Shown: positions 1 through 28,645 of the stretch, one piece after another
Layout of the letters: every line of letters begins with the position of its first letter
How positions within the stretch are numbered: the first letter of the stretch is position 1
Source of the DNA: Corallococcus exiguus
GTDB taxonomy: Bacteria > Myxococcota > Myxococcia > Myxococcales > Myxococcaceae
Direction: 5' to 3' (one strand)
DNA length: 28,645 bases
Assembly (NCBI RefSeq): GCF_012985235.1
Contig: NZ_JABELB010000107.1
Made by a program: the position numbers and the translations under genes
The notes under the pieces: generated by a model
What the model was told of the DNA's origin: nothing
The model's input: the letters and a program-made list of their open reading frames with translations, nothing else
Database searches by the model: none

Positions 1-9714: not shown

Positions 9715-10104
9715 GGGACACCTGCTCGCGGGCGTGGGGTTCGGCCGCGAGTCATTGCGAGCCCCATGCCGTCATCGCTCCGCCCTGGAACGGCGATGCA
9801 CCGCTCCGGACTGGCACGGACACTCGCTCCATTCCGGTGCGCGGTGTTCCAGAGTGGAGCGCATTTCGAACGACCAGCGCGCACGGCTCGCGTCGTCGTT
9901 CCCAGCAAGGCCAAGCTCTTCGGCATCCACACGGAGATGTATTCATTGGGCGGTCTGGGTGATCATCTCACCGGTGGCGACCGCGTGACCTTCCGCTGGA
10001 TCCGCGACTGAGTGAGCTTGGATTGCGTCGCGGCGTCTGTTCGAATGCCCTCCTGTCAGCGGGCCAGGATGCTCCGGCCCGGTGGCCCCCACCCCGGAGG
10101 AAGC

Positions 10105-10332
10105 ATGAAGGCATCGCGACTGAAGCAGACGATTCCTGGATTCGCGCTGATCATCGGCATCATGGCGGGTACGGCCCTGGCCATGGTTCCCGGCTCCACG
10201 GCGGAGACGACCGATAACCAGACGTCCGCGGTCCAGATGATCTGTTCGCGCACCTGCAAGCCGTGCTCGACCCAGATGGAGTGCGGCACGAGCGGCGGTT
10301 CCTGCGGGGTCTGGCGCTGCACCCAGCCGTAA
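10105..10332 (+). CDS. Small secreted cysteine-rich peptide (75 aa precursor: signal peptide plus a core of about 45 aa with 6 Cys)
   Basis: GGAGGA lies 5 nt upstream of the ATG at 10105. The N-terminus MKASRLKQTIPGFALIIGIMAGTALAMVPGSTA is a signal peptide. The core is CSRTCKPCSTQMECGTSGGSCGVWRC. Confidence 0.5.
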   Translation: MKASRLKQTIPGFALIIGIMAGTALAMVPGSTAETTDNQTSAVQMICSRTCKPCSTQMECGTSGGSCGVWRCTQP

Positions 10333-10417
10333 ACACCGAGGCTGGCAAAACAAAGCGCCTCCGAGTCCCAGGACTCGGAGGCGCTCTTCTGCGGATTCGT
10401 GAAGACCGCTGAACGCT

Positions 10418-11302
10418 TCAGCCCTGCGCGGAGCGGGGCTTGCGCGTGGACTTCTTCGTCGTCGCGATCTCCAGCGACAGGTCCATGGCCCGCGCCGAGT
10501 GCGTCAGCGCGCCCATCGACACGAAGTCCACGCCCAGCTTCGCCAGCCGGGGCAGCCGATCCAACGTGACGCCGCCCGACACTTCGATGGGCACGCGGCT
10601 CGCCGTCAGCTTCACCGCTTCGCGGATCTGCGCGTCGTCCATGTTGTCCAACATGATGACGTCCGCGCCCGCGGCGATGGCCTCCTCCAGCTGCTTGAAG
10701 TTGGTGACCTCCACTTCAATCTTCACCAGCCGGGGACCGTTCAGCTTCGCGCGGCGCACCGCTTCGGTGATGTCGCCACCTACCGCCGCGATGTGGTTGT
10801 CCTTGATGAGGATGCCGTCGAAGAGGCCGAAGCGGTGGTTGGACGCGCCGCCCATGCGCACCGCGTGCTTCGCGAGGCCCCGCATGCCCGGCGGCGTCTT
10901 GCGCGTGTCCAGCACCCGCAGCTTCGAGCCTCGCACGGAGGTCATCGCCTGCTGGGCCAGCGTCGCGATGCCGGCGGCGCGCTGCACCAGGTTGAGCGCC
11001 GTGCGCTCCGCGGCCAGCAGCGAACGCAGCTTGCCGTGGACGCGCGCGGCGACCACCTTCGGTTTGATCTCCTCGCCGTCGCGCTTGAGGACCTCCACCT
11101 CCACCTCCGCGTCCACCATGTGGAAGACGCGGACGAAGGCGTCCAGGCCGGCGACGATCATCTGCTCCTTCGCGACCAGCTCACCGCTGCCCTCCGCTTC
11201 GGCGGGGACCACCGCCAGCGAGGTGACGTCCCCCGCAGCACCCAGGTCCTCGTCGAGGGACAGCGCGATGAGCCGATCGAGATAATCCTGCTGCACTTCC
11301 AC
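10418..11302 (-). CDS. nadC: Nicotinate-nucleotide pyrophosphorylase (quinolinate phosphoribosyltransferase)
   Basis: Family motifs are present: LDEDLGAAGDVTS, RVLDTRKTPPGMRGL, HRFGLFDGILIKDNH, GADVIMLDNM. The start lies 3 nt downstream of the valS stop. Confidence 0.9.
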   Translation of the reverse strand: MEVQQDYLDRLIALSLDEDLGAAGDVTSLAVVPAEAEGSGELVAKEQMIVAGLDAFVRVFHMVDAEVEVEVLKRDGEEIKPKVVAARVHGKLRSLLAAERTALNLVQRAAGIATLAQQAMTSVRGSKLRVLDTRKTPPGMRGLAKHAVRMGGASNHRFGLFDGILIKDNHIAAVGGDITEAVRRAKLNGPRLVKIEVEVTNFKQLEEAIAAGADVIMLDNMDDAQIREAVKLTASRVPIEVSGGVTLDRLPRLAKLGVDFVSMGALTHSARAMDLSLEIATTKKSTRKPRSAQG

Positions 11303-11305
11303 CTC

Positions 11306-14300
11306 CTACCGGCGCGCCTTGCGAGCCGGCTTGCCCCGAGTGGTCTTCTTCGCCGCGGCCTTCTTCGCGGCGGTCTTCTTCCCCGCCGCCTTCTTCGCCG
11401 AAGCCTTCTTCGCAGGAGCCTTCTTCACCGCCGCCTTCTTCGCGGCCGTCTTCTTGCCCGCTGCCTTCTTCGCGGAAGCCTTCTTCGCAGGGGCCTTCTT
11501 CGCGGCGGACTTCTTGCTCGCCGCCTTCTTCGCGGAGGCCTTCTTCGCAGGGGCCTTCTTCACCGCCGCCTTCTTCGAGGAGGCCTTCTTCGCAGGGGCC
11601 TTCTTCACCGCCGCCTTCTTCGCAGGGGCCTTCTTCGTCGGAGCCTTCTTCACCGGCTTCGCCGAACCCTCCGGAGCCTCGCGGGCGTCGCCGCCCTCCT
11701 TGGCCCGGTCGAACTCGCGCATCGCGTCGTCCACGAGGCCCATGCTCATGTACGCGACGCCCAGGTCGTGGTGGTCCGCCGGGGACAGCCCTTCCTTGGT
11801 GCCCTCGCGCAGCTTGTTGAGGGCCTCCTCCACCACCGGATCCGCGGCCTGGGGCGCCTGCGAAGCCTCTTCGGCTTCAATCTCGCCCTTCAGCTCCTGG
11901 CCCAGGTTCACCGCATCGTCCTTCGGTGCCTGCGGCTCGGTGGCCACCTTCACATGGGCGCTCTCGGGCGCGGGGGACTCGGACGCTTCAGGGGCTTCGG
12001 ACTCGGTGCTGCCCGGCAACGGCGACGGCGTCTCGGACATGGGGGGCTCCGGGGCGATGCGCTGGAGGTGATCCTGCAGCTTGACCGTGCGCTCCTGGAG
12101 CTCCGCCACCCGGGCCTTGTCCTTCTCCACCACGTCCGGCGGAGCACGGGCCACGAAGTTCGGGTTGTCCAGCTTGCGCTGCAAACCGGTGAGTTCCTGC
12201 TCGGAGCGGACGATCTCCTTCTTCAGGCGGTCGCGCTCCGCGTCCAGGTCCACCAGGCCCGCCAGGGGCACGTAGATTTCCAGGTTGCCGCTCACGAACG
12301 CCGCTGCCTGCGGAGGCTTGGCGCCCGGGGGGCCCACCACCACCTCGGACAGGCCCGCGAGCGGCATCAGGTACGCGCGCCAACGCTCCAACAGCTCGCG
12401 CGTCGTCGCGTCCGGGCTCTGCACCACCGCCTTCACCTTGGCGGACGGCGGCAGGTTGCTCTCGCCGCGCAGCGTGCGCAGGCCCTCGATGGCCGCGATG
12501 ACCGGCGCCATCTCGCCTTCCGCGGCCGCGTCCACCCACGCCGTCTCCGGCGCAGGGTACGCCGCGATGCAGATGCTCTCCGTGGGCCGGGACATCGGCA
12601 GCTTCTGCCAGATCTCCTCGGTGATGAACGGCATGAACGGGTGCATCAGCCGCAGGATGCGGTCCAGGCACGTCACCAGCACCGCGCGCGTGGTGTCCTT
12701 GGCCTCCGCGTCGTCGCCGTACAACGAGCCCTTCGCCAGCTCGATGTACCAGTCGCAGAACTCCGCCCACAGGAACTGGTACAGCGTGGACGCGGCCTCC
12801 GCGAAGCCGAACGCCTCCAGCGACGCGCGCGTCTCCTCGGTGGCCTTCTGCAGGCGGGAGAGGATCCACCGGTCCGCCAGCGTCAGCTTGCGGCCCTCCA
12901 GCGGCGTCTTGTCCAGGCTGAAGTCGCCCATGTTCATCAGGGCGAAGCGGCTGGCGTTCCACAGCTTGTTGCAGAACGCCTTGTAGCCACCCAGGCGGTC
13001 CATCGACAGCTTGATGTCACGGCCCTGCTGCGTGAGCGACGCCAGCGTGAAGCGCAGCGCGTCCGCGCCGTGCGCGGGCATGCCCTGGGGGAAGCGGTTG
13101 CGCAGCGACGGCTGCAGCGACTCCGCCTTCGCGCCGAGGATGACGTCCAGGGGATCGATGACGTTCCCCTTCGTCTTGGACATCTTCTCGCCCTTCTCGT
13201 CGCGCACCATCGCGTGCAGGTACACGGTGCGGAAGGGCACGTCGTTCATGAAGTGCAGGCCCATCATCATCATCCGGGCGACCCAGAAGAAGATGATGTC
13301 GTGGCCCGTCTCCATCACTGACGTCGGGTAGAAGGTCTGCAGGTCCGCCGTCTGCTTCGGCCAGCCCAGCGTGGAGAACGGCCACAGCGCGGACGAGAAC
13401 CAGGTGTCCAGCACGTCCGGATCCTGCGTCAGCTCCTTGCCGCCGCACTTCGGGCAGGACTCCGGCGCCGTGCGCGACACGATGACGTCCGCCGTGTCCT
13501 TCGAGCGCTCCTCCGCCGGGGTGCACGCCGCGCAGTACCACGCGGGGATCTGGTGGCCCCACCACAGCTGGCGGCTCACGCACCAGTCGTGGATGTTGTT
13601 CATCCAGTGGAAGTACGTGTTCGTCCACGACTCGGGGACGAACTTCGTGCGGCCCTCCTCCACGGCCTGGATGGCCGGCTTCGCCAGCGGTTCGATCTTG
13701 ATGAACCACTGCGGCGACAGGCGCGGCTCCACCACCGTGGTGCAGCGCTGGCAGGTGCCCACGTTCAGCTTGTGCGGCTCCTCCTTCTCCAGCAGGCCCA
13801 GCTCCGTCAGGTCCGCCAGCACCTGCTTGCGCGCCTCCCGGCTCTCCAGGCCCGCGTACTTGCCGGTGTCCTTCGTCATCCGCGCCGCTTCGTCCAGGAT
13901 GGACAGCATCGGCAGCTTGTGGCGCAGGCCCGTCTGGTAGTCGTTGAAGTCGTGCGCGGGCGTGACCTTCACCACGCCGGTGCCGAACTCCATGTTCACC
14001 AGCTCGCCGTCCGCGATGACCGGAATCTCACGGTCGGTGAGCGGCAGCGCCACGCTCTTGCCGATGAGGTCCTGGTAGCGCGGATCCTCCGGGTGCACGG
14101 CGACGGCCGTGTCGCCCAGCAGCGTCTCCGGGCGCGTCGTCGCCACGGTGAGGAAGCGCTCCGTGCCCTTCACCGGGTAGCGGATGTGCCAGAGCGAGCC
14201 GTTCTTCTCCTCGTGCTCCACTTCCAGGTCGGAGAGGGCCGTGCGGCAGGACGGGCACCAGTTGATCAGCTTCTGGGCCCGGTACATCAGGCCCTCTTCG

Positions 14301-14800
14301 TACAGCCGGACGAACACCTCGCGCACCGCGGCCGAGGACTGCTCGTCCATGGTGAAGCGCTCGCGGCTCCAGTCCAGGGACGCGCCCAGGTAGCGGTGCT
14401 GCTCACCGATGCGCGCGCCGAACTTGCCCTTCCACGTCCAGACGCGCTCGAGGAACGCCTCGCGGCCCAGGTCGTGGCGGCTCTTGCCCTCCGTCTTCTT
14501 GAGCTCCTTCTCCACCACCATCTGCGTGGCGATGCCCGCGTGGTCCGTGCCCGGCAGCCAGAGCGCGTTGAAGCCGCTCATCCGCTTCCAGCGCGTGAGG
14601 ATGTCCTGGATGGTCGCGGTGAGCGCGTGGCCGATGTGCAGGCTGCCCGTCACGTTGGGCGGCGGCAGCACGATGCTGAACGGCGGCTTGGAGGAAGGGG
14701 CTTCGGCGCGGAAGTAGTCGCGCTCCAGCCAGTGGTTGTACCACCGCGCCTCCACTTCGGAGGGCTCGTAGGCCTTGGACAGTTCAGTCGTGTCAGTCAT
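11306..14800 (-). CDS. valS: Valine--tRNA ligase with a C-terminal extension of about 230 aa ending in a Lys/Ala/Pro-rich pentapeptide-repeat tail
   Basis: Class I signatures are present ([14 protein letters not shown] as [12 protein letters not shown] as KMSKS). The editing and anticodon-binding regions and the C-terminal coiled coil are typical of ValRS. An acidic or TPR-like segment and about 20 copies of KKAxA extend the protein to 1164 aa. Confidence 0.93.
11319..11650 (-). repeat. Coding tandem repeat (15-bp unit GCCTTCTTCGCNGNN on the + strand) encoding ([15 protein letters not shown])n at the C-terminus of ValRS
   Basis: Read directly from the sequence: there are about 20 units with a higher-order periodicity of about 75 bp. 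Confidence 0.85.
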
Positions 14801-14853
14801 TGCAAGCGGCCGGCCCCCGACGGGGCCGGCGGGGAATCAGAGGGGACTGCGAA

Positions 14854-16116
14854 TCAATGCTGGGTCTCGCGGTCCTTGATGAGCCGCTCCAGCTCTTCCC
14901 GGATGATGGTCTCCGCCAGCTGCGGAACGACCTCCCAGGCAATCTTCTCGATGACCTCGCGGGACGCCTTCGACAGCGCCTCGCGCAGCAGCGCCTCTCC
15001 GCCATCCGCGGCCGGACGGGCGCGCGCGGGCGGAGTCGCCGGCGAGGGACCGCCGATGTCCAGGGAGATCTCCTCCGCGCCGCTGGGCTCGGGCAGCGAG
15101 TCCTCGATGCGGATGCTCTCCGTGCGGGCCTGCGCGGCGGGAGGGGCGGCCGGAGCGCCCAGCCCGAACGGATCCCGGGCACGGGCGGCCGGAGGCACCG
15201 CGGCGGGCGGGGGCGCGGACGGCAGCGGCGCGGCGCCCGGAGGACGCGGGAAGCCGCCCGGGATGTTCGGGGCGCCAGGGCCCGGAGGACGCGCGGCCAT
15301 GCCCGGAGGCGGCGCACCCGGCGGACGCGCGCCCGGAGGCACGGCACCCGGAGGAGGACGCGCACCCGGCGGCATGGCGCCCGGAGGCGGCGCACCCGGA
15401 GGACGCGCGCCCATGCCCGGAGGCGGCGCACCCGGCGGAGGACGTGCACCCGGCGGCATGGCGCCCGGAGGCGGCGCACCCGGAGGACGCGCGCCCGGAG
15501 GAACAGCGCCCGGCAGCGGACGCGCCGCACCCGGAGGAGGAGGCACACCGGCGCCCGGAGGACGCGCGCCCGGAGGCGGCGCACCCGGCGGAGGACGCGC
15601 ACCCGGCGGCATGGCGCCCGGAGGCGGCGCACCCGTGGGACGCGCACCCGGCGGCACGGCGGCGGCGGGCGGCGCGCTGACCGGAGCGCTCGGGGCGGAG
15701 GTCTGGGGCAGAATGCGCGTCGCGGCGGACGCGGGCATCGTGTTGGACTTCTGGCCCACCAGCGCCTTCACCTTGTCGAGGAGGATCTGGCTCTCGAAGG
15801 GCTTGGTGATGTGGTCATCCGCCCGGGCGGCCTTCGCGCGGTTCTCGTCGAACGCCTCGAAGGTGCCGGCGAGCAGCAGCACCGGGATGGCCTGCGTGGA
15901 GGGGTCGCCCTTGAGCGCCTCGCAGACCTCGTAGCCGCTCTTGCCCGGCATCATCACGTCGGCGAGCACCACGTCCGGACGCAGCTCGCGCGTGCGGGAG
16001 ATGGCGTCCAGCCCGTTGTCCACCGCGGTCACCTGGAAGTCTTCCGTCGCGAAGATCATCCCGATCACCTTGCGGATGGTGAGCGAGTCGTCGGCGATCA
16101 GTAGATTCTTGGGCAT
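14854..16116 (-). CDS. romR: RomR-like response regulator: CheY-type receiver, long proline-rich repeat linker, conserved acidic C-terminal domain
   Basis: The receiver domain is LLIADDSLTIRKVIGMIF ... VVLADVMMPGKSGYEV ... DHITKPF. The linker holds about 8 copies of PPGARPPGAPPPGAM. The C-terminal block is EALLREALSKASREVIEKIAWEVVPQLAETIIREELERLIK. This architecture matches Myxococcus RomR. Upstream ATGs at 16140 and 16200 are alternative starts. Confidence 0.65.
   Translation of the reverse strand: MPKNLLIADDSLTIRKVIGMIFATEDFQVTAVDNGLDAISRTRELRPDVVLADVMMPGKSGYEVCEALKGDPSTQAIPVLLLAGTFEAFDENRAKAARADDHITKPFESQILLDKVKALVGQKSNTMPASAATRILPQTSAPSAPVSAPPAAAVPPGARPTGAPPPGAMPPGARPPPGAPPPGARPPGAGVPPPPGAARPLPGAVPPGARPPGAPPPGAMPPGARPPPGAPPPGMGARPPGAPPPGAMPPGARPPPGAVPPGARPPGAPPPGMAARPPGPGAPNIPGGFPRPPGAAPLPSAPPPAAVPPAARARDPFGLGAPAAPPAAQARTESIRIEDSLPEPSGAEEISLDIGGPSPATPPARARPAADGGEALLREALSKASREVIEKIAWEVVPQLAETIIREELERLIKDRETQH
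15200..15700 (-). repeat. Coding tandem repeat (about 45-bp unit) specifying the PPGARPPGAPPPGAM proline-rich linker
   Basis: Near-identical CCCGGAGGCGGCGCACCCGG(C/A)GGACGCGCGCC(C/A) units are visible on the + strand. Confidence 0.8.
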
Positions 16117-16233
16117 CGGCTCCGGCCTCGGGGGGCGCATACCCCCCTGAATTCGTTTGAGATTTCGGGCGAGCAAGCCTGCCTGCACGCCCTGTGTCAA
16201 TCGGAGAAGCTTAGGATTCGCGCGTTGGGCCGA

Positions 16234-17100
16234 TCAAGAAAACATGCGCTGCAGGTCCAGTAACATCACCGGATCCGGCAGCCCCGGCGCCCGGAACGTT
16301 CCGGGAAGCTCGGCCGGCTTGAACTTCTGCAGCACACCCAGCACCCGGGTGGCCGCCAGCCCTACGTTCCGCCCCGCCAGTTCCGTGAGGACGAACAGCT
16401 CCTCCGCCTGGGCCGGCGCACCCAGCAGCGCTGGAATCGAACAGATGGGCCATAGCGCCTGCGCGTGGGGATAGACGCCCGCCACCGGCCCGCTCTGCAC
16501 CGGGAGCACGCTGAACGCCTCGCCCCGGGGTACCACCTGGGAGACGCAACCCAGCGGGACGCCGAACAGCACCCCCTGGGACTCCAGCACCAGCGCCCGC
16601 TCCGGGGGCGCGTCCGCATAGTGCACGGGCCGCGGCTCTGGCGGGGTCGCCCGGGGGCCCGCCCGGTGCGGCAGCGCTTCCACGATGAGCTCCAGGTACA
16701 GCCGGTCCTTGTGCAGCACCGCGCCCCGGCTCAGCGGCGCCAGCGAGTCCGCCAGGCCCGGAGGCAGCAGGAAGAACGGGTCCCTCGCGACGTCCGCGAC
16801 CTCCACCACGGCGCGCACCCGCACCGCGAGCGTGGGGCTGACGTCCAGGACCACCACCATGCCCGGCACTTCCTCAGGCAGGCCGCCGAGCAGCGCGGCG
16901 AGGTCCTTCACTTCCAGTACGCCGCGCAGACTCGCGCCGCGAGCGCCCGGCATCGCGACCTCGATGACGGAGGTGGCCTCCACCGCGTAGCGCGTCTCTC
17001 CGGCCTCCACCAGCAGGCAGAGCCGCCGTCCGCTTTCAAAGGGCACGGCCCGGGACCCTAGCAGCCTTCCAGCGTTGGGTGCTAAGCCCTGAACAGTCAT
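16234..17100 (-). CDS. CheW-like domain protein (apparently two CheW-like modules)
   Basis: CheW-like blocks are present (RRLCLLVEAGETRYAVEATSVIEV and a second VLFGVPLGCVSQVV...). The ATG at 17100 shares the CATG with the divergent response-regulator start. The frame is open to 17142. Confidence 0.5.
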   Translation of the reverse strand: MTVQGLAPNAGRLLGSRAVPFESGRRLCLLVEAGETRYAVEATSVIEVAMPGARGASLRGVLEVKDLAALLGGLPEEVPGMVVVLDVSPTLAVRVRAVVEVADVARDPFFLLPPGLADSLAPLSRGAVLHKDRLYLELIVEALPHRAGPRATPPEPRPVHYADAPPERALVLESQGVLFGVPLGCVSQVVPRGEAFSVLPVQSGPVAGVYPHAQALWPICSIPALLGAPAQAEELFVLTELAGRNVGLAATRVLGVLQKFKPAELPGTFRAPGLPDPVMLLDLQRMFS

Positions 17101-18487
17101 GGCGCGACTGCTCCTCGTCGACGACGAAAAGATCGCCCGCAATCTCTACGGCGACTACCTCACGGCCGCGGGACACCTGGTCACGGCGGTGCCCACCGTG
17201 GCGGACGCGAAGGCAGCCCTCTCCGCGGCGCGGTTCGACGCGGTGGTGACGGACCTCATCCTCCCCGGCGGCGACGGCATGGAGGTGCTTCGCCACGTGC
17301 GCGAGCGCTACCCCGGCGTGGAGGTGCTGGTCATCACCGGCCTGGACAAGGTGGCCCCCGCGGTGCGCGCCATCAAGAGCGGCGCGGCGGAGTACCTGGT
17401 CAAGCCCGTGGCGCCGGAGGCCCTGGAGCACGCGCTGCGCCGCGCGCTCACCACGCGCGACCTGATGCGTGAGAACGCGTCCCTGCGCCAGCACGTCGCG
17501 CTGCTGGAGGCGGGCCAGCGCATCGCCACCACGCTCGACCGCGAGCGGCTGTCCACGGCCGCGTCCGACGCGCTGGAGTCCATGGCCAACGCCTCCGCGG
17601 TGATGCTCCTGGAGCGGGACCCTGGCGGCACGGGCTTCCGCTCGCACGGCATGCGCGGGCTGCCGGTGGACCTGCACGAGGCGCTCGTCCCGCTGCTCAT
17701 CGAGCGGCTTTCGGGCACGCGCACGCAGGTGGAGCTCGACGGACTTCAAGTTCCCTGGCCGCGCACCCTCTCCTTCCCCGCCGTGGACGGCGAGCTGGTG
17801 CTGGGCCACGCGGTGCTATTCCACGACAACGCGCCCGCGGAGCACCACGCGGAGACCGTGGGCTTCCTCGTGCGCAACTGGGCGCTGGCCCTGCGCAACC
17901 TGGGCCGCTTCGCCGCCGTGGAGGACCTGGCCTACGTCGATGATCTCACCCGCCTGTTCAACACGCGCTACCTGCACCTGGTGCTGGACCGCGAGGTGAA
18001 CGAGGCCCTCCAGACGGAGCGCCCCTTCTCCCTGCTGTTCCTGGACCTGGACCGCTTCAAGGCCATCAACGACACGCACGGGCACCTGGTGGGCTCGCGC
18101 GTGCTGGTGGAGGCCGCGCGCGTGCTCAAGGGCTGCGTGCGCGACCCGGACGTGGTGGCGCGCTTCGGCGGTGACGAGTACGTGGTGCTCCTGCGCGGCA
18201 CGGACTCCGGCGGGGCCCTCAAGGTCGCCGAGCGCATCCGCCGCACCATGGAGACCCATCAGTTCCTGGGCCGCGAGGGGCTGGCGCTCAAGCTCACCAC
18301 CTGCATCGGCGTGGCCAGCTTCCCGGAGCACGCCCAGGACAAGGACCACCTGCTGGACCTGTCCGACCGGGCCATGTACCGGGGCAAGCGCGGCACCCGG
18401 AACGTCGTCTACATGGCGGCGCAGGACCTGGAAGCCACCCCGGCCGAGCGCCGTCAGAATCCCCCGCCCCCGCAGGGCCAGGGCTGA
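17099..18487 (+). CDS. Response regulator with receiver, GAF-like and GGDEF (diguanylate cyclase) domains; active-site motif reads GGDEY
   Basis: The receiver is MARLLLVDDEKIARNL ... DAVVTDLILPGGDGMEV ... KP. The GGDEF domain is RLFNTRYLHLVLDREV ... LLFLDLDRFKAINDTHGH ... ARFGGDEYVVLL ... DRAMYRGKRGTRN. Confidence 0.85.
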   Translation: MARLLLVDDEKIARNLYGDYLTAAGHLVTAVPTVADAKAALSAARFDAVVTDLILPGGDGMEVLRHVRERYPGVEVLVITGLDKVAPAVRAIKSGAAEYLVKPVAPEALEHALRRALTTRDLMRENASLRQHVALLEAGQRIATTLDRERLSTAASDALESMANASAVMLLERDPGGTGFRSHGMRGLPVDLHEALVPLLIERLSGTRTQVELDGLQVPWPRTLSFPAVDGELVLGHAVLFHDNAPAEHHAETVGFLVRNWALALRNLGRFAAVEDLAYVDDLTRLFNTRYLHLVLDREVNEALQTERPFSLLFLDLDRFKAINDTHGHLVGSRVLVEAARVLKGCVRDPDVVARFGGDEYVVLLRGTDSGGALKVAERIRRTMETHQFLGREGLALKLTTCIGVASFPEHAQDKDHLLDLSDRAMYRGKRGTRNVVYMAAQDLEATPAERRQNPPPPQGQG

Positions 18488-18501
18488 ACGCCGGACGCGC
18501 G

Positions 18502-18891
18502 CTACTTGCGCAGGCTGCCCACGGTGAGGTGCTTGGGCAGCTCCACTTCCGCGGGCACGCCGCCGCCGCCCTCGCCCACCGCCTCCACCTCTTCGTGAGA
18601 CGCGCCGGTGGTGATGAGGCGGTACTTCTGCGACGCCTCGCGGTCGTGCTGGGCCTGCTCCGGATCCAACCGCGCGATGAGCTGCCAGAAGAGGGCCGCG
18701 TGCTCGCGCTCCTCGTCCATGACGTGCCGCAGGATGGCCTTCGCCTCCTCATTGTCCGTCGCGTCCAGGTGCGCGGCGTAGAGGTTGATGGCGTCCAGCT
18801 CCGCCTCGATGTTGAGCCGGATGGAGCGGGCCAGTTCGGAGTCCGTCAGCTTCCGGGGCACCAGCGAGTGGAACGGGTTCGTCTGCGGCAT
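18502..18891 (-). CDS. Ferritin-like (EncFtn/Flp-type) encapsulin cargo protein with C-terminal cargo-loading peptide (EncC-like)
   Basis: The four-helix ferritin-like region has an E...EExxH di-iron motif (NIEAELDAINLYAAHL ... RHVMDEEREHAALFWQLIARL). The flexible tail ends in LTVGSLRK, matching the encapsulin targeting consensus (TVGSL/GSLxx). GAGGT lies 7 nt upstream of the ATG at 18891. The ORF-track extension to 19194 has no coding character. Confidence 0.8.
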   Translation of the reverse strand: MPQTNPFHSLVPRKLTDSELARSIRLNIEAELDAINLYAAHLDATDNEEAKAILRHVMDEEREHAALFWQLIARLDPEQAQHDREASQKYRLITTGASHEEVEAVGEGGGGVPAEVELPKHLTVGSLRK

Positions 18892-19047
18892 GAGGACCTC
18901 AGCGACAGGGAGAGTCCCCAACAGGCGAGCGGGCAACGACGTTCCGTCAGGCCGGGCTGGAGGACGTGCGCGAGCATCCGTTCGGTCGCGAGCGCGGTCA
19001 ACCGAATCCCGCTGGGGGTGCGTTGCGCGTGAACACCTGCCTCCGCC

Positions 19048-20577
19048 ATGCTCCCGCGCATGGAGACCCCCTCGCCGCTCGCGCAGCTGCTCCAGGCCCT
19101 GGACGCGGGGGACCTGGAGAAGGCACGGGTCGCGGCCGTGGCGCTGCAACGCGCCAACGCCCACACCCATCAGGTCGCCGCGGAGGTCCTCCATGAGCTG
19201 CGTCAGCCCCTCCTGGGCGCGAAGGCCTACGCCCAGCTGCTGGCCGAGGAAGGAGGCTCCAGCGGTCCGCTGAAGCTGCTGCTCGCGCAGGTGGAGCGGA
19301 TGGAGCAGATCGTCTCCGACTTCATCCGCCTGGCCAGCGAGCGGCCGGCCCCGCAGCAGCGGCTGTCCCTGGCCGCGCCCATCTGGGCGGCGGCGAAGGT
19401 GTTCAGCGTCAACCCGGACTCGGCGCGCATCTCACTGGAGGTGGAGGCCCCCGAGGACCTCACCATCCAGGGCAACGCGCGGCTGATTGAGCAGCTCACG
19501 CTCAACCTGCTCAACAACGCCCGCGACGCCATGTCCGGCCGGGGCCGCGTGAAGGTGACGCTCACGCGCGATGGCGCCTCCGCGGCCCTCTACGTTTCCG
19601 ACTGGGGACCGGGCATCCCGGACGAGCTGAAGACGCGTATCTTCGAGCCCTACGTCTCCGCCAGCAAACGCGGCACGGGCCTGGGGCTCGCCGTCTGTCG
19701 TCGCATCGCGCAGGAGCACCACGCGCAGATTGCCCTGGTGCCGCCCACGACGCTGCGCGAAGTGCCGCCCCCAGCCACCGTGTTCCGCGTGCTCTTCCCC
19801 CCCACGGACGCGCCGCGCCCGCCGCGCAAGCGCCTGCTGGTGGTGGACGACGAGGGCATCATCCGGATGGTCTTCAAGGACCTGATGGACAAGGAGTGCG
19901 AAGTCATTGAAGCGGCCACGGGCGAAGCCGCGCTCGAAATCCTCCGCTCGTCGCGCGTGGATCTCATCGTCACGGACAAGAACCTGCCCGGAATCTCCGG
20001 CCTGGAGCTGGCCCAGCACGCGAGGAAGCTGGACCCCGCGTCGCGCGTCATCCTGATGACGGGCTACCCCTCGCTGGTGACGACGCAGCAGGCGCTGCAG
20101 CTGGGCCTGGTGGACTACCTGCTCAAGCCCTTCGACGACATCCGCCAGGTGCGCGCGCTGTTGCGGCAGGCGCTGTACACACCGGCCGCGCCGCCTGTCC
20201 CCGCCCCCAGCGCTGGCGTGCGCCGGGTGGACGTGCTGGAGGACAACCCGGCCACCGCGCGGCTGATTTCAGAGGCGCTGACGCTGTTGGGCCTGGAGGC
20301 GCGCGTCGTCGCGGGCGCGGAGGTGGCCACCATGGAGCCGCCCATGGGCGTGGTGGTGTCTTGGGACTTCGCGCCGGCCTACGGCAAGAAGGCGCTGGAG
20401 CTGGCCCGGGCCCTGAGCCAGGGCGCGCCCTTCGTCGTCCTGGCCGAGCACCTCACCATGGACACGGCCCTGGCATCGCTGCGCGCCGGGGCCGCCGCGT
20501 GCCTGCCCAAGCTGCTCTCCGACACCACGGCGCTCAGCCGCGAGCTGGGCCTGGCCTTCAAGAAGACCGCTTCCTGA
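19048..20577 (+). CDS. Hybrid sensor histidine kinase (HisKA-HATPase_c followed by two receiver domains, the second degenerate)
   Basis: The H-box is VAAEVLHELRQPL, the N-box LLNNARDA, and G1/G2 are DWGPGIP and GTGLGLAV. The first receiver is LLVVDDEGIIR ... DLIVTDKNLPGISG ... KP. The C-terminal receiver-like domain runs from aa 390 to 509. Confidence 0.85.
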   Translation: MLPRMETPSPLAQLLQALDAGDLEKARVAAVALQRANAHTHQVAAEVLHELRQPLLGAKAYAQLLAEEGGSSGPLKLLLAQVERMEQIVSDFIRLASERPAPQQRLSLAAPIWAAAKVFSVNPDSARISLEVEAPEDLTIQGNARLIEQLTLNLLNNARDAMSGRGRVKVTLTRDGASAALYVSDWGPGIPDELKTRIFEPYVSASKRGTGLGLAVCRRIAQEHHAQIALVPPTTLREVPPPATVFRVLFPPTDAPRPPRKRLLVVDDEGIIRMVFKDLMDKECEVIEAATGEAALEILRSSRVDLIVTDKNLPGISGLELAQHARKLDPASRVILMTGYPSLVTTQQALQLGLVDYLLKPFDDIRQVRALLRQALYTPAAPPVPAPSAGVRRVDVLEDNPATARLISEALTLLGLEARVVAGAEVATMEPPMGVVVSWDFAPAYGKKALELARALSQGAPFVVLAEHLTMDTALASLRAGAAACLPKLLSDTTALSRELGLAFKKTAS

Positions 20578-20662
20578 AAAAGACTCCGGCCCCGGGCGCC
20601 CCGCTTTCGCGGAGCCCACCGGGGCCGGAAACCCTACGAAGCTACGGAGCCGTTACGTCGGC

Positions 20663-22354
<1,692 letters not shown>

Positions 22355-22381
22355 TTAGCACTCGGCCATGTCGAGCGCCAA
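22355..22381. promoter_or_regulatory. CIRCE-like inverted repeat (HrcA operator) upstream of groEL
   Basis: TTAGCACTC-N9-GAGCGCCAA compared with consensus TTAGCACTC-N9-GAGTGCTAA. The left half matches exactly and the right half 7/9. It lies 49-75 bp upstream of the groEL start. Confidence 0.7.
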
Positions 22382-22485
22382 CATAAGGGCCGCATCGACG
22401 ATGTCAACGGAAAGGGGCAGCCGTGTGGGCCTGAGGACGCCTACTGGCCCGTCCGGGTGGGGGGCCGGGCCGCCTTGGGAAGGCC

Positions 22486-22842
22486 CTACTCCGCGAAGCG
22501 CACGAGGTTGAGCAGCTGCCCCATGTCCAGGGGCTTCTGCAGGGTGATGGCCACGCCCTTGCGCAGGCCCCGGTCGGAGATGTTGGCGTCCGTGCTGGCG
22601 GTCATCATCAGGACGGAGATGCGCTGGAAGCGGGGGTCCGCCTTCAGCATCTCCGTGAAGTGGATGCCGTCCAGGTGGGGCATCAGGTAGTCGGTGATGA
22701 CCAGCCCCACGGGGTGACGCTCCATGATGTCCAGGGCCTGGAGCGCGTCCGACGCCGAGAACACGGTGTAGCCATGCATCTCCAGGTAGCGAGAGAGCAT
22801 GGTGCACAGCTCGTAATCGTCGTCGACGACCAGGATGTTCAC
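22486..22842 (-). CDS. Single-domain CheY-like response regulator
   Basis: MNILVVDDDYELCTMLSRYLE ... GLVITDYLMPHLDG ... LQKP. The D-D-D, T/S and K signature residues are present. Confidence 0.85.
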   Translation of the reverse strand: MNILVVDDDYELCTMLSRYLEMHGYTVFSASDALQALDIMERHPVGLVITDYLMPHLDGIHFTEMLKADPRFQRISVLMMTASTDANISDRGLRKGVAITLQKPLDMGQLLNLVRFAE

Positions 22843-22930
22843 GGGGTTCGGGCCGAAACGGGGCGCTGGAAGGTAACAGCGACGCCGGTCGTTGACAACG
22901 CGAAGGTCGGCTTCTTAGCTGCCGGCCCGA

Positions 22931-24004
22931 ATGGCGAAGCGCATGGCGAAGCAAGGGGAGGCGCGGGACATGGACGCGCGGCTGGAGGGAGTCGCGGACG
23001 CCTTCGAGGCGAGGGACTTCGAGGCCGCGCTCACCAGCGCCGACGCCCTGCTCCGGGACGTTCCGGACTCACCAGAAGCCCTGCACTACCGGGCCGCCGC
23101 GCTGGTGGAGGTGGGACGCCTGGAGGACGCGGGCAAGGCCTATGGCGCCGCCCTCAAGAGGGCCCCGGAAGACCTGGAGATCCTCTTCGGCGCGGCGGAG
23201 TTCCTCGTGTGCCGCACTGGCGAGGACCGCGAGGCGGTGGAGGAAGGGCTGGAGTGGTGCGGCCGCGGGCGGAAGCTGGCGCAGCGGACCGATGACGTGG
23301 AGCTCGTCTACGAGTTCCTCCTCCTGGAGGGCATGGGCCTCAACCAGCTGGGGGAATGTGAGTCCGCGCTGAAAATCCTGGACCAGGCGCTGACGCACAT
23401 GCCGCGCTCGACGGACGCGCAGCTGGAGCGGGGCATCGCGCTGTTCGAGTTGTGCCGCTTCGCGCCCGCGCAGGAGGCCTTCGAGCGGGTGTTGAAGGAC
23501 GCGCCGGACGAGGCCTGGGCGCACCACTACCTGGGGCTGGTCGCGGAGCGGCGCCAGGATGCGAAGGAGGCGAAGAAGCGCTTCTCCCGGGCGCAGGCGC
23601 TGGCCCCGGAGGAGCTGCCGCCGCCGGTGGCGCTGGAGGAGGCGGCGTTCGACCGCGCGGTGGAGGACGCGATGCGCGCCCTGCCCTCGCAGGTGAAGCA
23701 GTACATGGACAACGTGACGCTGGCGGTGGAGGACCTGCCGTCGGATGAGGACCTGCTGGGTCAGCAGCCGCCACTGTCACCGTGCATCCTGGGGGTGTTC
23801 CGGGGCACGCCCGTGGGCGAGCGCAGCGTGATGGACGCGGCGGATCACTTCCCGCCCTCCATCGTGCTGTACCAGAAGAACCTGGAGCGCTTCGCGCGCA
23901 CCCGCGAGGAACTCATCGAACAGATTGGCATCACGGTGATGCACGAAGTCGGTCACTTGATGGGTCTGGATGAAGACGACCTGTGGGAGCGGGGGCTGGA
24001 CTAG
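22931..24004 (+). CDS. TPR-repeat protein fused to a C-terminal zincin-like domain (DUF1025 / Possibl_zinc_metallo-peptidase-type, MHEVGHLMGLDEDD)
   Basis: Several TPR-like Ala/Leu-rich helical repeats are present (ALHYRAAALVEVGRLEDAGKAYGAALKRAP ...). The C-terminus has ITVMHEVGHLMGLDEDDLWERG, characteristic of the small metal-dependent hydrolase family with HExxHxxG. Confidence 0.7.
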   Translation: MAKRMAKQGEARDMDARLEGVADAFEARDFEAALTSADALLRDVPDSPEALHYRAAALVEVGRLEDAGKAYGAALKRAPEDLEILFGAAEFLVCRTGEDREAVEEGLEWCGRGRKLAQRTDDVELVYEFLLLEGMGLNQLGECESALKILDQALTHMPRSTDAQLERGIALFELCRFAPAQEAFERVLKDAPDEAWAHHYLGLVAERRQDAKEAKKRFSRAQALAPEELPPPVALEEAAFDRAVEDAMRALPSQVKQYMDNVTLAVEDLPSDEDLLGQQPPLSPCILGVFRGTPVGERSVMDAADHFPPSIVLYQKNLERFARTREELIEQIGITVMHEVGHLMGLDEDDLWERGLD

Positions 24005-24024
24005 CGCCGTTCTCCCCTGCCCTG

Positions 24025-24327
24025 ATGCGCGCCATGCATGCATGGACGAAGCTGGGGCTGATGGCGGTGCTGGGGCTGACGGGCTGTCTGGGCGACGACG
24101 ACGAAGAGCCGCGCACGTGTCCGCAGGTGGTGGTGTTCGCGCGCTCGGACAGCGAGACGTGCCAGTCCTTCCCGACGCCGTGTGACGTGCCGGAGGGGTA
24201 CGTCGAGTGCTGCGGCGGCCTCTTCGGGGGCTGCGCGGGGAACGTGTCCGGGAACACCTGCGTGGATGATCCGTCCGACACGTGCCAGCCCGGGGGCAGC
24301 GCGGACTGCCCGGGCATCTGCCAGTAG
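24025..24327 (+). CDS. Small cysteine-rich lipoprotein (100 aa, about 12 Cys)
   Basis: The signal peptide plus lipobox is MRAMHAWTKLGLMAVLGLTGC. The mature part is rich in Cys/Gly/Asp (CPQVVVFARSDSETCQSFPTPCDVPEGYVECCGGLFGGCAGNVSGNTC...CQPGGSADCPGICQ). Confidence 0.55.
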   Translation: MRAMHAWTKLGLMAVLGLTGCLGDDDEEPRTCPQVVVFARSDSETCQSFPTPCDVPEGYVECCGGLFGGCAGNVSGNTCVDDPSDTCQPGGSADCPGICQ

Positions 24328-24332
24328 GCGTC

Positions 24333-26732
24333 TCAGGCGGCGCGCGAGCCCTTGTCCTCGAAGTAGGCGCGGCGGGCGCGGGCGCAGGTGGGGCACTGCC
24401 ACTGCACCAGGGTGAGGTGGCGGTCGCCCAGGACGACGGCCTCGTGGCGGAGCGACTCCCGTGGGGCCTCGCTGGTGGCTCCGCAGGCGCAGCGCAGCCG
24501 GCCCAGCGTGGAGAGCAGCTCCTGAGGGCTGGTGATGGGGATGGCGGACCCGGCGCTGTCGCCCCGGTGGTCCGCGTCGAACTTGCGTGCGAAGGCGCGG
24601 CGCCGGCCCCAGGCGCGGCCCTTTCGCCAGAGCGCCACCGGGCCGCCCTGCGCGATGACGAACCACAGCACGAGGCACGTCGCGATGACGCCCAGGAGGA
24701 TGGCACCCGCCTCGCCGGACGGAACGGACGAGGCCTGGTGGCGGGCGGCCCGGCTCCTGAGTTGGATGGCGTAGCCGCGCTGGGCCTCGGTGGCGCGCAC
24801 GGCCTTCACGTACTCGGCGATGCGCTCGGGCGGGACCGAGTCCGCGGTGCTGCGGTAGCTGTAGTCGAGCAGCAGCGTCTTGCCTTCGGCGCGGGTGTCG
24901 GCCACGAAGCGGAAGGCCGGACCGTCCACGACCTCGTACTCCGTTTTGACAGGGGGCAGCTCGCCGGCCTTCAGCGTGATGCGGTGGCGGGCGAAGACGG
25001 GGTGCTCCACCTCCAGCGGGAAGGCGCGGTGGGAGTAGTTCGGCACGGCGAGGTGCTGGCGGAGGCCATGCGCGCGGAACTCCCGGCGACCGTCCGAGGT
25101 CCAGAAGTCCTCGATGCGGTAGTGCTCTTGCGTGACGAGCACGTTCGTCACGGTGTCGTCGTCCACCGACATGGGCTTCGCGATGGAGATGTCCGCGTCC
25201 GTCTTCGCGTAGTAGTTGAAGTAGAGGCGGGACACCTCGGACAGGGACGTGCCCGCGAGCGCGCGGCGCATGGAGTTGGCGTCCGCCCCCGTGCGCGTGG
25301 TGACGACGTCGAGTGTCGCGGCCCCGTCGCGGCCCATCGCGACGTAGGTCTCGTCCACGAAGAGGGAGGGCTCCGTCAGCGTGGGCGTGGGGATGACGGA
25401 GAGCGCCGTGGTGGCGGGGGCGACGAGGAGGGCCCGGCCGTAGGAGGGCGGCTCGTAGCTTTCCAGCCCGCCGCGCTCCAGCGTCGCCGTGGGGTCCACC
25501 CACAGCTCGCGGCCGGCCACGGTGGCGTGGACGATGACGTGGTTGAACGCGGTGGCGGTGGGACGCAAGCCGTCCAGCAGCTGCGTGAGGTCCGTGCTCA
25601 CGAGCGCCGGCTGCGCGTCGATGCCCAGCCCCTTGAGGAGCGACACCAGGAGGAGCGACTTGTCCTTGCAGTCGCCGAAGCGGCGCTGGAGGACCTCGTC
25701 GGGCGGATGGGGCTGGTGGGAGTTGGGGCCCATCTCGATGCCCAGGTAGCGCACCTCGTCCTGGACGAAGCGAAGCGCGGCGAGGAAGCGCGCCTCCGGG
25801 GTGGGCTCCTTCGACAGCCGGCGGACCTCCTGCTCCAGCGACTTCGAGCGGGTGGGCACCTGGAACAGCGTGGAGGCCCAGCGCGCGACGTCGTTCCAGT
25901 CCTTGTATTCGCTGAACTGGATCCACGGGTAGACGGGCTGCCAGCCGGGGACGTTGTCCTCGTGGCGGACCGCGGGCACGTGGCGGCGCTCCAGGATGAT
26001 TTCACGCTCGCCGTTCAGCATCGACTCCGAGCGCGACAGGCCCGGCGCGGCGAAGTCCCGGATGAAGAGCGTGCGACCCCGCCCTTCCGGCCACAGCAGC
26101 CGGTAGGCGAAGTGGACCACGGGATAGGAATGGCCCACGCCAACGACGTCGGAGAAGCGGCCGCCAAAGACGGGGTTGGCGCCTTCGAAGGAGTACGCGA
26201 CCTCCACGGTGTCGCCCACCCGCACGTCGCGAAGGAAGGGCACCACGGAGAGGTTGCCGTTGTAGAGCCGGTTCTGGAGCTCGGTCTCCTGCTGGATGAC
26301 GCGGGCCTCGGCGGGCTGGAAGACGTCCTCGCGGCGGCCGTCGCGGATGCGCCAGATGCCGTGGACGGTGAGCTTCTGGTACGTCGGATCGAAGCGGAAC
26401 TGGATGTCCGTGACGCGGTCGATGCCCCGCGGCGAGAGGACCTTCTGGGCCGAGTGCAGGTAGTGCACGCGCGATGGGCCGGACACGCGCACCTGTTCCT
26501 CGATCAGCAGCCGGGAGACGCTGGTCTCCTCCTCGCCCTCGGGAGTCGGGCCGGGGTCTGGAGGAATGGGAAGCGGCTTCACCCACGCGGCGGGAGGCCC
26601 GACGCGGAACGGCCTGGCGTTCGTCGCCGCCGGAGCTGCCCCGGCGCTCAAGGACAGACACAGACACAGCAGCAGGACGGGCACCGGAAAGAAGCCCGGT
26701 GCCAGGAGGACGGAACGGAAGGTTCGGCGCAT
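24333..26732 (-). CDS. DUF3857/transglutaminase-like cysteine-protease-fold protein with signal peptide, a C-terminal transmembrane helix and a cytoplasmic Cys4 zinc-ribbon
   Basis: The signal peptide is MRRTFRSVLLAPGFFPVPVLLLCLCLSLSAGAA. The transglutaminase core is RRFGDCKDKSLLLVSLLKGLGID ... FNHVIVHATVAGRELWVDPT (Cys-His-Asp). The TM segment is AILLGVIATCLVLWFVIAQ, followed by CACG...CPTC. An upstream in-frame ATG at 26816 is an alternative start. Confidence 0.75.
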   Translation of the reverse strand: MRRTFRSVLLAPGFFPVPVLLLCLCLSLSAGAAPAATNARPFRVGPPAAWVKPLPIPPDPGPTPEGEEETSVSRLLIEEQVRVSGPSRVHYLHSAQKVLSPRGIDRVTDIQFRFDPTYQKLTVHGIWRIRDGRREDVFQPAEARVIQQETELQNRLYNGNLSVVPFLRDVRVGDTVEVAYSFEGANPVFGGRFSDVVGVGHSYPVVHFAYRLLWPEGRGRTLFIRDFAAPGLSRSESMLNGEREIILERRHVPAVRHEDNVPGWQPVYPWIQFSEYKDWNDVARWASTLFQVPTRSKSLEQEVRRLSKEPTPEARFLAALRFVQDEVRYLGIEMGPNSHQPHPPDEVLQRRFGDCKDKSLLLVSLLKGLGIDAQPALVSTDLTQLLDGLRPTATAFNHVIVHATVAGRELWVDPTATLERGGLESYEPPSYGRALLVAPATTALSVIPTPTLTEPSLFVDETYVAMGRDGAATLDVVTTRTGADANSMRRALAGTSLSEVSRLYFNYYAKTDADISIAKPMSVDDDTVTNVLVTQEHYRIEDFWTSDGRREFRAHGLRQHLAVPNYSHRAFPLEVEHPVFARHRITLKAGELPPVKTEYEVVDGPAFRFVADTRAEGKTLLLDYSYRSTADSVPPERIAEYVKAVRATEAQRGYAIQLRSRAARHQASSVPSGEAGAILLGVIATCLVLWFVIAQGGPVALWRKGRAWGRRRAFARKFDADHRGDSAGSAIPITSPQELLSTLGRLRCACGATSEAPRESLRHEAVVLGDRHLTLVQWQCPTCARARRAYFEDKGSRAA

Positions 26733-26910
26733 GGCGGAAGGGCGCTCATCATGGAGCCCGGATGACGCGCCGGGCAAGGCGCCCCCTGGGACACCGGGCG
26801 AGCGGCCCCGCTTCATTCACCAGTGAAAACCGCCATGCAGGCCAAGCCTGGAATTGCCGTGACACGGGCTAGGGTTTCGGCCATCGGTTGGACGGCCCAG
26901 GAGGCTGGCG

Positions 26911-27879
26911 ATGGTCAACGTGAGGCAGGTCGCGACGCGGCTGAAGGGTGCGTTCCTGGCGGACCCGGAGCGCTTCTATACGAACGAGACGGGAGCCTGG
27001 GTGGCGGGGATGCCGGCGCCGAGCGACATCCGGGTGACGACAGGCCGGGAGCCCTTCTGGATCAACCTGGGCTACTGGAAGCACGTGGAGAAGGTGGACG
27101 ACTCCAACGTGGAGCGCGTGGGGGAGCTGTTCCGGTCCGCCCAGGCGGAGATGGCGCGCCTGTTGGCGAGGACGGCGAAGCTGGGGCCTGGGGATGCCGT
27201 CTTGGACTGCGGCTTCGGGTACGCGGACCAGGACCTGCTGTGGGCGGAGGAGTTCAAGCCCGCGAGCATCGTCGGGGTGAACATCACGCCGAACCAGGTG
27301 AAGGTGGGCCGGGAGCGCGTGAAGCTGACGGGGCTGGAGGGCGTGATCCGGCTGGAGGTGGGGAGCGCGACGGCGCTGCCTGGGCCGGAGGGAGCGTTCG
27401 ACGGGGTGTTCGCGCTGGAGTCCGCGATGCACTTCCGGACGCGGCAGGACTTCCTGCGCGAGGCCTTCCGGGTGTTGAAGCCGGGAGGCCGGCTGGTGAT
27501 GGCGGACATGGCGCAGAAGACGGACCGTGAGGCTGGAGCAGGACTCCGAGCGCGGCTGCGCTACCGCTACTGGCGGGGGCTGATTGCCTTCCCGGAAGAG
27601 AACGTCTGGTCGACGGAGCGCTACCAGTCGGAGCTGCGGCGGGCGGGGTTCCAGGACGTGAAGGTGGAGTCCATCGCGGAGGATGTGTACCCGGCGGTGA
27701 ACACGGCGCTGGTGGCGCTGCGGGGCATGACGCAGCTGGAACGCAATCCAGGGAGCACGTCCCTGCACCAGGTGCGCGCGGACGTGCACAAGGCGATGCG
27801 GATGACACCGGAGCAGCTCCAGTGGCCCGCGCTGTTCAACTGCGACGAGTACGCCGTGGTGTCCGCGCGCAAGCCGTGA
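26911..27879 (+). CDS. Class I SAM-dependent methyltransferase
   Basis: GGAGG lies 9 nt upstream of the ATG. Motif I is AVLDCGFGYADQD, the post-I acidic residue is VGVNIT, and motif II/III is GVFALESAMHF ... LKPGGRLVMAD. Confidence 0.8.
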   Translation: MVNVRQVATRLKGAFLADPERFYTNETGAWVAGMPAPSDIRVTTGREPFWINLGYWKHVEKVDDSNVERVGELFRSAQAEMARLLARTAKLGPGDAVLDCGFGYADQDLLWAEEFKPASIVGVNITPNQVKVGRERVKLTGLEGVIRLEVGSATALPGPEGAFDGVFALESAMHFRTRQDFLREAFRVLKPGGRLVMADMAQKTDREAGAGLRARLRYRYWRGLIAFPEENVWSTERYQSELRRAGFQDVKVESIAEDVYPAVNTALVALRGMTQLERNPGSTSLHQVRADVHKAMRMTPEQLQWPALFNCDEYAVVSARKP

Positions 27880-27921
27880 CGGTGGTTGACGGACTGGGGC
27901 GGAGCGGCGGTAATCGGAAGC

Positions 27922-28020
27922 GGTAGGGCCTCCGGACCTGGTGGCCGGCCCGGTCTTCAAAACCGGTGAGGGGCTGCGAGAGCAGTCCCTGGCGAGTTCG
28001 ATTCCCGTGCCCTACCGCCA
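27922..28020 (+). tRNA. selC: tRNA-Sec (selenocysteine, anticodon UCA), 99 nt including the encoded CCA
   Basis: The 8-bp acceptor stem is GGTAGGGC/GCCCTACC, with discriminator G and CCA. The anticodon stem-loop is CCGGT-CTTCAAA-ACCGG, giving U33 and anticodon TCA. A long variable arm (GGGGCTGC-GAGA-GCAGTCCC) is present. The T-arm is GCGAG-TTCGATT-CCCGT, which has one A·C mismatch but otherwise parallels the E. coli selC T-arm. The 8/5 geometry and extra arm are tRNA-Sec hallmarks. Confidence 0.75.
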
Positions 28021-28086
28021 CACCTCTGCAATCCGGTTAGCGATTCATCGTCACCAGCCAGCAGCTACCAAGAGGTCGACGCACAA

Positions 28087-28476
28087 ATGCCACAGGATAA
28101 GGAAAGTGGCGCAACTGCCGCTCAATGGGGCCGTGATACAGCTCGACAGCTCGCCGAAAAGCTAGGAGCCAAGCCACTCAGCAACATCTCGAATGAGGCG
28201 CTACTCGACGACGAATTGATTGTGATCAAGTGCGCCAAACCTGACACCGACACCGTCGGTGTCACCTTCAAGATGCTTGCACGCGTGTCCCGCGTATTCG
28301 GTGCTTTCCAACAGAGCGACGGCAGCTTTGACATTTGGTCACTACCGTCCAGCATTTATTCCAAACATACCCGCGAGTCGGCCGGTCGCGGCTCATCCGC
28401 TGGAAAGTATGGGCTCGTACGACGAGACGCGTTCCTCTCACTTGGAGTTCACATCGGGACAGTCCGGCTCCCCTAA
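28087..28476 (+). CDS. Hypothetical protein in a lower-GC segment immediately 3' of tRNA-Sec
   Basis: This 129-aa ORF has codon usage and GC (about 54%) clearly different from the roughly 70% of the rest of the window. I see no recognisable motif. Confidence 0.35.
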   Translation: MPQDKESGATAAQWGRDTARQLAEKLGAKPLSNISNEALLDDELIVIKCAKPDTDTVGVTFKMLARVSRVFGAFQQSDGSFDIWSLPSSIYSKHTRESAGRGSSAGKYGLVRRDAFLSLGVHIGTVRLP

Positions 28477-28518
28477 GCCAACCGGAGTAATTCCGTTCAG
28501 GGGTACGCTGCGTTGGTA

Positions 28519-28645
28519 ATGAGCAGCGTGCGCCGGAAGAGGCCCCAGCAGGGCGTGCGGCTAACTGCCGGGCAGCGGCGCCTCCTGACAGGGCTGCTCC
28601 GCCGCGGCGGGCAGCAGGGAGTGGCGCTGCGTGCCGCGGCTCTCC
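28519..28645 (+). CDS. 5' end of an ORF running off the window (Arg/Gln-rich N-terminus, possibly an HTH transposase-like protein)
   Basis: The ATG at 28519 (MSSVRRKRPQQGVRLTAGQRRLLTGLLRRGGQQGVALRAAAL) is open to the end of the window, and high GC resumes here. Function was not determined. Confidence 0.25.
   Translation, partial: MSSVRRKRPQQGVRLTAGQRRLLTGLLRRGGQQGVALRAAAL

Follow-up and report, generated by a model that had tools for sequence, protein, structure and literature searches.

The window analysed here is a stretch of 28,645 nucleotides of DNA from Corallococcus exiguus, a predatory soil bacterium, and the gene under study encodes a small protein with six cysteine residues in its C-terminal part. 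Its coding sequence starts with an ATG at 10105 and ends with a TAA at 10330-10332, and the 75-residue product is MKASRLKQTIPGFALIIGIMAGTALAMVPGSTAETTDNQTSAVQMICSRTCKPCSTQMECGTSGGSCGVWRCTQP (Table 1). The GGAGG motif is found just 5' of the ATG in nine of ten close orthologues, and the remaining one (L009) has AGAGG. The initial annotation had placed the 75-aa open reading frame (ORF), its GGAGGA Shine-Dalgarno sequence and an N-terminal signal-like segment at this site, and all three are borne out. An ORF of such a size is in itself weak evidence for a gene because 60 ORFs of at least 40 aa, counted on all six frames, crowd the surrounding 8 kb of high-GC DNA; two antisense ones overlap the coding sequence. 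The GC content at the first, second and third codon positions of the frame is 0.48, 0.61 and 0.87, respectively. Together with the kept Shine-Dalgarno sequence, a conserved downstream hairpin, the homologues and the low pN/pS of the scaffold residues, this third-position signature identifies 10105..10332 as a genuine gene.

Table 1 Features of the six-cysteine gene and of its surroundings in the window. pN/pS values are pooled over nine orthologues by the Nei-Gojobori method
Feature	Position	Strand	Basis	pN/pS
HExxH putative metalloprotease of the MXAN_6640 family, MYXO-CTERM-like tail	4780..6435	-		
HmuY-like secreted protein	6360..7349	-		
MVP homologue	7435..9714	-	Vault repeats and MVP shoulder domain	
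Remnant of a deleted 248-aa Cys-rich lipoprotein gene	9796..10011	+	similarity to intact genes in L002 and L016	
Promoter-like block TTGGAT, 17 nt, TCGAAT	10018..10046	+	conserved block travelling with the gene; promoter role putative	
GC-rich inverted repeat GGGCC...GGCCC in the presumed 5' UTR	10062..10082	+	partly conserved among orthologues	
Shine-Dalgarno sequence GGAGGA	10096..10101	+	read from the sequence, 3 nt 5' of the ATG	
Coding sequence, 75 codons and TAA	10105..10332	+	sequence reading; GC3; annotated identical protein; homologues	0.51
Sec-type signal-peptide-like segment, residues 1-26	10105..10182	+	family-wide features; predicted cleavage	0.45
Variable acidic linker/pro-region, residues 27-45, Ser/Thr/Ala/Pro-rich	10183..10239	+	pN/pS; length variation	0.93
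Six-cysteine core domain ICSRTCKPCSTQMECGTSGGSCGVWRCTQP, residues 46-75	10240..10329	+	invariance in 30 sequences; pN/pS; AF2	0.40
GC-rich hairpin, putative bidirectional intrinsic terminator, common to the convergent nadC	10355..10384	.	comparative folding	
Valyl-tRNA synthetase	11306..14800	-		
Selenocysteine tRNA gene, anticodon TCA	27922..28020	+	ARAGORN prediction	

Flanking regions of the gene

The gene is divergent from an MVP (vault-protein) homologue, from which it is separated by 390 bp. The initial annotation had described this interval as an upstream region shared by the two genes. The geometry is correct, but much of the interval is taken up by the remnant of a lipoprotein gene, the last 37-44 codons of which are 82-92% identical to those of the intact genes in L002 (5195-5908) and L016 (4157-4906). 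The intact copies have the lipobox LLGGVGC, and the 248-aa lipoprotein belongs to no Pfam or NCBIfam family. Presence or deletion of the lipoprotein gene is polymorphic within C. exiguus, where L016 and L018 have it intact whereas L015, L017 and the window retain only a 71-aa ORF of it, and it has been independently eroded or deleted in other species. Because the remnant corresponds to a gene that is intact in other strains, the supposedly shared upstream region is a recent deletion scar. Adjacency to MVP is seen in C. exiguus, C. coralloides, C. interemptor, C. exercitus and one further strain. A functional tie between the two genes was rejected because only five of 14 distinct contexts adjoin MVP, the lipoprotein gene originally separated the two, and the nonsynonymous rate of MVP is 10-20 times lower. 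The tie is an accident of the deletion and does not reflect a conserved divergent-promoter arrangement. The MVP homologue itself shows 97-98% amino acid identity across Corallococcus species, with a dN/dS of about 0.05, and bacterial MVP homologues in Myxococcales have already been described (bioRxiv 10.1101/872010).

A conserved block, CTTGGATTGCG...TTCGAATG, occupies positions 10017-10047 between the lipoprotein remnant and the ATG. The portion CTTGGATTGCG..GCGTCTGTTCGAATG is kept in the window, L002, L012 and L009, is looser in L010, and is represented only by its 3' part in L011. The upstream neighbourhood of L009 is a different one, and the block still goes with the six-cysteine gene in C. 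praedator, where the surroundings on that side differ. A consensus promoter scan made no sigma-70 call at the promoter-like hexamers; from its conservation, the block may be the gene's own promoter region. The inverted repeat in the presumed 5' UTR was considered as a hairpin and dropped, its comparative fold being weak (-1.6 kcal/mol).

The hairpin downstream of the gene has a consensus folding energy of -26 kcal/mol with 13 pairs over six orthologous loci, and two of its pairs keep pairing through changes on both sides. It is followed by a T-run in other species, and of the two strands in the window, that of nadC has the better U-tract. A terminator scan called nothing in the window, and the support for the hairpin is comparative folding. 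Synteny with all other species ends at 10382, at the end of the hairpin, and nadC-valS lies downstream only in C. exiguus. A link with nadC was rejected because the adjacency is confined to C. exiguus and cross-species synteny stops at the terminator. Because an Rfam scan of 9500-10600 gave only sub-gathering chance matches (miRNA models, P17), no RNA gene accounts for this region.

Distribution and annotation of the family

A search of 5.8 billion proteins retrieved the identical C. exiguus sequence and 11 relatives at 65-92% identity. More distant relatives, with identities as low as about 25-35%, came from an exhaustive profile search over 1.8 billion cluster representatives. After two rounds, the profile search converged on about 30 clusters, all scoring at least 90 bits, with nothing weaker up to E = 10. 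The initial annotation had regarded a lack of conservation in related genomes as evidence against the gene; the ORF and the cysteine pattern are conserved in orthologous and paralogous loci, all six cysteines being present in the roughly 30 clusters. Divergent paralogues occur within single genomes, as in C. sp. CA054B, which has P0006 (77% identical to the query) and P0019 (29%).

Members of the family come from a single bacterial group. All named sources are Myxococcaceae, namely Corallococcus species, Myxococcus sp. Y35, Pyxidicoccus parkwayensis and one Myxococcaceae MAG. A member that is 65% identical to the window protein is found in L013 (BNCN01000002.1), an assembly titled 'Comamonas sp. 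KCTC 72670'. It is nearly identical to a metagenomic myxobacterial copy, L001, and the 'Comamonas' assembly is probably mislabelled or contaminated. Plasmid and phage collections contain no copy of the six-cysteine gene, and carriage by a mobile element was rejected on this ground.

Several C. exiguus assemblies list a protein of 100% identity under the name 'hypothetical protein', and UniProt has it as A0A7Y1RJH8. The expectation that a gene this small would be missed in annotation is not borne out here, because the exact protein stands in both GenBank and UniProt. Neither the window peptide nor 18-30 of its relatives has an above-threshold match in Pfam, NCBIfam or PADLOC. Three orthologues score 13.6-16.2 bits (E 0.014-0.087) against Pfam DUF6520, below its gathering threshold of 25.4 bits, and the window protein scores nothing; this assignment was rejected. 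The family has no relative among PDB sequences, and a PDB fold search gave no significant match, which for a domain of 30-35 residues is weak evidence either way. Literature on DUF6310, DUF5953 or DUF6520, and Corallococcus secretome data for the six-cysteine protein, yielded nothing usable. Judged from these searches, the six-cysteine proteins appear to be a tiny new Myxococcaceae-restricted family of a familiar kind.

N-terminal segment and export

The N-terminal segment has the features of a Sec-type signal peptide. The n-region of the window protein carries a charge of +3 and precedes the hydrophobic core FALIIGIMA, which is followed by G22-T-A-L-A26. Over 30 family members, the charge of the n-region ranges from +1 to +4, and the uncharged hydrophobic stretch after it is 21-34 residues long across the family. 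Small residues occupy the -3 and -1 positions in all 30 members (ALA, ALS, TLA, SLA or ALG before [MQIVG]xP), and the invariant G22 and a proline stand at -5 and +3 of this ALA|MVP-type site, again in 30 of 30. Signal peptidase I would probably cleave at A26|M27. The initial annotation gave a mature region of 45 aa, which implies a cleavage site other than the one best supported by the sequence; the family-wide ALA|MVP site would leave 49 aa and an alternative STA|E site 42 aa, and the cysteine core itself is only 30 aa long.

A lipobox is absent: the window protein has no cysteine before residue 47, and a lipobox cysteine is missing family-wide. Membership in the bacterial lipoproteins was rejected in the absence of the motif L-[AS]-[GA]-C. 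No twin arginine occurs in the N-terminal segment across the family. Acidic residues of the six-cysteine protein sit after the hydrophobic segment. Because the n-region is positive and the acidic residues lie beyond the hydrophobic segment, an N-in/C-out orientation fits. The automatic UniRef name of one orthologue, P0004, is 'Secreted protein'.

The hydrophobic segment is unusually conserved. G12, A14, L15, G18, G22 and L25 are invariant across the family, persisting even between paralogues of 25-35% identity, and A14, G18, G22 and A26 form a small-xxx-small pattern of the kind used in helix packing. Because of this conservation, retention as a membrane anchor could be meant. The protein would then keep an uncleaved N-in anchor in the inner membrane, and the linker would hold a disulfide-rich periplasmic knob that binds or modulates a partner in the envelope. 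The N-terminal pN/pS is about as low as that of the core, the uncharged stretch is long enough to span a membrane, and tethers typically have a disordered linker of variable length that joins a hydrophobic segment to a folded domain. However, the signal-peptidase context, with small -3/-1 residues, glycine at -5 and proline at +3, is kept in every family member. Moreover, AF2 predicts no confident helix in residues 1-30, nor anywhere in residues 1-44, and no conserved neighbouring envelope gene presents itself as a candidate partner. A membrane-tethered product, the main rival reading, is accordingly unlikely, and export followed by cleavage is the preferred reading.

Linker and six-cysteine core

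The linker is 17-38 aa long across the family, is rich in Pro, Ser, Thr, Ala, Glu and Asp, and has an AF2 pLDDT below 50. An arginine or lysine lies at most four residues before the first cysteine in 26 of 30 members, and the window copy has a glutamine there. In most members of the family, this pro-like segment may be trimmed off.

The six-cysteine stretch, CSRTCKPCSTQMECGTSGGSCGVWRC, begins at 10243. C47, C51, C54, C60, C67 and C72, together with G65, are invariant in 30 sequences, and the family-wide spacing is C-x3-C-x2-C-x4-6-C-x6-C-x4-C. The core of the subfamily to which the window protein belongs reads ICSxxCKPCxxxxxCGxxxGSCGxWRC, in which K52, P53, W70 and R71 are conserved surface residues. 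An AF2 model of the core, built on 29 sequences, is compact, with one short helix and beta-bridges, at a pLDDT of 84. The net charge of the core is between -3 and +2 across the family.

Selection differs between the parts of the protein (Table 1). Within the core, in a partition chosen after seeing the alignment, pN/pS is 0.04 for the scaffold residues and 0.72 for the inter-cysteine loops. The scaffold is under strong purifying selection, and the loop value indicates relaxed rather than demonstrably diversifying selection. Compared over the same genome pairs, dN of the peptide (0.12-0.21) is 10-20 times higher than that of MVP (0.009-0.012), whereas dS (0.15-0.37 vs 0.17-0.22) does not differ in one pair and reaches at most about twice the MVP value in the others. 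Because the scaffold is constrained while the loops and the linker drift and dN exceeds that of MVP, evolution is fast only where the scaffold permits it. Within C. exiguus there are five variants with a single substitution each; four of the substitutions fall in the linker, one in the signal segment and none in the core.

The cysteines might alternatively remain reduced and chelate Cu, Zn or an Fe-S centre, which would make the product a periplasmic thiol- or metal-binding peptide. The conserved C-x3-C-x2-C resembles metal-cluster motifs, and the sole weak Foldseek matches are zinc-containing proteins, at non-significant E values of 5.7 and 7.3. However, the orientation places the domain in an oxidising compartment, no conserved histidine or methionine is available as a co-ligand, and no metal-homeostasis genes are conserved nearby. 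A match to a radical-SAM motif is meaningless for an exported domain of 30 residues. Metal binding by reduced cysteines is thus very unlikely, and the core is better read as a disulfide-bonded scaffold.

Gene neighbourhoods and autonomy of the gene

Family members lie in at least nine unrelated neighbourhoods with no recurring neighbouring gene family. A conserved immunity, receptor, maturase or transporter gene was found in none of the contexts examined. In other Corallococcus loci, a DUF6310/DUF5953 pair lies downstream (L002, at 6314-7995; L010, L011 and L012), variously eroded. DUF6310 has an internal deletion in L012 and is missing from L010, and the layout of the pair resembles an accessory two-gene module. 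The six-cysteine gene persists where the lipoprotein and DUF6310 genes on its flanks have been deleted or have decayed, and the upstream block and the terminator move with it. Its constancy in a small islet that is otherwise unstable points to an autonomous gene maintained by selection. In the locus of the Myxococcaceae MAG (L008), an unrelated 77-aa gene at 6344..6577 lies directly downstream of the family member, and its product has the lipoprotein signal LSAC and a four-cysteine C-terminal motif. These genomes may encode many small cysteine-rich exported proteins, with their genes in clusters.

A conserved N-terminus, a variable middle and a C-terminus with six cysteines in a short core are also what a RiPP precursor would show. 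In such a precursor, the N-terminus would serve as a leader for a maturase encoded elsewhere and the cysteines could end up in thioether cross-links, as in the SCIFF peptides and ranthipeptides; the basic residue that precedes the first cysteine in 26 of 30 members would be a possible processing site. However, the window copy has no basic residue before the core, and neither NCBIfam nor Pfam returns a SCIFF or RiPP-family match. No radical-SAM enzyme lies within 5-6 kb on either side at 18 loci, and at 14 loci the 6 kb flanking the gene on each side contain no conserved cyclase, peptidase or transporter gene. Furthermore, cytoplasmic RiPP maturation makes no use of a Sec-like N-terminus. A RiPP precursor is therefore highly improbable. 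As for a spurious or non-functional ORF, chance ORFs are indeed abundant on the six frames of this high-GC region and some run antisense to the coding sequence, but the GC3 signature, the conserved Shine-Dalgarno sequence, a cysteine framework invariant over 30 clusters, the scaffold pN/pS and the persistence of the gene while its neighbours decay leave almost no room for such a reading, which the conservation data effectively refute.

Comparison with known cysteine-rich peptides

Conotoxin and knottin precursors consist of a conserved signal, a variable pro-region and a short six-cysteine domain of about 30 residues with an invariant framework and variable loops. The six-cysteine family has the same organization as these animal toxin precursors, which is an analogy only and implies no homology. 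In the knottin or inhibitor cystine knot, three disulfides are formed within about 30 residues with I-IV, II-V and III-VI connectivity. The number of cysteines and the size of the domain fit here, the disulfides of the six-cysteine core being predicted ones.

Fulvocin C has eight cysteines in a pattern that differs from that of the six cysteines here. Like the six-cysteine protein, it is myxobacterial, ribosomally made and cysteine-rich, and activity on other bacteria has been reported for fulvocin. Fulvocin C of Myxococcus fulvus (Tsai & Hirsch 1981, cited in PMC8708641) is a small disulfide-rich bacteriocin of about 45 residues, and fulvocin-like matches have been reported in Corallococcus genomes (bioRxiv 10.1101/2024.10.08.616840). 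A relationship with fulvocin C was rejected at an hhalign probability of 1.1%, a provisional value that depends on the comparator sequence used. The CS-alpha/beta defensins follow the pattern C...CxxxC...GxC...CxC. Defensin-like peptides of this superfamily are present in myxobacteria, for example AdDLP of Anaeromyxobacter (PMC5116183). They resemble the six-cysteine proteins in being small cysteine-stabilised peptides from the same phylum, and CxxxC and GxC elements occur here too. However, the six-cysteine pattern, which has no CxC, is incompatible with a CS-alpha/beta defensin. In organization, the family appears closest to the venom knottin and conotoxin precursors and, in biology, to fulvocin C and the myxobacterial defensin-like peptides.

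The SCIFF peptides are named for six cysteines in forty-five residues, and the likeness lies in six cysteines within a short peptide. In contrast, the six-cysteine protein has a Sec-like signal, and its source belongs to another phylum. SCIFF was rejected because no NCBIfam family matched at E ≤ 0.1 and no radical-SAM maturase is adjacent. A class II bacteriocin was likewise rejected: the Sec-like signal is present, but no context contains a conserved immunity or ABC-transporter gene. The near-neutral core argues against a classical antimicrobial peptide. The three options named in the initial annotation, a bacteriocin-like toxin, a signalling peptide and a metal-binding peptide, are conjectural.

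Proposed mode of action

The features of the locus and of the family are consistent with the following scheme. The gene would be monocistronic, with an upstream block, a ribosome-binding site and a terminator of its own, and its 75-residue precursor would comprise three parts. A signal peptide of the Sec type (about residues 1-26) would be followed by an acidic linker that is disordered and evolves fast (27-45) and then by a core of 30 residues (46-75). Residues 1-26 would direct Sec export to the oxidising periplasm or to the exterior, signal peptidase I would cleave at A26|M27, and the six core cysteines would be oxidised in the periplasm to form three disulfides. The product would be a rigid, compact mini-protein scaffold with loops free to vary, and its function would rest on this scaffold and a few conserved surface residues, which in the subfamily of the window protein are K52, P53, W70 and R71. 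Because partner genes are neither needed nor conserved, the general Sec and Dsb machinery would suffice to make it.

The mini-protein would have its site of action outside the cytoplasm, serving there as a small effector or binding module. Because the core charge is only -3 to +2, a membrane-lytic cationic peptide is unlikely and specific binding is favoured, as by a ligand, an inhibitor or a toxin directed at a protein. Its most likely role would be that of a secreted factor in competition or predation, that is, a target-specific toxin or inhibitor rather than a membrane-disrupting cationic peptide. Taken as a whole, the model of an exported effector with three disulfides is judged somewhat better than an even guess. 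Its first part, a real exported protein with a cysteine scaffold, is far more secure than its second, a role as a competition effector.

A bolder reading, which is doubtful at present, is that these proteins may represent an undescribed class of three-disulfide mini-proteins, with a fold absent from the PDB, that serve myxobacterial predators as secreted target-specific toxins or inhibitors. Such a class would be a prokaryotic counterpart of the venom knottin and conotoxin families, made by the Sec and Dsb machinery alone. If the core is a stable, genetically encoded 30-residue disulfide scaffold with tolerant loops, it would open a new source of knottin-like scaffolds in bacteria. Another possibility is that it adds to the predation or competition factors of myxobacteria, the protein weapons of which are, to our knowledge, poorly catalogued. 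As it stands, the protein is one among many lineage-restricted small secreted hypothetical proteins, for which the present analysis defines the family, the invariant framework and the autonomy of the gene, removes the tie to the vault gene and shows that the gene was already annotated.

Other features of the window

The valyl-tRNA synthetase has a long C-terminal Lys/Ala-rich repeat tail that matches the histone-H1-like HC2 family. On the other side of the locus, beyond the MVP homologue, the HmuY-like gene and the gene for the MXAN_6640-family putative metalloprotease lie next to each other on the same strand; the HmuY-like gene is absent from the corresponding position in L010 and L011. A selenocysteine tRNA gene is predicted near the far end of the window (Table 1).

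Follow-up and report, generated by a model that had tools for sequence, protein, structure and literature searches.

A translated, lineage-conserved C-terminal appendage ending in a lysine/alanine-rich tail on the valyl-tRNA synthetase of Corallococcus exiguus

The valyl-tRNA synthetase (ValRS) gene of Corallococcus exiguus raises the question of where the canonical enzyme ends, what has been added behind it, and what a long lysine/alanine-rich tail could do on a tRNA synthetase. Here, we analyzed a 28,645-nucleotide stretch of contig NZ_JABELB010000107.1 (hereafter, the window), in which valS (11306..14800, minus strand) lies directly downstream of romR and forms a single uninterrupted open reading frame of 1164 codons followed by a TAG stop at 11306-11308. 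The encoded protein shows 100% identity to the NCBI entry WP_169820992.1 (Corallococcus exiguus) and scores above the cut-offs of the NCBIfam valine--tRNA ligase model NF011492 (1819.4 bits vs 1783) and of the models NF004349 (1254.6 vs 704) and TIGR00422 (1136.9 vs 612).

Most of the protein is a standard ValRS. The class I catalytic and editing core spans aa 20-599 (13004..14743, minus strand; Pfam tRNA-synt_1, E 1.3e-150), and its signature motifs can be read off the translation, HIGH as SLHIGHAL and KMSKS as KMSKT. It is followed by an anticodon-binding domain at aa 643-792 (12425..12874, minus strand; Pfam Anticodon_1, E 5e-42) and by a C-terminal coiled-coil tRNA-binding arm at aa 851-915 (12056..12250, minus strand; Pfam Val_tRNA-synt_C, E 1.2e-18), which is modelled by AF2 as a helical hairpin with pLDDT >95. 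The coiled coil of T. thermophilus ValRS touches the tRNA elbow. In tblastn comparisons, non-myxobacterial homologues cease to match the window protein at aa ~901-932, mostly at ~915, and, judging from these alignments, the arm at aa 851-915 is the canonical end of bacterial ValRS. An Rfam scan returned no RNA element at valS.

Past the Val_tRNA-synt_C domain and directly after the arm, the protein continues for 249 aa (aa 916-1164). An initial annotation of this DNA had proposed an extension of about 230 aa with a tail in frame with ValRS; the extension itself stands, its measured length is greater, and the frame is borne out, since the 1164-codon reading frame runs without a stop or frameshift before the repeat. 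The GC3 of the valS frame is 0.89-0.90 across spacer and tail (0.97 in the core), which matches the expectation for translated sequence in this genome. An F/A-rich frame of 250 aa on the opposite strand (11319..12071, plus strand) was dismissed on the grounds that the GC3 signal follows the minus frame.

We then asked how widely this arrangement is shared. Of the 120 closest homologues, more than 90 carry a comparable tail in one frame, and the extension is encountered in Corallococcus, Myxococcus, Pyxidicoccus, Stigmatella, Hyalangium, Melittangium, Archangium and many MAGs, being the rule in Myxococcus, Corallococcus, Pyxidicoccus, Stigmatella and Hyalangium. In Archangium, Cystobacter and Melittangium, the linker and the tail are present without the helical module described below, and some Myxococcaceae-level MAGs encode an unextended ValRS of 910-934 aa. 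A lysine/alanine tail was found in none of 62 sampled non-myxobacterial ValRS proteins, nor, within the window, in any protein other than ValRS. The initial description of the tail as unusual for bacterial ValRS is thus accurate outside the Myxococcota, whereas the extension is the norm in Myxococcaceae and Archangiaceae. Module and tail seemingly occur as genes of their own in two cases, P0013 (94 aa) and P0017 (115 aa), each adjoining a valS split into several open reading frames; they were treated as frameshift artefacts because of these fragmented neighbours, which lie on large MAG contigs (0.39 and 6.1 Mb). Taken together, these results establish the extension as a genuinely translated, lineage-conserved appendage on an otherwise standard ValRS.

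Proteins of this length are, on the basis of model alignment, already modelled as a family (NF011492/PRK14900) of which the window protein is a member. The model (PRK14900.1) comprises 1044 positions, and aa 1-1107 of the window protein align to its positions 3-1019. It thereby exceeds the 860-position standard model by ~180 positions, for which it supplies a name and no function or domain. Our literature search found no paper on the myxobacterial ValRS extension, and the M. xanthus valS gene (MXAN_4460) is mentioned as a flanking gene only (PMC2034494).

The first part of the appendage, aa 916-963 (11912..12055, minus strand), is a Pro/Ser/Glu-rich linker, predicted to be disordered from its composition and from AF2 pLDDT values mostly <50. 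It corresponds to the acidic/Ser/Pro spacer of the initial annotation, confirmed here as a net-negative linker after the coiled coil; aa 916-1040 taken together carry a net charge of -18. Its length and sequence differ among genera and its net charge is negative in every case, ranging from -6 to -35 in full-length proteins of cultured genera, with one M. stipitatus entry (P0191) parsing at -1.

The second part is a conserved helical module of ~73 residues at aa 964-1036 (11693..11911, minus strand), delimited by conservation, by AF2 and by a match to the SgmX model, with helices at about aa 966-980, 988-1002, 1007-1020 and 1023-1035 and pLDDT values of ~95 in the C-terminal helix pair as against 65-80 in the N-terminal one. 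Between the Corallococcus species compared, the module shows 90% and the tail 78% identity. Given that 21 module residues, those of LGVAY/GLVDDA among them, are invariant over the 21 sequences compared, and that the module codons differ from those of C. praedator by 18 synonymous and 8 non-synonymous changes, the module is, by these codon and residue patterns, under purifying selection.

Its last two helices form a single TPR-like helix-turn-helix (aa 1007-1035; 11696..11782, minus strand). The TPR-like helix pair previously proposed here, of which 25 residues had been quoted (aa 1006-1030), is present and is only part of the larger module. Pfam TPR_2 matches occur in 20 of 21 members of the module family, every one below the 27-bit cut-off (best E 1.4e-4), the window copy being sub-threshold at 16.4 bits; compared with the 34-residue helix-turn-helix of the Pfam TPR families (PF07719, PF00515), which has a W-LG-Y-A-F-A-P type consensus, the pair contains the pattern LGvAY...GL.DDA..eF, and a module profile pulls out multi-TPR proteins in which profile positions 52-80 match 6-11 times over. 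Using Foldseek, 30 residues superposed on MamA and consensus TPR repeats at 0.4-0.5 Å, yet with E ~1, and the search of the module against the PDB gave nothing at E <= 0.001, returning short single-repeat TPR superpositions only. TPR arrays usually have at least three repeats; the ValRS module has one unit, with two non-TPR helices before it and a disordered tail after it.

A more specific resemblance came from SgmX (MXAN_5766), the type IV pilus activator of M. xanthus, a TPR protein with widespread SgmX-like counterparts. The NCBIfam SgmX model (NF052243, ~14 TPRs) aligns to the module through model positions 831-924 with E 4e-10, a local match that reaches 38.5 bits against a family cut-off of 1800, and an SgmX-like protein (P0137) shows 42% BLASTP identity to the module across 76 aa, the pre-TPR 'DLxxELxxEL' helix included. 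The pre-TPR segment by itself was rejected as an SgmX homologue at 7-13 bits against SgmX-like proteins, which is not significant, and the similarity to SgmX thus rests on the entire module. The homologue search toward SgmX returned only unnamed TPR fragments, mostly from Thermoanaerobaculia and other Acidobacteriota as well as from Myxococcota. Compared through the model and P0137, SgmX-type proteins and the ValRS module share an acidic 'DLxxELxxEL' helix, another helix behind it and a TPR, which in SgmX opens the C-terminal TPR block; SgmX continues with further TPRs forming partner-binding triads, whereas ValRS has one TPR and then the basic tail. The module resembles the linker end and first C-terminal TPR of SgmX-type proteins, a local likeness that is newly noticed here.

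These observations could be taken to mean that the module is the functional core of the appendage, which would dock a receiver domain, a TPR protein or ValRS itself and recruit the synthetase to a complex or location, the tail being accessory. Such a reading would fit the module being the best-conserved part of the extension and its likeness to SgmX, in which triads of C-terminal TPRs serve as binding sites for MglA and for the receiver domain of FrzS (PMC9811614), and it could appeal to romR directly upstream of valS. A lone TPR falls short, however, of the usual three-repeat functional unit (PMC9811614), the low scores of the pre-TPR segment mean that the SgmX signal comes mostly from one TPR, and Archangium, Cystobacter and Melittangium keep linker and tail in the absence of the module. 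The romR-valS adjacency is also found where ValRS is unextended (loci L013 and L014), so that synteny lends no support to a functional link, and the partner is hypothetical. We therefore consider docking as the core function unlikely. Less likely still would be a combined localisation or regulatory device, in which an SgmX-derived module docks a receiver-type or TPR partner (of the FrzS, RomR or SgmX class) while the tail, with its charge of +49, holds the complex on a polyanionic surface.

The third part is the lysine/alanine-rich tail at aa 1048-1164 (11309..11659, minus strand), which consists of 21 KKxxx pentapeptides and 10 further residues. Each unit combines KK with three small residues (A, P, S, T, V or G), and the 117 residues include 45 K, 41 A and 8 P. 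All 45 lysines are encoded by AAG, in a window with a GC content of ~68%. The script-parsed tail (aa 1045-1164) has a net charge of +49. At the DNA level, a 15-bp tandem repeat (11345..11655) was detected by Tandem Repeats Finder, a repeat search and a script, with 20.7 copies at period 15 (76% matches, score 298) and 6.9 copies of a period-45 super-period (81% matches, score 370). These counts agree with the previous estimate of a 15-bp repeat encoding about 20 Lys/Ala pentapeptides. The longest exact repeat in the tail DNA measures 44 bp, spaced 45 bp apart.

The same annotation had predicted slippage-prone length polymorphism, and this is what the relatives display: Corallococcus ValRS proteins with at least 90% identity have 1150, 1152, 1154, 1159, 1164 or 1165 aa and differ by indels of 4, 5, 10 and 15 residues inside the repeat. 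Near-identical strains differing in ~5-residue steps confirm the instability of the repeat. ValRS lengths reach from 1274 to 1332 aa in the M. xanthus group, and tails in full-length proteins comprise 80-218 aa, with the sequence drifting too. Throughout the cultured genera the net charge of the tail is nevertheless +41 to +59, and the lysines are kept while the x positions vary. As the charge persists despite drift in sequence and length and despite indels, these comparisons point to selection on tail charge rather than on sequence.

The instability of the repeat also bears on whether the tail has a function at all, as a slippage-prone, GC-rich repeat (AAG GCN GCN) might have expanded in the 3'-terminal part of an essential gene, where it would be tolerated as a largely non-adaptive addition. 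The exact repeat and the frequent strain indels in multiples of ~5 residues would be expected of such growth, some relatives do without any extension, and GC-rich genomes reportedly show a general enrichment in lysine repeats (PMC5714199), so that some of the tail might be low-complexity growth that the cell tolerates. As an account of the tail as a whole, this appears improbable: several genera retain it within a narrow charge range despite turnover of sequence and length, its terminal ...KARR is conserved, cultured strains show no frameshifted or truncated tail alleles, and the tail is always paired with the acidic linker and usually also with the strongly conserved module.

The earlier label 'histone-H1-like' describes the composition of the tail. 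Pfam HC2 (PF07382) narrowly exceeds its threshold, with 42.6 bits against 40 in a low-complexity region, while two H1-like models of NCBIfam remain below theirs (NF038053, hist_H1_lk_Burk, 48 vs 80; NF038052, 27.9 vs 135), such that the likeness is best described as compositional, with homology not demonstrated. The ValRS tail does share its K/A/P composition and K1-2(A/T/N)3-5 periodicity with the bacterial H1-like tails of P. aeruginosa AlgP, PhaF, Chlamydia Hc2 and actinobacterial TopA, HupB and HupS, to which class the H1-like CarD C-terminal domains of some myxobacteria belong as well; in line with the actinobacterial-type 'lysine repeats', it is C-terminal and encoded in a GC-rich genome. 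On both sides the hosts are GC-rich and the repeat number is strain-variable, that of algP reportedly varying among strains. The proteins that carry these bacterial tails associate with DNA or granules, and the tails themselves bind DNA or polyphosphate; the ValRS tail, by contrast, resides on a tRNA synthetase.

Lysine-rich appended domains also occur on eukaryotic synthetases, yeast ValRS included, where they bind tRNA non-specifically, and appended domains in general are commonly regarded as a eukaryotic addition to aminoacyl-tRNA synthetases. The N-terminal domain of yeast ValRS and the N-terminal extensions of LysRS, AspRS and GlnRS are, like the myxobacterial appendage with its lysine-rich C-terminus, lysine-rich and largely disordered fusions at a synthetase terminus. 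The eukaryotic domains are N-terminal, shorter and devoid of tandem pentapeptides, whereas the myxobacterial tail is C-terminal, comes after an acidic linker and a TPR-like module, and derives from a 15-bp DNA repeat that is unstable. The eukaryotic domains have been shown to contribute non-specific tRNA affinity in cis, a property proposed here for the myxobacterial tail.

Based on this analogy, we favor, with moderate confidence, a model in which a disordered polycation tail near the tRNA-binding arm captures tRNA through charge. The disordered acidic linker begins where the coiled-coil arm stops, and the small folded module ending in one TPR unit would most likely serve a protein-protein or intramolecular contact. 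The disordered tail of ~120 residues would most likely act through its charge (~+49) alone and bind polyanions non-specifically; being tethered beside the arm that contacts the tRNA elbow, it would have tRNA capture as its main effect, raise the local tRNA concentration at the enzyme and, in the manner of eukaryotic Lys-rich appended domains, reduce the apparent Km for tRNA-Val. By folding back onto the tail, the acidic linker may damp indiscriminate binding. Stated more broadly, the tail is probably a non-specific grip on tRNA or other polyanions.

The main rival to tRNA capture is binding of DNA, polyphosphate or the nucleoid, with the tail serving as an anchor that sets where ValRS sits in the cell. 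We know of no DNA-related role of ValRS, which speaks against an anchor, as do the tethering of the tail beside the tRNA-binding arm and the compositional nature of all resemblances. Conversely, the unextended ValRS of some Myxococcaceae-level MAGs counts against tRNA capture, as does the fact that DNA or polyphosphate binding is the documented role of bacterial Lys/Ala/Pro tails, including those of Streptomyces TopA, HupS and Ku (PMC5714199). Further in favor of an anchor, the composition and pattern of the ValRS tail match the DNA-binding 'lysine repeats' of Streptomyces TopA, repeats that are over-represented among DNA-binding proteins (PMC5714199), HC2 and the H1-like models are the best-matching families, the AlgP and PhaF tails bind both DNA and polyphosphate granules, and these granules are embedded in the nucleoid in M. 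xanthus (PMC11894788). Since tRNA, rRNA, DNA and polyphosphate compete for the same charge, the anchor differs from tRNA capture only in the relevant ligand, and we regard it as a possible but clearly less probable reading.

Overall, these results indicate that one bacterial lineage with complex multicellular behaviour has fixed a three-part appendage, composed of an acidic linker, an interaction-type module and an H1-like polycation, on one synthetase. The strain-level variation of the repeat together with the conserved charge provides a natural experiment on selection for charge versus sequence in disordered regions. Were the tail to anchor ValRS to the nucleoid or to polyphosphate, it would bear on the spatial organisation of bacterial translation, and the improbable localisation device would link ValRS, an essential translation enzyme, with the polarity and motility circuitry of myxobacteria or with polyphosphate granules embedded in the nucleoid, such that its activity or position could be coupled to cell polarity, starvation or development. 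Capture of tRNA by the tail, the reading we favor, would represent an independent bacterial re-invention of a eukaryotic solution, in which the question of what such tails buy the cell would be tractable through M. xanthus genetics at MXAN_4460.

The valS gene is a single open reading frame of 1164 codons on the minus strand (11306–14800) that carries the extension at its 3′ end, and its product is 100% identical to WP_169820992.1, the NCBI valine--tRNA ligase of Corallococcus exiguus. Pfam assigns a class I catalytic/editing core (aa 20–599), an anticodon-binding domain (aa 643–792) and a coiled-coil 'tRNA binding arm' (aa 851–915), and the HIGH (SLHIGHAL) and KMSKS (KMSKT) motifs are both seen in the translation. 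The protein runs 249 residues past the arm (aa 916–1164), through a segment rich in Pro/Ser/Glu by composition (aa 916–963), a helical region (aa 964–1036), which includes the 25-residue helix pair quoted in the initial annotation, and a Lys/Ala tail (aa 1048–1164; 45 K, 41 A and 8 P) built of 21 KK-initiated pentapeptides followed by 10 further residues. GC3 in the valS frame falls from 0.97 in the core to 0.89–0.90 in the spacer and tail, and all 45 tail lysines are encoded by AAG. A plus-strand ORF overlapping the tail was rejected as an artefact of the repeat.

The proposal of an extra C-terminal module with a repeat tail is borne out by this one continuous frame, and no stop or frameshift ahead of the tail was present in any cultured strain compared. 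Two short free-standing gene calls among the homologues (P0013 and P0017) comprise the module and tail; as the valS gene beside each is split into several ORFs and the MAG contigs are large (0.39 and 6.1 Mb), they were read as frameshift artefacts and rejected as separate genes. At the level of sequence comparison, these results show a translated and conserved extension starting where the tRNA-binding arm ends. Its parts are a disordered, acidic linker, a small helical module that is conserved and a polycation of about +49, likewise disordered.

Tandem Repeats Finder describes 11345–11655 either as 20.7 copies of a 15-bp unit (score 298), in agreement with the roughly 20 tandem pentapeptides initially counted, or as 6.9 copies of a 45-bp super-unit (score 370); the longest exact DNA repeat in the tail is 44 bp, spaced 45 bp. 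In the 90%-identity cluster, which comprises C. exiguus and its close relatives, the 15 listed members have ValRS lengths of 1150, 1152, 1154, 1159, 1164 or 1165 aa. Aligned members of this cluster differ by indels of 4, 5, 10 and 15 residues, all within the repeat, confirming the predicted slippage hotspot at the strain level, and their module is near-invariant (one or two substitutions). Similar variation is encountered in the M. xanthus group (1274 to 1332 aa).

In full-length ValRS of cultured genera the tail measures 86 to 218 residues with a net charge of +41 to +59, and the region ahead of it is net negative throughout (−6 to −35; M. stipitatus P0191 parses at −1). Codon differences relative to C. 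praedator amount to 18 synonymous and 8 non-synonymous in the module, and to 24 synonymous and 31 non-synonymous in the tail, where they fall mostly on the x positions of the repeat. To judge from these sequences, this is the pattern expected if selection acts on the charge and presence of the tail and not on its exact sequence; neutral repeat growth behind the tail is a less likely explanation.

The end of the protein (...KARR or ...AKARR; window 11309–11320, minus strand) is kept across genera, though the preceding repeat tail turns over (related loci L001–L018 and homologous proteins P0163–P0282). The quinolinate phosphoribosyltransferase gene nadC (10418–11305, minus strand) follows valS with no real gap, an order also found in the MAG loci L081 and L082. 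A GGAGG shares bases with the valS TAG stop, and nadC probably starts at the GTG five bases on (11294–11296), which suggests translational coupling of the two genes. Overlap with this ribosome-binding site was rejected as the cause of the ...KARR conservation, since the site covers the valS stop codon only.

The 21 sequences of the helical module have 21 invariant residues in common (LREGT, L, D, DLGVAY, MGL, DDA and RE). AlphaFold2 models the coiled coil confidently, the linker as disordered and the module as four helices (approximately aa 966–980, 988–1002, 1007–1020 and 1023–1035), the last pair at a pLDDT of about 95. The suggested TPR-like helix pair holds at the motif level: Pfam TPR_2 matches 20 of the 21 members, every match being below threshold, and an exhaustive profile search recovers multi-TPR proteins through 6–11 repeated matches to profile positions 52–80. 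PDB matches of the profile are consensus TPR proteins and MamA, and in Foldseek 30 module residues superpose on single TPR repeats at 0.4–0.5 Å, with no match statistically significant. Since the ValRS module holds a single repeat only, it falls short of a conventional TPR domain. A separate TPR protein in the window, with a C-terminal zincin-like metallopeptidase domain (Zincin_1; 22931–24004, plus strand), is unrelated to it.

Some TPR proteins match the entire module, beyond the helix pair alone, and read 'DFFDLASELRDELS..VP...EQSLDDIFEEFKRGVE...D.HYNLGVAYKEMGLLDDAI.EF', a segment that NCBIfam places at about 830–920 of the model (NF052243) for SgmX, the type IV pilus activator of M. xanthus. 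The ValRS module itself matches this model at positions 831–924 (E 4e-10) and is 42% identical over 76 residues to the SgmX-like TPR protein P0137 (BLASTP). The pre-TPR part of the module alone scores 7–13 bits, which is not significant and limits the similarity to the local, whole-module level. By sequence, the module is locally similar to SgmX-type proteins at the end of their linker and the first repeat of their C-terminal TPR block, a character previously unremarked. In SgmX, the receiver domain of FrzS and MglA are bound by the C-terminal TPR triads (PMC9811614). The ValRS module probably serves a protein contact; docking through the module is less likely as the explanation of the whole extension.

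A romR orthologue (14854–16200, minus strand) lies immediately upstream of valS. Its product has a receiver domain, PPGA-type proline-rich repeats over about 230 aa, where local GC reaches 0.84, and a helical C-terminus rich in Glu. Nearby are a CheW-like gene (16234–17142, minus strand) and an RR-GGDEF gene (17099–18487, plus strand), and the gene order around romR-valS is that of M. xanthus MXAN4460–4463 (PMC2034494). As the romR-valS adjacency also occurs where ValRS is unextended, synteny adds nothing and was rejected as support for a role of the extension. Elsewhere, a 759-aa protein (7435–9714, minus strand) carries the repeat domains of Major Vault Protein (Vault, Vault_2, Vault_3, Vault_4) and the MVP shoulder domain; it is a bacterial homologue of the vault shell protein of eukaryotes and has no match among the NCBIfam models. 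The window also holds a selenocysteine tRNA gene (27922–28016, plus strand; Rfam RF01852, 70.5 bits) and a gene (1942–3660, minus strand) whose product combines a LysM domain with a peptidoglycan-targeting C-terminal domain like that of the type VI secretion protein VgrG3.

Across the 120 homologues closest to the window ValRS and 18 related genomic loci, linker, module and basic tail are all present in Corallococcus, Myxococcus, Pyxidicoccus, Stigmatella, Hyalangium and many Myxococcaceae MAGs. Archangium, Cystobacter and Melittangium have the acidic linker and Lys/Ala tail without the helical module; in more distant Myxococcota MAGs the basic tails are shorter or Arg-rich, and a set of approximately 70%-identical MAG ValRS (910–934 aa) is without the extension. 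The same scan found a Lys/Ala-rich tail in 0 of 62 non-myxobacterial ValRS, so that the tail is indeed unusual for bacterial ValRS at large, but it is the norm in its own lineage. The protein also falls under a dedicated NCBIfam long-form valine--tRNA ligase model (NF011492, PRK14900.1, 1044 positions), whose cut-off of 1783 bits the window ValRS passes with 1819 bits, aligned through aa 1107; the sequence family is therefore already catalogued. Full-text literature searches returned no description of the extension, and the M. xanthus orthologue MXAN4460 appears once, as a romR-flanking gene (PMC2034494). The extension is ordinary as a lineage norm already in databases under its own model and, going by these searches, unstudied.

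Regarding function, the tail would bind polyanions through its charge. In T. thermophilus ValRS the coiled-coil arm contacts the elbow of the tRNA, and Lys-rich domains appended to eukaryotic synthetases capture tRNA, reducing the apparent Km; by analogy, a tail tethered beside the tRNA-binding arm would do likewise, and the acidic linker may mask it. In the main alternative, DNA or polyphosphate and not tRNA is the ligand that matters, as holds for all characterised bacterial tails of such composition, namely those of Streptomyces TopA and other 'lysine repeat' proteins (PMC5714199) and of AlgP and PhaF (PMC11894788). Lys-rich synthetase appendages and bacterial H1-like tails are two known themes, of which the myxobacterial ValRS extension is an unusual three-part variant.

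Follow-up and report, generated by a model that had tools for sequence, protein, structure and literature searches.

The Corallococcus exiguus DNA analyzed in this study, referred to as the window, is 28.6 kb long and includes, in order, genes for a TPR/zincin protein, a response regulator, GroEL, a hybrid histidine kinase, EncC, a GGDEF regulator, a CheW-like protein, a hypothetical protein, and valyl-tRNA synthetase (ValRS). The encC gene lies on the minus strand at 18502-18891 and translates into 129 amino acids plus a stop codon, the product starting with MPQTNPFH and ending in ...ELPKHLTVGSLRK. The features assigned to the gene and its immediate surroundings are as follows.

18502..18891, minus strand: encC coding sequence, by sequence and position the ortholog of Myxococcus xanthus EncC/MXAN_4464 (translation; match to PDB entry 7S8T, 106/130 residues identical; NCBIfam score above cutoff)
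18505..18528, minus strand: targeting peptide LTVGSLRK (motif scan, family tails, published peptide)
18529..18579, minus strand: Gly/Glu/Pro-rich flexible linker, approximately residues 105-121 (variable in the alignment, low pLDDT)
18580..18843, minus strand: EncFtn-like helical core, residues 17-104 (PF22277, AlphaFold2 helices)
18799-18801, 18778-18780, 18709-18711, and 18700-18702, minus strand: ferroxidase residues E31, Y38, E61, and H64, respectively (alignments)
18897..18900, minus strand: Shine-Dalgarno-like GAGG, read from the sequence, 5 nt from the encC ATG
18973..19001, minus strand: promoter-like block TTGACC-N17-GATGCT (conservation upstream of encC)

The open reading frame can be extended upstream to position 19194, an extension that the preliminary description had dismissed as non-coding. 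Third-position GC content (GC3) is 0.95 in the coding sequence (18505-18891) but only 0.73 in the extension and 0.62 in the intergenic portion, and the extension overlaps the divergent hybrid histidine kinase gene, which starts at 19048. The start codon assigned here (ATG, 18889-18891) is preceded, across a 5-nt spacer, by GAGG; Met1 of M. xanthus EncC, the closest solved homolog, falls at this ATG in the alignment, and the same 129-residue start was chosen by the gene callers in six independent assemblies. The longer ORF is thus an artifact of stop-to-stop reading, and on this point the earlier assessment agrees with all lines of evidence.

The 129-residue protein matches the Pfam EncFtn-like family PF22277 over residues 21-82 (36.6 bits, cutoff 27) and, over the full profile (positions 1-117 of 117), the NCBIfam model NF058679, [quoted passage not shown] (EncB_fam; 111.9 bits, cutoff 90). 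A search of the PDB returned M. xanthus EncC (7S8T) as the top match, full length and with an E value of 1.8e-64, the two proteins sharing 106 of 130 residues (82%); the matches that followed were other encapsulated ferritins, with E values of 1e-9 to 1e-6. An ExxH signature is included in the di-iron motif D59-E60-E61-R62-E63-H64, in agreement with the ferritin-like assignment made previously. In an ungapped alignment, residues E31, Y38, E61, and H64 correspond to Glu32, Tyr39, Glu62, and His65 of R. rubrum EncFtn, the iron ligands of the ferroxidase center at the dimer interface (PMC5012862), and all four are invariant among 32 aligned sequences from Corallococcus, Myxococcus, Pyxidicoccus, Stigmatella, Hyalangium, Archangium, Vitiosangium, and Aggregicoccus. 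An AlphaFold2 model built from the same 32-sequence alignment has two long helices forming a helical hairpin (residues 17-44 and 48-75, pLDDT 88 to 97). Judged by these profile matches and alignments, the protein is a two-helix "half-ferritin" domain bearing the Glu, Tyr, and Glu-x-x-His ferroxidase ligands.

This assignment conflicts with the public annotations. Identical EncC proteins appear in NCBI records as "ferritin [Corallococcus sp. AB004]" and [quoted passage not shown] and the JGI name is "rubrerythrin," names that would make the protein a COQ7-type demethoxyubiquinone hydroxylase or a rubrerythrin. Weak Pfam matches to COQ7 (25.5 bits) and Rubrerythrin (26.0 bits) point the same way, but the COQ7 match spans profile positions 2-59 of 169, i.e., a single helix pair, and a protein of 129 residues, about 90 of them folded, is too short for a monomeric four-helix di-iron domain. 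The EncFtn-like and EncB_fam models score higher, with a full-length match, and the protein is 82% identical to a crystallized EncFtn decamer, all of which makes a COQ7 or rubrerythrin identity very improbable. By the same comparisons, "demethoxyubiquinone hydroxylase family protein," "rubrerythrin," and "ferritin" are misleading names for EncC. They persist although the NCBIfam EncB-family cargo model passes its cutoff.

C-terminal to the half-ferritin domain, the linker varies in both length and sequence among the 32 aligned homologs, and in the AlphaFold2 model residues 108-129, linker and peptide, have pLDDT values below 50; the linker is accordingly predicted by the model to be disordered. 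The tail that follows shows a different pattern. The motif [LMF][TS][VIL]Gx[LFM][RK] was found once in a six-frame translation of the whole window, at the C terminus of EncC, and inspection of the printed tails of 121 family hits identified an L-T-V-G-x-L-R-R-like ending in all but two, which were truncated. [quoted passage not shown] The consensus reported for the targeting peptide of EncC homologs is RLTVGS(N)L(M) (PMC11202242). The view that a flexible tail ending in LTVGSLRK is a cargo-targeting peptide, already put forward in the preliminary description, is therefore upheld by the low pLDDT, the match to the published peptide, and the family-wide conservation.

The Corallococcus and M. 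xanthus tails differ in the last residue, which is Lys in the former and Arg in the latter, a conservative change. According to the published structural data, salt bridges link the Arg of the targeting peptide to EncA Asp39 and Asp214; EncB and EncC carry an additional, terminal Arg that contacts EncA Asp214 and Tyr217, and EncD, which has a Gly in place of this terminal Arg, is still loaded (PMC11126975).

No substantial ORF in the 28.6-kb window matched the Linocin_M18/encapsulin Pfam families, and a tblastn search of the window with M. xanthus EncA as the query (verified as identical to PDB 4PT2) gave nothing below an E value of 5, in accordance with the earlier observation that the window lacks an encapsulin shell ORF. 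The shell gene was found elsewhere in assemblies that encode the same EncC. The identical 129-residue protein is on record in at least 10 NCBI Corallococcus assemblies. The closest assembly match to the window is GCA_003986945.1 (contig RAWR01000021.1, 99.2% DNA identity over 20 kb), whose vault protein is also identical to that of the window. In this assembly and in GCA_006376655.1, both encoding an identical EncC, encB-encA lies on another contig (RAWR01000008.1 and VEWR01000267.1, respectively). In GCA_009909105.1, both loci are on a single 1.23-Mb contig (JAAAPK010000002.1), with encC at about 370.8 kb and encA at about 915 kb, i.e., approximately 0.54 Mb apart. The presence of encA is thus established in conspecific assemblies with an identical EncC, the closest being 99.2% identical to the window. 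This outcome of the shell gene search, which had been proposed as a check, supports the earlier suggestion that the cargo is loaded in trans into a distantly encoded shell. A genome devoid of any shell gene had been named there as the refuting outcome, and the conspecific assemblies do carry one. Because the window contains no shell gene and encA is some 0.54 Mb away on a conspecific contig, encC is a secondary cargo gene rather than a core (operon-encoded) one.

The Corallococcus shell protein has 290 residues, is annotated as [quoted passage not shown] matches the NCBIfam model encap_f1 (288 bits), and is 96% identical to M. xanthus EncA, with the peptide-contacting residues D39, D214, and Y217 unchanged. 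A species-level scan covering many Corallococcus species, in which no entry was named C. exiguus (the conspecific assemblies were reached through exact-protein look-ups), recovered EncA proteins 98.6 to 100% identical to the 290-residue protein in every Corallococcus locus retrieved. In the assemblies with an identical EncC, encA is in every case preceded by the gene for a 162-residue EncB with the tail ...PLTIGSLRRGGG... (also given as ...PLTIGSLRRGGGSGG...). Directly downstream of encA, all Corallococcus encBA loci that were read (from conspecific assemblies) carry a gene for an NtrC-type sigma-54 activator with receiver, Sigma54_activat, and HTH_8 domains (for example, positions 3131-4555 of locus L088); this activator is a candidate for controlling the shell operon.

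The lack of linkage between encC and a shell gene raises the question of whether the protein might be an EncFtn-like ferroxidase now free in the cytosol and no longer loaded into a shell, its C-terminal peptide being a relic. Besides the lack of a linked shell gene in the window, the terminal Lys, instead of the Arg of M. xanthus EncC, could be taken as a sign of such a loss. However, the tail motif is constrained while the adjoining linker varies freely, the only exceptions among the 121 family hits being the two truncated sequences; the genomes concerned also keep the shell and the residues that contact the peptide; and in M. xanthus the unlinked EncC is demonstrably packaged (PMC11126975). 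A relic peptide on a free ferroxidase is hence improbable, and a targeted cargo protein remains the preferred reading.

M. xanthus EncC is MXAN_4464 (PMC11202242), and we traced positional orthology with this gene through the M. hansupus locus, whose EncC is 96% identical to that of M. xanthus. The gene order around encC is the same in M. hansupus, M. stipitatus, Stigmatella aurantiaca DW4/3-1, and Archangium violaceum. Sequence and position together identify the 129-residue protein as the ortholog of M. xanthus EncC. Since the gene order is kept across several genera, the unlinked position of encC is, by these comparisons, ancient and stable in this group of bacteria and no peculiarity of the window. 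The preliminary description had stated that the protein mirrors EncC, which captured the likeness but understated it, the protein being EncC itself (82% identical and syntenic); the label "orphan," for its part, was right as to the lack of a nearby shell gene but overstated what is the usual, conserved arrangement for the family.

The correspondence with M. xanthus EncC (MXAN_4464, UniProt Q1D3Y8, PDB 7S8T) extends to length (129 versus 130 residues), the ferroxidase residues, the linker and LTVGSLR peptide common to both, the chromosomal neighborhood (via M. hansupus), and the location of the gene away from encBA. The two proteins differ in the terminal Lys versus Arg and in the linker (EGGGGVPAEVELPKH in Corallococcus versus KEGAAPSPADVTPEKR in M. 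xanthus). EncB (MXAN_3557; NF058678) resembles EncC in being a half-ferritin of the EncFtn-like type, with an ExxH motif and, for the same EncA shell, an L-T-[VI]-G-S-L-R-R peptide. Unlike EncC, however, it is encoded directly upstream of encA, is longer (158 to 162 residues), has a linker rich in Pro and Ala, and continues past the targeting peptide in a Gly/Ser extension; against the EncB-specific model NF058678, EncC scored 28 bits, compared to a cutoff of 210. The resemblance to R. rubrum EncFtn (Rru_A0973, PDB 5DA5) lies in the two-helix fold, the ferroxidase center at the dimer interface, and a C-terminal peptide containing GSL, but the sequence similarity to EncC is only distant (E value about 1e-7). 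Classical EncFtn cargos differ from EncC in sharing an operon with the gene for a T=1 shell and in having a peptide of the SLGIGSLK type rather than the LTVGSLR type (PMC11202242).

The ortholog has been characterized structurally and biochemically, and the family is covered by NCBIfam and by reviews. What the locus documents is that Corallococcus and related genera have kept the multi-cargo encapsulin iron store of M. xanthus, the unlinked EncC included, with both the gene order and the targeting peptide preserved, which is of little import beyond annotation.

The window also contains a gene for a vault protein homolog, to whose proximity the preliminary description had drawn attention.

7435-9714, minus strand: homolog of the eukaryotic major vault protein (MVP), 759 amino acids, with Vault repeat and MVP shoulder domains

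A Corallococcus MVP homolog has been reported before (PMC3762200). The distance given earlier, 9 kb, is essentially correct (8.8 kb). If EncC were functionally tied to the vault homolog, for instance as the cargo of a bacterial vault-like particle, the location of both genes on one stretch of chromosome 8.8 kb apart would be in keeping with it. Between them, however, lie at least six unrelated genes on both strands, and the EncC tail matches the EncA-binding peptide. The vault gene is, moreover, missing at this site in a conspecific strain (locus L005) and from the syntenic encC loci of M. hansupus, M. stipitatus, Stigmatella, and Archangium, with encC kept in all of them. As encC and the vault gene do not stay together in other genomes, a functional link between them is rejected; a role for EncC as vault cargo is extremely improbable, and by these genome comparisons the closeness of the two genes is a strain-variable coincidence with no functional meaning. 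The vault gene is followed by three ORFs, namely, on its own strand, an HmuY-like ORF (6360-7349) and an ORF of 551 amino acids without a Pfam match (4780-6435), and an ORF of 344 amino acids on the opposite strand.

Upstream of encC, an alignment of sequences from Corallococcus, two Myxococcus species, Stigmatella, and Archangium contained a sole strongly conserved block, GGATTC(C/G)G-TTGACC-N17-GATGCT. The TTGACC-N17-GATGCT portion is preceded by GGATTCGG in the window and by GGATTCCG in other genera. Its conservation suggests a promoter of the sigma-70 type, possibly with an operator immediately before it. A scan for consensus promoters and terminators around encC found none, TTGACC-N17-GATGCT falling below the threshold, and an Rfam scan found no RNA element near the gene. 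A sigma-54-like GG-N-GC candidate at 18925-18937 was rejected since its spacing is wrong.

Overall, the data make it highly probable that the gene is the encC of a C. exiguus-group Corallococcus and that its product is a secondary cargo of a family 1 (HK97-fold) EncA iron store. In the mechanism we propose, encC would be transcribed separately, at a locus about 0.5 Mb away from encBA, probably via the conserved TTGACC-N17-GATGCT promoter. By orthology with M. xanthus, the N-terminal two-helix half-ferritin domain would dimerize, two chains contributing their E31, Y38, E61, and H64 to a di-iron ferroxidase center, and the EncC dimers would assemble into decamers. The disordered Gly/Glu-rich linker would present the C-terminal LTVGSLRK, which would dock during shell assembly into the pocket that lies between N-helix and E-loop on the interior side of EncA, and EncC would be co-packaged with EncB, whose gene is beside encA, and presumably with EncD. 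Once inside, EncC would oxidize the Fe2+ entering the shell, and the iron would be stored as a mineral in its interior. For Corallococcus, we infer packaging into the shell, assembly of decamers, and ferroxidase activity by orthology with the M. xanthus system, the native particles of which contain about 92 EncC, 36 EncB, and 47 EncD (PMC11126975), and the function of the promoter from its conservation.

A further, speculative idea concerns control of the cargo. The location of encC between a hybrid histidine kinase gene and a GGDEF response regulator gene, beside groEL, is kept across Myxococcaceae and Archangiaceae. Because of this conserved kinase/GGDEF/groEL placement and of the upstream block GGATTCCG-TTGACC-N17-GATGCT, a stress circuit of the two-component or c-di-GMP kind might perhaps control the supply of EncC independently of the shell operon, a scenario that we regard as unlikely. 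If true, the cargo composition and iron-oxidizing capacity of the encapsulin would be set independently. The conserved upstream block offers a handle on the co-regulation of unlinked cargo genes with the shell.

Several other features of the window were recorded in the course of the analysis. The ValRS gene (11306-14800, minus strand) encodes a Lys/Ala/Pro-rich C-terminal extension of about 110 residues resembling histone H1 or HC2 (the Pfam HC2 family matches residues 1048-1160); the corresponding DNA is internally repetitive, especially at 11345-11610, and the length of the synthetase differs between strains (1159 to 1165 residues). Internal repetition is also found in the gene at 14854-16200 (minus strand), encoding a response-regulator-domain protein with a long low-complexity stretch, the repeats of which (15281-15675) show up as multiple offset self-matches in BLASTN comparisons with related loci. 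Toward the start of the window, a homolog of biopterin-dependent aromatic amino acid hydroxylases (182-1834, plus strand) adjoins a gene (1942-3660, minus strand) for a protein with a LysM domain and a C-terminal, peptidoglycan-degrading domain similar to that of the type VI secretion system (T6SS) protein VgrG3. Finally, a selenocysteine tRNA (27922-28016, plus strand; Rfam RF01852, 70.5 bits, full-length match) is located just downstream of a methyltransferase gene.

Follow-up and report, generated by a model that had tools for sequence, protein, structure and literature searches.

A gene for tRNA-Sec (selC) lies near the 3' end of a 28,645-nucleotide stretch of Corallococcus exiguus DNA (the window hereafter), and the GC content falls abruptly directly behind its CCA end. 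A sequence-only reading of the window had proposed that this fall marks an element integrated at the selC 3' end. The locus thus raises the question of whether the DNA following the tRNA is foreign and, if so, by which events it came to lie there.

The selC gene of the window

Two features are relevant to the identity of the tRNA gene:

27922..28020, + strand: selC, tRNA-Sec (anticodon UCA), CCA encoded (evidence from ARAGORN, Rfam, fold, and conservation)
27886..27914, + strand: promoter-like boxes of selC, TTGACG at 27886-27891 and GGTAAT at 27909-27914 (evidence from conservation versus L020)

ARAGORN called a tRNA-SeC at 27922-28020 on the + strand, with the UGA-decoding anticodon tca at position 36, and the Rfam model RF01852 matched over its full length (1-91/91) with 70.5 bits (gathering score, 47; E = 9.7e-13). 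The fold is of the bacterial 8/5 type, comprising an acceptor stem of 8 bp (8/8 paired) and a T stem of 5 bp, which agrees with the tRNA-Sec that had been recognized at these positions from the sequence alone. An alignment of five sequences defined a D stem of six pairs with one bulged A and a 4-nt loop, as well as a variable arm of nine pairs with a GAGA loop. The discriminator is G96, located directly before the CCA, and the 3' end of the gene reads ...GTGCCCTACCGCCA. The minimum free energy is -52.5 kcal/mol (z = -3.1). No other tRNA-Sec lies at this conserved locus, and the gene is identical at 99/99 positions in six of eight Corallococcus genomes. Compensatory double changes were observed at seven base pairs, 97.7% of the cells of the alignment were paired, and the observed covariation score was reached by 0 of 500 shuffles, in a test that comprised only four distinct sequences.

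The fourth pair of the T stem, A74·C84 in the numbering of the 99-nt gene, is not a Watson-Crick pair. The sequence-only reading had noticed this mismatch and suspected a sequencing error or a nonfunctional copy. A defective gene or pseudogene would be in line with the non-Watson-Crick pair and with the several D-arm positions that Rfam marks as noncanonical, but the A·C pair is present in 8/8 Corallococcus genomes, six of these independent assemblies are identical over the entire gene, and the Rfam score is far above the threshold, with no second tRNA-Sec at the locus. Since the mismatch is the same in eight genomes and the gene shows seven compensatory pairs that shuffling did not reproduce, it is neither a sequencing error nor the mark of a dead copy, and we consider a defective selC very improbable. 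In the divergent relative represented by the metagenomic contig L020 the pair is A-U, and the A·C pair is best regarded as a fixed feature of the lineage. The segment 27922-28020 is a genuine selC of the Corallococcus chromosome and, judged by its conservation, should be functional.

The boxes TTGACG and GGTAAT are separated by a spacer of 17 nt, and the second ends 7 nt before the 5' end of the tRNA. They are the only conserved blocks in a selC upstream region that otherwise diverges between the window and L020, and we propose them, with low confidence, as candidate promoter boxes of selC. A consensus scan of 27700-28645 returned neither a promoter nor a terminator and did not call the two boxes. 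Within the 28.6-kb window there was no selA, selB, or selD and no TGA-containing gene with a SECIS element, and literature searches on selenoprotein use in Myxococcus provided nothing usable.

A low-GC patch of foreign DNA follows the CCA end

The DNA behind the tRNA contains a spacer and a short gene:

28021..28086, no strand: low-GC spacer between selC and ORF129, where the acquired patch borders on the tRNA (evidence from the homology break)
28087..28476, + strand: ORF129, a solitary 129-aa gene of an unannotated family with a predicted PD-(D/E)xK fold (GC3 of 0.60)

The GC content of 28021-28476 is 0.564, as compared to a mean of 0.696 (standard deviation, 0.035) for all 480-bp windows upstream (z = -3.8), and this is the lowest value of the entire stretch. 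The low-GC patch itself (28021-28475) is only 455 bp long and begins immediately after the CCA. The abrupt fall had thus been recognized correctly, and the values of 54% over 480 bp given for it were slightly off the measured 56% over 455 bp. The atypical codon usage that had been noted for the open reading frame was also borne out, since its GC3 is 0.60, compared to 0.93 in the adjacent methyltransferase gene and approximately 0.93 in host genes in general. Homology to 8/8 congeners ends at 28020-28026, that is, 0 to 6 nt from the CCA, and ORF129 was not found in these eight genomes, either at the selC site or within 4 to 10 kb of it. The patch is foreign by composition and missing from this site in all eight congeners. 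In its start at a tRNA 3' end, its absence from relatives, and its atypical composition and codon usage, it displays features by which tRNA-integrated genomic islands are recognized.

The spacer 28021-28086 was shared only with the metagenomic contig L020, in which ORF129 likewise follows selC but the host is another one. Its tRNA-Sec has diverged (89/99 identical, with compensatory changes), the gene upstream of selC is of the TetR type instead of the methyltransferase gene, and a myxobacterial SitA5 toxin gene is located downstream; the SitA5 gene and the GC3 suggest the taxon of this contig. The ORF129 copies of the window and L020 share 91% nucleotide identity, and their codons differ by 18 synonymous and 12 nonsynonymous changes, which is compatible with purifying selection. 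A flank conserved at this position in the absence of an integrase and an attachment-site repeat, which the sequence-only reading had named as an argument against an integrated element, was found in L020 alone and in 0/8 of the named congeners.

The arrangement in L020 is what would be expected if ORF129 and the spacer were native DNA of odd composition that had been inherited vertically without any horizontal transfer. A number of observations argue against this explanation: (i) the GC3 of 0.60 departs from the value of the genome, (ii) the gene is missing from the eight congeners at selC and in its surroundings, (iii) members of the family occur in unrelated contexts and in mobile islands, and (iv) the 91% identity of ORF129 to a host with diverged selC and synteny exceeds the 72 to 79% identity of the neighboring methyltransferase gene to more distant Corallococcus species and other genera. 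We consider vertical inheritance very improbable.

selC is an integration hotspot in Corallococcus

The flank 3' of selC differs between nearly all species and also between the Corallococcus exercitus strains L003 and L018, and low-GC segments follow selC in L001, L002, L004, L005, L006, and L017. In two of these, L006 and L017 (Corallococcus llansteffanensis and C. interemptor), a tyrosine integrase gene (PF00589, 1.7e-8; phrog_1, 3e-19) starts 112 nt after selC, and a DUF3854/DUF5906 primase-like gene is found further in. The position of these integrases in two species indicates that selC is an integration hotspot in Corallococcus and, together with the variable flanks, extends to this genus what had been said of selC in general. 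The L006 and L017 elements occupy the same locus, directly behind a selC that is identical or nearly so, and also contain low-GC cargo. They show no sequence similarity to the flank in the window, which, in contrast to the 112-nt spacing of their integrase from the tRNA, has no such gene.

No integrase was found in the 625 bp located 3' of selC within the window, and a search of the window and nine related loci, which comprised L020 and the 4 to 10 kb available 3' of selC in the congeners, detected no repeats of the tRNA 3' end (at least 12 nt, direct or inverted). Of the proposal of an element integrated at selC, the foreign DNA and the hotspot are thus upheld, whereas the integrase and the repeat of the tRNA 3' end were not found in the window. 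These 625 bp would be compatible with either an intact island or a remnant.

These data also bear on the possibility that the flank varies without any site-specific integration, for instance as a result of deletions and of recombination that is illegitimate or mediated by IS elements; the tRNA would then seem to be the boundary only because no strongly conserved sequence follows it. Such an origin would fit the IS in the flank (see below) and the lack of a visible integrase or attachment repeat. Furthermore, approximately 12 to 15 nt following the CCA are weakly similar among the window, L020, and L004; they could be a native trailer, in which case the break would lie just outside the tRNA. 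Random rearrangements, however, should scatter the breakpoints, and the breaks with respect to 8/8 congeners fall within 0 to 6 nt of the CCA; in addition, integrases are found at selC in two species, and ORF129 also adjoins selC in a host that has another gene upstream. An origin without site-specific integration is therefore unlikely, and integration at the selC of the window was probably mediated by an integrase.

ORF129 belongs to an unannotated family with a predicted nuclease fold

A k-mer-filtered search identified homologues of ORF129 of the same length in at least 195 clusters (at 90% identity), which establishes it as a real gene. Exact-sequence look-ups gave no match for ORF129 or for the methyltransferase. 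ORF129 had no match in Pfam, PHROGs, PADLOC, or NCBIfam, and phage and plasmid collections revealed no similarity at the DNA or protein level. In IMG/VR viral contigs, neither the ORF129 family nor the IS end described below had a match.

The predicted fold of ORF129 resembles that of the PD-(D/E)xK superfamily (BisI/PvuII-like, restriction endonuclease-like), at 8 to 16% identity in the structural alignments. No similarity in sequence to the BisI family (NhoI, Eco15I) or PvuII (PMC11347163) could be detected, and a profile search of the PDB sequences retrieved nothing, including neither NhoI nor Eco15I. In accordance with this result and with the lack of Pfam, NCBIfam, and PADLOC matches, membership in the BisI family at the sequence level was rejected. 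A candidate motif, E37...V46-x-K48, contains residues conserved in 87% (E37) and 95% (K48) of the family. The distance between these two resembles that between D and K in D...(D/E/Q)-x-K, a correspondence that is based on matching secondary structure and not on residue-level superposition. In comparison with the BisI motif D...Q-x-K, a conserved Val takes the place of the metal-binding Gln/Glu, and this loss of the canonical middle acidic or amide residue makes catalytic activity uncertain. From the predicted structure, ORF129 may act as a nuclease or defense-type cargo gene, and it can reasonably be put forward as a candidate for a new restriction-type or defense gene that works alone.

The genomic contexts of the homologues are consistent with mobile cargo. 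In L082-85, the order is tRNA-Leu, integrase, HTH_17, IS3, and, after further genes, the homologue and AbiEii; in L086, the homologue is accompanied by HTH_17 and Arm-DNA-bind_4, and in L088 by Phage_integrase and a toxin-antitoxin gene. In 3/3 long contigs examined, a tyrosine integrase or the arm-binding domain of an integrase was thus encoded no more than 6 kb from the homologue; family members were also found in unrelated contexts. None of 56 metagenomic loci had a homologue adjoining a tRNA, and no conserved neighbor was found over 62 loci. These counts led us to reject two ideas, namely, that the gene is part of a module dedicated to targeting selC and that it works with a fixed partner, as in a restriction-modification pair. 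Since the homologue adjoins a tRNA in none of the 56 loci, the two selC-adjacent copies, in the window and in L020, may stem from a single acquisition and not from repeated targeting.

An IS630-family element is inserted at the stop codon of ORF129

The 3' boundary of the patch is defined by two features:

28474..28475, no strand: TA target dinucleotide of the IS, within the stop codon of ORF129 (evidence from the three-way junction)
28476..28645, + strand: left end of an IS630-family IS, whose transposase open reading frame begins with the ATG at 28519 and continues past the end of the window (evidence from P0121 and L092)

The GC content over 28519-28645 is 0.76. The high-GC, Arg/Gln-rich open reading frame that had been reported here is therefore present, but it belongs to the left end of an IS630-family element and represents neither the end of an island nor resumed host backbone. 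The frame starting at 28519 had no Pfam match and no homologue in the k-mer-filtered search, and a full HMMER scan identified protein P0121, with 93% identity across the 42 residues that the window contains. P0121 contains the Pfam domains HTH_23, HTH_29, HTH_32, and HTH_33, its best NCBIfam match is NF033545 (transpos_IS630; 1.7e-26), and it aligns with a DDE_3-bearing transposase in L089. The contig that encodes P0121, L092, matches the window at 28473-28645 with 90.8% identity; its IS copy, the only other one found, is truncated and interrupted by another transposase gene.

Comparison of the three contigs places the junction precisely. The window reads CCCC-TA|AGCCAACCGG, the empty site in L020 reads CCCC-TA|GTACGCC, and L092 reads GGTC-TA|AGCCAACCGG. 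At both of these independent insertion sites the IS end thus directly follows a TA, which the empty site also has at the corresponding position, and L020 parts from the window exactly at this junction. The stop codon of ORF129 is TAA in the window and TAG in L020. An inverted copy of the IS end sequence, AGCCAACCGGAGTAATTCCG..., would mark the right end of the element. Like members of the IS630/Tc1-mariner group, the IS of the window has N-terminal HTH_23/29/32/33 domains (via P0121), a transpos_IS630 match, and a TA target at two sites; the DDE_3 domain, the right inverted repeat, and the TA duplication fall outside the window. The hexapeptide AGKYGL, common to ORF129 and the tail of P0121, was dismissed as a coincidence, since L092 has no homology to ORF129.

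A probable two-event history of the flank

The explanation that we favor, with a probability of roughly 70%, is that the flank arose in two events, namely, the arrival of the low-GC patch at selC through island integration and a later insertion of an IS630-family element. In the first event, a genomic island would have integrated at the selC 3' end by means of a tyrosine recombinase, most likely delivering the patch 28021-28475, and the visible patch would be what is left of a decayed island or, alternatively, the part of a larger one that lies next to the tRNA. Later, an IS630-family IS would have transposed into the TA of the ORF129 stop codon, keeping the frame intact by changing TAG to TAA, and would be the source of the high-GC, Arg-rich open reading frame at the end of the window.

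A more specific version holds that an intact, still mobile integrative element occupies selC, with ORF129 as its tRNA-proximal cargo and with integrase, excisionase, and attR beyond the window. It is in line with the integrase-bearing elements at selC in L006 and L017, with the proximity of ORF129 homologues to integrase functions in all three long contigs, and with an intact ORF129 whose substitutions fit purifying selection. There is, however, no sign of such an element within the window and no attachment repeat was found, the sister contig L020 runs into the SitA5 toxin gene instead of integration genes, and the edge of ORF129 has already received an IS, as is typically seen when islands decay. 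We regard an intact element as somewhat unlikely.

The two-event history can be compared with known systems. (i) The selC islands of Enterobacteriaceae (LEE and others in Escherichia coli; PMC6174562, PMC7545054, and PMC2704930) likewise consist of foreign DNA of atypical GC content at the selC 3' end, with content that varies between strains and species and with IS elements in the flank. They measure 3 to 60 kb and have a P4-type integrase beside selC and flanking direct repeats, whereas the window has only a 455-bp single-gene patch and an IS end, with no integrase or repeat visible; furthermore, the window comes from a myxobacterium, and its cargo has no relation to virulence. (ii) With tDNA islands in the sense of the Islander concept (PMC4383910), the locus shares the breakpoint at the tRNA 3' end, the intact tRNA, and, in L006 and L017, the integrases. 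These islands are defined by a regenerated tRNA together with a displaced 3' fragment, a pair that was not found in the available sequence. Classical tDNA islands, such as those of L006, L017, and L082, usually place the integrase beside the tRNA; here, this position is taken by ORF129, which speaks against the history that we favor.

Significance of the selC flank

As a hotspot for foreign DNA that is linked to a tRNA, the selC flank is ordinary and no new kind of system, and it leaves the current understanding of tRNA-linked islands unchallenged. A more far-reaching view is that ORF129 represents undescribed solitary mini-nucleases of approximately 129 aa, with a BisI/PvuII-like fold and a noncanonical E...V-x-K active site, that serve as stand-alone, island-borne, possibly modification-dependent defense and, as a separate point, that selC is an unreported major hotspot for accessory DNA in Corallococcus and related myxobacteria; we consider this view rather improbable. 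For Corallococcus, the data suggest that selC functions even though its T stem has a fixed A·C pair, and that the 3' flank of this gene stores species- and strain-specific accessory DNA, the cargo including integrase elements, kinases, contractile-injection genes, a SitA toxin, a nuclease-like orphan, and IS copies. These findings are of practical use for the annotation and comparative genomics of myxobacteria, and they draw attention to the small ORF129 family, which is widespread in soil and sediment metagenomes and lacks annotation.

The tRNA-Sec gene and its conservation in Corallococcus

The 3' part of the window contains the following features.
26911-27879, methyltransferase gene
27886-27891 and 27909-27914, TTGACG and GGTAAT boxes, 17 nt apart
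27922-28020 (+), tRNA-Sec gene (selC)
28021-28476, low-GC patch
28087-28476 (+), 129-aa ORF, termed ORF129
From 28519, Arg-rich ORF that continues past the window end

As proposed by the sequence-only reading, the sole tRNA called by ARAGORN was a tRNA-SeC with anticodon TCA, and the only Rfam family detected was RF01852 (tRNA-Sec), with a full-length match to 27922-28016 (70.5 bits, gathering score of 47, E = 9.7e-13). The fold (folding energy of -52.5 kcal/mol, z = -3.1) is of the bacterial 8/5 type, with an acceptor stem of 8 bp, a T stem of 5 bp, a D stem of 6 bp that has a single bulged A and a loop of 4 nt, an anticodon stem of 5 bp, and a variable arm of 9 bp with a closing GAGA; the 3' end is a G followed by an encoded CCA.

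For comparison, 19 Myxococcaceae genome loci were gathered via the methyltransferase protein, which is 95% identical to its Corallococcus coralloides counterpart. Eight Corallococcus loci keep the order of methyltransferase and tRNA-Sec genes. The 99-nt tRNA is identical to that of the window in six of them, and in the other two it shows paired changes only, in the anticodon stem or variable arm. A more divergent tRNA-Sec, from the metagenomic contig L020, departs from that of the window at 10 of its 99 positions, and most of these differences are compensatory. When the cloverleaf was tallied on an alignment of the Corallococcus and L020 sequences, 97.7% of the cells were paired and seven pairs had changes on both sides; the covariation score was reached by 0 of 500 shuffles, and sliding the partners by 1 to 3 columns reduced pairing to 36 to 50%. 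The A·C mismatch, previously suspected to be a sequencing error or the mark of a nonfunctional copy, is A74·C84, the fourth T-stem pair. All of the Corallococcus sequences share it and L020 has A-U instead, so that neither suspicion holds and the mismatch is a fixed lineage feature of a tRNA under purifying selection. We thus regard a defective tRNA-Sec as extremely improbable. Upstream of selC, the TTGACG and GGTAAT boxes are the only blocks conserved between the window and L020; they were not called by a promoter consensus scan and may represent the selC promoter.

The selC 3' flank

Directly after the CCA, GC drops to 0.564 over 28021-28476, the minimum of the entire window (z = -3.8 relative to the full set of 480-bp windows on the 5' side of the tRNA, with a mean of 0.696 and an sd of 0.035). 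The drop reported from sequence alone was hence found, with its figures corrected from 54% to 56% and from 480 to 455 bp. Also confirmed were the atypical codon usage of the downstream ORF, with a GC3 of 0.60 versus 0.93 for the adjoining methyltransferase gene, and the return to high GC (0.76) with the ORF that starts with the ATG at 28519. The second-lowest GC of the window (0.577) occurs at 3330-3810, covering the intergenic region from which a LysM/VgrG3-like_C gene (1942-3660, -) and a 344-aa ORF with no annotation (3749-4783, +) diverge.

BLASTN of 26001-28645 against all loci gave 79 to 92% identity with every Corallococcus locus up to 28020-28026, and beyond that point there was no match in any of the eight. 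Their selC-downstream sequences are mutually unrelated, with the exception of the pair C. llansteffanensis (L006) and C. interemptor (L017), and differ between two C. exercitus strains (L003 and L018); low-GC stretches (0.49 to 0.65) directly follow the tRNA in six of the eight. That the flank is native DNA of odd composition appears very unlikely. Breakpoints at the tRNA 3' end are a mark of site-specific integration into the tRNA gene (PMC4383910, PMC2704930), and selC is a well-known integration site in enterobacteria (PMC6174562, PMC7545054). As judged from these alignments, the breakpoints, a few bases from the CCA in eight of eight cases, would be the signature of such integration. Two species point the same way by having integrases at the exact selC site: L006 and L017 each encode a tyrosine recombinase of 381 aa (Pfam Phage_integrase, 1.7e-8; PHROG 1 integrase, 3e-19) that begins 112 nt past selC, with low-GC cargo and a primase-like protein of the DUF3854/DUF5906 type behind it. 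The proposal that selC is an integration hotspot is thus borne out for this genus. A variable flank could also result from non-site-specific rearrangement, but the breakpoints are uniform and congeners have integrases at this site, which weakens this explanation, and we consider it unlikely. The suggested search for an attachment site, a direct repeat of the tRNA 3' end, gave none of at least 12 nt in any available flank, and therefore no island boundary was mapped. An intact element extending with its integrase past the window end, a sub-case of the integrase-mediated delivery that we favor, is conceivable rather than probable.

A number of observations concern other selC flanks. (i) The related elements of L006 (11244-16798) and L017 (11218-18521) vary in their low-GC cargo, which in L017 includes a GTPase and a DUF4145 protein. 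(ii) Extracellular contractile injection system genes, encoding an eCIS_core domain and N termini that resemble sheath and tube proteins, are located 3 to 7 kb downstream of selC in the Corallococcus loci L004 (14307-20868) and L018 (7076-10527). (iii) The 12 to 15 nt after the CCA are weakly alike, and then diverge, in the window (28021-28035, CACCTCTGCAATCCG), L020 (596-608, CCCCTGTAATCCG), and L004 (11111-11127, CTCATCCCTCTGATCCG); this similarity, too short to judge, may be what is left of the native tRNA trailer or of an att core.

ORF129, its family, and its genomic setting

Sequence conservation indicates that ORF129 is a real gene. An initial search retrieved six homologues (128 to 132 aa, 48 to 91% identity), JGI metagenomes provided 56 further loci, and a profile search at least 195 clusters, all of about 129 aa, "hypothetical," and free of Pfam domains. 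Conserved positions include M1, Q3, D4, G8, G15, S35, N36, E37, K48, G58, M63, L64, G102, V111, and F116. There was no match in Pfam, PHROGs, PADLOC, NCBIfam, or PDB sequences. The predicted, PD-(D/E)xK-like fold matched the structures of NhoI (11.6; 116 of 129 residues aligned), PvuII (9.3), the Eco15I N-terminal domain (9.2), and Hjc (7.7), and Foldseek concurred (TM up to 0.62). NhoI and Eco15I belong to the modification-dependent BisI family, with the active site D...Q-x-K plus a helix Glu (PMC11347163). The ORF129 counterpart, placed by secondary structure, is E37...V46-I47-K48, with a conserved Val at the metal-binding position. The likeness to BisI/PvuII enzymes is one of fold only; the sequence places ORF129 outside these families, and its motif is noncanonical. 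The ORF129 family may either have a relocated acidic residue or be noncatalytic. Such relocation is exemplified by Cfr10I and NgoMIV.

No neighbor is conserved across 62 loci, and ORF129 is therefore a solitary cargo gene, outside any fixed operon; none of the 56 metagenomic copies adjoins a tRNA. Copies in L022 and L036 lie downstream of type I restriction genes, and on all three long contigs examined the homologues lie in mobile islands.
L082-85: tRNA-Leu(CAA), integrase, Xre/HTH_17, IS3, ..., ORF129 homologue, AbiEii
L086: ORF129 homologue with HTH_17 and integrase arm-binding domain
L088: ORF129 homologue with Phage_integrase and toxin-antitoxin gene; the variant L089 adds an IS630 copy

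L020 is the sole contig that repeats the order of the window, namely, tRNA-Sec, a 64-nt spacer, and ORF129. A TetR regulator replaces the methyltransferase upstream, and directly after the ORF129 homologue comes a SitA5 polymorphic lipoprotein toxin (NF050093, 3e-98; 1190-2509, split over two called ORFs), of a family known from myxobacteria (PMC5562445, PMC8546572). ORF129 is 91% identical between the window and L020 at both the nucleotide and protein levels, as compared to 72 to 79% nucleotide identity of the window's methyltransferase gene with those of other genera and of less closely related Corallococcus species, which suggests that ORF129 was shared later than the divergence of the hosts. 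Its GC3 is about 0.6 in both, versus 0.86 to 0.94 for the hosts' own genes, and the codon differences, 18 synonymous and 12 nonsynonymous, are compatible with a gene still under selection.

An insertion sequence at the window end

Similarity between the window and L020 ends precisely at the ORF129 stop codon. For the 42-residue ORF from 28519, a k-mer-filtered search gave no homologue, and a full HMMER scan, covering 1.84 billion representatives, gave two, P0121 (183 aa, 93% identity over all 42 residues, E = 7e-13) and P0122 (78% identity). P0121 contains HTH_23/HTH_29/HTH_32/HTH_33 domains, has the IS630-family transposase NF033545 as its top NCBIfam match (1.7e-26, N-terminal 127 of 299 model positions), and can also be aligned with the DDE_3-bearing transposase of L089. 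P0121 is encoded on contig L092, which derives from the metagenome that also yielded L020 and matches 28473-28645 of the window at 90.8%, the gene upstream of the match being unrelated.

Junctions compared (slash, junction)
Window: ...GGCTCCCC-TA / AGCCAACCGGAGTAATTCCG...
L020 (empty site): ...GGCTCCCC-TA / GTACGCCGAAC...
L092 (same IS, other locus): ...CCAGGGTC-TA / AGCCAACCGGAGTAATTCCG...

These three junctions show that the IS, which starts at 28476 in the window, lies straight after TA at two independent sites. TA is the target of IS630/Tc1-mariner elements. The insertion changed the ORF129 stop from TAG to TAA and left the protein unchanged. The IS end did not recur in the window or in the other loci; the element, of which only the left end lies within the window and whose DDE domain, right inverted repeat, and TA duplication fall beyond it, agrees with the IS630 family in all testable respects. 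The only other copy, in L092 (887-1825, -), is cut off after about 165 codons by an opposite-strand IS66-like transposase gene, so that IS elements are nested.

Other features of the window

Elsewhere in the window, the genes are for ordinary core functions. Individual observations are listed below.
7435-9714 (-), 759-aa bacterial homologue of eukaryotic Major Vault Protein (Pfam Vault, Vault_2, Vault_3, Vault_4, and MVP_shoulder, 9e-45)
11345-11655, a 15-nt unit present in about 20 copies, with a 45-nt super-period, at the 3' end of a 1164-aa ORF (11306-14800, -) with a valyl-tRNA synthetase-like N terminus; the repeat would encode a repetitive Lys/Ala-rich C-terminal tail
15281-15675, imperfect tandem array (periods of 15 and 84 nt, GC of 0.79) within overlapping long ORFs (14793-16200) with a Pro/Gly/Arg/Ala-rich low-complexity product

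Interpretation of the locus

Taken together, we consider it probable (about 0.7) that a functional selC is followed by a genus-wide hotspot for accessory DNA. The low-GC patch with its nuclease-fold orphan gene was probably brought next to selC by integrase-mediated island integration, the same module would sit at selC in another myxobacterium (L020), and an IS630-family element would have inserted afterwards at the distal edge of the patch. The locus behaves like enterobacterial selC islands and tDNA islands in general, whose two defining features are an integrase and a displaced fragment of the tRNA, and we classify it as a tRNA-linked accessory patch rather than a mapped island. Mildly novel are the unannotated ORF129 family and the status of selC as a hotspot in Corallococcus.
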